In this document: piece by piece, positions 1 to 64,000 of the stretch
How positions within the stretch are numbered: position 1 is the stretch's first letter
Layout of the letters: each line of letters opens with the position of its first letter
IMG/VR virus record: IMGVR_UViG_2912391263_000005
Location: 1 to 64,000 of that record
DNA length: 64,000 nucleotides
Source of the DNA: a virus
Reading direction: 5' to 3' (one strand)
The notes under the pieces: model-generated
What the model was told of the DNA's origin: nothing
Seen by the model: only the letters and a program-made list of their open reading frames with translations
The model's database searches: none
Program-made: the position numbers and the translations under genes

Positions 1-1146
1 TTACAGTTTTTCTATATCTTCTTTCAATTTTTCTTTTACTCCTTTTGTCACATGCAAATAAATTTTTTCAGTGATATCACTATTTTCGTGACCAACGCGA
101 TCCTGAATGGCATACAGAGGAGTTCCTAGTTCCGCTAATTTTGAAATATGGGTATGTCTAAAAATATGTGAACTAAGTTTTTTATCAATCTTCATGTCAG
201 CTTTATGACTTCTCAAATAGGTGTTAATTGCTGTTAGTTGGAAAGGAGTTCCTTTCGTTGTTTGAAATAGAAATTGACCATTTGGATTTAATTCTAGAAG
301 CTCATTGTAAATAGCTATCGCTTTTTTTGGTAAATCAATTTCTCGCATTCCGGCAGCTGTTTTTGTAGAATCAGATTTTTTCATATCAGCTATTGAACGT
401 TCTCTATACATCATCGTCCCATTTATAACTACTGATGCATTATTATTGGTAATGTGTACATCATCTTTACTTAATGCGATTGCTTCACCAGACCTCATCC
501 CAGTCAAATATAGCCACTGGAAAAGGAGAGAATATCTTTTATTGTGTGAAGTTGTGAAATCTACTAGTCTATTATATTCATCATCTTCTAAAAATTTATC
601 TTTAATTTTTATCGTTTTTGACTCTCTTTTATAATCAATAACTACTTCATCGATAGGATTTTTTTCTACATAACCTTTTTTCATAGCATATGAAAAAAGA
701 AGATTCAATTTGGATTTAATTACACTGACGTACTTATTTGACAAGTCATCTTTATATATCATGTCTTCAAAAATATTATTCAAATCTATTGTATTAATAC
801 CAGAAACGATGTAAGTCTCAGGTATCTTCTTCTTTATAGTGTTTAATATATTATTCGTAGGATAATATGTAGATTCCTTAACTTGTCTTTTGTATATAAC
901 TAACCATTCTTCAACAAGCTCATGAAATGTTAGATCAGGCTTATGAAGTGTTTTTTCGTTTAATTTTATATCAATTTTTTTATTTAACTCTAGCAATGCC
1001 ACTTTCTGAGTTTCTCGAGATTTATTTTTATAAGTAATGCTCACTTTTTTTCTTTTTCTAGTTTTTGGATCAATATATCGCTCATTATATTTATATACTT
1101 TTTTTCCGTTTTTATCAGTTTTAGTTTCGATCCACATTGTTTTCAT
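1..1146 (-). CDS. int: phage tyrosine integrase / site-specific recombinase
   Basis: 381-aa ORF. The C-terminal catalytic region (HTHISKLAELG...VGH...IYLHV) is typical of tyrosine recombinases. The stop codon TAA (complement) sits at 1-3. It is the first gene of the lysogeny module, transcribed leftward. Confidence 0.9.
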   Translation of the reverse strand: MKTMWIETKTDKNGKKVYKYNERYIDPKTRKRKKVSITYKNKSRETQKVALLELNKKIDIKLNEKTLHKPDLTFHELVEEWLVIYKRQVKESTYYPTNNILNTIKKKIPETYIVSGINTIDLNNIFEDMIYKDDLSNKYVSVIKSKLNLLFSYAMKKGYVEKNPIDEVVIDYKRESKTIKIKDKFLEDDEYNRLVDFTTSHNKRYSLLFQWLYLTGMRSGEAIALSKDDVHITNNNASVVINGTMMYRERSIADMKKSDSTKTAAGMREIDLPKKAIAIYNELLELNPNGQFLFQTTKGTPFQLTAINTYLRSHKADMKIDKKLSSHIFRHTHISKLAELGTPLYAIQDRVGHENSDITEKIYLHVTKGVKEKLKEDIEKL

Positions 1147-1252
1147 CTCCTATTTGTTGCTATAATAGGAATAGATAAGTAAGCCGATTATAGCAGGTTT
1201 ATTTTTCATCACGTCCACAAACTTTGGCGAGGGAGGGGCGTGTTTTTGTTAG

Positions 1253-1819
1253 TTATTGTGGTAGGTTATCTAAAGCGTATTGTGCTTGCTCATTTGTAAA
1301 ACCTTCAAATATAAGTTGATCGTACAATTGCGAATCTGACATTGATGCCCAATCATCGTAACTTTCCGCTTTAGCCAAAGCTTGTTCGTTGTAATCGACA
1401 TCAACATTAGCCAGCGCATAATCGATTGCATCACTTGGATATTCTTCAAACTCTAGTTGTTCACGCAAACCTTGTTCAGACATACCAGCCCAACCTAGAT
1501 AGCTTTCAGCTTTGCTCAATGCATTTCTGTATTCACGAGGAACACTTTCTTCTTGAGTAACTTCTTCTATAGTAGTTTCAGTAGTTTCAGTTTCTTCTTC
1601 AACGACTGTAGATTCTGCTACCGATTCTGCAGAAGACACTTCTGTCACGCTTTCTTTAGTTGTTTCAGCGACGGTATTTTTAGCATCATCACTGCCTCCT
1701 TGCGAACCTATAGCAATAAACACCACAACAACCGCTAACAACCAAAACCATACCCGTTTATAAAACGGTTTCTTAACTTTATACATTTTCCCATCTTGAC
1801 CCATAACTTTTTTTGCCAT
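1253..1819 (-). CDS. Ltp-family (host cell surface-exposed lipoprotein-like) membrane protein, superinfection-exclusion candidate
   Basis: N-terminal TM helix (WFWLLAVVVVFIAIG). Two tandem Ltp-type repeats follow (YRNALSKAESYLGWAGMSEQGLREQL... and EQALAKAESYDDWASMSDSQLYDQLIFEGFTNEQAQYALDNL). It sits between int and the repressor. Confidence 0.7.
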   Translation of the reverse strand: MAKKVMGQDGKMYKVKKPFYKRVWFWLLAVVVVFIAIGSQGGSDDAKNTVAETTKESVTEVSSAESVAESTVVEEETETTETTIEEVTQEESVPREYRNALSKAESYLGWAGMSEQGLREQLEFEEYPSDAIDYALANVDVDYNEQALAKAESYDDWASMSDSQLYDQLIFEGFTNEQAQYALDNLPQ

Positions 1820-1954
1820 TTAAATATCCCTCGCTTCTTGTTATAATATATTTGTGATCTCAGAAATGAGGTATGAGTCCGTGTTGCAGCACGGGCTTTT
1901 TTCTTTATAACTTTTTTAGAGATTATAGGCAAAATAGTAGGGCATAAAAATGTA

Positions 1955-2608
1955 TTATTGAATTCCGTATTTAGAAAATCCTAATTGAACTTCACCGGAA
2001 GTCTTTTGCTGTGTTGTACGCAATGCTTCTTCTTCAGACATTCCATTCTGTACTTTCCATGCAACAGGCGACATCCCGTATTTGTTAACAAAATCAGTAA
2101 GTGATAAAGTGTCAGCGTCTTGCTGAGCGCTTGTTTGTTGGTCTTCTGGATTCTGTTGAGATGCTGCTTGTTGTTCTTTCTGATCTTGACTGATAATATT
2201 GCCAGCATCATCTGTAGTCAATCCATTTTCATAAAGGGCCACGCCGAAAGCTTCCCACTCTTTGTTGGACCAATTTGCACGATCAGCTGGAGTTGACTGT
2301 AAAGTGCGTTGTTTCATCTGTTCATATGTTTCTTCTTGAGGTGCGGTTTGGATTGTACTCTGACTGGAGCTTATAACTGTTGGGCTAGGTTCCGCCGTAG
2401 CTTGGTTGGAGCTTGTAACTGTTGAACTAGAATCTGTTTTAGATGTAGATTTGCTAGTAGATGAACTGGTTTCAGTTGTTTCTTTTGTTTTACTTATTTT
2501 TGTTTCTTGGTTAGAAGTGGTATCTGTTGATTCAGCTTTTTTATTATTTGAACAAGCTGAAAGTAGCAGAGCAGTACTTAACAACAACATAACGCTAACT
2601 TTTTTCAT
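1955..2608 (-). CDS. prophage lipoprotein (Ser/Thr-rich linker, C-terminal globular domain)
   Basis: Signal peptide with a lipobox (LLLSAC). Long S/T-rich low-complexity region. Moron position next to int. Confidence 0.6.
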   Translation of the reverse strand: MKKVSVMLLLSTALLLSACSNNKKAESTDTTSNQETKISKTKETTETSSSTSKSTSKTDSSSTVTSSNQATAEPSPTVISSSQSTIQTAPQEETYEQMKQRTLQSTPADRANWSNKEWEAFGVALYENGLTTDDAGNIISQDQKEQQAASQQNPEDQQTSAQQDADTLSLTDFVNKYGMSPVAWKVQNGMSEEEALRTTQQKTSGEVQLGFSKYGIQ

Positions 2609-2657
2609 TTTATAATTCCTCTTTCTCGTTGTAATATGTGTGCTAACACGGGCTTTT

Positions 2658-3086
2658 TTATATAAGAAAACGATAAGCGCTTTCTGGAAGCCCGTAAAGA
2701 TTCTTTAATTCCTCGATTTTTTTAGGATATTGATCATTATCTTCTTTATAAAGAGAAACAATGAGATTAGCAGCAAAGCAATTAGCTTCGCTTTCAGATT
2801 TGCTTCTAGATGTTCTTGTTGATACATAATAGCTGGATAAGCCACGATGAAAAATAGCGTGACCTAATTCGTGAGCGCAAATGTAGAATCTTTCCTCAGA
2901 GTCTCGCAGTTCATCATTTAAAAAGATTATCGCACGATCTCTAATTTCTTGAAACTGCCCCTTGGGATTCTCGATAAAAGGAACGTATTGAATTTTAATG
3001 CCCATCTTTTCACAAATATAAAAAGGATTAGCGGACTGGTATTTCCGCTTCAACTCCTCGACTAAATTAATCGTATCCATCTCCAT
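2658..3086 (-). CDS. ImmA/IrrE-family metallopeptidase (anti-repressor protease)
   Basis: HEXXH motif in the context YICAHELGHAIFH. Directly downstream of the XRE repressor in the same operon. Confidence 0.8.
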   Translation of the reverse strand: MEMDTINLVEELKRKYQSANPFYICEKMGIKIQYVPFIENPKGQFQEIRDRAIIFLNDELRDSEERFYICAHELGHAIFHRGLSSYYVSTRTSRSKSESEANCFAANLIVSLYKEDNDQYPKKIEELKNLYGLPESAYRFLI

Positions 3087-3090
3087 AAGC

Positions 3091-3465
3091 TCACATCTTT
3101 TTGCCTTTTTCTTTGTCTTCTTTCACAATATCCCAGAAAGTCGCTATCAGGATATCTTTTACGCGCTGTATTTGTTCGGGTGTCAATGTTTCCCCACCAT
3201 AAGACATATTAACATTTGAGTCTAGTAGTTTATCAAGTTCAACCACTTCCTCTTTTGTAGCCCACTTGGGAACATTATTATTTCCCAATAAATAATCAGT
3301 TGTGACACCAAAATAATCAGCAACTTTCTTTAAGTTCTCAGATTTTGGCGAGGCTTTATCCCATCTTCTTATTTGTCCATTAGAGATGCCCACCTGTCTT
3401 TCTACTTCTGCTATAGTCACATGCTTTTCGTCTGCTAATTCTTTAATCTTAGTAACTAAACTCAT
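3091..3465 (-). CDS. XRE-family HTH repressor (cI-like)
   Basis: HTH_XRE pattern (VTIAEVERQVGISNGQIRRWDK). Likely ATG start at 3465 (complement) with an AAAGG RBS; the ORF table extends it to a TTG at 3474. Divergent from cro. Confidence 0.8.
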   Translation of the reverse strand: MSLVTKIKELADEKHVTIAEVERQVGISNGQIRRWDKASPKSENLKKVADYFGVTTDYLLGNNNVPKWATKEEVVELDKLLDSNVNMSYGGETLTPEQIQRVKDILIATFWDIVKEDKEKGKKM

Positions 3466-3523
3466 TATTATCAACCTTTCAAAGCTGAAAAGAAAATAAA
3501 TAGCTTAAAAGTTATATTTTTGG

Positions 3524-3552
3524 TTGACAATTAGCTTTTAAGCTAGTATATT
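3524..3552 (+). promoter_or_regulatory. sigma-70-like promoter (rightward, toward cro) with operator in the spacer
   Basis: TTGACA at 3524-3529, 17-nt spacer, TATATT at 3547-3552. The palindrome at 3532-3545 lies inside the spacer. Confidence 0.45.
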
Positions 3553-3684
3553 TAATTCGTAAGCTAAATTGTTAGCTAAATAAGAGCAACAAAAAACTCT
3601 ACTAATTTAAAACATTCTCTCGGTCGCCAAACTTAGAAATGTTATTTTAGAGGCTTTTTATAAGTCTTATTTAACTATGTATTC

Positions 3685-3713
3685 ATAATAGCTTAAAAGC
3701 TAATAGGTGTCAA
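3685..3713 (-). promoter_or_regulatory. sigma-70-like promoter (leftward, toward repressor) with operator in the spacer
   Basis: On the minus strand: TTGACA (3713-3708), 17 nt, TATTAT (3690-3685). The palindrome at 3689-3702 overlaps the spacer and -10. Confidence 0.45.
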
Positions 3714-3768
3714 CGATTTAGCTAATTTTTTAGCTTACAAATTATTTGTTTAGAAAGGAGCTATTTTT

Positions 3769-3954
3769 ATGTCTGAGAATTTAGACTTAAAAATTCGAGC
3801 GGAGATGAGAAAAAGAAGAATGACTTTCAAAGAACTAGCTGCGCTTATCGGTATTTCAGGAGCTTATTTATCAGATATTCTAAACGGCAATCGTGATGGA
3901 AAGAAAGCACAACAGCATATCGAAACAGTGAAAAAAATATTGGACATCCGATAG
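3769..3954 (+). CDS. Cro-like XRE HTH regulator
   Basis: 61 aa. HTH (MTFKELAALIGISGAYLSDILNG). RBS AAAGGAG. First rightward gene of the switch. Confidence 0.75.
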   Translation: MSENLDLKIRAEMRKRRMTFKELAALIGISGAYLSDILNGNRDGKKAQQHIETVKKILDIR

Positions 3955-3966
3955 GGGGGGTAGGCG

Positions 3967-4215
3967 ATGACAAAACTAAAAAAACAAGATTTTGTAAAAA
4001 AATATAATTATTCTCCATCTACTTATCAACGTCGAATGTCGGAACTAAAAAATACAGCAATTTTCTCAGCGGCGTATGAACGGGTCACAGGACAAGAAGT
4101 TTGGATCAATACAGAATTATACGATAAATTTTTGTCTTTCAAATCCTATAACAGGTTACGCACAAGAAAGGTAACACCTAAAGAATTTATCGAGAAGCAT
4201 TTAGTTGATTTATAA
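3967..4215 (+). CDS. small DNA-binding-like phage protein (excisionase-like?)
   Basis: 82-aa basic protein following cro. No recognisable catalytic motif. Confidence 0.35.
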   Translation: MTKLKKQDFVKKYNYSPSTYQRRMSELKNTAIFSAAYERVTGQEVWINTELYDKFLSFKSYNRLRTRKVTPKEFIEKHLVDL

Positions 4216-4246
4216 AAAACAGAACATTTTGAGAGGTGAAGGTTAA

Positions 4247-4417
4247 TGGGTAAATTCAACAGAGCATTAGTATTCAGCGCACCGCTAATCGTCTATGCTT
4301 TAGGGCTTTGGGGAAGTAGACAAGCGTTGATAGGAACGATTGTGTACATGGTTTGGATTTTTATAGGGCTGGATGAAGCTGAGTACAAAACAAAAAAGCC
4401 AGTCGGGAGGGACTGAC
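4247..4417 (+). CDS. small membrane protein (about 56 aa)
   Basis: Not in the ORF table (under 60 aa). Strong RBS GAGAGGTGAAGG before ATG 4247. One hydrophobic helix. Confidence 0.3.
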
Positions 4418-4517
4418 TAATGAGTAAGGACGATATTGTATTTCTGTTAATTATGTTTTGTGGGATTGGATCAATAATAATTAATTTGTATTTGATTATT
4501 AAAGAAAAATTTTTCAA

Positions 4518-5000
4518 TTAAAATGAGTCTTTTAGCTTTAACTTAAATTTTTTTTGATAATTAGCTGTTCTTATGACCATTACAAGTTTTTCACCAGGTA
4601 ATATATCTTTCATATCTAAAACTTCTGAAAAAGCGACTGAGTAGCCAGGAGAGATTGCTTGTGCCAACGGTATAGGAGATAAAAGGCTACTTTTATGAAT
4701 GCTTCCCATATCAAAACCATTGGCGTGATAATGTGAACAATTAATTTTCTTACCGTTGTAAAGATACGTACATTCGATAATTGAGTTTGGCATTTTTGAT
4801 GGGTTTGCAATTACGCCAGTAAGAATCATTCGATTACTTCTATCATGCTTAACTAAAAAATAGGAGAGCGTAATTTTTCTTTTATCTTTAAATAAGTTAT
4901 AGAGGGATAAAAAAAATCCTGAAATAGAAATGATTAAAGTAATAGCGACTTGGTAATCGCTCAAAATTTTTATCAAGTAATTCACCACCTTTTTACTCAA
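4518..5000 (-). CDS. membrane-anchored hypothetical protein, reverse-oriented moron in early region
   Basis: 160-aa ORF opposite to the early operon. N-terminal TM (VAITLIISISGFFLSLYNLF). Own leftward transcription unit. Confidence 0.5.
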   Translation of the reverse strand: MSKKVVNYLIKILSDYQVAITLIISISGFFLSLYNLFKDKRKITLSYFLVKHDRSNRMILTGVIANPSKMPNSIIECTYLYNGKKINCSHYHANGFDMGSIHKSSLLSPIPLAQAISPGYSVAFSEVLDMKDILPGEKLVMVIRTANYQKKFKLKLKDSF

Positions 5001-5143
5001 ATTATATCAAAAAGGAGAGAAGAAATAATGCAAGAATTAGTAATTTTGAAAAATAAAAAAAGACACGAACGCCGGCAAGCATGATCGTGTCAGGGAAATA
5101 AACTATCTTTCTATATTTTACCACAGAAAGGAATGAACCGTAA

Positions 5144-5461
5144 ATGCTAATTGCAACGGATACACTAGACCGCATCTTTTTAAAAGACGAATACAAACTG
5201 CGCAATATAGATGCGTCAGGAATTTTAGTATTTGATCTTTATGACAATGGAAAAATTGGTATCTATCAAGCAAGTGATATTGAAGAAACAAACCTTGCTT
5301 TCGAACAAATTGATGATTCTGTGGAATTGGATTTAGATGAGGCAATCCTAGCTTTTGAACAAATTGCAAAATTATTAAAGGAGGCACAAAAGAATGGCAA
5401 CTCTTTACCAACTCAGCGAGTCATATATCAAAGTCCTGGAACTGGCAGAACAATTGGATGA
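5144..5461 (+). CDS. hypothetical phage protein
   Basis: 105-aa acidic ORF with an internal LAFEQI duplication. Overlaps the next gene start. Confidence 0.4.
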   Translation: MLIATDTLDRIFLKDEYKLRNIDASGILVFDLYDNGKIGIYQASDIEETNLAFEQIDDSVELDLDEAILAFEQIAKLLKEAQKNGNSLPTQRVIYQSPGTGRTIG

Positions 5462-5873
5462 AGAAATTCTTCGCGATACTCTCGATTCGATTAATGAAGC
5501 GATCGAGTATAAGGCAGAAAACTTAGCAAAAATAGTTAAAGAAGTAGAAGGGAAAGCTGAGTTAATCGATAGTGAAATTAAACGTCTGCAGGAACGTAAG
5601 ACATCGCTTTTGAACAATGCTAAGAGTATCAAGCACTATTTACAAGAGGAAATGGAAAAGACTGGTAAAACGAAGATTAAAGGTGAATTATTCAACATTG
5701 GAATTCAAAATAATCCAGTATCGGTCAATGTAATCAATGAGAACTTAATTCCAAAAGGATTCTTTACCCCTGTGCCTCCCAAATTGGATAAAAAGCAATT
5801 GAAGGAGGAACTGAAGCACGGAGATATTCCTGGTGCTGAACTCGTCCAAACAAAAGGTTTGAGGATAAGATGA
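5394..5873 (+). CDS. Siphovirus Gp157-family protein
   Basis: 159 aa. Coiled-coil N-terminus and Gp157-like architecture common at the start of Firmicute phage replication modules. RBS AAGGAGG. Confidence 0.6.
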   Translation: MATLYQLSESYIKVLELAEQLDEEILRDTLDSINEAIEYKAENLAKIVKEVEGKAELIDSEIKRLQERKTSLLNNAKSIKHYLQEEMEKTGKTKIKGELFNIGIQNNPVSVNVINENLIPKGFFTPVPPKLDKKQLKEELKHGDIPGAELVQTKGLRIR

Positions 5874-5889
5874 TGAAGGAGGAGAAATA

Positions 5890-6066
5890 ATGGAACACGA
5901 AAACGTAAAAGACGCTTTGAAAGCTGCTATCGAAATCGCGGAAGCTAAAGGAATAAAGGTTGACGGCAAACCAGCAACTGTCCATGACATTCAAAATTTG
6001 ACGAAAGAACATCTTTATTTTATCGCCGACTTGCTTGGTTTGTCGGAATTGTATTTAGACAAATAA
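5890..6066 (+). CDS. small hypothetical protein (58 aa)
   Basis: RBS GAAGGAGGAG, ATG at 5890. Not in the ORF table. Confidence 0.35.
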   Translation: MEHENVKDALKAAIEIAEAKGIKVDGKPATVHDIQNLTKEHLYFIADLLGLSELYLDK

Positions 6067-6090
6067 CCCCACACGGAAGGAGTGGCTAGG

Positions 6091-6261
6091 GTGGTTGTAT
6101 TACAAGTAATAGTCTGCGTAACATTCATTTGGTCGTGCATACCGGTTTGTATATATATCATGAAGAAGCTTCGCCCTGAGTCTTACAAATTATACGCAAT
6201 TTACAGCATAACAGTAGCTCTTGCATTTACATTGTTTGCAATTTCTAGGCTTCCGTTTTAA
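6091..6261 (+). CDS. small membrane protein (56 aa, GTG start)
   Basis: RBS AAGGAG. Two hydrophobic segments. Confidence 0.3.
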   Translation: MVVLQVIVCVTFIWSCIPVCIYIMKKLRPESYKLYAIYSITVALAFTLFAISRLPF

Positions 6262-6322
6262 TCGTGGGAATGAATTTTTAATGAACTAAATTATCTATAA
6301 AGCAAAAAAAGGAGAAACAACA

Positions 6323-6754
6323 TTGAAAAACAAACTAGCAAAAACAACAGCAATCATCGGACTAGCACTAGGTAGCGGCGTTATCGGCTACGCAGCAAGC
6401 AATGCGTTTCAAGATTTGGACACGATCAAAGCAAATTTCAACACAGTCCTACAATACGGTCAAACGAAATCGCAACGTGTGTCAGAACTTGAATCACAGC
6501 TATCCAACAACACTCGCACACAGGAGCAGCTGAAAGCCGAAATTGAGCAAATCAAATCGGACAAGCAGAAGGAAATTGAAGCCAAGCAACGAGAAATCGA
6601 ACAAAAGCAACAGGAGATCGCTACAAAGCAACAGGAAGCCGATAGCTTGCGCCAACAACTATCCACAGTGCAAAACGACAAGGAGCAGTTAGAACAGCGC
6701 GTGAGCGAGTTACGGCAGTATACGGATCAAAAGGTAGGGGAGTTGGGGAAATGA
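6323..6754 (+). CDS. membrane-anchored coiled-coil protein
   Basis: TTG start with RBS AAAAAGGAG. Signal-anchor followed by a Q/E/K-rich coiled coil. Confidence 0.5.
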   Translation: MKNKLAKTTAIIGLALGSGVIGYAASNAFQDLDTIKANFNTVLQYGQTKSQRVSELESQLSNNTRTQEQLKAEIEQIKSDKQKEIEAKQREIEQKQQEIATKQQEADSLRQQLSTVQNDKEQLEQRVSELRQYTDQKVGELGK

Positions 6755-7077
6755 AAGAGTTGACTATTTATGACCCAAATATTTCATGGGCTAAACACAC
6801 AATTAAAGTTTCTTTTATGATTTGGGGTTACAAAGGATATGTTACTTACAAAGTGGGCGGTAACACTAAGGGTTTATCATTAATAGCTATTGATTCAGAT
6901 GATCTATATGATGCTAATTTCGAGGATAACCCAGTTAATTTCCGTGACCTTGATGAAGATTGGTTCTCTATGGAACTTACTAACGATAAAGGCGACAGTA
7001 CACTTGTAGAAGATGAATTCGACAGACTAGGTGATTATATTGTCGGTGTTGAAATTATTGCGCACGAACCAGAGTAG
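6751..7077 (+). CDS. hypothetical phage protein
   Basis: 108-aa ORF, translationally coupled (ATGA overlap). Confidence 0.45.
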   Translation: MKELTIYDPNISWAKHTIKVSFMIWGYKGYVTYKVGGNTKGLSLIAIDSDDLYDANFEDNPVNFRDLDEDWFSMELTNDKGDSTLVEDEFDRLGDYIVGVEIIAHEPE

Positions 7078-7195
7078 GAGAGTGAATACAAAATGATTAA
7101 AAGAATCACTATATCAGTTGAAGAAGATAGTGGATCAACAATGCAGCATACCGACAATCGAAAAACTTTTTTAACCAATAGAAAGGAGAATTTTG

Positions 7196-7882
7196 ATGCA
7201 GATTAAGAAGGCGACGGATATCGAACAAACCAAGGGAACATATTTGATCTACGGTGCTCCAGGAAAAGGTAAAACTTCAACGGCTAAATATTTTCCAGGG
7301 AAAACACTGATCCTTGATATTGATCGGACTTCAAAAGTCCTTAGAGGTGAGAAAAATGTCGATATCGTATATATCGACAACGAAGATACCTGGAACGACT
7401 GGGGCAACACGTTGGCTGATTTAACTACCAATTATGTAGGTGTTTATGACAACGTGGTTGTCGATAATGTCAGCGAATTGGAACGGTGTATTCTGTCCAG
7501 TTTAGGCGCAGAAGGAAAAAACAACGGCGTTCCTTCGCAAGGCGATTATCAATATATGCAATTTAGAATGGTGAACAGCCTACGCTATATGAAAAATTTA
7601 GACAGCAACCTTATCTGGACCGCATGGGAAGAAATCGATTTGTGGACGGATTCGGATGGATCTTCTTACAACATCGCTTTGCCGCAGATCAATCGAAAGA
7701 TTCGAAACAATATTTTGGGATTATGTGACGTTGTTGGTCGATTGATGGTAAAGGAAGACGATGAACGCGGATTTATTTTACAAGCCACAGATTCAACCTA
7801 TGCCAAAAATCAATTGGATAATAGATCTGGCTGTAAGCAAAGTGAGCTGATTTTATATGGAATTGTACGACTACCAGAATGA
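7196..7882 (+). CDS. AAA-family ATPase, Sak4-like (RecA-fold recombination protein)
   Basis: Walker A GAPGKGKT. Length and position next to the helicase. Confidence 0.75.
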   Translation: MQIKKATDIEQTKGTYLIYGAPGKGKTSTAKYFPGKTLILDIDRTSKVLRGEKNVDIVYIDNEDTWNDWGNTLADLTTNYVGVYDNVVVDNVSELERCILSSLGAEGKNNGVPSQGDYQYMQFRMVNSLRYMKNLDSNLIWTAWEEIDLWTDSDGSSYNIALPQINRKIRNNILGLCDVVGRLMVKEDDERGFILQATDSTYAKNQLDNRSGCKQSELILYGIVRLPE

Positions 7883-9206
7883 TTTAGTCGATCGTGCAAG
7901 ACAAGCCTATGTTGATGGTTACAAGGCACCATGTATCGTATCACCGTGCGGTTCTGGAAAATCAGTCATGGTTGCAGAGATCGCTAAACGAACCACACGA
8001 AAAGGCAACAGAGTGTTGTTCTTGGTCCATCGTCGTGAATTGATTGATCAGATCAAAGATACGTTTCAAAAGATGGGCGTAGATAATCAGCTTGTAAATT
8101 TCGGCATGGTTCAAACAGTCGTACGACATCTTAAAACCATCAAGAAACCACAACTGATCATCACTGACGAAAACCATCACGGGTTAGCAGCGTCCTACAG
8201 AAAAATCTATGAGTATTATTCGGACGTTCCGCGATTAGGTTTTACCGCGACACCCATCCGGTTAAACGGTAGTGGGTTGGGGGATGTGAACGACTTGCTA
8301 ATTGAAGGAGTATCGGCTAAATGGTTGATTGAGAATCATAGATTAGCTCCTTATGAATATTATGCACCTAAATTGATCGATACAGCCGAATTAAAGAAAG
8401 CTTCGACTGGAGATTTTACAAAGAAATCAATGGATAAGGCAGTGAAGAATACTATTTATGGCGACGTGTTGAAACATTATAAAACGTTAGCAGAAGGTGA
8501 ACAGGCAATAGCATACTGTCACAGTATCGATGCAAGTAAACACACTGCTGAAATATTCAACGATGCTGGTTATAAAGCAACACATATCGATGCAAAAACT
8601 CCAAAAGATGAACGTGCAGATATTATCGAAGCGTTCAGAAATCATGAAATTAAAATCCTATGCAATGTTGATTTGATCGGAGAAGGGTTTGATGTTCCTG
8701 ATTGTTCGACTGTAATTATGTTGAGACCTACTCAATCGTTATCATTGTACATTCAGCAATCGATGAGGGGGATGCGTTACCGACCAGATAAAACGTCAAT
8801 CATCATTGACCATGTGGGTAATGTGAACCGTTTTGGATTGCCTGATATGGATCGTGAATGGAGTTTAGATACAAAAAAGAAAACAAAAACTGATAGTGAT
8901 TTATCTATCGTTCAATGCGCGTTTTGTTTTGGTGCTTACGAACGGCCAAAAGGCGATAATATTTGTCCGTATTGCGGAGAGTTGCAGCCGATTGAAGAAC
9001 GAAAGTCAGAGTTAGAAATCGATGAATCGGCTGAATTAATGAAAGTCGGAGAAACGAAAATTACTTTGAATTTTGAGAACAATAAATATTACAACATGAC
9101 GGAAGATGAAGCAGAAAGTATAGAGGACTTATATGCCATAGCAAGAGCTAAAGGATTTAAACCTGGTTGGGCTTATATGGCTGCTAAGAGGAAGGGGTGG
9201 TTGTAG
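7857..9206 (+). CDS. SF2 DEAD/DEAH-box helicase with C-terminal Zn-ribbon
   Basis: Motif I GSGKS, motif II TDENHH. CxxC...CPYC cluster near the C-terminus. Confidence 0.8.
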   Translation: MELYDYQNDLVDRARQAYVDGYKAPCIVSPCGSGKSVMVAEIAKRTTRKGNRVLFLVHRRELIDQIKDTFQKMGVDNQLVNFGMVQTVVRHLKTIKKPQLIITDENHHGLAASYRKIYEYYSDVPRLGFTATPIRLNGSGLGDVNDLLIEGVSAKWLIENHRLAPYEYYAPKLIDTAELKKASTGDFTKKSMDKAVKNTIYGDVLKHYKTLAEGEQAIAYCHSIDASKHTAEIFNDAGYKATHIDAKTPKDERADIIEAFRNHEIKILCNVDLIGEGFDVPDCSTVIMLRPTQSLSLYIQQSMRGMRYRPDKTSIIIDHVGNVNRFGLPDMDREWSLDTKKKTKTDSDLSIVQCAFCFGAYERPKGDNICPYCGELQPIEERKSELEIDESAELMKVGETKITLNFENNKYYNMTEDEAESIEDLYAIARAKGFKPGWAYMAAKRKGWL

Positions 9207-9208
9207 GA

Positions 9209-9670
9209 ATGGGCGGTATTTTTGGTAAAAAAGCAGAAGATGTTCAAGGTTCAATAATAAATGGCGTAACAATAATAGGTGATACTGGAAAAAGAGATAG
9301 TTCAGGCAATCAAATTGTAATCGCTAGAAATAAAAATAACGAAGTTTTTGAATCTTCTCTATCTAATATAAAAAGAGGTGTTGTTAACGGGACAGGCGAA
9401 GAGAGTGGCTACGTTAATTTAAAAAAAGCTAATGAAAAATACCATGTTGAAGGAACTTACGTTAAGGCTTTGTCTGTCGGTGGAACAAAAGGCGTTAATT
9501 GGGATAAACGAAGAAATAAATGGAAAGCACGATTATATTTCAAAGGAGAATATGTCTTACAAAAGGATTTCAACACCAAAGAAGAAGCAATCCAAGCACG
9601 ACTTGCAGCAGAAGAAAAATATTTCAAACCTATCTTAGAAAAATATGAAAATAAAAAGGAGAATGATTAA
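9209..9670 (+). CDS. AP2-domain DNA-binding protein
   Basis: AP2-like segment WDKRRNKWKARLYFKGEYVLQKDFNTKEEAIQARLAAEEKYF. No HNH motif present. Confidence 0.5.
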   Translation: MGGIFGKKAEDVQGSIINGVTIIGDTGKRDSSGNQIVIARNKNNEVFESSLSNIKRGVVNGTGEESGYVNLKKANEKYHVEGTYVKALSVGGTKGVNWDKRRNKWKARLYFKGEYVLQKDFNTKEEAIQARLAAEEKYFKPILEKYENKKEND

Positions 9671-9671
9671 C

Positions 9672-10172
9672 ATGACAGGATTTAACTTAGACTTTTCAAA
9701 AGCGCAACAAGGGAACGAAATCAAAGACGGTACGTACGAAGTGGTCGTAAACAAAGCTGTAGAAAATGCAACTAAATCAGGCGCAGAATTTATCGATATC
9801 GATTTGATCGTTCGTAACGATGTGGATCAACCGTTCCAAAATAAACACATTTTCGCAAAAATCTGGAAAGCCAAAGCTACCGGCAAATATAACGAAGGTA
9901 TGATCATGGCAATTGCACAAGCGCTACAGTTGGAAGACGGAAAATCATATAACGGGTTTGATGAATTGCTGGCGGACTTTGTTTTGAAAACCGCCTCAGT
10001 ACGCGTGAAAACTGAAGAGTCAAATGGATATAAAAACGTCAATGTGAAGTCTTGGGATAAAACGAACACACGGGGCGTAATGAATCACCAATTCAAAAAT
10101 GGTGATGAACCATCCTTCGGACCGGAACGTTCAAGAGCGACAACGGTTAGAAATGACAATCTTCCATTTTAA
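9672..10172 (+). CDS. DUF669-family phage protein
   Basis: Size and position between the helicase and primase, typical of the Sak4/DUF669/primase module. Confidence 0.5.
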   Translation: MTGFNLDFSKAQQGNEIKDGTYEVVVNKAVENATKSGAEFIDIDLIVRNDVDQPFQNKHIFAKIWKAKATGKYNEGMIMAIAQALQLEDGKSYNGFDELLADFVLKTASVRVKTEESNGYKNVNVKSWDKTNTRGVMNHQFKNGDEPSFGPERSRATTVRNDNLPF

Positions 10173-10186
10173 TTGAGGTGTAATCA

Positions 10187-12499
10187 ATGTATGAAAAAAT
10201 TCCAAAAGAGCTTAAAAATCTCAAACAATGGTGTGTTTATAAGCTAGTTTGGGATGAAAAGCGGCAGAAGCACACGAAGATCCCTTATAACGCCAACAAC
10301 GGGCATAAAGCCAAATCCAATGACGAGAGTACCTGGTCTGATTTTCAGACCGCTCTCGCTGCTATTGATCACTACGGAATGAGTGGACTGGGGTTCTTTT
10401 TCAAACCACCTTATTTCGGCATTGATATCGATAATGCTGAAGGTGAAGTTGAGCGATTTAAATCAGGTGATATAGAAGAAAATATTATCTATGAATTTAT
10501 CGAAAGCATGAGATCCTATGCTGAGTATTCTCAATCAGGTACTGGCATCCACATTATTGCTCGCGGAGAATTGCCCGGCGGAAGACGCAGGAAAGGTGAC
10601 GTAGAAATGTACCAGAACGGCCGATTCTTCGTTATGACTGGAAATGCCGCATCAAAATATTTAGAAATAACTGAGCCGAATCCAAAGGATATCAAACGCC
10701 TATATGATCGCTACGTTGGAGATGAAAAAATCATCCAATTCAAAGAAGAAAATCCGCTGATGAATACCGTTGATTTACCGGTTGAAGAAATTATCAAACG
10801 TGCTGAATCGTCTTCCCAAGGGGCAAGATTCAAAGTCTTTATGAACGGCGGTTGGGAAGCTTTTTATTCCTCGCAATCCGAAGCGGATATGGCGTTCGCC
10901 AACGACTTGGCTTTTTGGACCGGTAGAGACTTTGAAAAAATGGATGAGATTTTCAGAGCGTCTGCAATGATCCGTAGCAAATATGACCAAAAAAGGGGAT
11001 CGGCAACTTACGGAGAATCTCTACTAAATAAGGCAATTGCTGATACAAATTCCGTCTACAACCCCAAACGGAAATCTGATTTTAAGATTTTTATCAAAGA
11101 CCAGGAACAGCCAAAAGAGGAAAAATACTATTCGTACGACGACACCGGCAACGCGGATCGGTTTACTGATATCTACGGAACGTTAGTCAAATATTCGTAC
11201 ATTGATAAATCTTGGTATTACTACGATGGGAAAGTTTGGCTACAGGACAATACCGGCGAAGTTCGGAAAATGATCGATACGACAGTAGACATCATGGGAA
11301 AAGAACCGTTAACGATCCCTGAAGGCGCAGACGATGAAACCAAAGAAGCTTTGATGAAAGCGAAAGAAAAACACGTCAAGCGTTCTCGCAGCAATGCCGG
11401 AAAAAACGCTATGATGGACGAATTGAAACATCGACTATCCGTATTGCCGGAAGAGTTCGACAAAGATAAAACGCTGTTCAACACACAAAGCGGCTATCTG
11501 TCTTTGCATGACGGTCTTCTACACGAGCATGAGATAGACAAAATGTTTACACGTGTTTCAAATGTCGAGTACACAGAATCGGTCGATTGTCCTATGTGGG
11601 AAGAATTTATTAATCAGATTTTTGACAATGATCAAGAATTAATCAGATATATCCAGAAATGTGTCGGATATTCCCTGACCGGATCTACCGGAGAGCAATG
11701 TATGTTCATCCTCTACGGTCATGGGTCAAATGGAAAGTCGGTATTTTTGGAAATTATTTCTGAATTGATGGGAAACTATGCGATGACTATGCAGGCACAA
11801 ACGATCATGGTCAAGCAAAGCCAATCATCAGCAAACAGTGATATTGCACGATTGAAAGGTGCGCGGTTGGTCACTTCGTCAGAACCGAATGAAGGCGTCC
11901 GACTGGACGAAGGTCTGGTCAAACAATTGACTGGTGGTGATAAAGTCACGGCTCGGCACCTTTATGGAAAAGAATTCGAGTTCGAACCTGAATTCAAGTT
12001 GTGGCTGGCAACGAACCACAAGCCCATCATCCGTGGGACCGATGACGGCATCTGGCGACGGTTAAATTTAATTCCATTCACTGTCCAAATCCCGGATCAC
12101 AAAAAGGATAAAAATCTGAAATTTAAATTGCAGACGGAGTTGCAAGGGATCCTTAAATGGGCAATCGATGGTTGCCTGTTGTGGCAGAGAGAGGGCTTGG
12201 AGAAACCAAAGTCGGTTGTTGCAGCGAGTCAGGATTATCGAAACGAAATGGATCAAATAGGTACATTTATCGAAACGTGTTGCGAAACAGGTCCAGGACT
12301 AAAAATATCAGGCGGAGAATTATACAAAGTTTATCGTGAATGGGCATCAGATAATGGCGAGCATACTTTCACTAACACGAAGTTTGGCAGAGAGATTTCA
12401 AAGAAATATAGCAAAGAAAAAGCTGGTGGATTTATGGTTTATAAAGGAATCACATTAAAACCAAGAAAATACGATAACGTTAGAGAACTTTTTAAATAA
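10187..12499 (+). CDS. bifunctional primase-polymerase / P4-type (D5-like) replicative helicase
   Basis: 770 aa. Walker A GHGSNGKS in the C-terminal half. N-terminal prim-pol-like region. Confidence 0.85.
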   Translation: MYEKIPKELKNLKQWCVYKLVWDEKRQKHTKIPYNANNGHKAKSNDESTWSDFQTALAAIDHYGMSGLGFFFKPPYFGIDIDNAEGEVERFKSGDIEENIIYEFIESMRSYAEYSQSGTGIHIIARGELPGGRRRKGDVEMYQNGRFFVMTGNAASKYLEITEPNPKDIKRLYDRYVGDEKIIQFKEENPLMNTVDLPVEEIIKRAESSSQGARFKVFMNGGWEAFYSSQSEADMAFANDLAFWTGRDFEKMDEIFRASAMIRSKYDQKRGSATYGESLLNKAIADTNSVYNPKRKSDFKIFIKDQEQPKEEKYYSYDDTGNADRFTDIYGTLVKYSYIDKSWYYYDGKVWLQDNTGEVRKMIDTTVDIMGKEPLTIPEGADDETKEALMKAKEKHVKRSRSNAGKNAMMDELKHRLSVLPEEFDKDKTLFNTQSGYLSLHDGLLHEHEIDKMFTRVSNVEYTESVDCPMWEEFINQIFDNDQELIRYIQKCVGYSLTGSTGEQCMFILYGHGSNGKSVFLEIISELMGNYAMTMQAQTIMVKQSQSSANSDIARLKGARLVTSSEPNEGVRLDEGLVKQLTGGDKVTARHLYGKEFEFEPEFKLWLATNHKPIIRGTDDGIWRRLNLIPFTVQIPDHKKDKNLKFKLQTELQGILKWAIDGCLLWQREGLEKPKSVVAASQDYRNEMDQIGTFIETCCETGPGLKISGGELYKVYREWASDNGEHTFTNTKFGREISKKYSKEKAGGFMVYKGITLKPRKYDNVRELFK

Positions 12500-12500
12500 A

Positions 12501-12742
12501 TCTGGAGGGTTCTGGAGGGTTGAGAACGAAACCCTCCAACCCTTAGAAACGTTGATATATCAGTATTTATATTATATTTTTCTTTCTTTCTGGAGGGTTT
12601 TAAAAAAATAATAAAGTATTAAAGTAAAAAATAAAAAGTAAATTATATAAAAAAGAATAGGTTTTTGGGTCTGACCCTCCAAACTCTCCACCAAAATCTT
12701 CCTAAATGCTTTGATACCAACGATTAAACAGTCTGGAGGGTT
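12501..12742. repeat. iteron cluster (TCTGGAGGGTT) flanking an AT-rich unwinding element; putative phage origin
   Basis: Direct copies at 12501-12511, 12511-12521, 12589-12599 and 12732-12742. Inverted copies at 12530-12540 and 12673-12683. A more than 85% AT stretch lies at 12560-12660. Confidence 0.55.
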
Positions 12743-12745
12743 ACA

Positions 12746-13063
12746 TTGAAATCAGAACATCAAATACAAGACGAGATCAGAATTGCCTTATCAAAACATG
12801 GTTGCACGATTTTTCGATCCAATGCGGGACAAGTGACAACGATCGAAGGGCGGCAATTTTACGGGATGCCAAAAGGGTTCCCAGATCTATGTGGACATCG
12901 TAATTCTGATGGGAAAGCAATTTATATAGAAGTAAAAAATGAACGCGGTAAGTTGCGTGAAGATCAAAAAAGGTTTGCTGAATTTTTAAACGGTCAACCT
13001 GTACTATACGGTGTTGCACGATCAGTGGAAGAAGCATTGAAAATTGTGGAGGAATCATCATGA
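12746..13063 (+). CDS. VRR-NUC domain nuclease
   Basis: TTG start. Motif IEVKNERGKLREDQKRF. The last iteron GGAGGG serves as its RBS. Confidence 0.7.
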   Translation: MKSEHQIQDEIRIALSKHGCTIFRSNAGQVTTIEGRQFYGMPKGFPDLCGHRNSDGKAIYIEVKNERGKLREDQKRFAEFLNGQPVLYGVARSVEEALKIVEESS

Positions 13064-13221
13064 CAACAGAAGAAGTGATTCAAATGCGTATTCGAAGCCT
13101 TCAGCGTGAGATTGACGATCTGGAACGGACAAAGGCAGTGATGGTCAATGAAACGGCGAGGAAGGCAATCGATGTGCACATAGAGAATTTAAGAAGGGAA
13201 ATCCGTAGATTGGAGGAATGA
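13060..13221 (+). CDS. small coiled-coil protein (53 aa)
   Basis: ATGA overlap with VRR-NUC. Not in the ORF table. Confidence 0.3.
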   Translation: MTTEEVIQMRIRSLQREIDDLERTKAVMVNETARKAIDVHIENLRREIRRLEE

Positions 13222-13544
13222 GCGTGGATAAGGAAGCGGCTTGGCGAAAATTAATGTTGCTGATTCAAGATGAGAACTGGCAAGAAGATGAAGCAGTGGT
13301 TGCTGAAGTTCAGCGTCTAGAAAAGATTGCTAACGGACGTATACGAAAAAAGCCAGACAAAAGAAAACAGCGCAAAGGGAAAATCGTCGTTGTTTTACAC
13401 GAAGGCAAAATTTTGATGCAAGGAACAGCTAGTGAGCTGTCTGCAGAAACTGGATATACGCGTGGGACTATTCGAACGTACGCTTGGCGAAATCACACCG
13501 ATCGAAAAGGGCACGAATATAAGTATTTGGAGGAAGAAAAATGA
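13218..13544 (+). CDS. hypothetical phage protein
   Basis: 108-aa ORF, coupled to its neighbours. Confidence 0.45.
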   Translation: MSVDKEAAWRKLMLLIQDENWQEDEAVVAEVQRLEKIANGRIRKKPDKRKQRKGKIVVVLHEGKILMQGTASELSAETGYTRGTIRTYAWRNHTDRKGHEYKYLEEEK

Positions 13545-14356
13545 ACGAAAACAAATTAATCAAATTGGGTGTAGCAGGAGCAGTAATCGTAGGTATTGGA
13601 GTTATCGGAGGATTTAAGTTCTTCGAAAAAATCGATAATGGATATGTGGGTGTGCGCTATTCAATGAACGGCGGTATCAAAGATGAAGCACTGACGCAAG
13701 GTGTGAAATTTGTAGGGATTGACAAAGTGATCCAATATCCAATTCGCTTGCAAACTATCCAATCAAAAAATATTTCAGTATCTACAAGCGACGGCAAAAA
13801 GACAACGATTGATATCAAATATGACTACAAAGTTGATTCAACTAAAGCAGCAAAAATGTACAAGGAATTTGGGAATATCACTTCGGAAGATATCGAAAGT
13901 GGATGGTTAAAATCTAAGCTTCAAAAGGTCGCTCGTGAAGTTTATGCGAAATATAGTCTGCTTGATGTCCTTTCAGGAGATTCCTCTAAAGTTGAAGCTG
14001 AGGTATTAACGAACTTTGCTAAATCAGTTGAATCTAAAGGGTTTGAAGTCGAAGACGTAACACTTGGTGTTCCAGATGTCGATAAAGAAACACAAAAATC
14101 AATCGATGCGATCATTCGAGCTGGTCAAGAAAATGAAAAAGCGAAGCTAGACGCAGAAACTGCAAAAACTCAAGCTGATAGTGAAGCTTACAAGAAAACA
14201 AAAGCTGCAGAAGCAGAGGCAGAATCTAATCGCAAAGTCGCCGAATCAGTAACAGACAATTTGATTCGTTATGAAGAAGCTCAAGCTCGCAAAAAGCATG
14301 GATGGGTAACAGTAAATGGAGCAGATACTGTAGTTACGGATGAAGCAGGCAAATAA
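13541..14356 (+). CDS. SPFH/band-7 (prohibitin/HflC-like) membrane protein
   Basis: N-terminal TM (LGVAGAVIVGIGVIGG). SPFH-like core. C-terminal A/E/K-rich coiled coil. Confidence 0.7.
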   Translation: MNENKLIKLGVAGAVIVGIGVIGGFKFFEKIDNGYVGVRYSMNGGIKDEALTQGVKFVGIDKVIQYPIRLQTIQSKNISVSTSDGKKTTIDIKYDYKVDSTKAAKMYKEFGNITSEDIESGWLKSKLQKVAREVYAKYSLLDVLSGDSSKVEAEVLTNFAKSVESKGFEVEDVTLGVPDVDKETQKSIDAIIRAGQENEKAKLDAETAKTQADSEAYKKTKAAEAEAESNRKVAESVTDNLIRYEEAQARKKHGWVTVNGADTVVTDEAGK

Positions 14357-14357
14357 T

Positions 14358-14483
14358 ATGGGATTCTTTATGGCTAAAATTCTCTTGTTCTTAGGTTTAG
14401 TAGGAGCAGCATATCTCGTGTATGCGCTCCTTTCCCAAACTGATGACAAAGAAGATGACAACAACGATGAAATGAAATTTTAG
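14358..14483 (+). CDS. small membrane protein (41 aa) downstream of SPFH gene
   Basis: Single TM (AKILLFLGLVGAAYLVYALL) plus an acidic tail. Not in the ORF table. Confidence 0.35.
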   Translation: MGFFMAKILLFLGLVGAAYLVYALLSQTDDKEDDNNDEMKF

Positions 14484-14494
14484 GAGGAGAAATA

Positions 14495-14806
14495 ATGGAC
14501 GAACTAATCACAAAAGTAGAGCAGTGGGCTAAAGACAAGGGACTGGATCAAGCAGATCCAAAAGCACAGTTTTTGAAAGTAGCTGAGGAATTCGGGGAAA
14601 TAGCTTCGGCGATGGCAAGAAGTAATGATGAACTATTTAAAGATAGCGTAGGAGACGTTATCGTCACGCTGATTATCCTTTCCATGCAAAAAGGGACAAA
14701 CGTACAAGAGTGTTTAGAAATGGCATACAACGAAATCAAAGGACGCACAGGGAAAATGGTAGATGGTGTATTCGTGAAGTCGAGTGATTTGGAGGATGTG
14801 AAATGA
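14495..14806 (+). CDS. MazG-like nucleotide pyrophosphohydrolase
   Basis: Phage-MazG pattern (EEFGE...). 103 aa. RBS GGAGGAG. Confidence 0.7.
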   Translation: MDELITKVEQWAKDKGLDQADPKAQFLKVAEEFGEIASAMARSNDELFKDSVGDVIVTLIILSMQKGTNVQECLEMAYNEIKGRTGKMVDGVFVKSSDLEDVK

Positions 14807-15033
14807 AATACGAAATACCACTAAGTGAAGCGGGCATTCAAGCAATTATCAATGGTCGGGAGGTTAACATAGAACTTCCTGATGGTACTGAATTAGTCAT
14901 CAGACAAAGTTATTTGAAAGATATGGCAGCTCCAGTATTAATTGATCGTTTTAACGTGACTGATTCTGTGGTAGAGAACCACTTAAAAGAATTTCGATCA
15001 AGTATAGACAACACTTTCAGATTAGGGAGTTGA
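14803..15033 (+). CDS. hypothetical phage protein
   Basis: 76-aa ORF, coupled. Confidence 0.4.
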   Translation: MKYEIPLSEAGIQAIINGREVNIELPDGTELVIRQSYLKDMAAPVLIDRFNVTDSVVENHLKEFRSSIDNTFRLGS

Positions 15034-15039
15034 TTGACA

Positions 15040-15243
15040 ATGAACACCAGACACCGCAGAGTAGCAAAACTAAGAAAACAGGAACTAAATGTACTAAAGA
15101 CAAAGTTTGAAAAAGAATATGGAATTTCAGCAGAAGAAACATATAAAGTGGCAAGTCAGTTTGTTGCTGATGCAAGTGATGCTATTCGTAAGTTTGGGAT
15201 TTCGATATTAAATGATGATCGTAAATGGGAGGAAATGAGATGA
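15040..15243 (+). CDS. hypothetical phage protein
   Basis: ORF in the table from 15034; ATG at 15040 is the likely start. Confidence 0.4.
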   Translation: MNTRHRRVAKLRKQELNVLKTKFEKEYGISAEETYKVASQFVADASDAIRKFGISILNDDRKWEEMR

Positions 15244-15539
15244 AACTAAAAGACGGATTTTACGCTAGTAGTCACGGCATCGGCGGTTTAATGCTAGATA
15301 TGCCGACAAAGAACCCTAAAACACGTAAGAAACCAAAAGTCAAAGTTGGTGACATGGTTCGCTGTGAAGCAGAAGGGTTCATCTATCCGTTTCGTGGATA
15401 TGTAGAGCATCTCTATAATCACTCAGCGATCATTCGCATTGAAAACACGATGGAATGTGACAAGTGGTTAGCGAAAAGCAAAGAGAATTTAGCTGTAGCG
15501 AGATTGGTGGATATGGAGGTTATAAACAATGAAGTTTAA
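15240..15539 (+). CDS. hypothetical phage protein
   Basis: RBS GGGAGGAAATGAG before ATG 15240. Confidence 0.4.
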   Translation: MKLKDGFYASSHGIGGLMLDMPTKNPKTRKKPKVKVGDMVRCEAEGFIYPFRGYVEHLYNHSAIIRIENTMECDKWLAKSKENLAVARLVDMEVINNEV

Positions 15540-15693
15540 AATCTTTGAAGAGGACACTCGTTATAAATTAGAAAAAGAATTAAACGATTTTGCGAAAAAC
15601 AATGAGATTCAGCATATATCTTTAGCAACTTCTAAGAGAGGTTATGCAAATTACTATGCAGCTGTTGTGAGCTATGTAAGTCGAGAAGTGTAA
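15529..15693 (+). CDS. Cse60-like small protein (54 aa)
   Basis: MKFKIFEEDTRYKLEKELNDF... resembles the small Cse60 family frequent in Firmicute phages. Not in the ORF table. Confidence 0.35.
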   Translation: MKFKIFEEDTRYKLEKELNDFAKNNEIQHISLATSKRGYANYYAAVVSYVSREV

Positions 15694-15781
15694 CTCGGCA
15701 AATAAAAAAAGCCGGATCGCTCCGACTGATTCAATAAATCCAACACATTTATTATATCACATAAAGGAGCGGTTTGACTTG

Positions 15782-16195
15782 ATGCAATTGTTACGAGAGG
15801 TAGATTTCAAACAGACAAGATGTAATGCGAGAGATGTGCTGAAGAACTTTCGGCGTTTGGAGCGGATGGCAGGTCGCTCTTTGATAGATATTAAGTCGCC
15901 GATTATTACGGATATGCCGAAGGCACCGAAGCACGGCAATAAGGCAGAAGACGCGATCATTCAAATGATGGATATAGAAGCGGAGAGAGACGCGATTCTA
16001 GCGGCTTTGATGGCTCTTAGTCTGATTAGTCGTCAGATACTCTACTACAGCTTCTGTGTGCCAGATAGCTTCTCAAACTACAGGATTAGCCGTGAAGTGG
16101 GTTATTCAGAAAGAAGCATACAAAGGATGAAGTCGGAAGCTCTAATAGAGTTTGCAGAAGCGTATAAACACGGAAGAATAATTGCTTATAAATAG
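15782..16195 (+). CDS. arpU: ArpU-family late transcriptional regulator (sigma-like)
   Basis: About 137 aa. C-terminal sigma region-4-like HTH (ERSIQRMKSEALIEFAEAY). Positioned before the packaging module. Confidence 0.7.
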   Translation: MQLLREVDFKQTRCNARDVLKNFRRLERMAGRSLIDIKSPIITDMPKAPKHGNKAEDAIIQMMDIEAERDAILAALMALSLISRQILYYSFCVPDSFSNYRISREVGYSERSIQRMKSEALIEFAEAYKHGRIIAYK

Positions 16196-16207
16196 GGGGA
16201 CCATATA

Positions 16208-16594
16208 ATGTGGAAAGATTATGTATCGTTGAAAGAGTTGAAAAAAGATCTTGTTTTCAAAAGAATTGTAGAATGGTCAGAGAGTGAATTAATTTTAGAA
16301 GATGGAACCAAAATGGAAGTTGTATGTAGCGAATCAGATTGCTGCGCATGGGCCGAAGGTGAATTCAAAAATGTAAAGCTTGATGCAGTGATTACAGATA
16401 TAAAGATTTTTGATAAAGGTAACCGTCTCTATAATGGTGACGGACATACCTCTTATGCTGAAGTCGTTGTTTATCATAATCGTAATGAGATCGCTAAAGC
16501 AGAATGCACAGCGAATGATGGGAATGGCGGCTACTATTATAGTGTTTGTGCTTTAAAGGTCAAAGACAAACTTTGTATAGTGACTGACGCATAA
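16208..16594 (+). CDS. hypothetical Cys-rich phage protein
   Basis: 128-aa ORF with RBS GGGGGACC. Confidence 0.45.
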   Translation: MWKDYVSLKELKKDLVFKRIVEWSESELILEDGTKMEVVCSESDCCAWAEGEFKNVKLDAVITDIKIFDKGNRLYNGDGHTSYAEVVVYHNRNEIAKAECTANDGNGGYYYSVCALKVKDKLCIVTDA

Positions 16595-16906
16595 AAAATG
16601 GCGGTTTTTTGGCGGAATGATGGCGGTTTTTAGCCATTTATCAGTGATATTATGGTAGTGTCGAAAGATTAGGAAACAGGATCGACAAAATAAAATGTAA
16701 GGGAGGCAATCTCCCTCATCGTTTTAAACTTCTTCTTAGATAGACAGCAACTAATTATGAAGAAAAGGATGTGAATTCAACTCCTCCTAAATTCTTCATC
16801 GGTTGCTGTTTATTTTGATTAGACAGCAGCACTCACAAAACTAAACATGTTCTTGTCGTCTTTCAACTGCTGCTGTCTATTAATTTATGTATTGGAGGGA
16901 AGAAAA

Positions 16907-17059
16907 ATGAAATTATCAGTAGAAGGCACTCCAGAAGAAATACAAGAATTGCTCCAAGCTATTGGTAGTAGCAAGGAGCAAAAGGTAAGTGTTTCTAATT
17001 CAGATATTGACGGTATTTGCAATTGTTTAAACAGAGAAAAAATATCTAATCCTTACTAA
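16907..17059 (+). CDS. small hypothetical protein (50 aa)
   Basis: RBS TTGGAGGGAAG before ATG 16907. The upstream part of the table ORF 16847..17059 is probably leader. Confidence 0.3.
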   Translation: MKLSVEGTPEEIQELLQAIGSSKEQKVSVSNSDIDGICNCLNREKISNPY

Positions 17060-17343
17060 GAGAAAATATGTTCGTTAATGAATTTCCAATTTTCCTCTGT
17101 AGCTCTACCTTGATAATTTTTTTGCAGTTCACAGATGAATAAGGAATCGTTATTATCAAGTACTGTATTTAATTTTTCACACATTTGATTTGGATTCAAA
17201 TTAGTTTTAACTAACCAAAAAGATTTTTGTAGCTTTATATATGCCCCAAATTCTTTTATTATTTCAAATACTTTATCATACTTTTGCCCTGGGTTATTAA
17301 GATCATAACTAATCATGTAGGGTTTATACATGTTGTCTTGCAC
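17056..17343 (-). CDS. hypothetical protein with Cas2/VapD-like sequence pattern; reverse-oriented moron
   Basis: 95 aa. Pattern YDLnn...KVFEIIKEFGAYIKLQKSFWLVKT...DSLFICEL resembles the ferredoxin-like Cas2/VapD fold. Motif-level call only. Confidence 0.35.
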   Translation of the reverse strand: MQDNMYKPYMISYDLNNPGQKYDKVFEIIKEFGAYIKLQKSFWLVKTNLNPNQMCEKLNTVLDNNDSLFICELQKNYQGRATEENWKFINEHIFS

Positions 17344-17479
17344 ATCCTTGTTTTATATTTCAGCGGACCACTCGCTGATAACTAAAATTATACACTTAGG
17401 TCATTGGAAAAAGCTGATAGTGAATTTGCAGAAAAATACAATTTAACCAAATAATTAAAAAAAAGGTGGGTGAAGAGAA

Positions 17480-17563
17480 ATGATGGCGTTAATAATTTCA
17501 ATTTTTGCGCTCTGTCTTAATGTCTATATGATTGGATTTAAAAATGGGCAAAATAAAAAATAG
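17480..17563 (+). CDS. 27-aa hydrophobic peptide with Lys-rich tail (type I toxin-like)
   Basis: MMALIISIFALCLNVYMIGFKNGQNKK. RBS GGTGGGTGA. Immediately upstream of the structured ORF-free region. Confidence 0.25.
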   Translation: MMALIISIFALCLNVYMIGFKNGQNKK

Positions 17564-17584
17564 TAGCAGCCAAGAATAATTTTA

Positions 17585-18032
17585 TAGTGTCACTGTGGCG
17601 GAAAGGTAGACGCTAAGCATGCGTGCTAGGTCAATGCTTCGGCAACCATGCAATGTTCGATTCATTGCCAGTGACTTAAGGAACCTACGGAAACAATTCA
17701 TCTTATCGGATGCCGATGAATTGGCTGACTAGTCGGGATGCCACTAGCAGTTAAAAGGCATAAAATACTAGCGCAGACGTGCGCCACTCTCAGGTGTAGG
17801 TTAGGAGAGAAACATTAATTGGGGTTATTAGGAATACGATAACCTGCTTGCGACAAAGCTTTGTACTGTCGCGTTGGTCATGGACAGAGACGGTATTCTG
17901 TTTCAGTATTCGTTAGCAACCGAAGAATCGGCGGTTTAAAAATATAGGGGTGCGCAATTTCGTACGCGTTTTGTGCATCGTGTAGGTTGCTATTACATAT
18001 TAGATCACTCATCGAGTGGTCTTTTTATTTTG
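17585..18032 (+). ncRNA. candidate large structured prophage ncRNA (GOLLD/ROOL-like?) with tRNA-like 5-prime module
   Basis: No ORF of 60 aa or more in 17344-18048. GC-rich core dense in hairpins. T-arm-like caatg-TTCGATT-cattg at 17651-17667 with an acceptor-like pairing of 17589-95 with 17669-75. Hairpin plus T-run terminator at 18006-18030. Confidence 0.35.
18004..18030 (+). terminator. intrinsic terminator ending the ORF-free region
   Basis: Stem cactc/gagtg (18006-18020) followed by CTTTTTATTTT. Confidence 0.5.
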
Positions 18033-18048
18033 AAAGGGGAGTAAACAA

Positions 18049-18261
18049 ATGAACGAAAATCAATTAAGAGAGTTGTTTAAAACGAATGAAGCAAACAAAA
18101 CAATGGAGGCGACATTCTACGAAACTCAAAAAAGCTTAGCGTTAATCGCAAAACAATCAAAGTATTTCTACGATCAGCTTATTCTGCAAGGATTTAATGA
18201 AGGACAGGCTATGGAATTTATGATGCGAACCTTTTCTGCCAGTAACCAACAGAAAGAGTGA
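18049..18261 (+). CDS. hypothetical phage protein
   Basis: RBS GGGGAG. 70 aa. Confidence 0.45.
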   Translation: MNENQLRELFKTNEANKTMEATFYETQKSLALIAKQSKYFYDQLILQGFNEGQAMEFMMRTFSASNQQKE

Positions 18262-18267
18262 TACATA

Positions 18268-18495
18268 ATGAGAAACTACTGGTATATATCGCTAACTAAT
18301 GAATATCCTCGAACCATTGATGATTGTTCAGTGCGTGTTGTGCGTTCTGTACAAATCAAAAAGAAGTACTCCATCATTGAAATGACCAGAGAAGCTACAC
18401 CAAATGAGATCGATAAGTACAATCTTCGTTACTGTGGCCATGGATATTGGAAAGACGAATATATTCAACAAAACATTGAGAGGTACATCAAATGA
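18268..18495 (+). CDS. hypothetical phage protein
   Basis: 75-aa ORF. Confidence 0.45.
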   Translation: MRNYWYISLTNEYPRTIDDCSVRVVRSVQIKKKYSIIEMTREATPNEIDKYNLRYCGHGYWKDEYIQQNIERYIK

Positions 18496-18776
18496 ATGAT
18501 AACTATGATTACATCAAGTTGATTGAAAAGATAAGAGCAGAAAAAGATATGGACGAACTAGCTAACTTATTCATGAACATCATTAGTTTGGTGGGGTTAA
18601 AGATGGATGAAGTAGCGGCACTAAATTATTTCATCGCTGAGCAAACAATTAGAGCAGAGCACAATGCTAAGTTCTTGAAAGATAGGTTAGATCTAGATGT
18701 AAAAGGATTAGGCGTTGAAGGGATATTCAAAGTGCAAGAAGCCTTAGTGAATGTTTATGTCGAAAAGATGCAATAG
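18492..18776 (+). CDS. hypothetical phage protein
   Basis: 94 aa, coupled start. Confidence 0.45.
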   Translation: MNDNYDYIKLIEKIRAEKDMDELANLFMNIISLVGLKMDEVAALNYFIAEQTIRAEHNAKFLKDRLDLDVKGLGVEGIFKVQEALVNVYVEKMQ

Positions 18777-18816
18777 CATTAACAAGTAATTATTGGATGT
18801 TTTCAGGAGGGAAACT

Positions 18817-19704
18817 ATGAAATTAAAAGATTATATCAGGGAAGGGTATAACATTGTAACTACACCAAATCTAGCTTACAAAATTCAAGAAGATTATCCC
18901 GATGCTTTAGTGTTTACTGATAGAGCTTTAGATGGCATTCCTATAGGGAAGTTATTAGTAGATCGTTATTGTAGCAATAATCCAGCTGTTCTTAGAGCTA
19001 AGCCACTTCAAAACGCTTATGCTATTGAACGCTTTTCTTGCGAGTTTACTGGTTATGAGATAGTAGCACGAATGACAGGAGAGACAAGAAGAAAAGTAGT
19101 GCAACAGATCAAAAAGAGGATTGATGAAACGGTGTTAGATGATGGAAGTAATGCGAACCTTCTAGAGATCAAACTAAAAGATACTGACTCAGTACCAGAG
19201 GTTTGGTACAAAGGTGAGAGGTTGGATGAATCGCCTAAAGGATTAGTAGATGTCTCGTTTCATTGGAAGACTGATCATTTTACTAATGATGATAGAGGAG
19301 CGAACGACATCACGATTCAATACTTTTCTGGCTTTAATGATAAGTATCCAGATATAAAAACAATCGGACACAAGAGAGATATGCAAATGAAAGAAGCTAG
19401 ACCTAGAGACGAGATAGACAAACTATACAAGACCAAACGATGGCGAGACCTAAGGCAAGTAGTAATAGCTAGGGACTTCGGCATGTGCCAAGAGTGCAAG
19501 CGTCGAGGGCGGAACACAAGGGGCACGATCATCCATCACATAGTCGAGGCGAGGGAAGACCTGTCACTGTTCTGGTCCGTAGATAACCTTGAATGTATCT
19601 GTGTAGCTTGTCACAACAGAGAGCATCCAGAGAGGTCAGGCGGGAAGAAGAAACCAAAACCTAAATCACATATCGTTAAAATGTATTCAACTCCTGAAAG
19701 ATAA
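18817..19704 (+). CDS. phage protein with C-terminal HNH endonuclease domain
   Basis: C-terminus CQECKRRGR...HHIVEARE...CHNREH. RBS CAGGAGGG before ATG 18817. Adjacent to the terminase genes. Confidence 0.7.
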   Translation: MKLKDYIREGYNIVTTPNLAYKIQEDYPDALVFTDRALDGIPIGKLLVDRYCSNNPAVLRAKPLQNAYAIERFSCEFTGYEIVARMTGETRRKVVQQIKKRIDETVLDDGSNANLLEIKLKDTDSVPEVWYKGERLDESPKGLVDVSFHWKTDHFTNDDRGANDITIQYFSGFNDKYPDIKTIGHKRDMQMKEARPRDEIDKLYKTKRWRDLRQVVIARDFGMCQECKRRGRNTRGTIIHHIVEAREDLSLFWSVDNLECICVACHNREHPERSGGKKKPKPKSHIVKMYSTPER

Positions 19705-19861
19705 GTTTGCAGTGAAATGAAGGCAGCCCCCCCTACTCTAAAAGATTAAAGAGTAAGGCTTGAGAAGAACGGTGCTGTCCTTCCTTCGTAAAAAGACCGC
19801 TTTTCAAGTTTTTTGGAGAAAAAGGAAAAAGCCGACCAATTTAAGCCGGCTTTGGACGAAG

Positions 19862-20026
19862 CTATTTCTTAGTCCATTTGTTTCCTTTTTGAGAAGTAGG
19901 GGGTAATCGGTCGCCTGGATCAATTTTTACTTCTTGTCCGCCTTGGACATTTCCACCACGAGGACCCACTTCTTTGTAGGTTCCTTTTGGTTTGTTGTCT
20001 TCGCCGGGTTTATAGAGTTCTCCCAT
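19862..20026 (-). CDS. YjzC-family small protein (54 aa)
   Basis: MGELYKPGEDNKPKGTYKEVGPRGG... Strong RBS AAGGAGGG. Minus-strand terminator hairpin at about 19825-19860. Confidence 0.5.
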   Translation of the reverse strand: MGELYKPGEDNKPKGTYKEVGPRGGNVQGGQEVKIDPGDRLPPTSQKGNKWTKK

Positions 20027-20127
20027 AGGAATCCCTCCTTAACAAATTTCGGCACAGCACTGCCGATAACCTAATTATAAGGATTGTGATAACGATTTCA
20101 ATCTATCTTTTGAAAGAAGGTGATATT

Positions 20128-20649
20128 ATGCCGCAACCAGCGAAGAGTGCAAAATTACAATTATTAAACGGAAACCCAAATAAGAAGAATACCGAAGAAC
20201 TCCGCAAGCGAGCGGCCGCAGAAGACAAATTAAAAATGGCTACTGACAAAATCAAACCGCCGTTATGGCTAGATTCGCTAGGAAAGGATACCTTTGAGTT
20301 TATCGCCGATGAATTGCTGTCTGTGGATTTAATCAGTAATCCGGACGTCCATACAATGGCTCTATACTCCAATTGGTATTCGCAATACGTTTCTTTAGAA
20401 AAACAGCTTCGAAAACTACAACGAGAGTACAAGTTGAACTATGCGCTTGCGAAAAAGGAGGCAGAGGCGAGAGGTGAGCCGTTTAATGAACCTAATGAAT
20501 TAATTGGTAATCCGCTCTCTCGGCAGATGGATACAGCGTCTCGGAATCTCCGTTCTTTTGGCGCTGATTTAGGACTATCACCAGCAGCCAGAGCTAAGTT
20601 AGCTATTAAGATGGCTGATGATGGTGGTGATGACGATGACGACTTCTAA
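20128..20649 (+). CDS. terS: terminase small subunit, P27 family
   Basis: MPQPAKSAKLQLLNGNPNKK... N-terminus typical of the P27 family. Acidic D-rich C-terminus overlapping terL. Confidence 0.8.
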   Translation: MPQPAKSAKLQLLNGNPNKKNTEELRKRAAAEDKLKMATDKIKPPLWLDSLGKDTFEFIADELLSVDLISNPDVHTMALYSNWYSQYVSLEKQLRKLQREYKLNYALAKKEAEARGEPFNEPNELIGNPLSRQMDTASRNLRSFGADLGLSPAARAKLAIKMADDGGDDDDDF

Positions 20650-22426
20650 TATTTTGGATATGTCTTACACAGAACGTGTGGACTATTGGCAAAGCTATCT
20701 TGAGGAGCAAGCTTCTTGGGGTGGCTTTTTAAAATGTCCATATCCGGAATTGTTAACTACTTGGTATGCGGAACGATTAATCGATGGAAGCATACCAGCC
20801 AGCAAAGAAAATATTCAAGCTGCTAAACGGCATATGCGTGATTTGCAGCGCCAAGGAACAGATGATTTTCCTTGGATCTTTGACGAAGAAAAAGGTCACC
20901 GGCCTATTAGATATATCGAAAAAAAATGTAAACCAACTGAAGGCGACTTTGGTTCGTTTGTTTTGCAACCTTGGCAGCATTTCATAATTGGATCCATGTA
21001 CGGATGGGTACATCGTGATACAGGAGAGCGTCGCTTCCGCGAGGCTCTTATTTTTGTTGGACGTAAAAACGGGAAGACAAGTCTTATCTCGGGCCTTTCC
21101 ACATACATGGTCGCTTATGATGATGAACAAGGCGCCAACGTTTACGTATTGGCAAATGCTCGTGATCAAGCAAGCTTGTTGTTTGATAAGGCCGCAGAAA
21201 TGGTCAAACAATCGCCGGCGCTCTTTAAGAAATTTGGTAAGCCTAAACGATCAAGTATTAATTATGCTCCCGCCTTTTCTAAAATGGAACCACGCGCCTC
21301 AGATAGCCGGAAATTGGATGGGCTAAACACTCACTTTGGTATTTTTGACGAGATCCACGAGTTTACGAATTACAATCTGATCAACGTTATCAAGAAATCA
21401 AGAGGAACCAGAAAACAGCCTCTGATAGTTTATATCACAACTGCTGGATATGTATTAGATGGTCCGTTGATGTCTTATTTTGAGCAAGGTGTGGACTGTT
21501 TGGAACATTTGGAAGATGACATCGATGAACGGACTTTCTATTATCTGGCAAAACTTGACAGTGCGGAAGAGGCTGATGACCCAAGATTATGGATCAAAGC
21601 CAATCCGAATATTTGTCTAATGAATTTTGTTGGCATGCTAGATGACTATGTTAAGGATAAAAAAGATCCAAAAGAATATGCTGACTGGATTACCAAGCAA
21701 TTTAACTTGTTTTCCGATATCGATGAGCTGTCATTTGTCGATATGCCTACCATTAAACGAAACAATAAAACCATCGATATTGAAACGCTCAAAGGTAAGA
21801 AGTGTGTCGGTGGTTTTGACTTGTCCGAAACGGAAGACTTTACCGCAGCCGTTTTAGAATTTCCGCTTGAAACAGGCGAGGTATTCATTTTGCAACACAC
21901 ATGGATCCCACAAGCTAGATTTGATCGAGATAACAATCAAGAGCGTATCAAAGCGTGGGAGAAGGTGGGAGATCTAACGATTATTCCTGGTGATTACGTC
22001 AATTATGAATACGTCTTAAATTGGTTTGTAGAAAATTCGAAAATCTATGACATTGTAAAAATCAATTATGACAAGGCCAAGGCGCTACGATTAAATAAAG
22101 AACTAGAAAATGCAGGATTTGAAACCAACGAGATTCGGCAAGGGTTTCTATCATTAGGTGGGCCAATGCAAAACTTCAAGGAAATGCTATTGGACGGTAA
22201 GGTGATTTTCAACAATTCCAAGCTTTACCGATGGTATCTATCCAACGTCAAGCTGGTGATGGATCGCAACTCAAACTGGATGCCGTCTAAGCAGTCCAAG
22301 AGTAGAAAAATAGATGGTTTTGCAGCAAGTTTGAACAGCCACGCCGAAGTGTTGAATATGTTGGTTAATCCTGTCGGAACCGGGAAAGTAACCTATTACT
22401 CGATTTCCGATTTAATGAATATGTAA
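20618..22426 (+). CDS. terL: terminase large subunit
   Basis: About 600 aa. ATPase and nuclease architecture. The start lies among in-frame ATG/GTG codons at 20618-20636 and overlaps terS. Confidence 0.85.
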   Translation: MMVVMTMTTSNILDMSYTERVDYWQSYLEEQASWGGFLKCPYPELLTTWYAERLIDGSIPASKENIQAAKRHMRDLQRQGTDDFPWIFDEEKGHRPIRYIEKKCKPTEGDFGSFVLQPWQHFIIGSMYGWVHRDTGERRFREALIFVGRKNGKTSLISGLSTYMVAYDDEQGANVYVLANARDQASLLFDKAAEMVKQSPALFKKFGKPKRSSINYAPAFSKMEPRASDSRKLDGLNTHFGIFDEIHEFTNYNLINVIKKSRGTRKQPLIVYITTAGYVLDGPLMSYFEQGVDCLEHLEDDIDERTFYYLAKLDSAEEADDPRLWIKANPNICLMNFVGMLDDYVKDKKDPKEYADWITKQFNLFSDIDELSFVDMPTIKRNNKTIDIETLKGKKCVGGFDLSETEDFTAAVLEFPLETGEVFILQHTWIPQARFDRDNNQERIKAWEKVGDLTIIPGDYVNYEYVLNWFVENSKIYDIVKINYDKAKALRLNKELENAGFETNEIRQGFLSLGGPMQNFKEMLLDGKVIFNNSKLYRWYLSNVKLVMDRNSNWMPSKQSKSRKIDGFAASLNSHAEVLNMLVNPVGTGKVTYYSISDLMNM

Positions 22427-22441
22427 GAAAGGTGTGGAGGA

Positions 22442-23662
22442 ATGAGTATTTTAGATCGTTTGCGTTCTTTTGGCCGAGCGAAGCCGAAAGCGAGCAAACA
22501 AGAGTATTTTTTGAATGACCCGGGATTGATACCGTATTTAGTCGGAAAAGATGAAATATCAGAAGGGATTTTTTCCGTAATTAGCCGTGTATCGAACGTT
22601 TTTGCGTCTCTCCCTCTCAAAATGATAGATGTGGAGTTTGGCCAACCGGACGACTGTCCTGCATACAACTTGTTGAGCGAAGGCCCTCGATATTTTACAA
22701 AGTTTGATTTTTTCCGGGACGTGGAAGTTTTGAGAAACTACCAAGGGAATGCGTATGTGCAGATTTTCCGAAATATCAATGGAGAAGTAGCAGATATGGC
22801 GTTAGTAAAACCTGGTGCTTGCCATCCAGTGATTGATATGGATAGCGGGGAGCTTTACTACCAAGTAACTGCGACTGACAAAGGCAGTTACAAGCAAGTT
22901 ATCTATGTACATTACATGGAAATGCTTCACTTTAAACAACCGAGGTTTGGCGGCTTGGAAGGTACAGACCCCACAAAAGTATTAACGAATACCCTCGGAT
23001 ATGATCGAGAAGTCCGAAAAATCTCTTTAAGTCAGCTTAAAGGAAGTAATGAAGGGCTAAAAGTTAAGTTTGCTAGCAATATGGATGAAGAAGCTAAAAA
23101 AGCTACAGTTAAAAACATTGCTGATTTTTATCGACAAAACGGTGGACTACTTGTGGAAGAAAACGGTGTAGAAATCGAACGTTTACAACGAGAGCTGGTA
23201 GACAGCAAGCTTTTAGATACTGATAAAGTATCTCGCTCCAGAATCGCTATGGTCTACAATGTGCCGGAGCATTTCATCGGGAATAACCAGTCGAGTTACT
23301 CCTCTCAGGAACAGCTCAATATGGAATTTTTGACGTACAATCTAGTACCGACCGTTAATCAATATGAAGCGGAACTAAATAAGAAAACACTATCGAGAAC
23401 CGAAAAAGCAAAAGGTTATCGATATAAGTTTAATGTCGCAAGTTTGCTAAGAGCTGACACTCAGGCAAGGGGACAATTCTATCAAATCATGCGACGAGGC
23501 GGAGCATACTCAGCGAATGATGTCCGAAGATTTGAGGACTTGCAACCGATAAATAAAACCGGTATGGATGATTACCATATTTCCGGAGACCTATATCCAA
23601 TCGATATGGATCCAACATTAAGAAAAACAACCTCGTCTAAAAGCGTAGCCGAAAACGGTTAG
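22442..23662 (+). CDS. portal protein
   Basis: 406 aa following terL. HK97-type portal pattern. Confidence 0.85.
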   Translation: MSILDRLRSFGRAKPKASKQEYFLNDPGLIPYLVGKDEISEGIFSVISRVSNVFASLPLKMIDVEFGQPDDCPAYNLLSEGPRYFTKFDFFRDVEVLRNYQGNAYVQIFRNINGEVADMALVKPGACHPVIDMDSGELYYQVTATDKGSYKQVIYVHYMEMLHFKQPRFGGLEGTDPTKVLTNTLGYDREVRKISLSQLKGSNEGLKVKFASNMDEEAKKATVKNIADFYRQNGGLLVEENGVEIERLQRELVDSKLLDTDKVSRSRIAMVYNVPEHFIGNNQSSYSSQEQLNMEFLTYNLVPTVNQYEAELNKKTLSRTEKAKGYRYKFNVASLLRADTQARGQFYQIMRRGGAYSANDVRRFEDLQPINKTGMDDYHISGDLYPIDMDPTLRKTTSSKSVAENG

Positions 23663-23696
23663 GTTTTTTTAGTTTGCACCGAAGGGAGGTGGAAAA

Positions 23697-24374
23697 ATGA
23701 AAAAAGTGACGTTAAGCGGCGATGTCGTGGATAACGATACCGCGTGGCTTTATGACTGGTTTGGGATCAATTGTATCTCACCAGGGAAAATTTCTGCCGC
23801 TCTTACAGAAGCAGCGGGGGATGAAGTAGAACTTGATATCTCATCGAACGGTGGGGATGTCCTAGCGGCAAGCGAAATATATACCGCTATCCGTGCCTAT
23901 CCGGGAAAGGTATCCGGAAATGTTGTGAGTATTGCAGCAAGCGCTGCAAGTGTAATCGCTTGCGCTTGCGAACCGCTTAGAATCTCACCTACGGCACACA
24001 TCATGATTCATAACGCATGGGTGACCACTAGTGGCAACGCTGAGGAATTAAAAGCCAATGCAGAAATGTTAAGCAGTGTGGATGAGTCTATTGTTAATGC
24101 TTACGAGATCAAAACAGGACTCGATCGGAAAAAACTTGCTGATTTAATGGCGAAAGATACTTGGTTAAATGCTCAAACAGCAGTAGCAGAAGGGTTTGCA
24201 GATGAAATTATGTTTGCAGAAGCACCAGTAACGGTACTCAATGCCTCTCAACCGGTTATTCCAAAAAACGCAGTAACTAAGTTGAAAAATTTAATACTCA
24301 AAGCGGAAGCACCGCAAGAAGAAACACTCTTACAGAAAAAACTAAAAGCCTTAAATGGAGGGAAAAACGAATGA
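23697..24374 (+). CDS. prohead protease, ClpP family
   Basis: ClpP-like region SNGGDVLAASEIYTAI...HNAW. Confidence 0.85.
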   Translation: MKKVTLSGDVVDNDTAWLYDWFGINCISPGKISAALTEAAGDEVELDISSNGGDVLAASEIYTAIRAYPGKVSGNVVSIAASAASVIACACEPLRISPTAHIMIHNAWVTTSGNAEELKANAEMLSSVDESIVNAYEIKTGLDRKKLADLMAKDTWLNAQTAVAEGFADEIMFAEAPVTVLNASQPVIPKNAVTKLKNLILKAEAPQEETLLQKKLKALNGGKNE

Positions 24375-25564
24375 ATTTAGAACAATTAAAAAATGCGTGG
24401 GTCGAGGCGGGAAGTAAAGTCTCTGACTTAAATGCACAACTCAATGCAGCATTGGTTGACGATGAAAAAACAGAAGAAGATGTAGTAAGTTTGCAAGCAC
24501 AAGTAAAAGCAGCACGGGCTAAACGGGACGGATTGAAAGAGCAAGTGGCAAATATGGAAGCCGAACAAGTCTTAAACGTCAAAAAAGAACCATTAGATAA
24601 AAAAGATGAAAACTTGAAAAACAAGTTTATCAAAGACTTTAAAGCGATGGTCAATGGTGATCCTGCTATTATGGCTACTTTGACATCTAATACGGATGAA
24701 TCTGGTAATGCTATCGGATTGACTATTCCTGTAGATGTGCAAACGACTATTCATACTTTGGTTCGTCGGTTTGACTCTTTGCAAGAATACGTAAACGTTG
24801 AAAAAGTGACCACTACCAGCGGTTCTCGCGTTTATGAAAAATGGTCTGATATTACACCGTTGACTGCTTTGGATACTGAAGACGGTGAAATCCCAGCAAA
24901 TGATGATCCTGCACTTTACTTGATCAAATACTTGATCAAACGCTATGCAGGTATTTCCACAGTAACTAACAGCTTGCTAAAAGATACTGCCGAAAACATT
25001 TTGGCATGGTTGTCTAAATGGATCGCGAAAAAAGTAGTTGTTACTCGCAATACAAAAATCTTGGCAGCTATTGATGGAATCAAAGCGGCACAAAAGAAAG
25101 ATGTTACAGATGTTGATGGAATTAAAGATATCGTAAACGTCCAACTTGATCCAGCTATCGAAGCTACATCTATGTTTATTACAAACCAAGATGGCTTCAA
25201 TGTTTTAGATAAAGTGAAACGTGCTGATGGATCTTACTTGTTACAAAAAGACGTAGCTTCTGCAACTGGATATACCTTCTTAGGTAAACCAATCAAGAAA
25301 ATTGCTTCTCGTTTCTTGCCAAACAAAGGTACGCAAGCTACTCCTAAATATCCACTGTACATTGGTGATCTGAAAGAAGCCGTTACATTGTATGATCGCG
25401 AAAACATGAGCTTGCTGACAACGAATATTGGTGGTGGAGCTTTTGAAACAGACACCACTAAAGTACGCGTCATCGATCGCTTCGATGTGCAACTAGTTGA
25501 TGATGAAGCGGTTGTTTTGGCTACTTTTACAACTATTGCGAACGAGACACCGGCGAAAGTTTAA
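24371..25564 (+). CDS. major capsid protein (HK97 fold)
   Basis: 397 aa after the protease, with an N-terminal coiled-coil delta-domain-like region. Confidence 0.85.
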   Translation: MNLEQLKNAWVEAGSKVSDLNAQLNAALVDDEKTEEDVVSLQAQVKAARAKRDGLKEQVANMEAEQVLNVKKEPLDKKDENLKNKFIKDFKAMVNGDPAIMATLTSNTDESGNAIGLTIPVDVQTTIHTLVRRFDSLQEYVNVEKVTTTSGSRVYEKWSDITPLTALDTEDGEIPANDDPALYLIKYLIKRYAGISTVTNSLLKDTAENILAWLSKWIAKKVVVTRNTKILAAIDGIKAAQKKDVTDVDGIKDIVNVQLDPAIEATSMFITNQDGFNVLDKVKRADGSYLLQKDVASATGYTFLGKPIKKIASRFLPNKGTQATPKYPLYIGDLKEAVTLYDRENMSLLTTNIGGGAFETDTTKVRVIDRFDVQLVDDEAVVLATFTTIANETPAKV

Positions 25565-25578
25565 GGAGCTGATTCCTT

Positions 25579-25905
25579 ATGATTCTTGATCCTAAAATGG
25601 ATTTAGGCGAAATCAAAAACGCACTAAAGATTGATACCGATGATGACGATGTGGAAGTAAGCCGTGCGGCACAAGCTGCAATTGCATACATTAGAGGGGC
25701 TATCGGGAATGATAAGCCCTCTTTTTATAAGCAAGAAAATGAAACGGTTGATCTGATTAATTTAGCTATCCTGCAATTAGCAGATCATTATTACAACGCT
25801 CGATCAGCAACCGTGAGTGGGAACTTGCGAGAGTACGATTTAGGTTTTACAAGCCTAATCTTGCAACTCAAAGCAAGTTATTTGCTTTTTGTGGAGGAGG
25901 AGTAG
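25579..25905 (+). CDS. head-tail connector (gp6-like)
   Basis: Size and order. Confidence 0.65.
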   Translation: MILDPKMDLGEIKNALKIDTDDDDVEVSRAAQAAIAYIRGAIGNDKPSFYKQENETVDLINLAILQLADHYYNARSATVSGNLREYDLGFTSLILQLKASYLLFVEEE

Positions 25906-25908
25906 CGT

Positions 25909-26244
25909 ATGCCCCTTATCCAAACAGGAAATTTAAATCAACGCATCAAGTTTGTCCGAGATACGACGGTTAAGGATGAGGACGGGCAAGTTGTCCCGAC
26001 TTCTACAACCATTCTTACTTGCTGGGCAAGTGTGCAGACACAACGCCTGAACGATATTAAGACGTCGATTGGTACGGCTTTGGAAGGAACACTGACGTTC
26101 ATTATCCGCTACCAACAAAAATCAGAGCTGACCAATGATATGAAAGTGCGTTGGAATGGAAAAACGTTTGAAATCATTACGATTACGAAAGGCGAGTTTG
26201 CGAAGGACTTCACGACAATCATTGCAAAAGAGGTTTCAAAATGA
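25909..26244 (+). CDS. head closure / head-tail adaptor
   Basis: Size and order. Confidence 0.65.
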   Translation: MPLIQTGNLNQRIKFVRDTTVKDEDGQVVPTSTTILTCWASVQTQRLNDIKTSIGTALEGTLTFIIRYQQKSELTNDMKVRWNGKTFEIITITKGEFAKDFTTIIAKEVSK

Positions 26245-26636
26245 GTGTAGAAGTCGATGCAACCGAAGTGTACAAAGCGCTTAGGGAAGTAAAAGCAAAC
26301 GTTCAACGAGTGGAAAGCCCAGCACTTAGAAAAGCTGGGGAGTACGCTCAAGAAGAGTTACGACAAAACACACCTTACTGGGATGGAACGAAGTCAAACG
26401 GTAAACGTGGTTCGTATATGCAAGAACATGCTAAGAACCATGTGGTTACAAGCTCGATAAAAAACGGATTGGTAGAAGTCGGCTATGACAAAGATGTTTC
26501 TTGGCGGATGCACTTTATCGAGTTCGGAACAATCAAACAACGTCCAAAAGGTTTCGTACAAAAAACACAAAAGCAAATCGAAAAACAAGTAACACAAATC
26601 ATTGCTGACGAAGTAAAAAGGAGGCTAGGACTTTGA
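26241..26636 (+). CDS. HK97 gp10-family tail component
   Basis: Size and order. Confidence 0.6.
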   Translation: MSVEVDATEVYKALREVKANVQRVESPALRKAGEYAQEELRQNTPYWDGTKSNGKRGSYMQEHAKNHVVTSSIKNGLVEVGYDKDVSWRMHFIEFGTIKQRPKGFVQKTQKQIEKQVTQIIADEVKRRLGL

Positions 26637-27004
26637 AAACGGCAGTATCACAAGTCTATTCAATTCTGAATAGCAATGAAAAAACAAAGAACATTGATTT
26701 TTACACCAATAGTGTTCCGGAATCAGCTCAAACAGTACCTAGCCTTCCAGTTGGCAGAATTACAGAGATATCCGGCAACTATGAAGATTTTGCAAGCAAC
26801 AATCCTTTGACCATTCAATTTAACGTACAGGTAGATGTATGGGTGTCAACCATGAAAGAGGTTGATGCCTTTTATTTTGCCCTTGATGAGGTTATGAGGG
26901 GGAATGGTTGGCAATGCGCATACACGGAACAAACAGATGACGAGGACTTGGAAGGTGCAAAGCGGATTATCAAACGATATGTAGCAAATATTTCACTAAA
27001 TTAA
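26633..27004 (+). CDS. tail completion protein
   Basis: Size and order. Confidence 0.55.
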   Translation: MKTAVSQVYSILNSNEKTKNIDFYTNSVPESAQTVPSLPVGRITEISGNYEDFASNNPLTIQFNVQVDVWVSTMKEVDAFYFALDEVMRGNGWQCAYTEQTDDEDLEGAKRIIKRYVANISLN

Positions 27005-27019
27005 AAGGAGAGAAAATAG

Positions 27020-27580
27020 ATGGCAACAGTAGGATTCGAGAGCGTCATTTTTGGCGTAAAAACAGGTGCAGGCGGCACTCTAAAAGAATTAGTAGCAGAT
27101 AAGTCGAAAGGCGGAGCGATCGAAGCTAAAATTACTGGATTAGGCGCAACTTCTAACACAACATACGCTTCAAACGTACCGTTCTTCATTGCAAGTAAAG
27201 GGGTTTCGTCGCCAAAAGTTACGCTTGACGTGGCAGACTTAATGGATAACGGCATTTACAGCGAAATCATTGGTGCTAAAACCGTGGATGGTGCAAATGT
27301 AATTGGTTCAGAAACTGAAGCGCCTTACGTGTCGGTAGTCATGGTTACAGCGAACAAAGAAGGAAAACGCTTGTTCATGGGATTGACAAAAGGAAAATTC
27401 AGTCATCCAGATATCGACATGAAAACAGCTGAAGACAAAGGGGTAGAATTGCAACCCGATTCCATCGAAGGGGAATTCATTTCTGATGAACGTGGCTATG
27501 TATACTTAACAGCCGTAGAATCAGAAGGAATGACCTTACAAAAATTCAAGGACTTGGTAAATAACAAAGAGGGGGAGTAG
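27020..27580 (+). CDS. major tail protein
   Basis: 186 aa. RBS AAGGAGAGAAAA. Sits before the chaperone pair. Confidence 0.75.
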   Translation: MATVGFESVIFGVKTGAGGTLKELVADKSKGGAIEAKITGLGATSNTTYASNVPFFIASKGVSSPKVTLDVADLMDNGIYSEIIGAKTVDGANVIGSETEAPYVSVVMVTANKEGKRLFMGLTKGKFSHPDIDMKTAEDKGVELQPDSIEGEFISDERGYVYLTAVESEGMTLQKFKDLVNNKEGE

Positions 27581-27704
27581 TTAACCCTGCATCTACACCA
27601 ACGACAGATACAGGGACACCAAAAGAACCAGAACCAAAAATTGATACACAAGGTTAGCCATTTTTGGCTAGCCTTATTTTTTGTAAAAACAAGGAGGAAA
27701 ACAA

Positions 27705-28016
27705 ATGATTGAATTGCAATTGAAACTTGACGGAAAGAAAAAAACATTCAAACAACAAGATATTTCCGCACGTGCAATGCGTGAGTGTATCAAATTTTAC
27801 GAGAAAGCGGAAAAAGCAGACCTAACTGATTTAGAAGCGATTGATTCAATGATTGCAATTACAGCAGATATTTTCCAAGATCCAGCAGTTACATTTGATG
27901 CTATTTTAGACGGTTTGACTGCGAGCGAGTTAGTACCGGCATTAGAAAGTGTTTTTGAACAAATAAATGAACTGGGAAACAATGAAAAAAAGCAGACGGC
28001 GAGCAAAAAGAAATAA
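27705..28016 (+). CDS. tail assembly chaperone (gpG-like)
   Basis: 103-aa acidic protein upstream of the tape measure protein. Confidence 0.7.
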   Translation: MIELQLKLDGKKKTFKQQDISARAMRECIKFYEKAEKADLTDLEAIDSMIAITADIFQDPAVTFDAILDGLTASELVPALESVFEQINELGNNEKKQTASKKK

Positions 28017-28231
28017 GTTTTTCTGAAGCTAGGAAAGCAATGGATCAAATCTACAAAGATTTAATCGAAGCAGGTTGGACGATGAGAGATGTGGACGAAG
28101 CCGACTATCATTATTTGTTACACCTTTTTGGAGAAGTGGAGAGTGGCGAAGAATATGTAGATGGTGCTGATTTCATCAAACAATTTTTATCGGCTGAAGA
28201 CTTAGTAAAACTTGAGGAAGGAGGTAAATAA
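27705..28231 (+). CDS. tail assembly chaperone G-T fusion via programmed -1 frameshift
   Basis: Slippery A_AAA_AAG at 27986-27992 in zero frame. The -1 frame stays open from 27992 through ORF 28040..28231. Confidence 0.65.
27986..27992 (+). other. -1 programmed ribosomal frameshift heptamer A AAA AAG
   Basis: Read directly from the sequence, with frame arithmetic checked. Confidence 0.65.
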
Positions 28232-31200
28232 TGGCAGGAAAAGGACAACCGGCAGGAAATATCAAGCTAGGGATTAGTTTAGATAGCACTAGTTTTGGTA
28301 ACACGCTGGACGAAATCAATGCGAAAGTCAAACAAGCTGAGTCGAATATGCGTGCCAATCTAAAGGCTTATGATTCAGCAGGACGTTCATACGAAGCACT
28401 TAGTCAAAAGACGAAAGACTTGTCTACGGTTATGGAAGGGCAAAACGCCAAAGTAAGAGAATTAACAAAGCGCCGTGATGAAGCGATTAGCAAGTATGGC
28501 GAGGAATCGAAACAAGTTGCTAACCTTAACACACAGATAAACAATGCTACCGCAAAATATAATGCTTACAGTCGCCAGTTGAACGACACAAAAAAAGAAT
28601 TGGTGTATTCCAAAACAGCCGTCAATGATTTATCTAATGAAATCAAAGAAAATGAACGACAAATGAACGCCGAAGTAAAAGCGTTGAAAGCCGCTGGTGA
28701 TGAATCTGGTGCTTTTGAAGCAAAACAAAAAGGGCTAGCCAAACAAACGGAATTATCCGAGAAAGCTATCGAAGAACAGCGCAAAGTTGTGAAACTGATG
28801 GCTGATGAGTTTGGCGATTCAGCAAATGAAACCGAAGATGCAAAAAGGGCATTAGAAAAGTTAGAACGACAAAGCCAAATATCTAGCAGGCAATTAGAAG
28901 CACTCAAAAGCTCCAGCGATCAATCAGGAAAAGAAATAGAAGATTTTGGCGACAAGTCCACAAGGTCAGCTAGGAAACTGGACGGACTAAAAGACAAATT
29001 AAGCTCGCTAAAAAGCGCATTTTCGTTTGGTGCAGTTGCTGGATTAGCGCATAACGCTATTAGCAGTGTAGTAAGTGGCGTGCAAGGTTTGGTTGGCGAA
29101 GCAGTAAACGCATCGGATTCATTGATGAAGTTTTCCAAAACCATGGAGTTTGCTAACTTTGGGAAGTCACAGATAGAAAGCTCGAAAAAAGAAATGAAAG
29201 ACTACGCCGATAAGACGGTTTATGGTTTAGAAGAAATTCTGAACACAACCGCACAATTGGCATCTAATGGGATTCCTAACTATACAGAACTAACCAAGGC
29301 GGCAGGTAACTTGAATGCCGTTGCAGGCGGTTCTAGTGATACATTCAAATCCGTTGCCATGATGCTAACGCAGACGGCAGGAGCTGGGAAACTAACAACT
29401 GAAAACTGGAATCAATTAGCAGATGCGATACCGGGTGCTTCAGGATTGTTACAAGACGCTATGTTGAAAAACGGAGCTTATACAGGAAACTTCCGTGATG
29501 CAATGGCGCAAGGTCAAATCACTTCCGACGAGTTCAACCAAGCAATTGTACAGTTAGGTATGAATGACGGAGCAGTTAAGGCAGCCACTTCTACAGACAC
29601 ATTGAGCGGTTCTTGGGAGCAGATGAAATCCACTGTAATAAATGGGCTACAAAGTATTATAGAAAAAATAGGCGTTGAAAATATCACTGGTTTCATCAAC
29701 AGAGTAACAAAAGGGATTGAAAATTCTATTCCTAAAATTACTCAATTTATAGGTTGGTTGAGAGATATTGGAACGTGGATCGTTGAAAATAGAGAGCCAC
29801 TAACATGGATTGTCGGAATCATAGGCGGAATTACATTAGCAGTAAAAGCATTGAACGTAGCAAGTATGTTGCTGGCAATTACTGGCGGAACATTGGCAGC
29901 CCCTTTTGTGGCGATTGGTGTAGCATTAGGCGCACTAGCAGGTGCTTTGGTGATAGCTTATACAAAATCTGAAACATTTAGAAATATAGTCAATGCGGCT
30001 TTTACAGCTGTGAAAAACGTAGTTATGAGCGTTATCAATAATTTGGTGGAATACTACAAAATGTTGTGGAGCGTGTTGCAGTGGCTTTGGGAAAAAATAA
30101 AAGAATGGGCTTCATGGATTGGCAATAAATTCATTGAAATGAAGAACAGCGTTGTGAATACGGTTCAGAACCTATGGAATGGCGTGAAAAACTTCTTCAG
30201 CAATGGCGTTGGAGATACGTGGAATAAGGTAGTCGGTTGGGTAAAAAACATTTTCAACAAAGCAACTGAATTGAAGAACAACGTTTCTGATGTAATCGGT
30301 AACCTGTGGAATGGTATCAAAGACACATTCCGTAGAGGTATCGATACGGTATTCAATTGGTTTTCAGAACTACCAACGAAGATGAAGAATGCCATTATTG
30401 GCGGTAAAAACGCCATTGTTGATGCGTTCAAAAGTATTTTCAACGCAGCACTTAAAGCGATAGGTAAACCAGTTAACGCAATCATCCATGGAGCTTCATG
30501 GGTACTAGAAAAATTGGGCGCAGAACCTCTACAAGAATGGGATGTACCACAATACGCTACAGGTACACCAGCAGGTGGGCACCCAATCAATGGTCCAATG
30601 ATGGTTAATGATGGACGTGGAGCAGAAACAGTTATCACACCAGATGGTAGAGCCTTCATTCCTAAAGGACGCAATGTTGTTCTAAACGCACCAAAAGGAA
30701 CGCATGTCTTGACAGCAGAAGAGACCGCGCAACTTCAAGGTTCTAAAGCTCCTAAGTATCGTTACAAAAAAGGTACTAACTTCTTTGGTAACATGTGGGA
30801 TAGTGTGAAAAAGGTTGCTGGTAATGTAGGTCACACAATTAAAAACGTAGTAGGTGACGTGTGGGACTTTATTTCAGACCCGGGAGCGTTAGCTAGAAAA
30901 GTACTTGGGGGGTTAGATGTATTAGGTGGATTGACAAAGTATCCATTAGAAGTAGGTAAAGGCATCCTATCTAAAGCAACAAGTGCACTGACTGAAAAAA
31001 TCACTGGGTTGTTCTCATCTGGTAACTTAGATACCTCCGTAGGAACAAATGGCGTCTATAAATATTTGGCTGATGTTGCTAAGTCTGTGATGAAGAAATT
31101 CCCAGGATTTGTGGCAACTAGTGGGTATAGACCAGGTGACCCTTATTCACATGGTAAACGTAATGCCATTGATATTGCATTACCAGGCGTCACAGGAGGC

Positions 31201-32079
31201 TCACCTAGATACACAGAAGCAGCAAACTACGCTTTTGACAAATTCGCTTCCAAAATTGGTTACGTAATCACTAATGGGAAAGTTCGTGACCGTTCAGGAC
31301 AATCAGGTCAACCAGCAACTGGTGCATGGGAGCCATGGCCCGATGGAGATCACTATGATCATGTGCATTTAAACGGTGTGAAAGACCCACAAAACACTCA
31401 AATTTCAGGAGATAGCGTGGGAGGCAGTGGGGTAGAAAGATGGCGCAATGTAGCAATTAGAGCGTTGAAAATGACCGGTCAATACAGTACTGCAAACTTA
31501 AATGCATTACTAAATCAAATGCGTACAGAGTCAAATGGTAATCCTAATGCAGTTAACAATTGGGATATTAACGCCAAAAATGGAACACCATCAAAAGGGT
31601 TGCTCCAAGTGATTGACCCAACATTCAGACAGTATGCAATGCCAGGATTCAACAGCAATATTTTTGACCCACTATCTAACATCTTAGCTTCAATCAGATA
31701 CGCACTATCAAGATATGGCTCACTAACAAATGCCTATCGTGGAGTTGGTTACGCAAACGGTGGAATTGTAAACCAACATCAAATTGCGGAAATCGCAGAA
31801 GGAAACAAGCCAGAAATTATTATTCCGTTAGATAAGGCTAAACGATCAAGAGCGATGCAATTATTGTCTATCGCAATGGACAAACTAGGAGTTTCTCCTA
31901 AAACTTATGGAAATGCGACAACTGTTTCCAGTGATTACGAAATCCTAGAAGCCATTGAAAAACAGGCGGCAACAACGAATCAGCTGTTATCGTTATTGCT
32001 GGCATTTTTCAAAGGAAATAGCCGAACTGATAGAGATTTAGCTTTAGATATTCAGAAGATCTTGGTTAGGAGGATGTAG
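28231..32079 (+). CDS. tape measure protein with C-terminal peptidoglycan hydrolase domains (M15-like and lytic transglycosylase)
   Basis: 1282 aa. Coiled coil and TM segments. SGYRPGDPYSHGKRNAIDIA...DHYDHVHL (VanY/M15-like). LNQMRTESNGNPNAVNNWD...GLLQV (SLT-like). Confidence 0.9.
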   Translation: MAGKGQPAGNIKLGISLDSTSFGNTLDEINAKVKQAESNMRANLKAYDSAGRSYEALSQKTKDLSTVMEGQNAKVRELTKRRDEAISKYGEESKQVANLNTQINNATAKYNAYSRQLNDTKKELVYSKTAVNDLSNEIKENERQMNAEVKALKAAGDESGAFEAKQKGLAKQTELSEKAIEEQRKVVKLMADEFGDSANETEDAKRALEKLERQSQISSRQLEALKSSSDQSGKEIEDFGDKSTRSARKLDGLKDKLSSLKSAFSFGAVAGLAHNAISSVVSGVQGLVGEAVNASDSLMKFSKTMEFANFGKSQIESSKKEMKDYADKTVYGLEEILNTTAQLASNGIPNYTELTKAAGNLNAVAGGSSDTFKSVAMMLTQTAGAGKLTTENWNQLADAIPGASGLLQDAMLKNGAYTGNFRDAMAQGQITSDEFNQAIVQLGMNDGAVKAATSTDTLSGSWEQMKSTVINGLQSIIEKIGVENITGFINRVTKGIENSIPKITQFIGWLRDIGTWIVENREPLTWIVGIIGGITLAVKALNVASMLLAITGGTLAAPFVAIGVALGALAGALVIAYTKSETFRNIVNAAFTAVKNVVMSVINNLVEYYKMLWSVLQWLWEKIKEWASWIGNKFIEMKNSVVNTVQNLWNGVKNFFSNGVGDTWNKVVGWVKNIFNKATELKNNVSDVIGNLWNGIKDTFRRGIDTVFNWFSELPTKMKNAIIGGKNAIVDAFKSIFNAALKAIGKPVNAIIHGASWVLEKLGAEPLQEWDVPQYATGTPAGGHPINGPMMVNDGRGAETVITPDGRAFIPKGRNVVLNAPKGTHVLTAEETAQLQGSKAPKYRYKKGTNFFGNMWDSVKKVAGNVGHTIKNVVGDVWDFISDPGALARKVLGGLDVLGGLTKYPLEVGKGILSKATSALTEKITGLFSSGNLDTSVGTNGVYKYLADVAKSVMKKFPGFVATSGYRPGDPYSHGKRNAIDIALPGVTGGSPRYTEAANYAFDKFASKIGYVITNGKVRDRSGQSGQPATGAWEPWPDGDHYDHVHLNGVKDPQNTQISGDSVGGSGVERWRNVAIRALKMTGQYSTANLNALLNQMRTESNGNPNAVNNWDINAKNGTPSKGLLQVIDPTFRQYAMPGFNSNIFDPLSNILASIRYALSRYGSLTNAYRGVGYANGGIVNQHQIAEIAEGNKPEIIIPLDKAKRSRAMQLLSIAMDKLGVSPKTYGNATTVSSDYEILEAIEKQAATTNQLLSLLLAFFKGNSRTDRDLALDIQKILVRRM

Positions 32080-32952
32080 ATGCGAACTGTATTACTGAGA
32101 AATAGAATAAACGAAGAAATTGATTTGTCCACAGAAGACTATTTTGCTACTGGGTTGAGTAATATGGGGTTTGAAGTAAAAAAAGAACATGTGGGACAGT
32201 GGGGGAATTTCAGAGAAAGCAGTGAGAGCGTTGAAATATCTGAATTTCAGTCATCTGTAATCATTTCTGTGCATGGGTTTCGAGAAAAAGAACTGTACAA
32301 TTCACTTGTGCAGTTCCTATCGGAAGGTCCGTTTGAACTGGAATTTGCTTTTGACGGCGAAACAATGGTAAGAAGATGCAGTCTAAAATCTTTAAGTAAG
32401 ACTGAAATCGATCCGAAAACATCGTTACTAACAGACACTTTAGAACTATATTTCACATCAAACTGGTATTCCGTAAAACGCGAAAAATTAATTCAGCGAC
32501 CGAATGTAGTGAAAACACGTGGTAAGGTTTTTCCGTATAAAAGATCTTATATCTACACTCAAAACTTGTGGGAGAAAAAAGGTGTATTCAAATTCAATAA
32601 TAATTCTGTATACCTAACGAATAGCAAGGAACGGATGTCCCCGCTAAAAATTCGTGTGATTGGGAAGTGTTCAAATCCGTATTGGGAAGTAATCCAAAAC
32701 TCACAAATCATCGCAACGGATGGATACTTCATAGATATGACTGAAACACAGACTCTAGAAGTATCAAGCCTTTTTGAAGATACAACGGCGATTTTAAAAG
32801 ATATTGCAGGGGTAGAATCTTCTGTCTACCAACAACAGGATTATACAAAAACTAATTTTGTTCAGGCCCCAACTGGAGAATTCAGCATTGTGTTTCATGT
32901 TGGGGGGGCAGACGTAGAGATTGAGTTATACGAGGAGCGTGATCTGTTTTGA
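32080..32952 (+). CDS. distal tail protein (Dit)
   Basis: 290 aa immediately after the tape measure protein. Confidence 0.7.
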   Translation: MRTVLLRNRINEEIDLSTEDYFATGLSNMGFEVKKEHVGQWGNFRESSESVEISEFQSSVIISVHGFREKELYNSLVQFLSEGPFELEFAFDGETMVRRCSLKSLSKTEIDPKTSLLTDTLELYFTSNWYSVKREKLIQRPNVVKTRGKVFPYKRSYIYTQNLWEKKGVFKFNNNSVYLTNSKERMSPLKIRVIGKCSNPYWEVIQNSQIIATDGYFIDMTETQTLEVSSLFEDTTAILKDIAGVESSVYQQQDYTKTNFVQAPTGEFSIVFHVGGADVEIELYEERDLF

Positions 32953-33998
32953 TTTTAGCAGTCACGCTTTTTCATCGTGATTTAATGCTTTATAACGAAC
33001 ATTTATTCTCTAACAGTTTTGAATTTGGTGTGGACGAGATCAACGAAGAGGCTAGTAGCTTTACGATGGATAAGTACGTTCCTGTAAAAACAGGCGATTT
33101 TCTACTAGCAAAATATATTCCTAGTGGAAAATTTGCATATTTTGGTGTAATTACGTCGCAGGAAGACGAAAAAATCAGTTGTAAAAGCTTACTTAGTTTA
33201 GCTGATAGTGAGATACCGACTGCACGTGTGTCAGGAGATAACTACGAAGAGCATATCCGGCGGTTGATTGAATACTATTTGCTGAATGATCCAACGAAAC
33301 AACTAAAAGATATTTTAGACGTCAAAGCAGAAAGTGCGACCTCTCATTCGTATCAAGCTACCGATACGAATAAACACAAGTTAAGTGCGTATATTCTCAA
33401 TGGTTTCAAAAAATACAACGTAAAATGGTATTTCAAGGGAATTCAAAACAGAAAAATTTATACAGGCATACGTGCTGTAAATGAATCAATTTACATTAAA
33501 GACAATTCTTCTGAATTTAGCGATTGGGATGTGTTTGTTCAGGCGCCGGGCGCTGGAAACGAGAACAAGCTATTAATCGTTGATAAAGCAATGAAAGATA
33601 TAGAGAAACCGATAATACTGTCAACATGGTATTTGGACGAAGAAAACAATTTGACACAAGATGGATCGAAAGAAAATATCACGAAACCAACTGTCAATTT
33701 GGTTAATATCTACGATCAAACCGCAGAAGATAAAGCATCCTACGAAGATGTGGCAAAATCAGAGTTGAAAGGCAATACGTATTCGCATGAAATCAAAGTG
33801 AACGTTGTAAGAAATGCAAAAAATTTGAATGTCGAAACGATTGAAACAGGGATGTTTGCCACGATTTCTTATAAAGGAAAGATATACAAGTCGGTTTTGA
33901 CAGCTTGGCGAATATCAAGTGATAAGGAGTTTGTGGAATTGACTTTCGGAAACATAAGAAGTCGTTTTATGGATTATTTTGAAGATAATGGGGGATAA
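32949..33998 (+). CDS. tail-associated (Tal-like) baseplate hub protein
   Basis: 349 aa. Position after Dit. Confidence 0.5.
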   Translation: MILAVTLFHRDLMLYNEHLFSNSFEFGVDEINEEASSFTMDKYVPVKTGDFLLAKYIPSGKFAYFGVITSQEDEKISCKSLLSLADSEIPTARVSGDNYEEHIRRLIEYYLLNDPTKQLKDILDVKAESATSHSYQATDTNKHKLSAYILNGFKKYNVKWYFKGIQNRKIYTGIRAVNESIYIKDNSSEFSDWDVFVQAPGAGNENKLLIVDKAMKDIEKPIILSTWYLDEENNLTQDGSKENITKPTVNLVNIYDQTAEDKASYEDVAKSELKGNTYSHEIKVNVVRNAKNLNVETIETGMFATISYKGKIYKSVLTAWRISSDKEFVELTFGNIRSRFMDYFEDNGG

Positions 33999-34001
33999 AA
34001 A

Positions 34002-34826
34002 ATGGTTAGCAATGTGGATGGATATCAATTTGAAAACGTGAAAGTAAGCGCAGAAAATGATGCTAGACTTTATCACGTTTTATATAATCGGAAAAATCAG
34101 GTTATTGATGGTTACGATCAGTCTATGAATTTATCTTCAAGCGGATTAACAGTAAAAGTTGCTGCAGGAGCAGCGATTATTCAAGGTCGTATGGTCGTTG
34201 TTCGACAAGAAGAAAGTATAACAGTTCCAGCAAACTCAAGTGGTTATATAGCATTAACAGTGGATTTGACACAAGAAGTTATACCTGGATCTATTCTTCC
34301 AGAATCGGAAGAATATGAATGGACTAATAATCAAGTCAAGCTAGAATTTATAACAAAAGTTATAAAAGGTAATTTAAACAATGGTGATAAGGTCTATAAT
34401 TTACCACTATGCTCAGTTAATTCTACTGGATCAACTGTTTCAATCTCAAAGATATCGGATAGTTACGAGCTGACTCTCTCTAAAGGAGAAATTTTGTGGA
34501 GGGGGACTGCGTTAATGCATGATACTCAAACTGTCCAACCTTCAAAAAAAATTTGGCAGACAGTTTCAGGTTTTTTGTTAGTATGGCTCCCATACGAAAA
34601 CGGGCAAGCAATTGAGGATAGATATGTAACTACGCCTTTTTATAAGGAGCGTGTAACTTTTACTAATGTTTTAGGAGAAATTGTTTCAGGATTTGATGAC
34701 TATCACAAAAAGTGGTTTAGTAAACGAATAAACTATAATTCGAATACTAATATATTTACAGGTGCAGCAAGCAATGCAAGTGGAGATAACGCAAATATGG
34801 TGCTTAGGTATATAGTTTCTTTTTAG
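34002..34826 (+). CDS. tail/baseplate hypothetical protein
   Basis: 274 aa. Confidence 0.45.
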   Translation: MVSNVDGYQFENVKVSAENDARLYHVLYNRKNQVIDGYDQSMNLSSSGLTVKVAAGAAIIQGRMVVVRQEESITVPANSSGYIALTVDLTQEVIPGSILPESEEYEWTNNQVKLEFITKVIKGNLNNGDKVYNLPLCSVNSTGSTVSISKISDSYELTLSKGEILWRGTALMHDTQTVQPSKKIWQTVSGFLLVWLPYENGQAIEDRYVTTPFYKERVTFTNVLGEIVSGFDDYHKKWFSKRINYNSNTNIFTGAASNASGDNANMVLRYIVSF

Positions 34827-34843
34827 TTAGGAGGTATGGAAGA

Positions 34844-36964
34844 GTGGCAAATTTAGAAATTAAATTATCTGCAAATAAGAGACAGCCTTATCTACGTCAC
34901 CGTGTTGTTGGTAGAGTTGGTGATGGGGGGCTCACAACAATCAATGTACAACTTCTTGAGGAAGATGAAATTACACCTTTTGTAATTAATCTAAACGGTA
35001 CTTTGAAATTTGTGGGCGAAGTTTCAAACGGTAACTATACCGAGGGAGAACCAGAAATAATCGATTCGACTAATGGGTTAATTAGTTACACGTTCACTAA
35101 GTCAAATTTCAGCACGAGTCATCAATTCAAACAAGCATATTTTGAATATGTAGATCCTAACGGCAAAAAAGTAACTTTTCAGAACTTCATCATAGACGTG
35201 TTAGAACGAGTGGATATTAATTCGGAGCAAGCGAAATACTATATTTCTTCATTGGAAAAATTACAGAGTGAAATGCAAACCACTTTCAATCAGTTCATTA
35301 GTGATAAACAGGTCCAATACGATCAAATCTACTCGAAATATAACGAATTAGTAAGATTGATAAATGAATCAGATAAGCAAGTAAATGATCGTATTGATCA
35401 AACCAATCAGCAAATCGGCGATCTCGGCAAGCTGAAAAAGATGTACAGTAACAGCATCGACTTTGGGGGCTATGATTATTCGGGGAATCCGAATTTAATG
35501 TCCAAACTAAAATCGAGCGATTTTAACGTTGGTTACCACGGGTCACTAACTTTGGATAACGAAAAGTTACATTTTACTTCTGATGGTACAGGAAGCATTA
35601 TTATGTTTACGCGTATTAATACACCTCAGCTTACTAGTGGGAAAACCTATACTCTGAGTGCGAAAGTTCGATTTGATGAAGGAACTACAGGAGCTATTGA
35701 TAAATTACGTTTGGTGTATCGTACATCACCAGGAGAAAAGATATTATTGGAAGCAAATAGTACAAATATTACAACAGATGATGTAGGGAAAGAAATAACA
35801 ATCAAAGGTACAGCTAACGTTAATTATCAAATCACAAATTTAGATCGATTTTATATGAGTATTAGCTTTGTTGACAGGGATAAAATAAATGGCGGATTTA
35901 AGTTGTACGACATCAAAATCGAAGAAGGCTCAACAGCCACACCGTACCAGCCTAATCTACTTGATGCACCGTATTATTTGAGTAAGGTGGCTTTGGGTGA
36001 GAATCTAATTAAACCAGAATCACAACAACCAGTTACTAATAGTAACTATCTTATTAACACCTATAACATTAAACCAATGGTAAAAGGTAAGAAGTATACC
36101 ATCACACTTGAAGGAACTAAGCCAGCAACACAGGTTTTTAGACCATTTTTCACACGAGCAACAGGAGATGCATGGGAGGTTGGTGACTTACAACCAGTAG
36201 AAGGCTTAACTAATGTGTGGTCTAAAACATTTACAGCAGCAGATGACTCACACCCTACTACCCCACAAGTGCAGATTTATCAAGTACCAAGCACAAGTGT
36301 AGGACAATGTACAATTAAGTGGTTAAAACTAGAGGAAGGCAATACTCGAACCCCGAATATTAGTGAGTATAAATATCGTGGTACTGGTATGCGTGATTCA
36401 AACAATCCAAAAGATTATGTTTGGGATCTAGCACCAGAATATGTCGAAGATAATTTGGCCACAGATATTAAAATTTCTGAAATTACTGGTAAAGCAAACA
36501 ATTATACCGATGGGAAAGTATCGGAGATTAATTCGCAGTTGACTGCTTCAATTAATGAAGTAGACACCACAGCTAAGGATGCTCAAACAAAAGCGAATGC
36601 TAATGCGACTGCTATAGATGAATTAGACAATAAGATCGATGAACGCATTAATGATACAGCTACTACCACATTAACAGTTACAAACGGGAATACCGGATCA
36701 GCAAAGCTTTATCGTGAAGGAAAAACAGTTTCTATATATTTTGTGGCTTTAAACGGAAAACGCAGTGGTGGAAATGATTCAACGATACTAACAATTCCAG
36801 AAGGCTATCGGCCACCAATTAGTTTTGAGCAACTGGTTGGCTCGATAGACCGTTCTACTTTGAACAGTGCTCAGTTATCTATTGGTGCAGATGGAGCCAT
36901 TAAATGGCGAAGAAACTCAAGTTATGGATCGGATTATACCTTTGCAATTACTTACACGATTTAG
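34844..36964 (+). CDS. tail fibre / receptor-binding protein
   Basis: 706 aa. Central coiled coil (TDGKVSEINSQLTASINEVDT...). Position. Confidence 0.6.
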   Translation: MANLEIKLSANKRQPYLRHRVVGRVGDGGLTTINVQLLEEDEITPFVINLNGTLKFVGEVSNGNYTEGEPEIIDSTNGLISYTFTKSNFSTSHQFKQAYFEYVDPNGKKVTFQNFIIDVLERVDINSEQAKYYISSLEKLQSEMQTTFNQFISDKQVQYDQIYSKYNELVRLINESDKQVNDRIDQTNQQIGDLGKLKKMYSNSIDFGGYDYSGNPNLMSKLKSSDFNVGYHGSLTLDNEKLHFTSDGTGSIIMFTRINTPQLTSGKTYTLSAKVRFDEGTTGAIDKLRLVYRTSPGEKILLEANSTNITTDDVGKEITIKGTANVNYQITNLDRFYMSISFVDRDKINGGFKLYDIKIEEGSTATPYQPNLLDAPYYLSKVALGENLIKPESQQPVTNSNYLINTYNIKPMVKGKKYTITLEGTKPATQVFRPFFTRATGDAWEVGDLQPVEGLTNVWSKTFTAADDSHPTTPQVQIYQVPSTSVGQCTIKWLKLEEGNTRTPNISEYKYRGTGMRDSNNPKDYVWDLAPEYVEDNLATDIKISEITGKANNYTDGKVSEINSQLTASINEVDTTAKDAQTKANANATAIDELDNKIDERINDTATTTLTVTNGNTGSAKLYREGKTVSIYFVALNGKRSGGNDSTILTIPEGYRPPISFEQLVGSIDRSTLNSAQLSIGADGAIKWRRNSSYGSDYTFAITYTI

Positions 36965-36980
36965 AAAAGCGTGAATCGAT

Positions 36981-37126
36981 ATGAAGGCAGCATATAGACC
37001 AATTGAACCTTACGGATTCGAGCAAATCATTGTGAATGATGAAGAACATTTACCGGAAGAATGCACAGAAGTCGAACCACCGATTCCAAATTGGAAACCG
37101 AAATTCAATTACTGGGAGGGAAATAA
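36981..37126 (+). CDS. small hypothetical protein (48 aa)
   Basis: Not in the ORF table. ATGA overlap with the next gene. Confidence 0.3.
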
Positions 37127-37573
37127 ATGAAAAACATTTGGAAATATGGACGTACTGGCGGAGAGTACGCAGGAAAAGTATTGGACGACATGCTTGTATC
37201 CGTTCCTTACACAGATCAGCCACCGCTTGAAGGAATTCGTGCTGATGGCGAACCGTTAACAATCGCTGATCAAATGTTTGATCCTAAATTGAATCAATGG
37301 ATTATTTTAGCGAACGCACTAGATCACAACGATTTAAACAATCTCAAAGCAATGTATGAGTCGTTAGAAAATGAGAACGGCGATTTAAAACAGATCAATG
37401 CCAAACTCATGCTAAGCGATGTAGCAATTAAACAGGAAAATACTGCATTGAAAGAAAAAGCGGATAGTTTAGCACAAATCAATTCAAAAATGATGCTTGC
37501 TTCGTTACAAAATAGCAAAGACATTTCAGAAATTAAAGAGCAACTAAATCCAGCTTCAAAGGGAGGTGAGTAG
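37127..37573 (+). CDS. XkdW-like hypothetical protein
   Basis: 148 aa preceding an XkdX-like gene. Confidence 0.35.
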   Translation: MKNIWKYGRTGGEYAGKVLDDMLVSVPYTDQPPLEGIRADGEPLTIADQMFDPKLNQWIILANALDHNDLNNLKAMYESLENENGDLKQINAKLMLSDVAIKQENTALKEKADSLAQINSKMMLASLQNSKDISEIKEQLNPASKGGE

Positions 37574-37574
37574 T

Positions 37575-37712
37575 ATGTTTAGTTTTAGCGATGTGAAAAT
37601 GATGTATGATTGGGGCTGTTTCACTAACGAACAAGTAATGGTTTTCGTTCCGTTGTGCATTACTGAAGAAAAAGCAGATAAAATCATTAGCAAAGAAGAG
37701 AGCGCATCTTAA
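37575..37712 (+). CDS. XkdX-family small protein (45 aa)
   Basis: ...FVPLCITEEKADKIISKE. RBS AAGGGAGGTGAG. Not in the ORF table. Confidence 0.5.
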   Translation: MFSFSDVKMMYDWGCFTNEQVMVFVPLCITEEKADKIISKEESAS

Positions 37713-37749
37713 TTGATGTGCTTTTTATTTTGATTCAAGGAGTTGTCAC

Positions 37750-38043
37750 ATGATTAATTTAGGGGAATGGGGAGCGATAGCAGGATCAATAACCGCTATC
37801 GTTTCTTTGATTTTATTAGTAATAAAACCAATTACTGCATCTTTCTCGAAGATTACTGAGACTCTTTCAAAAGTAAGTCACAATTTAGATTTGCTGACTA
37901 AAGATTTAGAATCGAGCAAATCAGATCGATTGATGATTCATGAAGAACTAAAGAAACACGATGAAAGATTAGATACACATGCAGAAAAATTGGTAGAACA
38001 CACGCAACAAATTAAAACTTTATTTAGGGAGAGAAGAAAATGA
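37750..38043 (+). CDS. membrane protein with C-terminal coiled coil (lysis-associated)
   Basis: N-terminal TM, then a charged coiled coil. Precedes the holin. Confidence 0.45.
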   Translation: MINLGEWGAIAGSITAIVSLILLVIKPITASFSKITETLSKVSHNLDLLTKDLESSKSDRLMIHEELKKHDERLDTHAEKLVEHTQQIKTLFRERRK

Positions 38044-38264
38044 ATAATAAAACGTTCGAAGTACTAAAATGGTTCGCACTGGTAATTATTCCCGCACTAG
38101 CTACTTTCGTGGGGTTAGTTGGTAAAGCGCTCAATTGGCAGTACACAGATATCTGTGTTGTCATCATTACTGGTTTTGGCGCGTTTTTAGGGAGTGTGTT
38201 GGGTGTATCAAATCGAACCTACAAAATGTTCTCGGCTGAAAGCGAAGAAGGAGGAAACAAATGA
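38040..38264 (+). CDS. holin
   Basis: 74 aa, two TM helices, charged C-terminus. Immediately before the endolysin. Confidence 0.65.
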   Translation: MNNKTFEVLKWFALVIIPALATFVGLVGKALNWQYTDICVVIITGFGAFLGSVLGVSNRTYKMFSAESEEGGNK

Positions 38265-47042: not shown

Positions 47043-47315
47043 ATGAGTGATGGTTTTGAACAAGTATCAATAATTAAAAATCAAGTTCGGGAGATTCTTA
47101 GAAAAAAAGGCTATTTGGTAGATAGTTATTTTGAAGGAGATTACGAAACATGGGTAGGTGTCTATGCTCGTCCAGAGAATAAACCTACCTATTTAGATCC
47201 TACGACGTCAGAAGATGCCTATTTACAAAATAGGTATCGAGTAGATGGTTTTAAGCAAGACTTTGCGGAGTGGTTTGAATGGGAAATTGAAAACGGAGAA
47301 GTAAAAGAAGAATAA
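47043..47315 (+). CDS. hypothetical protein, paralog of C-terminal domain of 56235..56852
   Basis: About 85% aa identity over ...QVREIL.KKGY.VDSYFE.DY.TWVGVYARPENKPTYLDP.TSEDAYLQN.YRVD.FKQDFAEWFEWEI. Confidence 0.55.
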   Translation: MSDGFEQVSIIKNQVREILRKKGYLVDSYFEGDYETWVGVYARPENKPTYLDPTTSEDAYLQNRYRVDGFKQDFAEWFEWEIENGEVKEE

Positions 47316-47319
47316 GCGT

Positions 47320-47644
47320 ACTTGTTGTATCAAAATAAGCCAGTAGAACAACCAAACCAGTAGCTAGTAATGACAATAATACTGGGGAATCGGATCATTA
47401 TGGTGTGATTGATATTTCTCTTCCAGAAGATCTTAAGCCAGATCCTGCAACAATTGGCAACAGTGGCATGATTTTTGATTCGTTAGATGAAGCTATGTCA
47501 TATGGTTGGAAAGAAATTAAGGATGAAGGTAGTAATTGGTATGGCATGAGATTTGGTGATGGTGAAGTTGCCAATAAAGCTGGTATTCCAATTGGGAAAT
47601 GGACAGTTGATTTCCACGAAGCAGGTTCTTTTTTTGTTCTGTAA
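47320..47644 (+). pseudogene. 3-prime remnant of a LysM-protein gene (paralog of 61759..62694)
   Basis: Encodes ...ATIGNSGMIFDSLDEAMSYGWKEIKDEGSNW...KWTVDFHE versus ...AMIGNSGKVFNSEEEAMAYGWKEIKDENSKW...KWSVDFYE. 5-prime part absent. Confidence 0.5.
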
Positions 47645-47790
47645 TTATAGTGGGAGGGTAAAATCATTGATGAAATGTGTTCAGATAAGAGCGCCAGATA
47701 AAAATAGAAGAGACAGTTCACGTCGTTATCACTTTTGGTAACGGCGTTTTGTTTTATTATATAAAATTCTCAGGAAAAGGAGGAATTCTT

Positions 47791-50700
47791 GTGTATGCAA
47801 AAACGAAAATGAATTGGTTGAAAGCACTCGCATTGGTGGCCTTTTCTCAATTCTGTTTCTTGGTGGGAACTGCTCAAGCACATGCAGAAGAAACGACGGC
47901 TACACAACCTACGGTGGAAGCCATTGCCCAAGTCGCTTCTGAAGTGACAGAAGTCCAACCAGCAGAAGCCGGGGTCCCAGCTGGTGAAGCCACTGTTGAA
48001 CAGGCCCCTGTGACAGAAGCGCCAACGGTCAATTCCAAAACGACTCTCGATCAGACGATTGGGGAAACACAACACCCAGGGAATAGTCCTGTTACTTCAC
48101 AACCAGTTGAAGAAACTGCCTCAATTACAATCCCTGCTTCAGAAACGTCCACTCCAGAAGGAGAAAAAGCTGCCGAAGCAACGCCTTCTGTGAAGCCAGA
48201 GTCTTCTGAGAAACAAGCGGAAGAAAAGCAACGAATAGAAGAAACAGTGGAACAAGCAGCGGCTACTGCTGACAAAGAAGGAAAAAATGAGGAAAACGTT
48301 GAAAAAACAATCTCTTCAACCGCAGCTAGTCAAAATCAACCAACGAAATCAAACAAAGAATCTACGGCTAGTATTGAAGATCAAAAGAAAAAAGAGCAGG
48401 ACATTCCAAAAACAGGTACACCTACACTGTTAGTAACAGTACCAACCAATCGTTCGGTTCGTGTTCGCCGTACAACCAATACAGCTGTTTTAGGTGGTCG
48501 AAAAATTAATTGGGGCGAAAATATTGGTGTTACTTCTAGTCCGAATAATCCAAACTTCACTTTAAATTACATGGTTCGTTTTGAGATTAATGGACAAGTG
48601 GCGTTTTGTATTGAGCCTGGTGTCGCAGCCGCAGAAGGACAAGTTTATACAGCTACTGCTTTGGAAAACTATTTGAAAAATTCAAATGTACGGAAAAAAA
48701 CAAGCTTGATCTCTTATTTAGGATATGTCACAAACAAAGACAAATCCGATGAACAATACATTGCGGCACAATTTATGATTTGGGAAGTTTTGGGCACAAA
48801 AATCCCAATTAAAAATATCCGTATTGAATATGATCGTAGAAAAGCAGAAATTCAACGTTTGCTTAATAATTTTGATGTAAGAGCTACCTTTCATAATCAA
48901 ACACATACGGTAAAAAGTGGCGAAACGTTAAAAGTAAAAAGTGGCAATGACTTTTTACAACGTGTAAAAGACATTAAAAAGCCAAAAGGTGTCAATGTAT
49001 CTATTCATGGGAATGAAGCATGGATCACAGTCACAAAAGAAGCACCAGAAAAGGCAAAAATTCACTTCAATCAGATTGAAGCATTAGGTGCGCCATTAGC
49101 GTATCGTCGTCCAGGTGCCCAAACAATTGGTGTATTGAATCCTTTTGAACCTGGTGACTCTGTTGTCAATTTGACCATTTTGAAACAAGGAAACATTCGT
49201 GTTTTTAAAGAAGATGTGGAAACCGATGTGAAAGCACAAGGGGCAGCTTCTTTAGAAAATGCGGTGTATGGCTTGTATCAAGTAGATGGGAAAAAGATCA
49301 AAGAAATCACGTTGAAAAATATTAACGGTAAAGTACAGGCAGAAATTAAAGATCTTGATCCTGGCAAATATGTTTTAAAAGAAATTAAAGCGCCGAAAGG
49401 CTATGTACTTTCTGATGAAACAATTGAAATTGTCGTTGAACCTGGAAAAACTGTCAATGCAACCGCAAAAGATCAAGTGATCAAAGGAACCATTGATTTA
49501 GTGAAAGTTGCTAATAAAGACTTAGTCGATTCAACCAATCCAGATAATAAACCAAAATTAGCTGGTATTGAAATCTCTTTGACGTCAAAAACAACTGGTC
49601 AAGTGGTGAAAACAGTTGTCACAGACAAAGATGGTTACGCTAGCTTTGGTAAAAATACTGTTGTCTTTGATACGTACATTCTTTCTGAAACCAAAGGAAA
49701 AGAAGGGTATAAACTATTTGAACCATTCGAAGTGACAATTTCTGAACAAGGGCAAACCTTCCATTATATTTTAGAAGACAAAGTAATCGAACAACGTCTT
49801 AAAGTGGTGAAAGTGGATCAAGAAACAGGAAAAGTGATTCCACTTGCTAATACAGAATTCAAGATTTTTGATACCTTAGCCAATCGTTATGTCACAATGG
49901 AGATTCCAAATGATACAGAAACGACGGATATCTTTAAAACCAATGAAAAAGGCTTTTTCTTAACTAACGGTACACTTACTTATGGAAAAGATCGTTATCG
50001 TTTGGAAGAAATCAAAGCGCCCGTAAATTACGTTTTGAATCAAAACCCATTGGTGTTCTCGATTACCAATGATACAGAACCAATCAAAGTGATCCATTTT
50101 GCGAACCGTCAAGCACGGAAAAACGTGAAATTGTTCAAGTATGAAGAATGGAACAAGAAGAAAACACCGCTTGCTGGTGTCACCTTTACTCTGTATAACC
50201 AAGCAGGGAAAGCTCTTGGTGAATATATCACCGATCAAAATGGTGAGATTTTAGTGAAAGGTCTAGTTGCCAATAACTATTACTTTATCGAAAATACACC
50301 ATTAGAAAGTTTCCAACCAAATACAGACAAACAAGCATTCACTATTACATTCAAACAAAATGCGCCAGATGATGGCGAAACGTTATTGGTTTCTGTACGT
50401 AACTACTTGATTCCGCCAAAACTAGAAACACAAGCGTCAAATAAAGCCGATGGTGAAAAAGTGGTTGATCCATTAGAAACGATCGTCATTAAAGACAGTG
50501 TTTCTTATACCAACCTGTTTGTCGGCAAAGAATACACCATTTCAGGAGTATTGATGAACAAGGCAACGAATGTGCCAATTTTACAAGATGGCAAAGAAAT
50601 CACAAGTACCTTGGCTTTTATTGCAGACAAAGCCAATGGCACAAAAGACCTTGAATTTGTGGTTAATGCTAGTGTTCTGAAAGGTCAAACGATTGTTGTT

Positions 50701-52060
50701 TTTGAAAAACTTTTCCGTGATGGCATTGAAGTTGCAGCACATGCGGATATCAACGATGAAGCCCAAAGTGTGAAAGTGAATAATCCAACCGTTCATACCA
50801 CGGCTGTCTTTGAAGACGGATTGACAGTCGCAGACCCAACAGGATTGTTTACCTTAAACGATACCGTTGAAATTACCGAGATTCTTCCAGGAAAAGCATA
50901 CTTGGTCAAAGGGATCTTAATGGATAAAGCAACCGGTGAACCCTTGCTTGTGCATGGAAATACGGTAGAAACGAGTGTTGGCTTTATTGCCAAAGCAGAA
51001 AATGAAACGGTGATCGTACCATTTACCTTTGATTTGACAGGTTTAAATGGTCGTGAAATCGTCGTGTTTGAAAGTCTTTTTAGAAATGATGAAGAACTAG
51101 CAAACCATAAAGACATCAACGACAAAGGGAACGAACCCAAGTGTACGTACAACGGCTACACATAAACCCACTGGCTTGAAAGAGGTTAATCCATTAACGA
51201 AAGTCACCATTACAGACGCTGTGAAATACCACGATTTGGTCGTTGGAAAAACATACACAGTCAACGGTGTTCTAATGGACAAAGTAACGGAAAAACCAGT
51301 GCTAGTAGATGGAAAAGAAGTCACAAGTACCTTAACGTTTGTGGCAGAAACAACGGATGGTACAGTCAATCTAGACTTTATTCTAGACGCACGTGCGTTG
51401 CGAGGCAAAGAAGTCGTGGTCTTTGAAGATCTGTTTAGAGAAGGCGTATTATTGGCTTCTCACGCAGATATTACCGACAATGACCAAACCATCAAAATCA
51501 GTAATCCAACCATTACGACGAAAGCGACGAATAAAAATGGCGGAAAAGAGATCTTGGCCTTGCCAAATCAAACTGTGCTTGAATGGGTCAAAGTAGACGG
51601 TCTTGCGATTGGTCAAATCTATCGCTTAATTGTTCAAGGCTACTTAACACCAGACGGCACACCATTTGAAGGCACTCATGCGGAAAAAGTCTTTGCGGCC
51701 GATAAAGAAATGATGGAATTCTTATTTGAATTCTTAGTGGACGGTCGCAATCTTGCAGGAAAAGGCTTGAGTTTTGCGGAATGGCTGCAAGCGAAAACGG
51801 AAGATGAGAAAGAAACGTTTGAAGAAGTGGCGAAACACAATGTAGATCTAACAAACAAAGATCAAACGGTTCAAATTGTGGAAGCGCCAAAACCACCGCA
51901 ACCAGTGAAACCAGAACAACGGGTTAAAGCAGCTACTGTTGTACCAATGTTGCCAAAAACAGGCGAACAAACAAGTAGTATACTTATGGTTCTTGGATTA
52001 GTAGTATTAGTCATTGTTTTAGGTATAACACTTTATAAAGTACGTAAAGCCAAAGATTAG
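47791..52060 (+). pseudogene. LPXTG (LPKTG) surface protein with Cna-B/SpaA-type repeat domains, disrupted by a +1/-1 frameshift near 51125-51140
   Basis: GTG start with RBS AAAGGAGG. Signal peptide. Repeated modules (...VFE.LFR....A.H.DIND..Q.V). ORF 47749..51165 stops 11 nt before ORF 51176..52060, which continues the same repeat in another frame and ends LPKTGEQ plus a TM and KRKAKD tail. Confidence 0.65.
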
Positions 52061-52158
52061 GCATGAGGAACAAGCGGTTAGGATTTTTAACCGCTTGTTT
52101 GATTGTAATGTAGAAATATTTAGAATTTATTTTGGTTTTTAAGAGGAGGAAAAACTTT

Positions 52159-52524
52159 ATGGCAGAAAAAGCATTGCGTATGAAGAAAGAGTTTTTAGGT
52201 CAAGTATTTTTATTGGGTTCACGGGAACCTAATCCACCAAAGGAAATTAATGGTGTGTCTGGGCGATATGTTCAATTACAAGCAGAATGTTCGCGAGAAG
52301 AACAGCCTGCTTTTTTTGTTTATCTCACAGCTGAAGAGGATAAAAGATTACGATTACCAGAAAAAGAGGTGCGTATTTCATTTGAAGAAGCTTATTTTGT
52401 TTTTCGTAAAGAACGAGTGAATAGTCGTGAAACAAATGATATGGGACAAACAGAGCGTCGAACAACTGGCTATCAAGATGTTGGTGTCTTTTTAACTGGC
52501 GTAAAAATTGAGGAGGTTTTGTAA
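52159..52524 (+). CDS. hypothetical protein
   Basis: RBS AAGAGGAGG before ATG 52159. Confidence 0.45.
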   Translation: MAEKALRMKKEFLGQVFLLGSREPNPPKEINGVSGRYVQLQAECSREEQPAFFVYLTAEEDKRLRLPEKEVRISFEEAYFVFRKERVNSRETNDMGQTERRTTGYQDVGVFLTGVKIEEVL

Positions 52525-52525
52525 G

Positions 52526-52978
52526 ATGGGATTAAAATTTCCAAATAATTATGATATTACAGAAGCATTAGATGAAACTTGTTTAGGAGCCGTACGCTTT
52601 GGCGCATTAGAAGAGTCTGATCGTGTATTTGATAATGAAACAGGCGATTATACGGGAGAAATTCGATCACAGCGAGCACAATTAGTTTTTGGAAATCCAG
52701 ATGAACCAAAGATTGCACGACGAGTTAAATTTCCAGCAGATGTAGATTTGACTGGTTTTAAACGACGTGATCCTGTGAAATTAATTGATCCAGAGTATCA
52801 TGTGGTATATATTCCAGCACAAGATGGCAATCGTGAATATTCAGATTTAGTGATTTATGCGAAAGGATTAGAGAAAGTAGAAGCTCCAACAAATAATCCT
52901 AATCTGAAACAATCACAAGAAAAAGGTTTAGATCAAAAACAACCAAGTGTTGATTCTAAGGAAAAAGAGAAAAAATAA
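52526..52978 (+). CDS. hypothetical protein
   Basis: RBS GAGGAGG before ATG 52526. Confidence 0.45.
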   Translation: MGLKFPNNYDITEALDETCLGAVRFGALEESDRVFDNETGDYTGEIRSQRAQLVFGNPDEPKIARRVKFPADVDLTGFKRRDPVKLIDPEYHVVYIPAQDGNREYSDLVIYAKGLEKVEAPTNNPNLKQSQEKGLDQKQPSVDSKEKEKK

Positions 52979-52991
52979 GGTTTTTTTGAAA

Positions 52992-53020
52992 GAATAGGAA
53001 GGAGTCTTCCTATTCTTTTT
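52992..53020 (+). terminator. intrinsic terminator (11-bp perfect stem) used as group II intron insertion site
   Basis: agaataggaag-gagt-cttcctattct followed by TTTTT. Intron GTGCG starts 3 nt later. Confidence 0.75.
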
Positions 53021-53023
53021 ATC

Positions 53024-54895
53024 GTGCGCCAGGCATGGCAACTAACTAGGTGGTGAAAGTCCACTGCGAGGGGACACATCGACCAATCGCTAGAGAAACG
53101 CAAGGTGGCATCCGTGAGGATGTAGCTGAAGGAAGCGTGTATCAAACTCTTGGCTCGACGAACAGAAATCTGATACTAAGGCTCGAATAAGTGGATGAGG
53201 TTCCTATACAAACCAAAGTCCAAAAGATGTGCGTAAACTTATCGGGTAAATCAGGCGAGTAAAAGACGAAAGTTAGTTGTCTTACCCTGGGAGATCTCAC
53301 GGACGATTAAGGAGTCCCCTAATAAGAAAATCGGTCGAAAAAGGTTTATCGTGAGAAGTCAGCCGATGTCATAGTAGTGGAAATTTTCTTCCATGAAGGA
53401 CTGAACAATTTATAGTGTTTCTACACCATGAATGCACGAAAGATATATTTCTGAATGTGTTAATGATGAAAGTATGAGCGTATCTCAAAGGATAGTCAAA
53501 AGTGAAGTGTCTTTCGTTACATGAAAGGAAAAGGGAGAAGCGAGTATGGAACTTTTAGAAAAAATTTTGAGTAATCAAAACATGAACCAAGCTTACAAAC
53601 GTGTTTATCGTAATAAAGGAGCAAGCGGTGTGGATGGAATTTCAGTTGAGGAATTAAAGGCGTATCTTAGGGAACATAAAGAAGAACTTCGTTCTCAAAT
53701 CCGCCAACGTAAATACAATCCACAACCAACGTTACGAGTTGAAATTCCAAAAGGAAATGGCAAAACACGTCAATTAGGTATCCCCACAGTAGTGGATAGG
53801 GTCATCCAACAGGCGATTAGCCAAATCCTCACGACCGTTTTTGAAAAGCAATTTAGTACGTATAGTTATGGTTTTCGACCGAATCGTAGTTGTGAAATGG
53901 CGATTATCCAAACCCTAGACTTTATGAATAATGGCTATGATTGGCTAGTGGATATTGACTTAGAGCGGTTCTTTGATACTGTTCACCATGACAAGCTTAT
54001 GCGAATTGTCTCACACACGATAGAAGACGGGGATGTGATTTCTCTCATCCGCAAGTATCTAGTAAGTGGCGTCATGAAAAGTGGAAAATATGAAGACACA
54101 CCTATCGGTACCCCGCAAGGCGGTAATTTAAGTCCGCTATTGAGCAACATTATGCTAAATGAACTTGATAAAGAACTAGAATCAAGAGGACTACATTTTG
54201 TCCGCTATGCAGATGATAGTATCATTTTTGTCAAAAGCGAGAAGGCAGCACAGCGAGTGCTACAGTCTGTAACGACTTTTATCGAAAAGAAGTTAGGGCT
54301 GATCGTCAATGCAGAGAAAAGTAAAATAGGTCGTCCAAATAGCACAAAATTTTTAGGTTTCGGTTTTTACTTTGATAGTCATACAAAGAAATATCAGCCA
54401 ACGCCTCATAAGGACTTCGTTCAGAAATTTCAGCGCAAATTACGCCAATGGACTAAGAGGAACAGAAGTATTTCTCTTGATGAACGAATCATGAAACTTA
54501 AACAAGTCATTTATGGTTGGGTAAACTACTTTCGCAAAGCAAAAATGAAAGGAAAACTCAGAGAAATAGACGCAAAACTTCGGTCAAGAATCCGAGTCAT
54601 TATCTGGAAACAGTGGAAGAACGATAGAAAGAGAATTCGTTCCTTGGTTCAGTTAGGGATACCAGAAGAAGAAGCCAAAGGCTTAACGTATTGCAGAAAG
54701 AGCTATCGATTTATTGGATTATCAAAGGTAGTTCACAGAGCTCTATCAAATAAGCGACTAAAGCAAAGAGGCATTCCTTTTTCCGTAGATTATTATTTAA
54801 AAGTGCATACTGCAATATAAATTGAACCGCCGTATGCTGAACGGCTTGTGCGGTGGTGTGAGAGGGGTGCGAACCTATGCGTTCGGGCCTCTACT
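53024..54895 (+). mobile_element. group II intron, class C-like (3-prime boundary approximate)
   Basis: 5-prime GTGCGCC. RT/maturase ORF in domain IV. Domain-V-like hairpin AACCGCCGTATGC...GTGCGGTGG (CGC triad) at about 54825-54857. DVI-like hairpin follows. Inserted right after a terminator. Confidence 0.65.
53546..54820 (+). CDS. group II intron reverse transcriptase/maturase (no endonuclease domain)
   Basis: RT blocks (...GIPTVVDRVIQQA..., FRPNRSCEMA, YADD motif RYADDSIIF) and X/maturase domain. 424 aa, no C-terminal HNH. Confidence 0.85.
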   Translation: MELLEKILSNQNMNQAYKRVYRNKGASGVDGISVEELKAYLREHKEELRSQIRQRKYNPQPTLRVEIPKGNGKTRQLGIPTVVDRVIQQAISQILTTVFEKQFSTYSYGFRPNRSCEMAIIQTLDFMNNGYDWLVDIDLERFFDTVHHDKLMRIVSHTIEDGDVISLIRKYLVSGVMKSGKYEDTPIGTPQGGNLSPLLSNIMLNELDKELESRGLHFVRYADDSIIFVKSEKAAQRVLQSVTTFIEKKLGLIVNAEKSKIGRPNSTKFLGFGFYFDSHTKKYQPTPHKDFVQKFQRKLRQWTKRNRSISLDERIMKLKQVIYGWVNYFRKAKMKGKLREIDAKLRSRIRVIIWKQWKNDRKRIRSLVQLGIPEEEAKGLTYCRKSYRFIGLSKVVHRALSNKRLKQRGIPFSVDYYLKVHTAI

Positions 54896-54922
54896 CGATT
54901 AAGGTAGAAGGAAGGGGAGATT

Positions 54923-55150
54923 TTGAATTCAGATAAAACCAATCAAACACTTCGAGAGATTGTGGCTTGTTGTCAAAATATCCAACAATTGATTGAGTAT
55001 TTTGGAGACAATCCGACGATTTTTGCACAAACAAATGAGTATATGTGTGCGGTTATTGGGCAGTGTATGTTTTTAGGTGGATTATACTTTGAAGTGCAAA
55101 GAGTTAGTAATAGCTCTTTACATTTCAAAGTATTTTTTATGTGGAGGTAG
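54923..55150 (+). CDS. hypothetical protein (TTG start)
   Basis: RBS GGAAGGGGAG. Confidence 0.35.
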   Translation: MNSDKTNQTLREIVACCQNIQQLIEYFGDNPTIFAQTNEYMCAVIGQCMFLGGLYFEVQRVSNSSLHFKVFFMWR

Positions 55151-55153
55151 CCA

Positions 55154-55525
55154 ATGAGACTTTTTCAATGGGTTATTGAAACGGTAGCTGTTCAACGAAA
55201 TGGCGAAAATAAGATGCATGTGTTTCATATAACAACATTCGATAAATCTAAAAAGAATGCAATGGATATTGCCCGATTAAAGACGAAGCGATTGTTGAAG
55301 CGGAAAAACATTCCTTATTTACGAGTAACGATTTGTTGGATTCAGTTTATGAAAGTAGTGAGACGTACAAAGTACGAAGAATACAAACAGCTAGTCCGAT
55401 TGAATAAATCGAAAAAAGTCATTGCTCGTCTCCTGAATCTTCCTTTTTGGGAAGTGAATAAATTAGAACGACACTATCAAAAAGAACGACGTAGAAAATA
55501 TATACGTCAAGCCAAATTAAATTAG
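55154..55525 (+). CDS. hypothetical basic protein
   Basis: 123-aa ORF. Confidence 0.4.
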   Translation: MRLFQWVIETVAVQRNGENKMHVFHITTFDKSKKNAMDIARLKTKRLLKRKNIPYLRVTICWIQFMKVVRRTKYEEYKQLVRLNKSKKVIARLLNLPFWEVNKLERHYQKERRRKYIRQAKLN

Positions 55526-55634
55526 CATTCTTTTTGAGTCGATCATTTTGTTCAAAATAAAAGATACTTACTTCATTTATTCATAACATATAAATATAAG
55601 TTGCTAGGTCACAATCCAATAATATATATATAAT

Positions 55635-56103
55635 CCTAGCGGGAGTTAGCCTGATAAGCTACAGATAAGTACAGGTCTGTAGTGCTTCCGAATCAAAAAG
55701 GCACAGCGACACCTGGCATATGTTTAGTGCATATGTCGTCCGCTGCAGCGTCGGGAATCCAGGTCATGGAAACTCGGGAATCTGTGGGGAATGCTTACAC
55801 GGTCAACGCGCGGTAATGAGGGCGTAGTAACGGTCAGGGTAGGTGGATCGGCCAAATTCTTGTTTGGGGAAATGGAACCAGCAAGAAGATGGAGTTATTT
55901 CTACAGAATTGAGGGATCTTTTCTGAGGAAATAATCGGACAACGCGGGGCTAGTACGGTCTTTTCTAAGAATTTCTCTTAAAAAACGCGACGTCGAATGA
56001 TACGCTACCAGTGTGTCCATTTCCCCGGCTAAACAAGACTAAAAGTCAATTATTTAATAAATAGAATAAAAGGAAGGACTCTATTTTATTCTATTTACTT
56101 TTT
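55635..56103 (+). ncRNA. candidate structured ncRNA, copy B of the paralogous ORF-free element
   Basis: Homologous to 45973-46398. Terminal 12-bp hairpin aatagaataaaa/ttttattctatt (56060-56095) plus T-run, where copy A has a 6-bp version at the equivalent place. Confidence 0.45.
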
Positions 56104-56234
56104 AGGAAAGAGTGGATTATTGTTTTGAAACAAAAAAAGAACCAGTTTTTACTGATTCTTTTTAGAATAAGTAACCATTATAACAAAAGTTATAATGAAT
56201 AATACAAAATGTTTCAGTATCAGGAGGGAAGTTA

Positions 56235-56852
56235 ATGGAAGAACTTGAGCAAAAGAAAGTAATCCAACAATTAACAAAAGAAGCAGAGAATCGAACAAAT
56301 GAAATTTCGGACTTTATTGAAGAATGGGATAGAAGAACGAACAAAGCGTTAGAAATGGATAAAGAAGGAACGTTAACCATTCCTCATTTAAATGAGTTAT
56401 TTGAATTTGTTTCTTCTAAACTTGAAAAATATAAACGTGTAGAGAACCGAAGAGAACAATGCTATTCAAGGTATCGTGATCAATTAACCGAAGAACAGTT
56501 CGCAGTCTGGGAAAGATTCCGTTTTGCATTAAATAGTGTCCATATATGTCGTAAGAATTTTAATTCTTTTGTGGAACGTTTTAGTGATTACAAACCGTCT
56601 AATGTAGATAGTATTAGGAATCAAGTGCGAGAGATTCTAAAAAAGAAAGGCTATATCGTAGATAGTTATTTTGAAAGTGACTATGTGACATGGGTAGGTG
56701 TTTATGCTCGTCCAGAAAATAAACCAACCTACTTAGATCCTGCGACTTCAGAAGATGCTTATTTACAGAACAAATACCGAGTCGATGACTTTAAACAAGA
56801 TTTTGCAGAATGGTTTGAATGGGAAATTGCAAATGACATTGTTCAACCATAA
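56235..56852 (+). CDS. hypothetical protein, C-terminal domain paralogous to 47043..47315
   Basis: TATAAT at about 56193. RBS CAGGAGGG. Confidence 0.55.
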   Translation: MEELEQKKVIQQLTKEAENRTNEISDFIEEWDRRTNKALEMDKEGTLTIPHLNELFEFVSSKLEKYKRVENRREQCYSRYRDQLTEEQFAVWERFRFALNSVHICRKNFNSFVERFSDYKPSNVDSIRNQVREILKKKGYIVDSYFESDYVTWVGVYARPENKPTYLDPATSEDAYLQNKYRVDDFKQDFAEWFEWEIANDIVQP

Positions 56853-56965
56853 AAGAATGGACTGTACGAATCAAGAGGAAAACAAAAGCTTTCTTTTTGA
56901 TTGATACAATCAATTGTTGTATCAAAAATGAACCTAATTAGAAAATCCCAACTGGGCTGTTTTTG

Positions 56966-57175
56966 TTAGAAAGCAATAGTAGTTATACTTTCTATTACTT
57001 CTAACAACAGTTCGAATATTGCTTCAAGAAGAACTCTAAAAAAGAAATAACTAATAGAGTCGCCGAAAAATAGGAGTAGAAAAAAAGCTGTTCCTATTTT
57101 ATGTTTCCAAGCAAATTCGATTATCATGATTATTCGTATCATGATGTTTTGGATCACTTCAATCATTTTGTTCAC
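56966..57175 (-). CDS. small membrane protein
   Basis: 69 aa, two hydrophobic helices. Confidence 0.35.
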   Translation of the reverse strand: MNKMIEVIQNIMIRIIMIIEFAWKHKIGTAFFLLLFFGDSISYFFFRVLLEAIFELLLEVIESITTIAF

Positions 57176-57328
57176 CTCCTCGTCAATTCAAACTTTGTTT
57201 GAATATTTTGTGAAAGTTGATTAATGAAAGGTGACAAAATGAACGAAGTAATCACTGTATTATTTTAATGTCAGGACAGAAAAAAATGGTCGAAAAAACT
57301 TTGTTAATCGGTCTAAAAGAAGGGAGTA

Positions 57329-57571
57329 ATGGTGTATTTGAGTAATCGAAGTGTTTTATTTAGTGAACAGTATTTGATTGCATACATGGAAGCCACGAAT
57401 CGAAAAGAGCTCTCTTTTGATGACTGTTTATTTTTATTCAAGGAGGAAGAAGAGAGAAGGTTTTTTTATAGTCAAATGAAAGATTTTTCTTTTCTAAAAC
57501 GAATTGATCGAAAAATCGGAAAGAAAAATAAGATTTATTTTGTTTTAAAGAAAAATAAAAGAAGTGAATGA
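57329..57571 (+). CDS. hypothetical protein
   Basis: 80 aa. Confidence 0.4.
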   Translation: MVYLSNRSVLFSEQYLIAYMEATNRKELSFDDCLFLFKEEEERRFFYSQMKDFSFLKRIDRKIGKKNKIYFVLKKNKRSE

Positions 57572-57807
57572 ATGTTTTGAATTATTTTATCTATCTAAAG
57601 CAAAGGGGATTAGAAACATACTACTTTGGATAGTCAGATGAATCTGAAAAATATACATGTGCTATAGGAAGAAAAGTTGCTATGATGATTAGAATGAACA
57701 TTCATTTTTTGTTGACAAAAAGTGAGTGGCATTTGTAAAATAATTTTGTAAAGAAAATAAAAAACGGAAAGGAGAATTGCTGGTTATTGTTTATTCTTTA
57801 ACAATAG

Positions 57808-64000: not shown

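What the first reader, a model, noticed from the sequence alone, without database searches (positions are those of the whole stretch)
13541..14483. SPFH/band-7 membrane protein plus small TM partner inside the phage early region
A 271-aa SPFH-family protein (N-terminal TM, C-terminal coiled coil) is followed 2 nt later by a 41-aa single-TM protein.

The pair sits between replication genes and MazG.

SPFH proteins scaffold membrane microdomains. One inside a phage early region is not core phage function. It could act in exclusion, membrane remodelling or defence/anti-defence.
Basis: partly seen in the sequence, partly recalled or inferred. Interest (0 to 1): 0.5.

Follow-up and report, generated by a model that had tools for sequence, protein, structure and literature searches.

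The report
Phage prohibitin-like scaffold plus micro-protein partner
An Enterococcus faecium prophage carries a mobile two-gene cassette for a prohibitin-like (SPFH) membrane scaffold and a conserved 41-residue membrane micro-protein; such phage scaffolds are often annotated, but their function and this partner have not been studied.

Summary
ORF 13541-14356 (+) is a genuine SPFH/Band-7 protein (Pfam E=3.6e-25). Its predicted fold is closest to the solved prohibitin and HflK/C cages. One nucleotide after its stop codon (not two), ORF 14358-14483 encodes a real 41-aa single-pass membrane protein.

The window is an E. faecium temperate siphophage. The pair lies in the early lytic operon, after the primase-helicase and VRR-NUC genes and before MazG.

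New findings:
- The two genes form a discrete ~0.97-kb cassette. It occurs in prophages with unrelated replication and packaging modules, and sibling phages lack it.
- The micro-protein follows every SPFH homologue of about 47% identity or more that was examined, with one exception. It has an M-x-F-F-I-x-K start and an acidic tail ending in Phe. It evolves much faster than the SPFH gene.
- More distant phage homologues usually carry an unrelated small membrane-protein gene upstream. The Kayvirus mbpV-mbpS pair is an abundant early transcript.
- The partner is not NfeD. Nothing matches known defence systems, and the phage has separate Ltp exclusion and holin genes.

Best reading: an early-expressed, phage-built membrane cage with a dedicated small subunit, possibly corralling FtsH. 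Function is inferred only. This is a new variant of a known kind, of moderate interest.

The parts
13541..14356 (+). SPFH/Band-7 (prohibitin/HflK-C-like) membrane scaffold gene, 271 aa. It has an N-terminal transmembrane helix (about residues 3-25), an SPFH domain (28-175), a long coiled-coil helix (182-253) and a conserved C-terminal H-G-W-V-T-V motif. It contains no cysteine, so it is not a lipoprotein.
   Evidence: Pfam PF01145 E=3.6e-25; phrog_200 E=4e-65; AF2 model pLDDT 82; Foldseek against PDB, top hit human prohibitin 8rrh at E=1.8e-15, then HflK/C, erlin and stomatin; phmmer against PDB, prohibitin at 1.4e-5; conserved columns; Cys count and charge statistics.
14358..14483 (+). 41-aa single-pass membrane micro-protein (MGFFMAKILLFLGLVGAAYLVYALLSQTDDKEDDNNDEMKF). 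It has a conserved M-x-[FY]-F-[IL]-x-[KR] N-terminus, one transmembrane segment and an acidic tail ending in Phe. It is probably translationally coupled to the SPFH gene (TAA-T-ATG).
   Evidence: ORF. Conserved directly downstream of SPFH in IMG/VR, GTDB and NCBI loci. Among 36 distinct sequences, F4 is present in 35, K/R7 in 35 and a terminal F in 31. dN/dS about 0.46. No significant Pfam, NCBIfam, PADLOC or PHROG hit for this variant. The Herelleviridae variants fall in phrog_25022, function unknown. The profile search finds only 'hypothetical proteins' of Enterococcus, Desemzia and their phages, apart from one marginal hit.
13521..14499 (+). Extent of the mobile two-gene cassette: both genes, the GGAGG ribosome-binding site at 13529-13533, and sequence up to the ribosome-binding site and start of the next gene. 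Homology to other prophages begins and ends at these edges while the flanks differ.
   Evidence: blastn of window 12001-16500 against the fetched loci gives blocks 13521/13528..14488/14499 in L009 and L013-L022. MazG lies upstream of the cassette in L009, L016 and L021. The cassette is absent between conserved flanks in phages vB_ElaS_B1578, LM 4-11-1 and 4995_2. The identical protein occurs in prophages with different replication and packaging modules.

Best explanation
SHOWN. The pair is a mobile, accessory two-gene cassette of Enterococcus phages. It encodes a prohibitin/HflK-C-like SPFH scaffold protein and a dedicated 41-aa single-pass micro-protein. It sits inside the early lytic operon of an E. 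faecium temperate siphophage. It has a strong ribosome-binding site, no nearby promoter-like site, and a start codon that overlaps the stop of the upstream gene.

INFERRED, moderately supported. Both genes are made together early after induction or infection, not in the lysogen. The SPFH protein inserts with its N-terminus inside the cell and its SPFH and coiled-coil parts on the outer face of the membrane, and it oligomerises into a ring or cage as all solved SPFH proteins do. The micro-protein inserts with its short MGFF N-terminus outside, near the SPFH ring, and its acidic Phe-terminated tail in the cytoplasm. This would make it a small integral subunit or client of the cage.

INFERRED, weakly supported. 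The cage builds a phage-specific membrane compartment that corrals host membrane proteins. The best-precedented target is the FtsH quality-control protease, which HflK/C and prohibitin cages enclose. The cytoplasmic tail of the micro-protein would act as a pseudo-substrate or adaptor. The effect would be to stabilise phage proteins and membrane function until lysis.
For: Identity and fold: Pfam Band_7 E=3.6e-25. AF2 gives a transmembrane helix, an SPFH domain and a 72-residue helix. The top solved-structure matches are the prohibitin, HflK/C, erlin and stomatin cages at E=1e-15 to 1e-12, and prohibitin is also the best sequence match in the PDB.

Cassette and accessory status: sharp homology edges at 13521-14499 with variable flanks. 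Sibling phages lack the cassette. The identical 271-aa protein occurs in prophages with Sak/HNHc_6, YqaJ-RecT-DnaC-like or D5-primase replication modules and with different terminases, twice in one genome.

Dedicated partner: it lies immediately downstream, 4 nt of overlap to 11 nt of spacer, in nearly all homologues of about 47% identity or more. Its termini are conserved although the rest diverges rapidly.

Generality of 'SPFH plus small single-pass protein': distant homologues have an unrelated small membrane-protein gene immediately upstream. Examples are Kayvirus MbpV-MbpS, Sextaecvirus, Bacillus phage B5S, and Listeria, Lachnospiraceae and Clostridia prophages.

Early expression: the operon context and the absence of a nearby promoter or terminator. 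Kayvirus mbpV-mbpS is transcription unit TU15, with its own early sigma-70 promoter, and is abundant from 5 min after infection (PMC7698491 main text and supplementary files 2 and 3).

Topology: for SPFH, the N-terminal tail has net charge +1.9 against +0.1 for the 15 residues after the membrane segment (n=112). For the partner, K/R counts are 0.7 on the N-side against 2.5 just after the membrane segment, and 88% of 33 sequences have more on the C-side.

FtsH precedent: it is established knowledge that HflK/C and prohibitin cages enclose FtsH and the m-AAA protease. PDB 7vhq, 7wi3, 9cz2 and 8rrh are among the top structural hits.
Against: There is no experimental or co-occurrence evidence for FtsH or any other client.

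The protein fails the HflK and HflC equivalog models: 18 bits against cut-offs of 159 and 134.

Only one SPFH gene is present, whereas HflK/C and PHB1/2 are hetero-oligomers.

The topology of this particular copy is ambiguous. Its N-terminal tail carries only about +1, and the partner tail is almost purely acidic.

The transmembrane segment of the partner is not conserved, and partner and SPFH divergence correlate only weakly (r=0.32). A specific helix-helix complex is therefore unproven.

Mitis-group streptococcal prophage homologues and Bacillus phage FADO lack any adjacent small membrane-protein gene, so the partner is not obligatory for the SPFH family.

The literature states that the role of phage SPFH genes is unknown (PMC13239085; PMC7150955).
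Confidence: 0.4

Rival explanations
1. Exclusion or membrane protection during lytic growth. The early-made cage on the outer membrane face would re-seal or stiffen the membrane after DNA injection, or block DNA entry by secondary phages, as the early membrane proteins Imm and Sp of T4 do.
For: The proteins are membrane-located, and the homologous module is expressed early and abundantly in Kayvirus. The SPFH domain is predicted to be extracytoplasmic. The cassette is accessory, highly mobile and 100% conserved among unrelated E. faecium prophages, which suggests a competitive benefit. The partner evolves fast, at dN/dS 0.46 against 0.08 for SPFH, as expected in an arms race. The B. subtilis SPFH protein YdjI links PspA to the membrane (Scholz et al. 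2021, seen only as a reference-list entry in PMC11153139; its content is from my own knowledge).
Against: There is no homology to known exclusion proteins. The prophage already encodes an Ltp exclusion lipoprotein in the lysogeny module. The cassette is not placed or promoted for expression in the lysogen. No experiment has addressed this.
Confidence: 0.2
2. Membrane tether for replication proteins. The cytoplasmic acidic Phe-terminated tail of the micro-protein would mimic the C-terminal tip of SSB (DDD[IL]PF). Clustered by the SPFH ring, it would recruit or sequester SSB-binding replication and repair proteins at the membrane.
For: The tails end in D-D-E-M-K-F (window), DDELKF and DDD[LF][ND]F (E. 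faecium, Carnobacterium and Desemzia variants) or DDWxxF. The partner is predicted to have its C-terminus inside the cell. The cassette lies among replication or nucleotide-metabolism genes in this window, in EF24C (RNR/ThyA), in FADO (GyrA/Nrd) and in B5S (DNA polymerase). The phage's own DUF669 protein ends in NDNLPF. Acidic tails ending in Phe are established replisome-docking motifs in E. coli SSB and in T7 gp2.5 and gp4 (from my own knowledge).
Against: The motif lacks the penultimate Pro of SSB tips. Most Enterococcus variants have W-x-x-F spacing. Upstream-type partners in other lineages have no such tail. Co-location with replication genes may only reflect early-operon membership. No binding data exist.
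Confidence: 0.1
3. Lysis or secretion helper. The scaffold would organise a membrane raft for holin timing or for Sec-dependent export of phage wall hydrolases, as proposed for Kayvirus MbpS and Tgl.
For: In Kayvirus, mbpV-mbpS lies between lysK and tgl, and the authors suggested that MbpS may aid Tgl export and that MbpV resembles holins (PMC7150955).
Against: In this window the cassette is about 24 kb from the holin (38040-38264, phrog_881) and the endolysin (38261-39286). Kayvirus mbpV-mbpS is a separate early transcription unit, unlike the late holA/lysK unit. In EF24C, FADO and B5S the gene sits among DNA-metabolism genes. The partner matches no holin family.
Confidence: 0.1
4. A prophage-expressed defence or abortive-infection module that benefits the lysogen.
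For: It is an accessory, moron-like cassette that is very common in E. faecium prophages. In some Lachnospiraceae prophages the distant homologue follows directly after an HTH regulator gene.
Against: There is no PADLOC match. No promoter-like or terminator-like site flanks it, and it is co-oriented and overlaps with the early lytic genes. Homologues are near-universal in virulent Herelleviridae and are early lytic transcripts.
Confidence: 0.05

Closest known systems
Prohibitin (PHB1/PHB2) and bacterial HflK/HflC cages
   Same: These are the best sequence matches and fold matches. The architecture is the same: an N-terminal transmembrane anchor, an SPFH domain, a long coiled-coil helix and a short C-terminal segment. 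The likely topology is also the same, with the N-terminus inside the cell and the SPFH domain outside.
   Different: Identity is only about 20%. The protein fails the HflK and HflC equivalog models. There is a single SPFH gene rather than two paralogous subunits. It is phage-encoded. It is paired with a 41-aa micro-protein. Any link to FtsH is untested.
Kayvirus MbpV-MbpS (Staphylococcus phage K, G1 and 515A1)
   Same: MbpS is a homologue (about 36-38% identity; phrog_200). It is also a two-gene unit with a small single-pass membrane protein whose tail is predicted to be cytoplasmic. It is transcribed early and abundantly. Its function is unknown (PMC7150955).
   Different: The gene order is reversed, with MbpV upstream. 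MbpV is 102 aa with a basic tail, belongs to phrog_3667 and shows no similarity to the MGFF...F partner. The Kayvirus unit has its own promoter and lies next to the lysis genes in a virulent myovirus.
Enterococcus Herelleviridae (Brockvirinae) ORF207/ORF206 of phiEF24C
   Same: This is the closest characterised-phage counterpart. The SPFH protein is about 70% identical and is followed directly by a 49-aa MGFFIAK...DNWLDF micro-protein (phrog_25022).
   Different: It lies between the ribonucleotide reductase and thymidylate synthase genes of a 142-kb virulent phage. It is annotated as 'lipoprotein' or 'hypothetical'. Its tail ends in W-x-x-F rather than M-K-F.
SPFH-NfeD operons (QmcA-YbbJ, FloA-NfeD, PH1511-PH1510)
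   Same: An SPFH gene is co-transcribed with a membrane-protein partner that is thought to sit within the SPFH cage (8z5g is among the fold hits; background in PMC13086221).
   Different: The partner has no NfeD/OB-fold domain and no protease domain. It has one transmembrane segment and is 41 aa long. The QmcA-type SPFH domain faces the cytoplasm, whereas here it probably faces outward.

Membership tests
SPFH / Band 7 superfamily (PF01145) | Sequence match to the Band_7 profile above the curated threshold | tested here: met
   89.5 bits against a cut-off of 23.6, E=3.6e-25, covering profile positions 2-174 of 176.
SPFH / Band 7 superfamily (PF01145) | Alpha/beta SPFH fold followed by a long coiled-coil helix, with a membrane anchor at the N-terminus | tested here: met
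   AF2 model, pLDDT 82: helix 3-25, strands and helices 28-175, helix 182-253. Foldseek matches prohibitin, HflK/C, erlin, stomatin and flotillin at E=1e-15 to 1e-8.
SPFH / Band 7 superfamily (PF01145) | Assembly into a large ring or cage oligomer on the membrane | not testable with these tools
   Only a monomer could be modelled. The conserved C-terminal HGWVTV segment has low confidence in the monomer.
HflK / HflC (FtsH modulators) | Match to the equivalog models TIGR01933 and TIGR01932 above their cut-offs | tested here: not met
   18.4 and 17.6 bits against cut-offs of 159.4 and 134.4.
HflK / HflC and prohibitin PHB1/PHB2 | Two paralogous SPFH subunits encoded and assembled together | tested here: not met
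   There is a single SPFH gene in the cassette and in all contexts examined.
HflK / HflC and prohibitin PHB1/PHB2 | N-terminus inside the cell and SPFH domain outside | tested here: inconclusive
   The family-wide charge bias favours an inside N-terminus: net +1.9 for the N-terminal tail against +0.1 after the membrane segment, with 75% of 112 sequences biased this way. The window's own copy is nearly balanced.
HflK / HflC and prohibitin PHB1/PHB2 | Physical association with an FtsH or m-AAA protease | not testable with these tools
   No co-occurrence or interaction data are available. This rests on inference from fold similarity only.
SPFH-NfeD operon | Partner carries an NfeD C-terminal OB-fold domain (PF01957), with or without a ClpP-like protease domain | tested here: not met
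   The only Pfam hit for the 41-aa partner at E<=0.1 is a sub-threshold FixQ match (E=0.082, 13.3 bits against a cut-off of 29). It is too short to hold an OB fold.
PHROG phrog_200 ('lipoprotein') | Profile match | tested here: met
   E=4.3e-65, residues 4-264.
PHROG phrog_200 ('lipoprotein') | Lipobox cysteine, as the family's 'lipoprotein' label implies | tested here: not met
   The window's protein contains no cysteine, and 88% of 112 homologues also have none.
Kayvirus MbpV-MbpS type module | SPFH homologue adjacent to and co-oriented with a small single-pass membrane-protein gene | tested here: met
   The order is reversed here, with the partner downstream.
Kayvirus MbpV-MbpS type module | Partner homologous to MbpV or to the other upstream-type partners | tested here: not met
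   They fall in different PHROGs or in none. hhalign of the downstream-type profile against the upstream-type profile gives probability 33% over 1 aligned column.
Known anti-phage defence systems (PADLOC-DB v2) | Match of either protein to a defence-system model | tested here: not met
   No hits at E<=0.1 for either protein.
Prophage superinfection-exclusion genes (Ltp / Sie type) | Homology to Ltp or Sie families, and location in the lysogeny module expressed from the prophage | tested here: not met
   There is no such homology. The cassette lies 10 kb into the early lytic operon with no promoter-like site nearby. A genuine Ltp gene sits at 1253-1819 (-).
Holins | Match to a holin family, or location next to the endolysin gene | tested here: not met
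   The partner has no holin hit. The phage's holin (phrog_881) is at 38040-38264, directly upstream of the endolysin.

The most novel reading that the evidence does not exclude
The 41-aa protein would be a membrane-anchored mimic of the SSB C-terminal tip, an acidic run ending in hydrophobic-x-Phe-COOH. An extracellular prohibitin-like ring would cluster it into a multivalent patch on the cytoplasmic face. The phage would use this patch early in infection either to pull SSB-binding replication or repair proteins, or its own replisome, onto the membrane, or to sequester them away from host DNA. That would be a new way for a virus to couple a membrane scaffold to DNA metabolism. It would also give a first concrete function for the widespread phage SPFH genes.
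Probability: 0.1. Interest if true: 0.8.

Novelty: new variant of a known kind. Interest (0 to 1): 0.42.

Why it matters
SPFH genes are among the more common 'odd' membrane genes in phages. phrog_200 is a low-numbered family, 421 of about 50,700 phage records hold a homologue of this protein, and there are further families in T4-like, Vi01-like, N4-like and giant viruses. Even so, papers as recent as 2026 say their role in a phage is unclear.

This locus provides a compact and genetically tractable case. It is a 0.97-kb cassette found 100% conserved in many unrelated prophages of the hospital pathogen E. faecium. It comes with a previously undescribed obligate-looking micro-protein whose two conserved ends give clear mutational targets.

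The broader pattern, phage SPFH plus a small single-pass protein with either gene order, suggests a general two-component design analogous to SPFH-NfeD. Working out the client of this cage (FtsH, the replisome or the cell envelope) would bear on phage-host membrane biology. Because virulent Enterococcus and Staphylococcus therapy phages carry homologues, it would also bear on phage-therapy genomics.

The evidence so far is purely computational. The finding is solid as anatomy and open as function.

Tried and rejected
- NfeD-like partner: rejected. There is no NfeD or OB domain hit, and the protein is only 41 aa.
- Known defence system: rejected. There is no PADLOC hit for SPFH, the partner or the neighbouring genes beyond noise.
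- 'Lipoprotein', the PHROG and GenBank label: rejected. The protein has no cysteine.
- HflK or HflC orthologue: rejected. The scores are far below the equivalog cut-offs.
- Homology between the Enterococcus downstream partner and the upstream partners of other lineages: not detectable (hhalign; different PHROGs).
- Natural SPFH-partner fusions that would fix the topology: none found among 120 homologues or among the long ORFs L034 and L069.
- Mirror-tree co-evolution: only a weak correlation (r=0.32), which is not informative about physical contact.
- tblastn of the window's phage proteins against the 80 genome loci, to score prophage context: too insensitive because of mosaicism. It was replaced by the precomputed Pfam contexts.
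- The first dN/dS script timed out and was rerun.
- Literature searches for any functional study of phage SPFH proteins, or of SPFH in defence or exclusion, returned only annotations and speculation.
- Base composition of the cassette is unremarkable: 38.3% GC against 38.5% for the prophage.
Full report
OBSERVATION

The window is a prophage of about 39 kb followed by host chromosome. The prophage is 38.5% GC and the host part 35.3%. From left to right it holds:
- a tyrosine integrase (1-1146, minus strand);
- an Ltp-type lipoprotein (1253-1819, minus strand);
- an ImmA/IrrE protease and a CI-like HTH repressor (2658-3474, minus strand);
- a rightward early operon, followed by terminase, portal and tape-measure genes;
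- a holin (38040-38264) and an endolysin (38261-39286).

Exact-sequence look-up assigns the SPFH protein and its small neighbour to Enterococcus faecium, with one E. hirae record.

ORF 13541-14356 (+) encodes 271 aa. It matches Pfam Band_7/SPFH at E=3.6e-25, nearly end to end on the profile, and phrog_200 at E=4e-65.

That start is the one conserved in relatives, and it is the commonest public gene call.

WHAT THE LARGE PROTEIN IS

An AlphaFold2 model built on a 15-sequence alignment has pLDDT 82. It shows an N-terminal hydrophobic helix (3-25), an alpha/beta domain (28-175) and a single helix of 72 residues (182-253). The last 18 residues have low confidence.

Foldseek against the PDB puts the human prohibitin complex first (8rrh, E=1.8e-15). 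The HflK/C-FtsH, erlin, stomatin, QmcA-YbbJ and flotillin cages follow. By sequence, prohibitins are also the only solved relatives, at E of about 1e-5.

The protein is not an HflK or HflC orthologue: it scores 18 bits against cut-offs of 134-159. Despite the PHROG and GenBank label, it is not a lipoprotein, because it has no cysteine.

The family has a strongly conserved C-terminal E-A-x-A-R-x-K-H-G-W-V motif. By analogy with solved cages this could be the strand that closes the cap, but that is inference.

Across 112 homologues the N-terminal tail is net positive (+1.9) while the 15 residues after the membrane segment are neutral (+0.1). This favours an HflK/prohibitin-like orientation, with the N-terminus inside and the SPFH domain on the outer face. 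The window's own copy is nearly balanced.

WHAT THE SMALL PROTEIN IS

The small ORF is not a chance ORF. A small single-pass ORF follows the SPFH gene, from 4 nt of overlap to 11 nt of spacer, in these places:
- 36 of 37 IMG/VR loci;
- the E. faecium chromosomal contexts, although it was not called as a gene in two of the eight places shown;
- every GTDB locus whose SPFH protein is about 47% identical or more, except L067, whose SPFH reading frame is interrupted, and L069, whose downstream membrane ORF lacks the motifs.

The genera are Enterococcus, Vagococcus, Carnobacterium, Desemzia, a genome labelled Peptostreptococcus faecalis, and Liquorilactobacillus, whose variant lacks the tail motif.

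Thirty-six distinct sequences share three features:
- an M-x-[FY]-F-[IL]-x-[KR] start (F4 in 35 of 36, K/R7 in 35 of 36);
- one hydrophobic span, usually followed by a few Lys or Arg;
- an acidic run and a C-terminal Phe (31 of 36).

The tail is either D-D-W-x-x-F, or, as here and in Carnobacterium and Desemzia, D-D-[DE]-[LMF]-x-F.

The rest of the protein diverges fast. Median dN/dS is about 0.46, against 0.08 for SPFH. One pair of loci has 98% identical SPFH proteins but partners only 36% identical.

Charge bias predicts a short N-terminus outside and the tail in the cytoplasm: 0.7 K/R before the membrane segment against 2.5 after it, with 88% of 33 sequences biased that way. The window's nearly pure acidic tail leaves this open.

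The protein has no significant Pfam, NCBIfam or PADLOC match, and this variant has no PHROG match. The Herelleviridae versions form phrog_25022, function unknown. A profile search of 5.8 billion proteins returns 35 clusters. All that carry a name are 'hypothetical' or 'uncharacterised', and apart from one marginal hit labelled Mycobacteroides (E=2e-3) those with a named organism are from Enterococcus, Desemzia and an Enterococcus phage. It is not NfeD-like.

A MOBILE CASSETTE

blastn of window 12001-16500 against the fetched loci shows a homology block whose edges fall at 13521/13528 and 14488/14499 in many prophages, while the flanks differ. In three loci MazG lies upstream of the pair rather than downstream. 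The nearest sequenced phages (vB_ElaS_B1578, 4995_2, 'Listeria' phage LM 4-11-1) share both flanks but lack the pair.

The identical 271-aa protein is indexed in more than 7000 blocks of the assembly collection. It sits in E. faecium prophages with unrelated replication modules (Sak plus HNHc_6; YqaJ-RecT-DnaC-like; D5 primase here) and unrelated packaging modules. One genome has two copies in two different prophages.

In every case examined the pair lies in the rightward early operon, a few kilobases beyond the repressor/Cro switch. No sigma-70-like promoter or terminator-like hairpin flanks it here. Its ATG overlaps the stop of the upstream gene, and a GGAGG ribosome-binding site precedes it.

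In virulent Enterococcus Herelleviridae, however, a homologous pair of about 70% identity appears to be the rule (53 Enterococcus records; EF24C ORF207/ORF206, between RNR and ThyA).

THE WIDER PATTERN

tblastn finds homologues in 421 phage records: Staphylococcus 275, Bacillus 54, Enterococcus 53, Streptococcus 18. BFVD shows SPFH folds in many further phages and in giant viruses. A phage SPFH gene is therefore ordinary as an annotation.

The recurrent pairing does not seem to have been noted. More distant homologues usually have a different small single-pass gene immediately upstream, often overlapping the SPFH start. Examples are:
- Kayvirus mbpV-mbpS and Sextaecvirus;
- an unannotated 44-aa ORF in Bacillus phage B5S;
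- prophages of Listeria, Peribacillus, Lachnospiraceae and Clostridia.

These upstream partners show clear outside-N, inside-C charge patterns. They show no detectable homology to the Enterococcus partner. Mitis-group streptococcal prophages, Javan137 and Bacillus phage FADO lack any such neighbour.

For Kayvirus 515A1, published RNA-seq shows that mbpV-mbpS is its own transcription unit (TU15) with a consensus early promoter. It is abundant at 5 min and stays so, unlike the late holA/lysK unit beside it (PMC7698491 main text and supplements).

HOW IT MOST LIKELY WORKS

Shown: an SPFH scaffold and a conserved micro-protein, co-inherited and probably co-translated, embedded in early lytic transcription.

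Inferred:
- The SPFH protein forms a ring or cage on the outer membrane face, as every solved SPFH protein forms a cage.
- The micro-protein is its small membrane subunit or client, with its conserved N-terminus near the ring and its conserved tail in the cytoplasm.
- The complex creates a phage-specific membrane compartment early in infection.

For the client I favour FtsH-type quality control. The only well-established job of prohibitin and HflK/C-type cages, the closest structural relatives, is to enclose that protease. Small membrane or amphipathic proteins with cytoplasmic tails, such as YccA, lambda CIII and SpoVM, are known FtsH pseudo-substrates (from my own knowledge). This step has no direct support here, and I give the full model about 0.4, most of which rests on the anatomical part.

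Rivals:
- Exclusion or membrane protection during lytic growth (0.2). Against it, the phage already has Ltp, and nothing links SPFH proteins to exclusion.
- A membrane tether that mimics the SSB C-terminal tip (0.1). The tails resemble DDD[IL]PF, the phage's own DUF669 protein ends in NDNLPF, and the cassette keeps company with replication genes. But the Pro is missing and most variants have a different spacing.
- A lysis or export helper, as suggested for Kayvirus (0.1; PMC7150955). Early expression and the 24-kb distance from holin and lysin speak against it.
- A lysogen-expressed defence module (0.05). The context, the absence of a PADLOC hit and the presence of homologues in virulent phages speak against it.

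NOVELTY AND VERDICT

The SPFH gene is a new member of a known, widely annotated but functionally unstudied phage family. As recently as 2026 authors wrote that the reason for an SPFH gene in a phage 'remains unclear' (PMC13239085).

The new elements are:
- the MGFF...Phe micro-protein family;
- the sharply bounded two-gene cassette and its spread through unrelated E. faecium prophages;
- the general 'SPFH plus small single-pass protein' design, with either gene order.

I class this as a new variant of a known kind. The interest is moderate: the anatomy is solid and experimentally tractable, and the function is open.

Noticed in passing
window 1253-1819 (-): An Ltp-type superinfection-exclusion lipoprotein gene lies next to the integrase in the lysogeny module (PF07553 E=1e-29; phrog_4980 'superinfection exclusion'). 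It shows that the prophage has a separate, classically placed exclusion gene.
   Followed up: partly
window 17056-17343 (-): A 95-aa ORF lies antisense to the early operon. It has a sub-threshold Cas2-like Pfam hit (PF09827, E=2.6e-4, 21.5 bits against a cut-off of 23.8) and a strong match to phrog_1090 (function unknown). It sits in a region with several terminator-like hairpins and could be a moron or a small nuclease-fold gene.
   Followed up: no
window 9645-10172 (+): A DUF669 protein in the replication module ends in ...RNDNLPF, a motif resembling the C-terminal tip of SSB. This is consistent with an SSB-like role.
   Followed up: no
L124 and L125 (E. faecium CP112142.1, 2408100-2422915 and 888054-902869): One E. 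faecium chromosome carries two different prophages that each hold the identical SPFH plus 41-aa cassette. Across genomes, the same protein sits beside unrelated replication modules (Sak/HNHc_6, RecT/YqaJ/DnaC-like, D5 primase) and unrelated terminases.
   Followed up: partly
L133:1246-1380 (+) (Bacillus phage B5S, NC_047736): An unannotated 44-aa single-pass ORF (MYSLLVGIIMLLILLAGLWVLAGKKGIF...) lies 12 nt upstream of the annotated 'putative band 7 protein' gp196. It is probably a missed gene of the same two-component design.
   Followed up: partly
L077, L084, L085 (Lachnospiraceae / Faecalimonas prophages), about 7570-8870: In these distant homologues the small membrane-protein gene and the SPFH gene follow directly after a short Cro/CI-type HTH gene on the same strand. 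The pair would then lie at the very start of an operon next to the immunity switch, a different regulatory position from the Enterococcus cassette.
   Followed up: no
L027 versus L058 (IMG/VR and Enterococcus sp. UD-01 loci): The SPFH proteins are 98% identical, but the downstream micro-proteins are only 36% identical and keep just the MGFFI-K start and the DDW/SW-x-x-F end. The partner may have been replaced by recombination or may have diversified very quickly.
   Followed up: partly
window 13218-13544 (+): The 108-aa gene immediately upstream of the cassette belongs to phrog_5224. It has weak similarity to 'host nuclease inhibitor' (phrog_803) and to HNH or homing-endonuclease models. It is not part of the mobile block, because the upstream neighbour differs between loci.
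   Followed up: no

What the first reader, a model, noticed from the sequence alone, without database searches (positions are those of the whole stretch)
17344..18048. ORF-free, terminator-ended ~700-bp structured region in the prophage: candidate large ornate ncRNA with a tRNA-like module
This 705-bp stretch sits inside a gene-dense prophage but has no ORF of 60 aa or more in any frame.

The core at 17585-17960 is markedly more GC-rich than its flanks. It is packed with local inverted repeats, for example ctagtcgggatgccactag and gcgcagacgtgcgc.

A tRNA-like module lies at its 5-prime side. A T-arm caatg-TTCGATT-cattg sits at 17651-17667. An acceptor-like pairing joins 17589-17595 (gtcactg) with 17669-17675 (cagtgac). 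The anticodon arm is not canonical, so this is not a plain tRNA.

The region ends in a hairpin plus T-run terminator at 18006-18030, just before the next ORFs. It is therefore a discrete rightward transcript.

Established knowledge: the GOLLD and ROOL RNAs are 500-800 nt ornate RNAs found in Lactobacillales and Clostridia prophages. They are frequently next to or embedded with tRNAs.

A 27-aa hydrophobic, Lys-tailed peptide ORF (17480-17563) lies at its 5-prime end.
Basis: partly seen in the sequence, partly recalled or inferred. Interest (0 to 1): 0.75.

Follow-up and report, generated by a model that had tools for sequence, protein, structure and literature searches.

The report
tRNA-headed modular phage noncoding RNA
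The ORF-free stretch is a real ~440-nt structured RNA gene with a tRNA-like head, from a family absent from Rfam 15 that is shared by temperate and virulent Enterococcus phages; it is neither GOLLD nor ROOL, though in some virulent phages it lies directly behind a ROOL RNA.

Summary
Window 17344-18048 has no ORF above 44 aa. It has a GC-rich core (0.46 against 0.28-0.30 in the flanks), the two named hairpins, a tRNA-like module at the stated coordinates and a terminator at 18002-18031.

It is a discrete structured ncRNA (about 17589-18031, + strand). Rfam 15 gives no GOLLD, ROOL or tRNA match even at E<=10.

About 75 homologues exist, all from Enterococcus: prophages, three species genomes, metagenomes and six Schiekvirus myophages. 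They define a mosaic family of 420-965 nt:
- a tRNA-like head with a canonical acceptor, D-arm and T-arm, and a hypervariable arm in place of the anticodon arm;
- in some members a second slot holding a genuine tRNA (Lys-UUU or Ile-UAU);
- a nearly invariant 144-nt core that starts right after the discriminator base;
- swappable hairpin modules and a terminator.

Stems show compensatory and wobble changes (99.6% of cells paired, against 27-39% in slid controls).

In Schiekviruses it is a 501-nt accessory cassette inserted just 3' of ROOL. A divergent "mini-core" lies between two tRNAs.

Most likely mechanism, inferred: RNase P and RNase Z processing at the tRNA(-like) modules releases a stable pseudoknotted RNA. 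Its ultimate role is unknown.

The parts
17414..17442 (+). Promoter-like site CTGATA-17-TACAAT. It is a weak candidate start of the unit holding the micro-ORF and the RNA.
   Evidence: Consensus scan only, 9 of 12 matches. The number of such sites in the region is no higher than in shuffles. Other 5'-flank types have their own promoter-like site about 20 nt before the tRNA-like head (L003). Inferred, not shown.
17480..17563 (+). 27-aa hydrophobic, Lys-tailed micro-ORF (MMALIISIFALCLNVYMIGFKNGQNKK). Optional upstream neighbour of the RNA.
   Evidence: An RBS (AAGGTGGGTGA) precedes it. It recurs in 8 loci as MMALII, MIPLII or MTALII variants with two synonymous changes. No Pfam, NCBIfam or PHROG match. 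It is absent from most family members.
17589..17676 (+). tRNA-like head. Acceptor 17589-95 pairs with 17669-75. D-arm 17598-17613. A non-canonical arm (17615-17639: 6-bp stem, 13-nt loop) replaces the anticodon arm. T-arm 17650-68 with loop TTCGATT. Discriminator U at 17676. No encoded CCA.
   Evidence: Read from the sequence. Not called by ARAGORN or Rfam. In 33 distinct homologous heads (80-226 nt) the acceptor varies by wobble-compatible changes. The T stem covaries: GCAATG/CATTGC, GCAAGG/CCTTGC, GAGTGG/CCACTC. In relatives with a second slot, the position just before the core holds a genuine tRNA.
17677..17817 (+). Conserved core.
- 5' UAAGGAACCUACGG.
- Pa: 17694-702 with 17715-23, loop UUAUCGGAUGCC.
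- Pb: 17725-50.
- J: GGCAU at 17757-61.
- Pc: 17771-84, loop GACG.
- Pd: 17787-91 with 17805-09, 13-nt loop containing GUAGGUU (17796-802).
- Candidate pseudoknot 1: AACCUAC (17682-88) with the Pd loop.
- Candidate pseudoknot 2: AUGCC (17710-14) with GGCAU.
   Evidence: Covariance model R1 hits 17674-17817 with 184.9 bits, E 6.6e-41; it is the only credible hit in the window (the next is 8.4 bits, E 2.5). Pair counts: 34 pairs, 99.6% of cells paired against 27-39% in slid controls, 4 pairs changed on both sides, and 0 of 500 shuffles reach the covariation score. Neither pseudoknot has a compensatory double change: the AUGCC/GGCAU pairing has two wobble-compatible single changes, and the AACCUAC/GUAGGUU pairing is essentially invariant. 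A divergent mini-core has AACCGC with GUGGUU at the corresponding places.
17818..17915 (+). Optional three-hairpin module B. B1: 17822-29 with 17838-45. B2: 17850-55 with 17867-72. B3: 17882-88 with 17897-903. Loop sequences are conserved: UAGGAAYAC, RGCUUUGUA, CGGUAUU.
   Evidence: RNAalifold on 8 variants gives 19 pairs, 8 of them changed on both sides. The module is absent in Schiekvirus and L004-type members and replaced by other hairpin modules elsewhere.
17916..17990 (+). Closing helix GCAACC (17916-21) with GGUUGC (17985-90), enclosing variable module C. It contains a second copy of GUGUAGGUU (17980-88).
   Evidence: The flanking motifs GCAACYGAGG and GUGUAGGUUGC are conserved around at least four unrelated inserts. 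A C-to-U variant keeps a wobble pair. The direct repeat was found. An alternative long-range pairing of 17679-88 with 17982-91 is also possible and is unresolved.
17991..18031 (+). Linker UAUUACAUAUU followed by an intrinsic terminator (stem 18002-22, T-run 18023-31).
   Evidence: Terminator scan. Nearly every member ends in a terminator: most in this sequence, the L041-type in a different hairpin. A longer variant carries a further ~100-nt module D between two ATTACATA repeats. The same terminator also ends a protein-coding moron in phage vB_ElaS_B1578, so it is a shared cassette end rather than a part unique to the RNA.

Best explanation
Window ~17589-18031 (+) is a gene for a ~440-nt structured noncoding RNA. 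It belongs to a modular RNA family, absent from Rfam 15, that is confined as far as detectable to Enterococcus phages.

Shown:
- The architecture is a tRNA-like head, a nearly invariant 144-nt core, swappable hairpin modules and a terminator.
- The head keeps the acceptor stem, D-arm and T-arm (the tRNA 'top half' and elbow), while the anticodon arm is replaced by a hypervariable insert.
- In relatives, the slot immediately 5' of the core holds a genuine tRNA (Lys-UUU or Ile-UAU).
- The core always starts right after a discriminator base, with U at +1 and no encoded CCA.
- In Schiekvirus myophages the unit is a 501-nt accessory cassette placed 13 nt behind ROOL, with no detectable promoter in between.

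Inferred mechanism:
- The primary transcript is cut by the host tRNA-maturation enzymes. RNase P cuts at the 5' end of each tRNA(-like) module. RNase Z cuts just after the discriminator.
- This separates the RNA from whatever precedes it (leader, micro-ORF mRNA, ROOL or a cargo tRNA).
- It releases two products: a tRNA-sized head and a ~350-nt RNA. The 5' end of that RNA may be tucked into a pseudoknot (AACCUAC with the Pd loop), and its 3' end is the terminator hairpin. Both features favour stability.
- The released RNA then acts in trans during phage growth, in the same way (still unknown) as the tRNA-associated phage RNAs ROOL and GOLLD: as a scaffold or decoy tied to tRNA or translation, or to counter-defence.
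For: Non-coding status:
- No ORF above 44 aa.
- Homologues differ by 1-3-nt indels and whole-module swaps.

Family:
- About 45 IMG/VR loci, 3 GTDB Enterococcus species, about 25 metagenome contigs and 6 Schiekviruses.
- R1 scores 155-185 bits for full-length hits. The noise loci give nothing better than E about 0.9.

Structure:
- Core pair counts and controls.
- Module B has 8 compensatory pairs.
- The T stem and acceptor covary.
- The mini-core shows compensatory changes in its Pb- and Pc-like helices.

Strand:
- More than 20 G-U/U-G variant cells would be A-C mismatches on the other strand.
- The orientation matches the embedded tRNAs and the terminator.

Processing logic:
- A genuine tRNA abuts the core at the same register as the tRNA-like head. 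Compare ...CACGTTA-A-TAAAGAACC with ...CAGTGAC-T-TAAGGAACC.
- U stands at -1 of every head.
- U follows every discriminator, and there is no CCA.
- RNase Z of Lactobacillales cleaves CCA-less precursors immediately after the discriminator (PMC8549757).
- In Schiekvirus a promoter-like site precedes ROOL and none lies between ROOL and the head.
- The mini-core lies exactly between two tRNAs.

Accessory and mobile nature:
- A 46-nt direct repeat flanks the cassette.
- About 24 Schiekviruses have the exact empty site (L196).
- The core is identical between L004-type prophages and Schiekviruses.
Against: - There are no expression or end-mapping data.
- Sequence diversity is low: the effective sequence number of R1 is 1.15. 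Covariation rests on a few lineages and most core pairs never vary.
- The promoter assignments are weak consensus matches.
- Two recombinant members (L195, L197) lack Pa-Pc yet persist in different flanks. A few copies carry mismatches (L015, L031, L013). The full core is therefore not strictly indispensable, or some copies are decaying.
- The Schiekvirus-type head has a non-canonical T-loop (GGCAGUA), so its recognition by RNase P and RNase Z is less certain.
- The folding z-score is similar on both strands.
- The biological role is not addressed by any result here.
Confidence: 0.7

Rival explanations
1. It is a divergent member of the GOLLD or ROOL family.
For: It shares their niche: phage-borne, next to or embedding tRNAs, large and modular with variable and conserved parts. 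GOLLD has a variable 5' region, tRNAs in its linker and a conserved 3' domain (PMC12286853; PMC12990946). This family has a variable head, a tRNA slot and a conserved core. It is adjacent to ROOL in Schiekviruses.
Against: No GOLLD or ROOL hit at gathering score or at E<=10, in the window, in L156 or in 11 other loci. The same scan finds ROOL at 263-266 bits right next to the homologue, and that match ends (model positions 1-574 of 574) before the tRNA-like head. The family sizes of 420-965 nt overlap those of GOLLD and ROOL, but there are no shared motifs.
Confidence: 0.06
2. It is a cis-acting leader or attenuator. The structured RNA and its terminator would control read-through into the downstream late genes (small genes, HNH, terminase), by analogy with lambda 6S/tR' or put-type antitermination RNAs.
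For: It sits between the ArpU-type late activator (28 loci) and the HNH/terminase module, and it ends in a strong terminator directly before the next ORF.
Against: The downstream gene differs between loci; at least six unrelated first genes are seen. In Schiekviruses the same unit lies inside a tRNA cluster and is followed by tRNAs. The same terminator closes a protein-coding moron in the same slot. No alternative antiterminator pairing was found. A tRNA-like head and cargo tRNAs have no role in such a leader.
Confidence: 0.08
3. It is the long structured 3' UTR of the 27-aa micro-ORF mRNA, for example a type I toxin-like peptide whose mRNA is stabilised or silenced by the structure.
For: The micro-ORF, with an RBS, lies 25 nt upstream on the same strand. 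It is conserved in 8 loci with synonymous changes. The peptide is hydrophobic with a basic tail, like Fst-type toxins (my own knowledge).
Against: Only about 8 of about 50 loci have the ORF. In the others the flank changes right up to the first base of the head. The Schiekvirus and L004-type members have no such ORF. No toxin family match was found.
Confidence: 0.05
4. It is a decaying remnant of a phage tRNA gene cluster (pseudo-tRNAs plus spacers) with no function of its own, spread by recombination.
For: The heads look like degenerate tRNAs; L020 has a near-cloverleaf of 80 nt. Module shuffling and some mismatched copies occur.
Against: The core loops and junctions are nearly invariant across unrelated phage backbones while the stems change by compensation. 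The core is identical in temperate siphophage-like prophages and Herelleviridae myophages. Pseudogenes would not keep 99.6% pairing.
Confidence: 0.05
5. It is a DNA-level element (pac/cos site, origin, att or recombination site).
For: It is located about 2 kb upstream of the terminase genes. Repeated motifs (GTGTAGGTT x2, ATTACATA x2) and a 46-nt duplication at the Schiekvirus insertion suggest recombination activity.
Against: The strand-asymmetric wobble pattern, the embedded functional tRNAs, the terminator, and its position in a tRNA cluster in myophages far from packaging genes.
Confidence: 0.03

Closest known systems
GOLLD RNA (Rfam family; Weinberg et al. 2009; cryo-EM in PMC12286853)
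   Same: It is phage or prophage borne and lies near tRNA arrays. It is large and modular. It has a variable 5' part, a tRNA sometimes embedded just before a conserved 3' domain, and unknown function.
   Different: No covariance-model similarity at E<=10. The conserved part here is only about 144 nt plus modules. The family is restricted to Enterococcus phages. Oligomerisation is untested.
ROOL RNA (RF03087)
   Same: It occupies the same phages and the same tRNA-cluster neighbourhood. In six Schiekviruses the two are adjacent, co-oriented and probably co-transcribed.
   Different: The ROOL model match is complete (positions 1-574) and ends before the tRNA-like head. The window and the temperate phages have no ROOL at all.
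Stable RNAs of the phage T4 tRNA cluster (species 1 and 2, also called bands C and D); own knowledge, not tested here
   Same: They are small structured RNAs of unknown function, encoded between phage tRNA genes and released by tRNA-processing enzymes. This is the best analogue of the Schiekvirus mini-core lying between two tRNAs.
   Different: They have unrelated sequences and hosts and are much smaller than the window RNA. No homology was tested.
tRNA-like processing signals (MALAT1-mascRNA; tRNA-linked small RNAs of gammaherpesvirus MHV68); own knowledge
   Same: A tRNA-like fold is embedded in a longer transcript and recruits RNase P and RNase Z to define the ends of the neighbouring RNA.
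   Different: These are eukaryotic or viral systems. There the tRNA-like element sits 3' of the functional RNA (MALAT1) or 5' of miRNA hairpins. This is an analogy of mechanism only.
tRNA mimics with the anticodon arm replaced (bacterial Y RNA YrlA; the tmRNA tRNA-like domain); own knowledge
   Same: The acceptor, T-arm and D-arm elbow are retained, while the anticodon arm is replaced by another domain.
   Different: There is no Y RNA or tmRNA hit by Rfam or ARAGORN. No Ro-binding helix, tag reading frame or G3-U70 is present.

Membership tests
GOLLD RNA | Match to the Rfam GOLLD covariance model (conserved 3' domain) | tested here: not met
   No hit at gathering score or at E<=10 with relaxed filters for window 17200-18200, for L156 600-1900 or for 11 relatives.
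GOLLD RNA | Phage or prophage location, proximity to tRNAs, tRNA sometimes embedded before the conserved 3' domain | tested here: met
   Prophage context. Genuine tRNA-Lys or tRNA-Ile lies immediately 5' of the core in L004, L044 and L046. tRNA-cluster context in Schiekviruses. This feature is shared with ROOL and is not sufficient for membership.
GOLLD RNA | Homo-oligomeric nanocage assembly | not testable with these tools
   Needs cryo-EM or native gels.
ROOL RNA (RF03087) | Match to the ROOL covariance model | tested here: not met
   No hit in the window. In L001, L002 and L024 ROOL is found at 263-266 bits over L002 2297-2883 and ends 13 nt before the homologous head.
tRNA | Cloverleaf with a 7-nt anticodon loop, called by ARAGORN or Rfam RF00005 | tested here: not met
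   Neither tool calls 17589-17676. The arm in place of the anticodon arm has a 6-bp stem and a 13-nt loop. One extra base lies between the T stem and the acceptor stem.
tRNA | Acceptor stem, D-arm and T-arm with the tertiary-contact nucleotides (U8, A14, G18G19, A21, U54U55C56, A58) | tested here: met
   Read directly from the sequence 17589-17676. Stem covariation is seen in 33 heads.
tmRNA / Y RNA (YrlA) | Detection by ARAGORN (tmRNA) or the Rfam models | tested here: not met
   ARAGORN finds no tmRNA. Rfam gives no hit at E<=10.
New family defined here (model R1) | 144-nt core with Pa-Pd directly 3' of a tRNA or tRNA-like discriminator base | tested here: met
   Window 17674-17817 scores 184.9 bits, E 6.6e-41. 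The head ends at 17676. The window sequence was among the training sequences, so the score is by construction. Independence comes from the L041-clade and Schiekvirus rows, which score 158-171 bits.
cis-regulatory leader or riboswitch | A constant class of downstream gene, and alternative terminator/antiterminator pairing | tested here: not met
   The downstream genes are unrelated across loci. tRNAs follow in Schiekviruses. No antiterminator was seen.

The most novel reading that the evidence does not exclude
This is a third, independent class of phage 'ornate' RNA alongside ROOL and GOLLD. It would be a mobile, Lego-like RNA cassette. Its tRNA-shaped head and tRNA cargo slot are functional, not just processing signals. 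For example, after RNase Z cleavage and CCA addition the head could act as a decoy or sponge for host tRNA-targeting defences or tRNA enzymes. Alternatively, the core and its modules could assemble into a multimeric scaffold that stores or delivers phage tRNAs such as Lys-UUU. That would make the long-unknown function of tRNA-linked phage RNAs testable in a genetically tractable host with small (~440 nt) natural variants and natural presence/absence phage pairs.
Probability: 0.2. Interest if true: 0.85.

Novelty: new variant of a known kind. Interest (0 to 1): 0.66.

Why it matters
The functions of ROOL and GOLLD are still unknown despite recent cryo-EM structures. This family adds a smaller relative-by-niche that may help in several ways.
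- It has natural modular variants from 420 to 965 nt.
- It has a tRNA-like head and, in some members, a slot holding a real tRNA.
- About 6 Schiekviruses carry it as a clean 501-nt insertion next to ROOL, and about 24 otherwise near-identical phages lack it. These pairs are ready-made isogenic comparisons for phenotype, such as host range, burst size and resistance to tRNA-targeting defences.
- It shows that the same RNA cassette moves between temperate and virulent enterococcal phages, which argues for a selectable benefit.
- Enterococcus phages are therapy candidates, and this region is left unannotated or mis-annotated as a 'hypothetical protein' in their genomes.

Tried and rejected
- **Rfam.** Whole window at gathering score, region at E<=10, L156 at E<=10, and 13 loci at gathering score. 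Only tRNA, ROOL and group II intron hits appeared, and none on the element.
- **ARAGORN** on the window and on 42 upstream regions. Only the slot-2 tRNAs are called, never the heads.
- **Exact or degenerate pattern scans aimed at distant relatives.** Several patterns returned only noise:
  - CTTATCGGATGCCG gave 119 mostly random loci.
  - L157-159, L161, L166/167/174/183/184 and L198-206 are coding-sequence false positives.
  - No member outside Enterococcus was found. These scans need near-exact motifs, so more distant relatives cannot be excluded.
- **Constant protein partner.** Clustering of ORFs within +/-3.5 kb shows only phage synteny (ArpU upstream, HNH/terminase downstream). The Cas2-like 95-aa gene is next to the RNA in only 4 loci.
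- **Protein coding inside the region.** Rejected because of short non-conserved ORFs and frame-breaking indels.
- **Literature.** No paper links Enterococcus phages with a tRNA-like RNA or Schiekvirus with ROOL. The E. faecalis/E. faecium RNA-map paper has no relevant mention.
- **Motif search in the published GOLLD alignment.** Uninformative, because the file is gapped and cut when stored.
- **Helix assignment.** I could not decide between two pairings. In one, the 5' AACCUAC pairs with the Pd loop and GCAACC pairs with GGUUGC. In the other, AACCUAC pairs with the 3' GUAGGUU as a long-range closing helix. All the bases involved are invariant.
Full report
**1. Observation**

The stretch 17344-18048 has no ORF longer than 44 aa in any frame. 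GC content is 0.457 over 17585-17960. It is 0.295 for 17344-17584, 0.281 for the upstream gene and 0.373 for the whole window.

- the hairpins ctagt/actag and gcgca-gacg-tgcgc;
- a 7-bp acceptor-like pairing (17589-95 with 17669-75);
- a T-arm with loop TTCGATT (17650-68);
- a 9-bp hairpin plus T-run at 18002-31.

A D-arm (17598-17613) is also present, carrying U8, A14, G18G19 and A21. The module therefore keeps the whole tRNA elbow. The arm standing in for the anticodon arm has a 6-bp stem and a 13-nt loop.

ARAGORN and Rfam's tRNA model do not call the module. Folding energy is better than shuffles (z = -3.2), but so is the opposite strand (z = -3.0). Energy alone therefore proves nothing.

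**2. Not GOLLD, not ROOL**

cmscan against all 4227 Rfam 15 families finds nothing on the element. This holds at gathering score and at E<=10 with relaxed filters. It also holds for an 870-nt relative and for 11 further loci.

**3. Homologues**

BLASTN against isolated phages matched only 150 nt (window 17668-17817) at about 85% identity. The matches were 150-kb Schiekvirus myophages, inside their tRNA cluster.

There, Rfam finds a complete ROOL RNA (L002 2297-2883, 265.8 bits). Thirteen nucleotides later the sequence starts with the same GTCACTGTGGCGGA as the window. It continues through a tRNA-like module and the matching core, and ends in the same terminator.

Motif scans then recovered the following, all from Enterococcus:
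- about 45 IMG/VR loci;
- three GTDB species genomes: E. malodoratus, Ca. E. wittei and E. hermanniensis;
- about 25 metagenome contigs;
- E. faecium phage-plasmid-like records.

**4. Anatomy of the family**

Alignment anchored on the core shows a mosaic RNA of 420-965 nt.

a. *tRNA-like head (80-226 nt).* The 5' strand (GUCACUGUGGCGGAA) is almost invariant. The T stem covaries: GCAAUG/CAUUGC, GCAAGG/CCUUGC, GAGUGG/CCACUC. The acceptor variants are mostly wobble-compatible. A hypervariable insert replaces the anticodon arm. The flank upstream changes completely right up to the first G, so this is the 5' boundary of the element.

b. *Optional second slot.* Some members add a ~140-nt module and a second slot. 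That slot holds a genuine tRNA: Lys-UUU at 61-69 bits in Rfam, Ile-UAU, or an odd 'SeC-UCA' call. In other members it holds another tRNA-like module.

c. *Core.* The core starts immediately after the discriminator, with UAA(A/G)GAACCUACGG in the same register whether a real tRNA or a tRNA-like head precedes it. No CCA is encoded. U follows every discriminator, and U precedes every head.

d. *Core helices.* Pa, Pb, Pc and Pd, with invariant loops.

e. *Insertion point after Pd.* It holds from 8 to 170 nt of different hairpin modules. The window has the three-hairpin module B.

f. *Closing helix.* GCAACC pairs with GGUUGC around interchangeable inserts (module C).

g. *3' end.* An optional ~100-nt module D lies between two ATTACATA repeats, followed by the terminator.

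**5. Structure evidence**

On 22 distinct cores, a 34-pair model (including the two candidate pseudoknots) gives these results:
- 99.6% of cells are paired, against 27-39% when the partners are slid by 1-3 columns;
- 4 pairs change on both sides;
- 0 of 500 shuffles reach the observed covariation score.

More than 20 variant cells are G-U or U-G. These would be A-C mismatches on the other strand. With the orientation of the tRNAs and the terminator, this fixes the + strand.

Module B has 19 predicted pairs, 8 of them with compensatory double changes.

The caveat is low diversity. The effective sequence number of model R1 is 1.15, most core pairs never vary, and the pseudoknots rest on wobble-compatible single changes only.

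R1 hits the window once (17674-17817, 184.9 bits). It scores 155-185 bits for full-length copies in about 65 further loci, and truncated copies score lower. Unrelated 'noise' loci give nothing better than E about 0.9.

**6. A divergent paralogue**

R1 also finds a weak hit in Schiekviruses. It scores 26.6 bits, with E = 0.002 in 821 kb and 8e-7 locally (L002 3479-3608). It lies exactly between a tRNA and tRNA-Asp.

This 126-nt 'mini-core' keeps Pa-, Pb-, Pc- and Pd-like helices and the AAACAUU tail. It is present in all 28 matching Schiekvirus records and is unannotated in most of them. It shows its own compensatory changes:
- CGUA/UACG to CGCA/UGCG;
- UUAUUG/CAAUAA to UCCUUG/CAAGGA.

At the places corresponding to the main core's AACCUAC and GUAGGUU it has AACCGC and GUGGUU. 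This is consistent with the 5'-end/Pd-loop pseudoknot.

So the theme 'a structured core directly behind a tRNA' has at least two sub-families.

**7. Mobility**

In phage 21C1 a 46-nt direct repeat, which is the 3' end of ROOL, flanks the head, core and terminator with a spacing of 501 nt.

BLAST of ROOL, the cassette and the following tRNAs gave three groups (L196):
- about 6 distinct Schiekviruses have the cassette;
- about 24 have the precise empty site (a span of about 902 nt instead of 1404 nt);
- EF24C-like phages have only ROOL.

The cassette's core is identical to that of L004-type prophages. The unit is therefore an accessory cassette exchanged between temperate and virulent phages.

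Two contigs (L195, L197) carry recombinants that lack Pa-Pc. The junction lies at the repeated GUGUAGGUU motif.

**8. Context in the window**

The RNA lies in the variable slot between the ArpU-type late activator (15779-16195, phrog_248) and the HNH/terminase module (18793 onward).

ArpU is the commonest upstream neighbour (28 loci). No protein gene is constantly adjacent. In phage vB_ElaS_B1578 the same slot, with the same terminator, holds a 313-aa protein gene. The RNA therefore behaves like a moron cassette.

Promoter assignments are weak:
- CTGATA-17-TACAAT at 17414-42 in the window;
- TTAACT-16-TATTAT about 20 nt before the head in the L003-type flank;
- in Schiekvirus, a good promoter before ROOL and none between ROOL and the head. 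This implies co-transcription and a need for processing.

**9. Mechanism**

*Shown:* the anatomy described above.

*Established knowledge:* RNase P recognises the acceptor/T-arm half of tRNA. RNase Z of Firmicutes cuts CCA-less precursors immediately after the discriminator (PMC8549757).

*Inferred:* the tRNA(-like) modules are processing handles. They free the head, or a cargo tRNA, together with a ~350-nt RNA bounded by a 5' pseudoknot and a 3' terminator hairpin.

The downstream function is unknown. By niche I place it with ROOL and GOLLD, as a tRNA-associated phage RNA acting in trans as a scaffold or decoy. I give low confidence to any specific role.

Rivals considered were a GOLLD/ROOL member, a cis leader, a 3' UTR of the micro-ORF, a tRNA-cluster remnant and a DNA element. 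Each is contradicted by specific results listed under the rival explanations.

**10. Novelty and verdict**

I found no description of this RNA in Rfam 15 or in the searchable literature.

It is a new RNA family of a known kind: large, modular, tRNA-linked phage ncRNAs. It has an unusual and explicit tRNA-shaped head, a tRNA slot, and clear cassette mobility. Interest is moderately high.

Noticed in passing
L002 3482-3607 (also L034, L196, L207-L209): A 126-nt structured 'mini-core' lies between a tRNA (annotated Met, Ile or pseudo-CAT) and tRNA-Asp. It is present in all 28 matching Schiekvirus records and unannotated in most. It is a divergent paralogue of the window's core and has its own compensatory changes.
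   Followed up: partly
L002 2850-2895 and 3351-3396: A 46-nt direct repeat (the 3' end of ROOL) flanks the 501-nt head, core and terminator cassette. About 24 other Schiekviruses show the exact empty site. This is a clean natural insertion polymorphism.
   Followed up: yes
window 17480-17563: A 27-aa hydrophobic, Lys-tailed micro-ORF with a strong RBS. It is conserved in 8 loci with two synonymous changes, always directly 5' of the RNA, and has no family match. It may be a small membrane peptide or a type I toxin-like peptide.
   Followed up: partly
window 17056-17343 (- strand): A 95-aa ORF (phrog_1090) gives a sub-threshold match to Cas2 (TIGR01573, E 8e-5, 22.8 bits against a cutoff of 24.5). 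It is a stand-alone Cas2/VapD-like protein diverging from the RNA, and it neighbours the RNA in only 4 loci.
   Followed up: partly
window 17361-17377: The hairpin CAGCGGACCACTCGCTG lies in the divergent promoter region. It recurs upstream of the RNA in L017, L155 and L197, and resembles the reverse complement of the terminator stem at 18009-21.
   Followed up: no
L004, L008, L010, L023, L025, L044 (Lys-UUU); L046 (Ile-UAU); L055 ('SeC-UCA'): The tRNA slot just before the core holds different genuine tRNAs in different phages. The UCA-anticodon call in L055 could be an opal-suppressor-like or a degenerate tRNA.
   Followed up: partly
L195 about 11920-12232 and L197 about 7605-8060 (element-strand, reverse-complement coordinates as printed): These recombinant family members lack Pa-Pc. 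The head is joined directly to a GCAACUGAGG...GUGUAGGUUGC unit and then to the Pd loop half. The junction lies at the repeated GUGUAGGUU motif.
   Followed up: partly
L160 (PQ283533.1) 2183-3173; CP064341.1: The RNA's terminator (GATCACTC..GAGTGGTCTTTTTATTTTG) also ends a 313-aa protein-coding moron in the same slot of phage vB_ElaS_B1578. It also occurs on a Lactococcus lactis plasmid, so it is a shared cassette end.
   Followed up: partly
PQ554527.1 (hits H8, H20): The record named 'Acinetobacter phage D2SVT' (40,170 bp) matches this Enterococcus prophage region just as Enterococcus phage vB_ElaS_B1578 does (same query span, 92.6% and 92.7% identity). The record is probably mislabelled or contaminated.
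   Followed up: no
window 53108-53401: Group II intron domains (RF02001 at 132.8 bits; RF01998 at 49.4 bits) lie elsewhere in the window.
   Followed up: no
window 39476-39549: tRNA-Met (CAU) lies just beyond the large ORF at 38261-39286. It may mark the prophage end or attachment site.
   Followed up: no

What the first reader, a model, noticed from the sequence alone, without database searches (positions are those of the whole stretch)
52992..54895. Class-C-like group II intron inserted 3 nt after an intrinsic terminator
A perfect 11-bp stem-loop plus T5 terminator (52992-53020) is followed immediately by GTGCGCC, a group II intron 5-prime end.

The intron encodes a 424-aa RT/maturase lacking an endonuclease domain.

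A domain-V-like hairpin with a CGC triad lies at about 54825-54857.

Targeting of terminator stem-loops with an endonuclease-less RT is the established hallmark of bacterial class C introns.

The exact 3-prime splice site (about 54894) could not be fixed by eye.
Basis: partly seen in the sequence, partly recalled or inferred. Interest (0 to 1): 0.5.

Follow-up and report, generated by a model that had tools for sequence, protein, structure and literature searches.

The report
Ordinary class C group II intron
This is a typical bacterial class C (IIC) group II intron, a self-splicing retroelement, sitting just after a terminator hairpin in an Enterococcus chromosome; it is real and now mapped to the base, but it belongs to the commonest kind of bacterial group II intron.

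Summary
A 1876-nt group II intron occupies window 53024-54899 on the + strand.

- **Boundaries.** Two intron-less alleles read ...CTTCCTATTCTTTTTATC|TAAGGTAGAAGG. Conservation among 10 relatives ends at the same base, and the Rfam DV/DVI model ends there too.
- **Protein.** The 424-aa protein has RVT_1 and GIIM domains and no endonuclease. Its best solved relatives are all IIC maturases (E. rectale 7UIM, E 4e-152).
- **Ribozyme.** DV (CGC triad) and DVI (bulged A 54893) are supported by compensatory changes. EBS1 (53205-53208) and EBS3 (A53249) covary with the flanking exon bases across relatives.
- **Target.** All 11 relatives with upstream DNA, each in a different genome site, also follow a hairpin plus T-run.

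The window matches Enterococcus chromosome CP012465.1 exactly over the 13,275 bases compared. The protein is already named "group II intron reverse transcriptase/maturase" in NCBI.

This copy looks fixed rather than active. It is always at the same site and pairs at only 3 of 4 IBS1 positions. Seven of 9 ORF polymorphisms are non-synonymous, and a sister copy has lost YADD and a DV base.

Interest is low.

The parts
52526..52978 (+). Upstream 150-aa hypothetical gene (5' exon gene); no Pfam domain
   Evidence: ORF list. The called gene is identical in many Enterococcus contigs. No Pfam hit.
52988..53020 (+). Intrinsic-terminator-like hairpin: 14 pairs including a terminal G-U, loop GAGU at 53002-53005, T-run 53016-53020. 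This is the structured target motif.
   Evidence: Fold of -17.6 kcal/mol, z -4.5. The same hairpin is present in the intron-less alleles L011 and L012.
53020..53023 (+). IBS1 (TATC), the last 4 nt of the 5' exon
   Evidence: Pairs with EBS1 at 3 of 4 positions; -1 C opposite U53205 is a mismatch.
53024..54899 (+). Complete group II intron, 1876 nt, 5' GUGCG ... 3' CGAU
   Evidence: Empty-site alleles L011/L012 join 53023 directly to 54900. Conservation among relatives starts at GTGCG and ends at CTACTCGAT. The Rfam RF00029 match ends at 54899.
53108..53280 (+). Domain I core (Rfam group-II-D1D4-3)
   Evidence: 132.8 bits against a gathering score of 32, E 3.7e-27, full-length model match.
53205..53208 (+). 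EBS1 (UAUA) in a terminal loop of domain I (hairpin GGUU-CCUAUACA-AACC)
   Evidence: These alignment columns covary with exon positions -1 to -4. In 9 of 12 introns all four positions pair. Position -3 pairs in 12/12, using A-U, U-A and G-C pair types. The position (intron nt 182-185) matches EBS1 A184-G187 of the E. rectale IIC structure.
53249..53249 (+). EBS3 (A in GUAAAU), which pairs with IBS3 T54900
   Evidence: 10 of 12 relatives pair. L030 has G here and C as the first 3'-exon base, a compensatory change. This is analogous to A231-dT36 in the E. rectale structure.
53328..53401 (+). Domains II-III and base of IV (Rfam group-II-D1D4-1)
   Evidence: 49.4 bits against a gathering score of 35.
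53546..54820 (+). Intron-encoded protein in domain IV: 424 aa with RT, X/thumb (GIIM) and a C-terminal region aligned to the end of the E. rectale maturase (its DNA-binding domain by analogy, not tested directly); YADD intact; no endonuclease domain
   Evidence: Pfam. It aligns end to end with the 427-aa E. rectale IIC maturase 7UIM at 53% identity. dN/dS is 0.05-0.065 against the Enterococcus relatives L030 and L020.
54826..54857 (+). Domain V (32 nt), catalytic triad CGC at 54828-54830, 2-nt bulge UG
   Evidence: RF00029 match. RNAalifold on 14 sequences gives 13 pairs, 3 of them with compensatory changes.
54859..54897 (+). Domain VI with bulged branch-point A at 54893 (position -7)
   Evidence: RNAalifold consensus with 17 pairs, 5 of them with compensatory changes; the A is unpaired in all 14 sequences.
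54900..55150 (+). 3' exon: IBS3 T54900, a Shine-Dalgarno-like GGAAGGGGAG, and a TTG start at 54923 for a 75-aa ORF
   Evidence: Sequence, ORF list, and continuity with the empty-site alleles.

Best explanation
Window 53024-54899 is a full-length bacterial class C (IIC) group II intron carried on an Enterococcus chromosome.

Mechanism, inferred from characterised IIC introns and not tested here:
1. Occasional read-through of the upstream terminator transcribes the intron.
2. The 424-aa RT/maturase is translated from domain IV and binds the RNA.
3. The ribozyme (DV CGC triad, DVI bulged A54893) then excises the intron as a lariat.
4. The resulting ribonucleoprotein recognises a DNA stem-loop followed by a short spacer. 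It pairs EBS1 (53205-53208) with 4 exon bases and EBS3 (A53249) with the first downstream base, and reverse-splices in.
5. Because there is no endonuclease domain, cDNA synthesis must be primed by a nascent strand at a replication fork.

What is shown here is the anatomy, the exact boundaries, the target motif, and the EBS/IBS covariation among relatives.

This particular copy looks like an old, fixed insertion inherited with its genomic island, and it seems to be drifting rather than actively moving.
For: Ribozyme:
- RF02001 scores 132.8 bits and RF01998 49.4 bits, both above gathering.
- The DV/DVI model scores 35.8 bits, E 8e-5, ending at 54899.
- DV/DVI covariation is seen in 8 of 30 pairs.

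Protein:
- RVT_1 and GIIM are present and HNH is absent.
- The top four PDB matches are all IIC RTs; the 7UIM/7UIN structures are those of a IIC RNP bound to a DNA stem-loop.

Boundaries:
- Empty sites L011 and L012 fix them.

Target:
- The hairpin folds at -17.6 kcal/mol.
- All 11 relatives at unrelated sites follow a hairpin plus T-run, with z from -2.5 to -6.7.

Exon recognition:
- EBS1 and EBS3 covary with the exons.

Long-term function of the lineage:
- dN/dS is 0.05-0.065 against L030 and L020.

This copy is fixed and drifting:
- The exact protein appears only in the same gene neighbourhood in every one of the 24 contigs read.
- Seven of 9 ORF SNPs among same-site copies are non-synonymous.
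- The window copy carries T97, W302 and S386 where all seven relatives have P, L and G; E. rectale also has P and L, but R at 386.
- Sister copy L018 has YADD changed to HADD and a 1-nt deletion in the DV triad region.

Literature on the class: PMC4424553, PMC1702495, PMC7161350, PMC7306698.
Against: - RF00029 (DV/DVI) falls below Rfam's gathering score, 35.8 against 40.
- The consensus terminator scan did not list the hairpin.
- EBS1-IBS1 forms only 3 of 4 pairs here, with a U-C mismatch at -1. A B. halodurans IIC copy with a 3-bp IBS1 and a mispaired stem did not ligate exons in vitro (PMC1702495), so splicing of this copy may be poor.
- No RNA or mobility data exist for this copy.
- No second insertion site of this exact intron was seen, so present-day activity is not shown.
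Confidence: 0.93

Rival explanations
1. It is a dead relic. The sequence derives from a class C intron, but this copy can no longer splice or move and persists only because it sits harmlessly after a terminator.
For: - It is at the same site in every contig read.
- There is a U-C mismatch at IBS1 -1.
- Seven of 9 within-site SNPs are non-synonymous, while between lineages dN/dS is about 0.05.
- There are three derived replacements at positions invariant in 7 relatives: P97T, L302W and G386S.
- Sister copy L018 has HADD and a DV deletion.
Against: - The ORF is uninterrupted and YADD is intact.
- The 5' GUGCG, EBS1, EBS3, DV triad, DV bulge, DVI branch A and 3' AU are all present.
- Apart from L018's DV deletion and L001's replaced DV-DVI segment, the same-site copies compared show no ribozyme polymorphism.
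- None of the three replacements touches a known catalytic residue.
Confidence: 0.35
2. It is a free-standing chromosomal reverse transcriptase (retron-like, group II intron-like or defence-associated) that lies downstream of a terminator by coincidence and has no intron RNA.
For: Older PDB depositions of IIC RT domains carry the name 'Retron-type reverse transcriptase'. RTs without an endonuclease domain are common in defence systems.
Against: - Ribozyme domains flank the ORF on both sides, with Rfam hits above gathering.
- DV/DVI is supported by covariation.
- Empty alleles lack the entire 1876-nt unit precisely.
- A GIIM maturase domain is present.
- Retron, AbiK and G2L4 RTs score only 1e-5 to 1e-13.
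Confidence: 0.01
3. It is a group II intron of another class (IIA or IIB; for example bacterial class B, D, E or F) that happens to lie near a hairpin.
For: Classes D, E and F also lack the endonuclease domain (PMC4424553). The DV/DVI score is sub-threshold.
Against: - The protein is far closer to IIC maturases (E 1e-110 to 1e-152) than to IIA LtrA (2e-43) or the IIB T.el maturase (1e-39).
- 12 of 12 family members sit after a hairpin plus T-run, which is class C behaviour (PMC4424553, PMC7306698).
- Only 4 exon bases covary, and no column tracks positions further upstream.
Confidence: 0.02

Closest known systems
E.r.I1, the Eubacterium rectale group IIC intron and its maturase (MarathonRT; PDB 7UIM/7UIN, 5HHL)
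   Same: - The maturase aligns end to end (417 aa, 53% identity, E 4e-152).
- EBS1 is a 4-nt loop at intron nt 182-185, against 184-187 in E.r.
- EBS3 is a single A in a conserved GUAAAU motif that I take to be the domain Id coordination loop by analogy with E.r. A231 (nt 226, against 231 in E.r.).
- The target is a roughly 12-bp DNA stem-loop, then a spacer, IBS1 and IBS3.
   Different: - The host is Enterococcus rather than a Lachnospiraceae species.
- The protein differs at 47% of residues.
- This copy has a mismatch at IBS1 -1.
- No biochemical or structural data exist for it.
B.h.I1 (Bacillus halodurans) and GsI-IIC (Geobacillus stearothermophilus), class C introns that insert after intrinsic terminators
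   Same: - Insertion is in the sense orientation a few nt downstream of a Rho-independent terminator hairpin.
- The protein lacks an endonuclease domain.
- Recognition uses IBS1 and IBS3 only, with the stem-loop in the place where IBS2 would be (PMC1702495).
- GsI-IIC RT 6AR1 matches at E 9e-110.
   Different: - B.h.I1 and GsI-IIC are present in several to many copies per genome.
- This intron was seen at a single site only.
Close relatives found here in Enterococcus sp. AZ194 (L030, 90% aa), E. thailandicus (L020, 88%) and Bacillaceae/Salinicoccus genomes (72-80%), and Bacillus thuringiensis plasmid introns (74% nt)
   Same: - They share the ribozyme, with near-identical domain I core, DV and DVI ends.
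- The ORF length is the same (424 aa).
- They follow the same hairpin plus T-run target rule.
   Different: - Each sits at a different genomic site.
- Each has its own EBS1 sequence matched to its own IBS1.

Membership tests
Bacterial class C (IIC) group II intron | The intron-encoded protein belongs to the class C clade of group II RT/maturases | tested here: met
   The four best PDB matches are all IIC RTs: 7UIM 4e-152, 5HHJ 6e-121, 5HHL 3e-119 and GsI-IIC 6AR1 9e-110. IIA LtrA scores 2e-43 and IIB 1e-39. Identity to 7UIM is 53% over 417 aa. This rests on similarity ranking; no full phylogeny was built.
Bacterial class C (IIC) group II intron | The protein has RT and X/maturase domains and lacks the endonuclease (HNH) domain | tested here: met
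   RVT_1 covers residues 67-273 and GIIM 292-363, with no other Pfam domain at E<=0.01. The protein ends 5 residues after the end of its alignment to the 427-aa E.r. maturase.
Bacterial class C (IIC) group II intron | Group II ribozyme: domains I-VI, 5' GUGYG, DV catalytic hairpin, DVI bulged A, 3' AY | tested here: met
   RF02001 scores 132.8 bits and RF01998 49.4 bits, both above gathering. RF00029 scores 35.8 bits, below its gathering score of 40, but the DV/DVI fold has 8 pairs with compensatory changes across 14 sequences. The 5' end is GUGCG and the 3' end is ...CGAU.
Bacterial class C (IIC) group II intron | Exon recognition by a short EBS1-IBS1 pairing plus a single EBS3-IBS3 pair | tested here: met
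   Columns 185-188 of the domain I alignment covary with exon positions -1 to -4, and all 4 pair in 9 of 12 introns. A53249 pairs with +1 in 10 of 12, with one compensatory G-C. In the window itself only 3 of 4 IBS1 positions pair.
Bacterial class C (IIC) group II intron | No EBS2-IBS2 pairing | tested here: inconclusive
   No alignment column tracked exon position -5 in an informative way, because that position is T in all 12 sequences. Positions further upstream are T-run and hairpin. Absence of a pairing cannot be proved this way.
Bacterial class C (IIC) group II intron | Inserted in the sense orientation a few nt downstream of an intrinsic-terminator stem-loop (or an attC site) | tested here: met
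   In the window the hairpin spans 52988-53019 and the intron starts at 53024. All 11 relatives with upstream DNA have a hairpin plus T-run ending 4-7 nt before GTGYG. The flanking genes are on the same strand.
Bacterial class C (IIC) group II intron | Self-splicing (hydrolytic alone, lariat with the protein) and retromobility into stem-loop DNA | not testable with these tools
   This needs RT-PCR, in vitro splicing and mobility assays.
Rho-independent (intrinsic) terminator | G/C-containing hairpin immediately followed by a U-run, downstream of a stop codon on the coding strand | tested here: met
   The stop codon is at 52976-52978, the hairpin folds at -17.6 kcal/mol, and T5 lies at 53016-53020. 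The consensus scan did not report it. Termination activity itself cannot be tested here.

The most novel reading that the evidence does not exclude
The intron may be retained at this one site because it has acquired a host-level role in the island. It could act as a splicing-dependent gate or insulator between the 150-aa gene and the downstream genes, whose ribosome-binding site and TTG start lie only 11-23 nt into the 3' exon. On that reading the relaxed selection on the RT would reflect loss of mobility while the RNA function is kept. The evidence compatible with this is thin: among the same-site copies compared, the ribozyme differs only in L018's DV deletion and L001's replaced DV-DVI segment, while the ORF collects non-synonymous changes.
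Probability: 0.04. Interest if true: 0.45.

Novelty: new member of a known kind. Interest (0 to 1): 0.12.

Why it matters
It matters little beyond correct annotation. Class C introns make up about half of the bacterial group II introns mined in one survey (437 of 863; PMC7306698), and their preference for terminators is textbook.

What this check adds:
- Base-exact boundaries and the EBS1/EBS3 assignments for an Enterococcus IIC intron that public annotation marks only as an RT gene.
- A family of 12 relatives whose exon-binding sites covary with their insertion sites.
- Signs that this copy is a fixed insertion drifting neutrally, which makes it a small natural example of how such elements decay.

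The protein is a 53%-identical relative of MarathonRT, so it could be of minor interest as an RT enzyme candidate. However, this allele carries three derived replacements at otherwise conserved positions.

Tried and rejected
- The phage collection gave no match to 52000-56000, so this stretch is not seen in known phages.
- In the plasmid collection only the intron part matched; the flanks did not, so the island is not a known plasmid.
- The simple terminator scan did not list the upstream hairpin, so I relied on folding with shuffles instead.
- At gathering threshold Rfam did not report DV/DVI. It appeared only in the E-value search and was then checked by covariation.
- A scan for a domain I column pairing with exon -1 at 11 or more of 12 sequences found none. 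Inspection showed that -1 pairs in 10 of 12, and that the window is one of the two exceptions.
- My first automatic scan for EBS3 missed it for the same threshold reason. I found it by analogy with E.r. A231 and then tested it.
- A literature search for a described E. faecium class C intron found nothing relevant.
- The group II intron reported in a vanB2 transposon (PMC4143159) encodes a 610-aa LtrA-like protein and is a different element.
- Robart et al. 2007 (PMC1871835) is not held in the library.
- I considered whether the break in homology with the empty-site loci was caused by the intron. I rejected this because the break lies about 183 nt downstream of the intron, not at its edge.

Full report
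**Observation**

- The stop codon of a 150-aa gene lies at 52976-52978.
- A hairpin spans 52988-53019, with a core stem of 52992-53001 paired to 53006-53015 and the loop GAGU. It overlaps a T5 run at 53016-53020.
- As RNA it folds at -17.6 kcal/mol, z = -4.5, and none of 200 dinucleotide shuffles folds as well.
- The consensus terminator scan did not report it. This is probably because its maximal stem absorbs three of the T's, but that is my inference.
- Three bases later, at 53024, the sequence reads GTGCGCC.
- ORF 53546-54820 encodes 424 aa with RVT_1 (E 5e-45) and GIIM (E 7e-17) and nothing else.

**Is it a group II intron?**

At gathering thresholds Rfam finds group-II-D1D4-3 at 53108-53280 (132.8 bits, E 3.7e-27) and group-II-D1D4-1 at 53328-53401 (49.4 bits). 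These are the only intron matches in the 64-kb window.

The DV/DVI model (RF00029) matches 54825-54899 at 35.8 bits, below its gathering score of 40, with E 8e-5 in the local search. Because that score is sub-threshold, I tested the fold by comparison.
- I aligned the last ~80 nt of this intron with 13 relatives.
- RNAalifold returned a 13-pair DV (54826-54857) and a 17-pair DVI (54859-54897).
- Eight of the 30 pairs keep pairing through changes on both sides.
- One A (54893) is unpaired in every sequence, 7 nt from the 3' end.
- DV carries CGC (54828-54830) where most group II introns have AGC. From my own knowledge, this is also the case in the Oceanobacillus IIC crystal structure.

**Exact boundaries**

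The exact 150-aa upstream protein is encoded on many Enterococcus contigs. Two of them (L011, L012) lack the intron and read ...CTTCCTATTCTTTTTATC|TAAGGTAGAAGGAAGGGGAG. That joins window 53023 directly to 54900.

The junction cannot be shifted by even one base, because C53023 and T54900 differ from the adjacent intron bases. Two other results agree:
- Relatives from other genomes are conserved from GTGYG to CTACTCGAT and are unrelated outside those points.
- The Rfam model ends at 54899.

The intron is therefore 53024-54899, 1876 nt.

**Class**

The protein's best solved relatives are all IIC enzymes:

| PDB entry | Source | E-value |
|---|---|---|
| 7UIM | E. rectale intron maturase | 4e-152 |
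| 5HHJ, 5HHL | IIC RT domains | about 1e-120 |
| 6AR1 | GsI-IIC RT | 9e-110 |
| 5G2X | IIA LtrA | 2e-43 |
| 6ME0 | IIB maturase | 1e-39 |

The match to 7UIM covers 417 aligned residues at 53% identity. Retron, AbiK and G2L4 RTs score 1e-5 to 1e-13. 7UIM and 7UIN are the structures of a IIC RNP bound to a DNA stem-loop (PMC10190682).

**Target rule**

A scan of one genome per species with the protein returned 20 loci. Eleven have a full intron with upstream DNA. All eleven sit 4-7 nt after a hairpin followed by a T-run, with upstream folds of -12 to -20 kcal/mol and z from -2.5 to -6.7, each in a different genomic context. This is the behaviour described for class C (PMC4424553, PMC7306698, PMC1702495).

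**Exon recognition**

In an alignment of domain I from 12 introns, four adjacent loop positions (window 53205-53208, UAUA) covary with the last four exon bases.
- Position -3 pairs in 12 of 12, using three pair types.
- Position -2 pairs in 11 of 12.
- All four positions pair in 9 of 12.

This places EBS1 at intron nt 182-185, which matches A184-G187 in the E. rectale structure.

A53249, within a conserved GUAAAU, pairs with the first 3'-exon base in 10 of 12. The one intron with G at that position (L030) has C as its first exon base. This is EBS3, analogous to A231 in E. rectale.

In the window itself IBS1 is TATC. Position -1 C faces U53205, so only 3 of 4 positions pair.

**Host and history of this copy**

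Window 47546-60820 is identical base for base to CP012465.1:2235307-2248581, a 2.97-Mb Enterococcus chromosome. NCBI names the protein 'MULTISPECIES: group II intron reverse transcriptase/maturase [Enterococcus]', and the cluster holds E. faecium, E. faecalis and E. avium entries.

In all 24 contigs read for the exact protein, the neighbourhood is the same: an LPXTG/TQ adhesin, 121-aa and 150-aa genes, the intron, then 75-aa and 123-aa genes. No second insertion site was seen.

Selection on the ORF differs between the lineage and this copy.
- Between lineages the ORF is under strong purifying selection, with dN/dS of 0.05-0.065 against L030 and L020.
- Among the same-site copies, 7 of 9 ORF SNPs are non-synonymous.
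- At a dN/dS of about 0.06, only about one SNP in six would be expected to be non-synonymous. This is my arithmetic, and the sample is small.
- The window allele has T97, W302 and S386 where all seven relatives have P, L and G. E. rectale also has P and L at the first two positions, but has R at 386.
- A sister copy, L018, has YADD changed to HADD and a 1-nt deletion in the DV triad region.
- Another, L001, has a different DV-DVI segment that still pairs.

Taken together, this is an old, fixed insertion inherited with the island and evolving close to neutrally. The window copy is structurally intact, but its present activity is unproven.

**Mechanism**

The anatomy, boundaries, target motif and EBS/IBS pairings are shown here. 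The following steps are inferred from characterised IIC introns (PMC7161350, PMC1702495, PMC10190682, PMC4424553):
- transcription by terminator read-through;
- protein-assisted lariat splicing, or hydrolysis without the protein;
- cDNA priming from a replication-fork strand, because there is no endonuclease domain.

**Verdict**

The element is a new but unremarkable member of the commonest class of bacterial group II introns, and its protein is already auto-annotated in public databases. Interest is low.

Noticed in passing
L018 (AP026718.1 copy), equivalent to window 54206 and 54830: A sister copy of the same intron at the same site has Y221H, which turns the RT active-site motif YADD into HADD. 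It also has a 1-nt deletion in the DV CGC-triad region and D144G, so that copy is probably dead.
   Followed up: partly
L001 (PTUG01000027.1 copy), equivalent to window 54836-54887: One same-site copy has a different upper DV helix and DVI stem: about 24 substitutions plus 1 insertion within 52 nt, with pairing preserved. The rest of the intron is identical. This suggests gene conversion from another IIC intron.
   Followed up: partly
window 54900-55083 versus L011 4497-4680: The 3' exon is about 97% identical to the intron-less loci for only about 183 nt, after which homology ends. The intron-less loci continue with a 118-aa gene, an FtsK-like gene and a Rep_trans gene (a conjugative module). 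The window instead has a 75-aa ORF that looks like a truncated version of the 118-aa gene, followed by unrelated genes.
   Followed up: partly
window 47749-51165 and 51176-52060: The LPXTG surface protein gene (SpaA and TQ ester-bond domains) is split into two ORFs of 1138 and 294 aa here and in CP012465.1. In most other carriers it is a single 1422-1427-aa gene, so this strain probably has a frameshift.
   Followed up: partly
window 1-39300, 39476-39549, 40552-41976: The left part of the window looks like a prophage tail/lysis region (BppU_N baseplate protein at 34844-36964, Amidase_2 at 38261-39286). It is followed by a tRNA gene (39476-39549) and IS3-type transposase pieces (rve at 40552-41388; an HTH transposase on the minus strand at 41473-41976).
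   Followed up: no
L040 3001-3168 (E. faecium plasmid pTT39_p1, NZ_CP023424.1) and about 60 other Enterococcus plasmids: Plasmids carry 170-460-nt fragments of the 5' part of a related intron at 81-90% identity. On many E. faecium plasmids the fragment starts right at the end of an ISEfa7 (IS1182-like) transposase gene. E. raffinosus megaplasmids carry fragments of about 260 nt.
   Followed up: partly
window 53546-54820, codons 97, 302, 386: The window allele of the intron protein has T97, W302 and S386 where all seven relatives compared have P, L and G. E. rectale also has P and L, but R at 386. These are derived changes of unknown effect.
   Followed up: partly

What the first reader, a model, noticed from the sequence alone, without database searches (positions are those of the whole stretch)
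55635..56103. Paralogous ORF-free element, copy B (after group II intron and two small genes)
See copy A for the shared evidence.

Copy B has the stronger terminal hairpin. It is followed by a second hairpin plus T-run (about 56131-56160) and then a separate TATAAT promoter for gene 56235. The element therefore looks like an independent transcription unit rather than a leader.
Basis: seen in the sequence. Interest (0 to 1): 0.6.

Follow-up and report, generated by a model that had tools for sequence, protein, structure and literature searches.

The report
Structured RNA heading an Enterococcus conjugative element
Copy B is a real, previously uncatalogued ~400-nt folded non-coding RNA that sits behind a small regulator-like gene at the start of the transfer-gene operon of an Enterococcus conjugative element, and it most likely lets RNA polymerase read through the terminators that follow it.

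Summary
Window 55636-56043 (+) is ORF-free and paralogous to 45966-46362 (74% identity). Two terminator-like hairpins follow it (56058-56097, 56134-56163).

It belongs to an RNA family with no Rfam match. I collected 14 distinct sequences. In the consensus fold 94% of pair cells are paired, against 40-47% in slid controls. Nineteen pairs show compensatory changes. Ten G.U pairs are conserved, which fixes the + strand. Distant homologues (L049, L050) keep a 180-nt core through compensatory changes.

Context: the RNA lies about 110 nt after a 123-aa gene. That gene is the first gene of an integrative conjugative element (ICE) with a MobT relaxase and an FtsK-like protein. The ICE inserts at many chromosomal sites and starts with a strong terminator hairpin (55085-55138).

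Best explanation (confidence 0.45): a cis-acting processive antiterminator at the head of the operon, working like conAn2 or Tn916 canT. It is not detectably homologous to either, so I do not file it as a member.

Copy A is a degraded copy inside a rearranged ICE remnant. The promoter claimed for gene 56235 is only a -10 hexamer.

The parts
55085..55138 (+). Terminator-like hairpin plus U-run (T_L) at the extreme left end of the ICE; the element boundary is at about 55076 (GGTGGATTATACT).
   Evidence: Folds at -25.3 kcal/mol, z -6.9. Homology to all related loci starts at 55067-55082 and the upstream flanks all differ. The stem keeps pairing through compensatory differences in other loci and in L049 and L044.
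55154..55525 (+). 123-aa gene, the first gene of the ICE. Predicted N-terminal beta-beta-alpha-beta unit plus a C-terminal sigma-region-4/LuxR-like HTH.
55560..55609 (+). Conserved spacer block (GATACTTACTTCATTT...) and the possible 5' strand (GCUAGG, 55604-55609) of a stem with CCUAGC (55637-55642).
   Evidence: Alignment A5. L008 has GUUAGA/UCUAGC (compensatory). L005, L022 and L004 have wobble variants. The stem appears in the MFE folds. The block is absent from copy A.
55636..55851 (+). RNA copy B, 5' domain. A multi-helix junction is closed by 55651-55655/55847-55851 and 55710-55714/55841-55845. Its arms are 55715-55737, 55739-55790 (variable length) and 55793-55840. The conserved core is 55680-55858.
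   Evidence: Consensus structure and helix coordinates. Pair statistics. Model R1 scores 190.8 bits here and 82 and 72 bits in the distant loci L049 and L050.
55858..56043 (+). RNA copy B, 3' domain, closed by long-range helices 55858-55874/56018-56038. It contains the long hairpin 55893-55936 and the hairpin 55937-55960.
   Evidence: Present in all Enterococcus-type homologues. Its closing helix is lost in copy A. It is not recognisable in L049 or L050.
56058..56103 (+). First terminator-like hairpin and U-run after the RNA.
   Evidence: -12.2 kcal/mol, z -2.97. Near relatives (L026, L003 and most others) carry an extra canonical terminator, GGCUUUGU..ACAAAGGCUUUUUU, between the RNA and this hairpin. 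That terminator is deleted in the window.
56134..56170 (+). Second terminator-like hairpin. Its sequence is shared with 46493-46534 downstream of copy A.
   Evidence: -10.0 kcal/mol, z -3.35. Shared motif found.
56235..56852 (+). First gene downstream of the RNA (205 aa, no family). Its C-terminal part is paralogous to the 90-aa ORF 47043-47315 downstream of copy A.
45966..46362 (+). RNA copy A, a degraded paralogue inside a rearranged ICE remnant.
   Evidence: nhmmer E 3.5e-95. R1 scores 119.7 bits against 190.8 for copy B. It lacks the 123-aa gene, hairpin H6 and the 3' strand of closing helix H13, and 14 pairs are broken. MFE z -0.05. It is preceded by a truncated adhesin 5' end, 45762-45910.
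60722..60770 (+). Internal co-directional terminator within the ICE operon, after the 961-aa gene.
   Evidence: -20 kcal/mol hairpin plus T-run.
62814..62845 (+). Internal co-directional terminator just before the ICE adhesin gene. Sequence-related copies lie at 47721-47746 and 45727-45752.

Best explanation
Copy B is the intact copy of a conserved, two-domain structured RNA of about 400 nt. Together with the 123-aa HTH protein gene just upstream, it forms the head of the long co-directional transfer operon of a MobT-type integrative conjugative element (ICE) of Enterococcus.

I propose that the nascent RNA acts in cis on the RNA polymerase that made it, possibly helped by the 123-aa protein. 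This would make the polymerase resistant to the intrinsic terminators placed directly after the RNA and further down the operon. Transcripts that carry the RNA would then reach the adhesin, coupling-protein and relaxase genes, while stray transcripts would stop. That is processive antitermination, as shown for conAn2 of pLS20/pCF10-type plasmids and canT of Tn916.

Shown here: the RNA fold, its strand, its conservation, its fixed position, the terminators, and the ICE context. Inferred: that the RNA is transcribed as part of the operon, that it touches RNA polymerase, and that it suppresses termination.
For: 1. The structure is real.
- On 14 distinct sequences, 94.2% of pair cells are paired, against 40-47% when partners are slid.
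- Nineteen pairs show changes on both sides, against 3-9 in the slid controls, and 0 of 500 shuffles reach the observed values.
- For the core including distant homologues: 96.4% paired against 33-49%, and 16 of 47 pairs compensatory against 2-6.

2. It is on the + strand and fits RNA.
- 15.7% of paired cells are G.U and 10 pairs are conserved G.U.
- The + strand MFE is -138.5 kcal/mol against -115.0 for the - strand.
- No ORF is conserved.

3. Its position is fixed. In every locus the RNA lies about 100-130 nt after the 123-aa gene or its homologue, which is the first gene inside the element.

4. The element is an ICE.
- Downstream come LysM, an LPXTG/TQ adhesin, a 491-aa FtsK/SpoIIIE-like protein and a 418-aa Rep_trans/MobT relaxase, all co-directional.
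- The element sits at different chromosomal sites, three of them in one genome.

5. Terminators follow the RNA in all sequence types.
- Two follow it in the window.
- A canonical terminator follows it in 10 of 14 sequences.
- At least two hairpins, one a clear terminator, follow it in L049.
- More co-directional terminators lie inside the operon.

6. The RNA fold and the terminator hairpin coexist in the MFE and do not overlap. This argues against a simple either/or attenuator.

7. There is precedent.
- conAn is a small protein gene plus a 260-600-nt RNA at the start of Gram-positive conjugation operons, and its members share almost no sequence similarity (PMC8191782).
- canT is a 341-452-nt cis-acting RNA in Tn916, which also has a left-end insulator terminator (PMC11658703).
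Against: No transcription or activity data exist for this RNA.

Neither partner is detectably homologous to the known systems.
- The 123-aa family against PrgR gives hhalign probability 0.1% and BLASTP E 0.17.
- PF17362 is not hit.
- The nhmmer profile and model R1 find nothing in the pCF10 prgR-prgA region or the Tn925 canT region.

The RNA lies downstream of the strong left-end terminator T_L, so it cannot explain how transcription passes T_L. There is also no room for a promoter between T_L and the 123-aa gene.

A TAWAAT hexamer directly before the conserved CCTAGC in 5-7 of 10 sequence types, together with the terminators after the RNA, would equally define a stand-alone RNA gene.

The right end of the ICE, where a promoter or a canT-like element might lie, was never seen.
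Confidence: 0.45

Rival explanations
1. A stand-alone, trans-acting or protein-binding RNA with its own promoter and terminators. Examples would be a scaffold or sponge for the 123-aa protein or for RNA polymerase, or a regulator of ICE excision or transfer.
For: A -10-like TAWAAT ends 1 nt before the conserved CCTAGC in 5-7 of 10 sequence types. One or two terminators follow the RNA directly. The fold is large and ornate, with two domains, as in other stand-alone bacterial RNAs. Strong sequence conservation of loops and junctions (GGUCAAC, GUAGUAAC, ACAGCGACAC) suggests a bound partner.
Against: No acceptable -35 accompanies the hexamer, and it is missing in L008, L022 and copy A. The covarying stem GCUAGG:CCUAGC would need a start further upstream. 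The strict position at the head of a terminator-studded operon is better explained by a cis role. The promoter proposed for the next gene is only a -10 hexamer.
Confidence: 0.22
2. A signal-responsive leader, meaning an attenuator or riboswitch-like sensor. Its fold would bind a ligand, a tRNA or the 123-aa protein and decide whether the terminator directly after it forms, so gating the transfer operon.
For: It is a structured RNA immediately upstream of a terminator and upstream of the operon genes. An adjacent DNA/RNA-binding-like protein could be the effector. pLS20 has a leader-based attenuation step in its conjugation operon (abstract of PMC13401043).
Against: No competing antiterminator pairing was found. 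The 3' closing helices end 10-20 nt before the terminator, and both the fold and the terminator form together in the MFE. In the window the canonical terminator is deleted while the RNA is intact. The size and two-domain build far exceed known ligand sensors. It would not deal with the further terminators inside the operon.
Confidence: 0.15
3. A single-strand origin (sso): the folded + strand DNA, not RNA, would be the active form, priming complementary-strand synthesis after rolling-circle replication or transfer of the ICE.
For: MobT/Rep_trans ICEs replicate by rolling circle and carry sso elements (PMC11658703 cites these for ICEBs1 and Tn916). The + strand also folds significantly with DNA parameters (z -3.56). 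The structure is strand-specific.
Against: Ten conserved G.U pairs and many G-C to G-U changes are typical of RNA and are weak in DNA. Terminators consistently follow the element. Its adjacency to the 123-aa gene at the operon head is fixed even in distant ICEs. At about 400 nt in two domains it is larger than sso elements as I recall them (my own knowledge). No sso reference sequences were available to compare.
Confidence: 0.08

Closest known systems
conAn bipartite processive antitermination system (ConAn1 protein plus conAn2 RNA; pLS20, pCF10 prgR/prgS region, pAD1 traE region; Miguel-Arribas et al. 2021, PMC8191782)
   Same: A small protein gene is followed directly by a 260-600-nt ORF-free RNA region at the start of a long conjugation operon of a Gram-positive element, Enterococcus included. 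The operon holds several intrinsic terminators. The RNA is on the same strand as the operon. Known members are also nearly unrelated to each other in sequence.
   Different: The 123-aa protein shows no detectable homology to PrgR or to PF17362. The RNA shows no similarity to the pCF10 region by profile or covariance model. The host element is a chromosomal MobT ICE, not a plasmid. The protein has a sigma-region-4/LuxR-like HTH. No activity has been tested.
canT antiterminator RNA and T1 insulator terminator of Tn916 (PMC11658703)
   Same: The element class is the same: an ICE with an FtsK-like coupling protein and a MobT relaxase that inserts at many sites. A strong terminator sits at the extreme left end in front of the transfer genes. 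The RNA is of similar size (341-452 nt for canT). Further terminators lie inside the operon.
   Different: There is no sequence or structure similarity to the canT region of Tn925. canT lies near the right end and comes to lie upstream of T1 only after excision, whereas this RNA lies downstream of the left-end terminator. canT works without an element protein, whereas here a dedicated small gene is always adjacent. Orf7 and Orf8 of Tn916 are not detectably related to the 123-aa protein.
Large structured bacterial RNAs of mobile elements and prophages in Rfam (ROOL, GOLLD, HEARO, raiA and others)
   Same: It is a long, multi-helix, strongly covarying non-coding RNA carried by a mobile element of Firmicutes.
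   Different: No Rfam 15 family matches copy B, copy A or the homologues, even at E up to 1-10. The head-of-operon position and the following terminators are not features of those families (my own knowledge).

Membership tests
conAn (ConAn1 + conAn2) | [quoted passage not shown] | tested here: met
   The 123-aa gene and RNA are the first features inside the element. FtsK-like and MobT relaxase genes follow co-directionally.
conAn (ConAn1 + conAn2) | Small protein gene immediately followed by a 260-600-nt non-coding region that acts as RNA | tested here: inconclusive
   The layout is met: 123-aa gene, about 110 nt, then a structured ORF-free RNA of about 400 nt. Whether it acts as RNA in antitermination was not testable.
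conAn (ConAn1 + conAn2) | Protein homologous to ConAn1 proteins (PrgR, TraE, p28; Pfam PF17362) | tested here: not met
   BLASTP against PrgR gives E 0.17. hhalign of the family profile against PrgR gives probability 0.1%. PF17362 is not hit in 7 family members at E up to 5, although PrgR itself also has no Pfam hit. Only PrgR was available as a reference. The PrgR structure model was unusable (pLDDT 39).
conAn (ConAn1 + conAn2) | Several intrinsic terminators inside the operon that must be bypassed | tested here: met
   Hairpin plus U-run sites at 56058-56103, 56134-56170, 60722-60770 and 62814-62845, and at L045 20564-20598.
conAn (ConAn1 + conAn2) | Read-through of heterologous terminators in a reporter assay, with processivity dependent on the protein | not testable with these tools
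   Needs experiments.
canT / T1 system of Tn916-like ICEs | Sequence or structure homology to the 452-nt canT region | tested here: not met
   No nhmmer hit and no R1 hit at the canT position of Tn925 in pCF10 (L048 about 16745-17204, minus strand).
canT / T1 system of Tn916-like ICEs | Insulator terminator at the left end of the element, upstream of the transfer genes | tested here: met
   T_L at 55085-55138 folds at -25.3 kcal/mol (z -6.9). It is conserved with compensatory changes in all loci, including L049 and L044. Terminator function itself was not tested.
canT / T1 system of Tn916-like ICEs | Antiterminator placed so that, after excision, it lies between the driving promoter and the left-end terminator | tested here: not met
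   The RNA lies about 500 nt downstream of T_L on the same strand. The right end of the ICE was not available.
Any Rfam 15 family | Covariance-model match at or near the gathering score | tested here: not met
   The window at gathering threshold gave only group II intron and tRNA hits. Window 45-57 kb at E up to 10 and the L049 and L008 regions at E up to 1 gave only chance-level hits.
Terminator/antiterminator attenuator (riboswitch-like leader) | Mutually exclusive pairing between the sensor fold and the terminator stem | tested here: not met
   The fold and the terminal hairpin coexist in the MFE. The closing helices end before the terminator with no shared nucleotides. Alternative pairings were checked by eye only.
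Single-strand origin (sso) of rolling-circle elements | Strand-specific folded ssDNA with homology to known sso types | tested here: inconclusive
   The DNA-parameter fold is significant (z -3.56) and the strand is specific. Conserved G.U pairs favour RNA. No sso reference sequences were available for comparison.

The most novel reading that the evidence does not exclude
The RNA and the 123-aa sigma-region-4-like protein form a new kind of ribonucleoprotein switch for ICE transfer, rather than one more antiterminator. For example, a large RNA could dock on RNA polymerase with a sigma-domain mimic, or it could have catalytic or sensing activity, and so decide when an integrated element commits to transfer. 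The invariant junction and loop sequences (ACAGCGACAC, GGUCAAC, GUAGUAAC) would then mark a binding or active site conserved across distantly related ICEs.
Probability: 0.15. Interest if true: 0.85.

Novelty: new variant of a known kind. Interest (0 to 1): 0.6.

Why it matters
Large, well-folded bacterial RNAs with strong covariation are rare, and this one is in no RNA family library.

It sits at the control point of a family of conjugative elements that move between Enterococcus species. Those species are clinically important and trade resistance and adhesion genes.

If it is a processive antiterminator, it would be a third, sequence-unrelated class after conAn2 and canT. It would be the first of these with a comparative structure model, because the published ones rest on single-sequence folds. 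That model gives precise helices and invariant loops to mutate, which makes the open question of how such RNAs modify RNA polymerase more tractable.

It would also extend the 'insulating terminator plus antiterminator' logic of Tn916 to a different arrangement, in which the RNA lies behind the insulator.

Tried and rejected
- Rfam at gathering and permissive thresholds on the window and on homologues: nothing.
- blastn of copy B against the plasmid and phage collections: no match.
- Two DNA patterns in viral contigs: no match, so this is not a phage element.
- Coding potential: rejected, because the ORFs are not conserved.
- Part of the neighbouring group II intron: rejected. The intron ends at 54899 (Rfam domain V/VI hit) and the RNA is conserved in loci without any intron.
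- Homology of the 123-aa protein to PrgR, or to Tn916 Orf7 and Orf8: none detectable.
- Structure prediction of PrgR for a fold comparison: failed (pLDDT 39).
- Foldseek against AFDB: library unavailable.
- Exact-protein look-ups for the two small genes after adhesin A: nothing on record.
- My second terminator-finding script timed out. I used the first script, the built-in scan and direct folds instead.
- MAFFT misaligned the distant homologues L049 and L050. I replaced those alignments with a covariance-model alignment.
- E. faecalis plasmid relatives (L001, L044): they carry a 28-31%-identical gene with the same left-end hairpin, but an IS1182 cuts the region. No RNA homologue is detectable there by nhmmer or R1, and its fold is not significant.
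- A weak R1 hit inside Tn925 mobT, on the strand opposite the gene (11.5 bits, E 0.16): treated as chance.

Full report
**The observation**

Window 55635-56103 is ORF-free in any conserved sense. It has a paralogue at 45968-46316 (blastn 74% identity over 365 nt, E 9e-60).

An nhmmer profile and a covariance model built later find exactly these two copies in the 64-kb window.

The terminal hairpin 56058-56097 folds at -12.2 kcal/mol (z -2.97) and ACUUUUU follows it. The second hairpin 56134-56163 folds at -10.0 kcal/mol (z -3.35). Both are real. The equivalents after copy A are weak.

The TATAAT at 56191-56196 has no usable -35 and the promoter scan did not report it.

No Rfam 15 family matches either copy, even at E up to 10. 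Homologues from other loci also give no match.

**Where it sits**

- The first 39 kb of the window is a prophage, followed by a tRNA and IS3 fragments.
- From about 45.6 kb the genes are those of an Enterococcus mobile element. They include a 1138 + 294-aa thioester/TQ/SpaA LPXTG adhesin, a complete group II intron (53108-54899), and a 123-aa gene (55154-55525) that ends 110 nt before copy B.
- The 123-aa protein belongs to a small family: 13 clusters at 90% identity, the named ones all Enterococcus, and 15 representatives among 1.84 billion proteins.

I fetched about 20 loci that encode it. In every locus the gene is the first gene of an inserted element. Homology to the window begins at window 55067-55082. 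Upstream of that point lie unrelated housekeeping genes, with three different sites within one genome.

Downstream come 0.7-1.9 kb without genes, then small genes, a LysM protein and a giant TQ/SpaA adhesin.

Walking further from the window's own LysM gene gives three loci collinear with the window. After the adhesin they carry three small genes, a 491-aa FtsK/SpoIIIE-like protein and a 418-aa Rep_trans protein. The Rep_trans protein matches the MobT relaxase model over its full length (E 4e-43, below the curated cut-off).

The element is therefore an integrative conjugative element of the Tn916/ICESt3 kind. The best match of the window's element is in E. gallinarum NBRC 100675 (98% protein identity).

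**The left end**

The first ~55 nt inside the element form a long hairpin followed by a U-run (55085-55138; -25.3 kcal/mol, z -6.9). The ribosome-binding site of the 123-aa gene follows immediately.

The stem differs between loci but keeps pairing. It is also present in the distant relatives L049 and L044.

This matches the T1 'insulator' terminator described at the left end of Tn916 and its relatives (PMC11658703).

**The RNA family**

blastn finds a homologue of copy B 100-130 nt after the 123-aa gene in all Enterococcus loci, at 70-96% identity. One DNA-pattern scan of metagenomes added a copy-B-like sequence (L026) and a copy-A-like sequence (L040).

Fourteen distinct sequences were aligned (A6). 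The RNAalifold consensus has 126 pairs in two domains:

- The 5' domain (55636-55851) is a multi-helix junction closed by long-range helices.
- The 3' domain (55858-56043) is closed by 55858-55874 pairing with 56018-56038.

Pair statistics on A6:

| Measure | Consensus structure | Partners slid by 1-3 columns |
|---|---|---|
| Pair cells that pair | 94.2% | 40-47% |
| Pairs with changes on both sides | 19 | 3-9 |
| Covariation score | 0.199 | 0.064-0.085 |

No shuffle out of 500 reaches the observed values.

One arm, inside helix 55739-55790, carries about 45 extra nucleotides in one subgroup. Another arm carries about 23 extra nucleotides in L010. Both behave like variable peripheral stems.

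Strand and coding evidence:

- 15.7% of paired cells are G.U and ten pairs are conserved G.U.
- The + strand folds at -138.5 kcal/mol against -115.0 for the complement.
- The two ORFs in copy B are destroyed by frameshifts and stops in the homologues.

**Distant homologues**

A 46%-identical relative of the 123-aa protein (P0014, P0032) lies in two loci with the same design but a compact ICE without the adhesin module. The order there is left-end hairpin, 139-aa gene, 740 nt without genes, small genes, FtsK-like protein and Rep_trans relaxase.

nhmmer finds the 5' core of the RNA there (E about 1e-12). A covariance model of the core (R1, 187 positions, 47 pairs) scores 82 and 72 bits over its full length.

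Three helices keep pairing through complete changes:

- CACCU/AGGUG becomes CACUC/GAGUG.
- CAUAUG/CAUAUG becomes GAAUUC/GAAUUC.
- CUGCA/UGUGG becomes CUAC/GUAG.

The variable arm shrinks to a short loop.

Pair statistics on the model-guided alignment A14:

| Measure | Consensus structure | Slid partners |
|---|---|---|
| Pair cells that pair | 96.4% | 33-49% |
| Pairs with changes on both sides | 16 of 47 | 2-6 |

That alignment is fitted to the structure and therefore leans towards it.

The RNA core (about 65-70% identical by my reading of the alignment) is better kept than the neighbouring protein (46%). In these loci too, hairpins follow the RNA before the next gene, one of them a clear terminator.

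**Copy A against copy B**

The 126 consensus pairs divide as follows:

| Class | Pairs |
|---|---|
| Identical in both copies | 53 |
| Changed on one side, still paired | 23 |
| Compensatory | 4 |
| Broken in A only | 14 |
| Broken in B only | 5 |
| Broken in both | 3 |
| Gap, mostly deletions in A | 24 |

- Copy A lacks the hairpin 55715-55737 and the 3' strand of the closing helix of the 3' domain.
- Copy A folds no better than shuffled sequence (z -0.05). Copy B has z -3.66.
- Copy A scores 120 bits with R1 against 191 for copy B.
- Copy A has no 123-aa gene and no left end.
- A truncated adhesin 5' end (45762-45910) precedes copy A. In normal elements that segment lies just upstream of the adhesin gene.
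- The same rearranged unit occurs at 96-99% identity next to lepA in a metagenome contig.

Copy A is best read as a decaying copy in an ICE remnant. The three collinear genomes (L045-L047) show the downstream part of this arrangement: an adhesin gene and two small genes, the group II intron, then the full ICE.

**Mechanism**

Two experimentally established systems have this anatomy.

- conAn is a small protein gene (ConAn1; PrgR in pCF10, TraE in pAD1) followed by a 260-600-nt RNA (conAn2) at the start of Gram-positive conjugation operons. The RNA makes polymerase ignore terminators and the protein gives processivity. Members share only 13-33% protein identity and 30-40% RNA identity (PMC8191782).
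- canT of Tn916 is a 341-452-nt cis-acting, orientation-specific RNA. It lets transcripts pass the left-end terminator T1 and internal terminators (PMC11658703).

The present RNA shares several features with them:

- the size;
- the strand;
- the head-of-operon position;
- the adjacent small gene;
- the terminators immediately after it;
- further co-directional terminators inside the operon at 60722-60770, 62814-62845 and L045 20564-20598.

The fold and the following terminator do not overlap and form together in the MFE. This speaks against a simple either/or attenuator. I therefore favour cis-acting processive antitermination, at confidence 0.45.

**What does not fit, and membership**

- The 123-aa family is not detectably related to PrgR, to PF17362, or to Tn916 Orf7 and Orf8.
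- The RNA has no profile or covariance-model match in the pCF10 prgR-prgA region or in the canT region of Tn925.
- Unlike canT, the RNA lies downstream of the left-end terminator. It cannot explain how that terminator is passed, and there is no room for a promoter between that terminator and the 123-aa gene.
- Where transcription starts is unknown. A TAWAAT hexamer abuts the conserved CCTAGC in 5-7 of 10 sequence types. Against a start there, the stem GCUAGG (55604-55609) with CCUAGC (55637-55642) has one compensatory and three wobble variants and would need an earlier start.

It works like conAn or canT in layout, but I do not file it as a member of either.

**Rivals**

| Reading | Confidence | Main point |
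|---|---|---|
| Stand-alone RNA | 0.22 | Remains possible |
| Signal-responsive leader | 0.15 | No competing antiterminator pairing seen |
| Single-strand origin acting as folded DNA | 0.08 | See below |

The single-strand origin is not excluded by energy, because the DNA-parameter fold has z -3.56. The conserved G.U pairs, the terminators and the fixed synteny argue against it.

**Verdict**

The finding is real. It is a new structured RNA family (no Rfam match, and none of my three paper searches found a description) at the control point of an Enterococcus ICE family. It is most likely a new, sequence-unrelated variant of the processive antitermination RNAs of Gram-positive conjugative elements. 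Interest 0.6.

Noticed in passing
window 55076-55138: The exact left boundary of a multi-site-inserting ICE. Its first ~55 nt are a very stable terminator-like hairpin (-25 kcal/mol) that covaries between loci, like the T1 insulator of Tn916.
   Followed up: yes
window 53108-54899; L006 6988-7920: A complete group II intron (RT/maturase 53546-54820) ends about 180 nt before the ICE left end. In another genome (L006) the same ICE type is inserted inside a copy of this intron, cutting its RT gene. Chance or a preferred neighbourhood is undecided.
   Followed up: partly
window 47749-52060: Adhesin A is split into 1138-aa and 294-aa ORFs, whereas collinear genomes have a single 1422-1427-aa gene (L045, L046). 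This is probably a frameshift or stop, or a sequencing error.
   Followed up: partly
window 45727-45910, 47721-47746, 62814-62839: A related terminator hairpin (CGTCGWTA...) occurs three times, each just upstream of an adhesin start. The first is followed only by a truncated adhesin 5' end (18-codon ORF with a signal-peptide-like sequence) fused to the region upstream of RNA copy A.
   Followed up: partly
window 46331-46542; L005 8942-9110; L010 9056-9269: A second conserved non-coding segment follows the RNA in copy A and in several other elements. After copy B only its terminal terminator motif remains (56120-56161).
   Followed up: no
window 55560-55576: A conserved block GATACTTACYTCATTT lies between the 123-aa gene and the RNA. 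It is present in all full elements and absent from copy A. Its function is unknown.
   Followed up: no
window 56042-56058 versus L026 1619-1683: Relative to its closest relative, the window has lost about 64 nt that contain the canonical terminator directly after the RNA. The next hairpin is therefore the first terminator here.
   Followed up: partly
L044 19920-20860 (E. faecalis plasmid LR962621.1); L001: Enterococcus faecalis plasmids carry a 28-31%-identical relative of the 123-aa gene with the same left-end hairpin. The region after it is cut by an IS1182 transposase gene. Its short 5' stretch resembles L049 (GATTTCAATAACCAAACTTT, ACCCTTTATCAAA), but no RNA core is detectable.
   Followed up: partly
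window 1-41976: A prophage occupies about 1-39 kb (integrase at 1-1146 on the minus strand by position; large terminase-sized, portal-sized and tape-measure-sized ORFs judged by size and order only, without a family search). It is followed by a tRNA (39476-39549) and IS3-family fragments in opposite orientations (40552-41388 +, 41473-41976 -).
   Followed up: no
window 56235-56852 and 47043-47315: The C-terminal part of the 205-aa protein after copy B is paralogous to the 90-aa ORF after copy A (shared ...QVREILRKKGY.VDSYFE.DY.TWVG...). The duplication therefore covers more than the RNA.
   Followed up: partly
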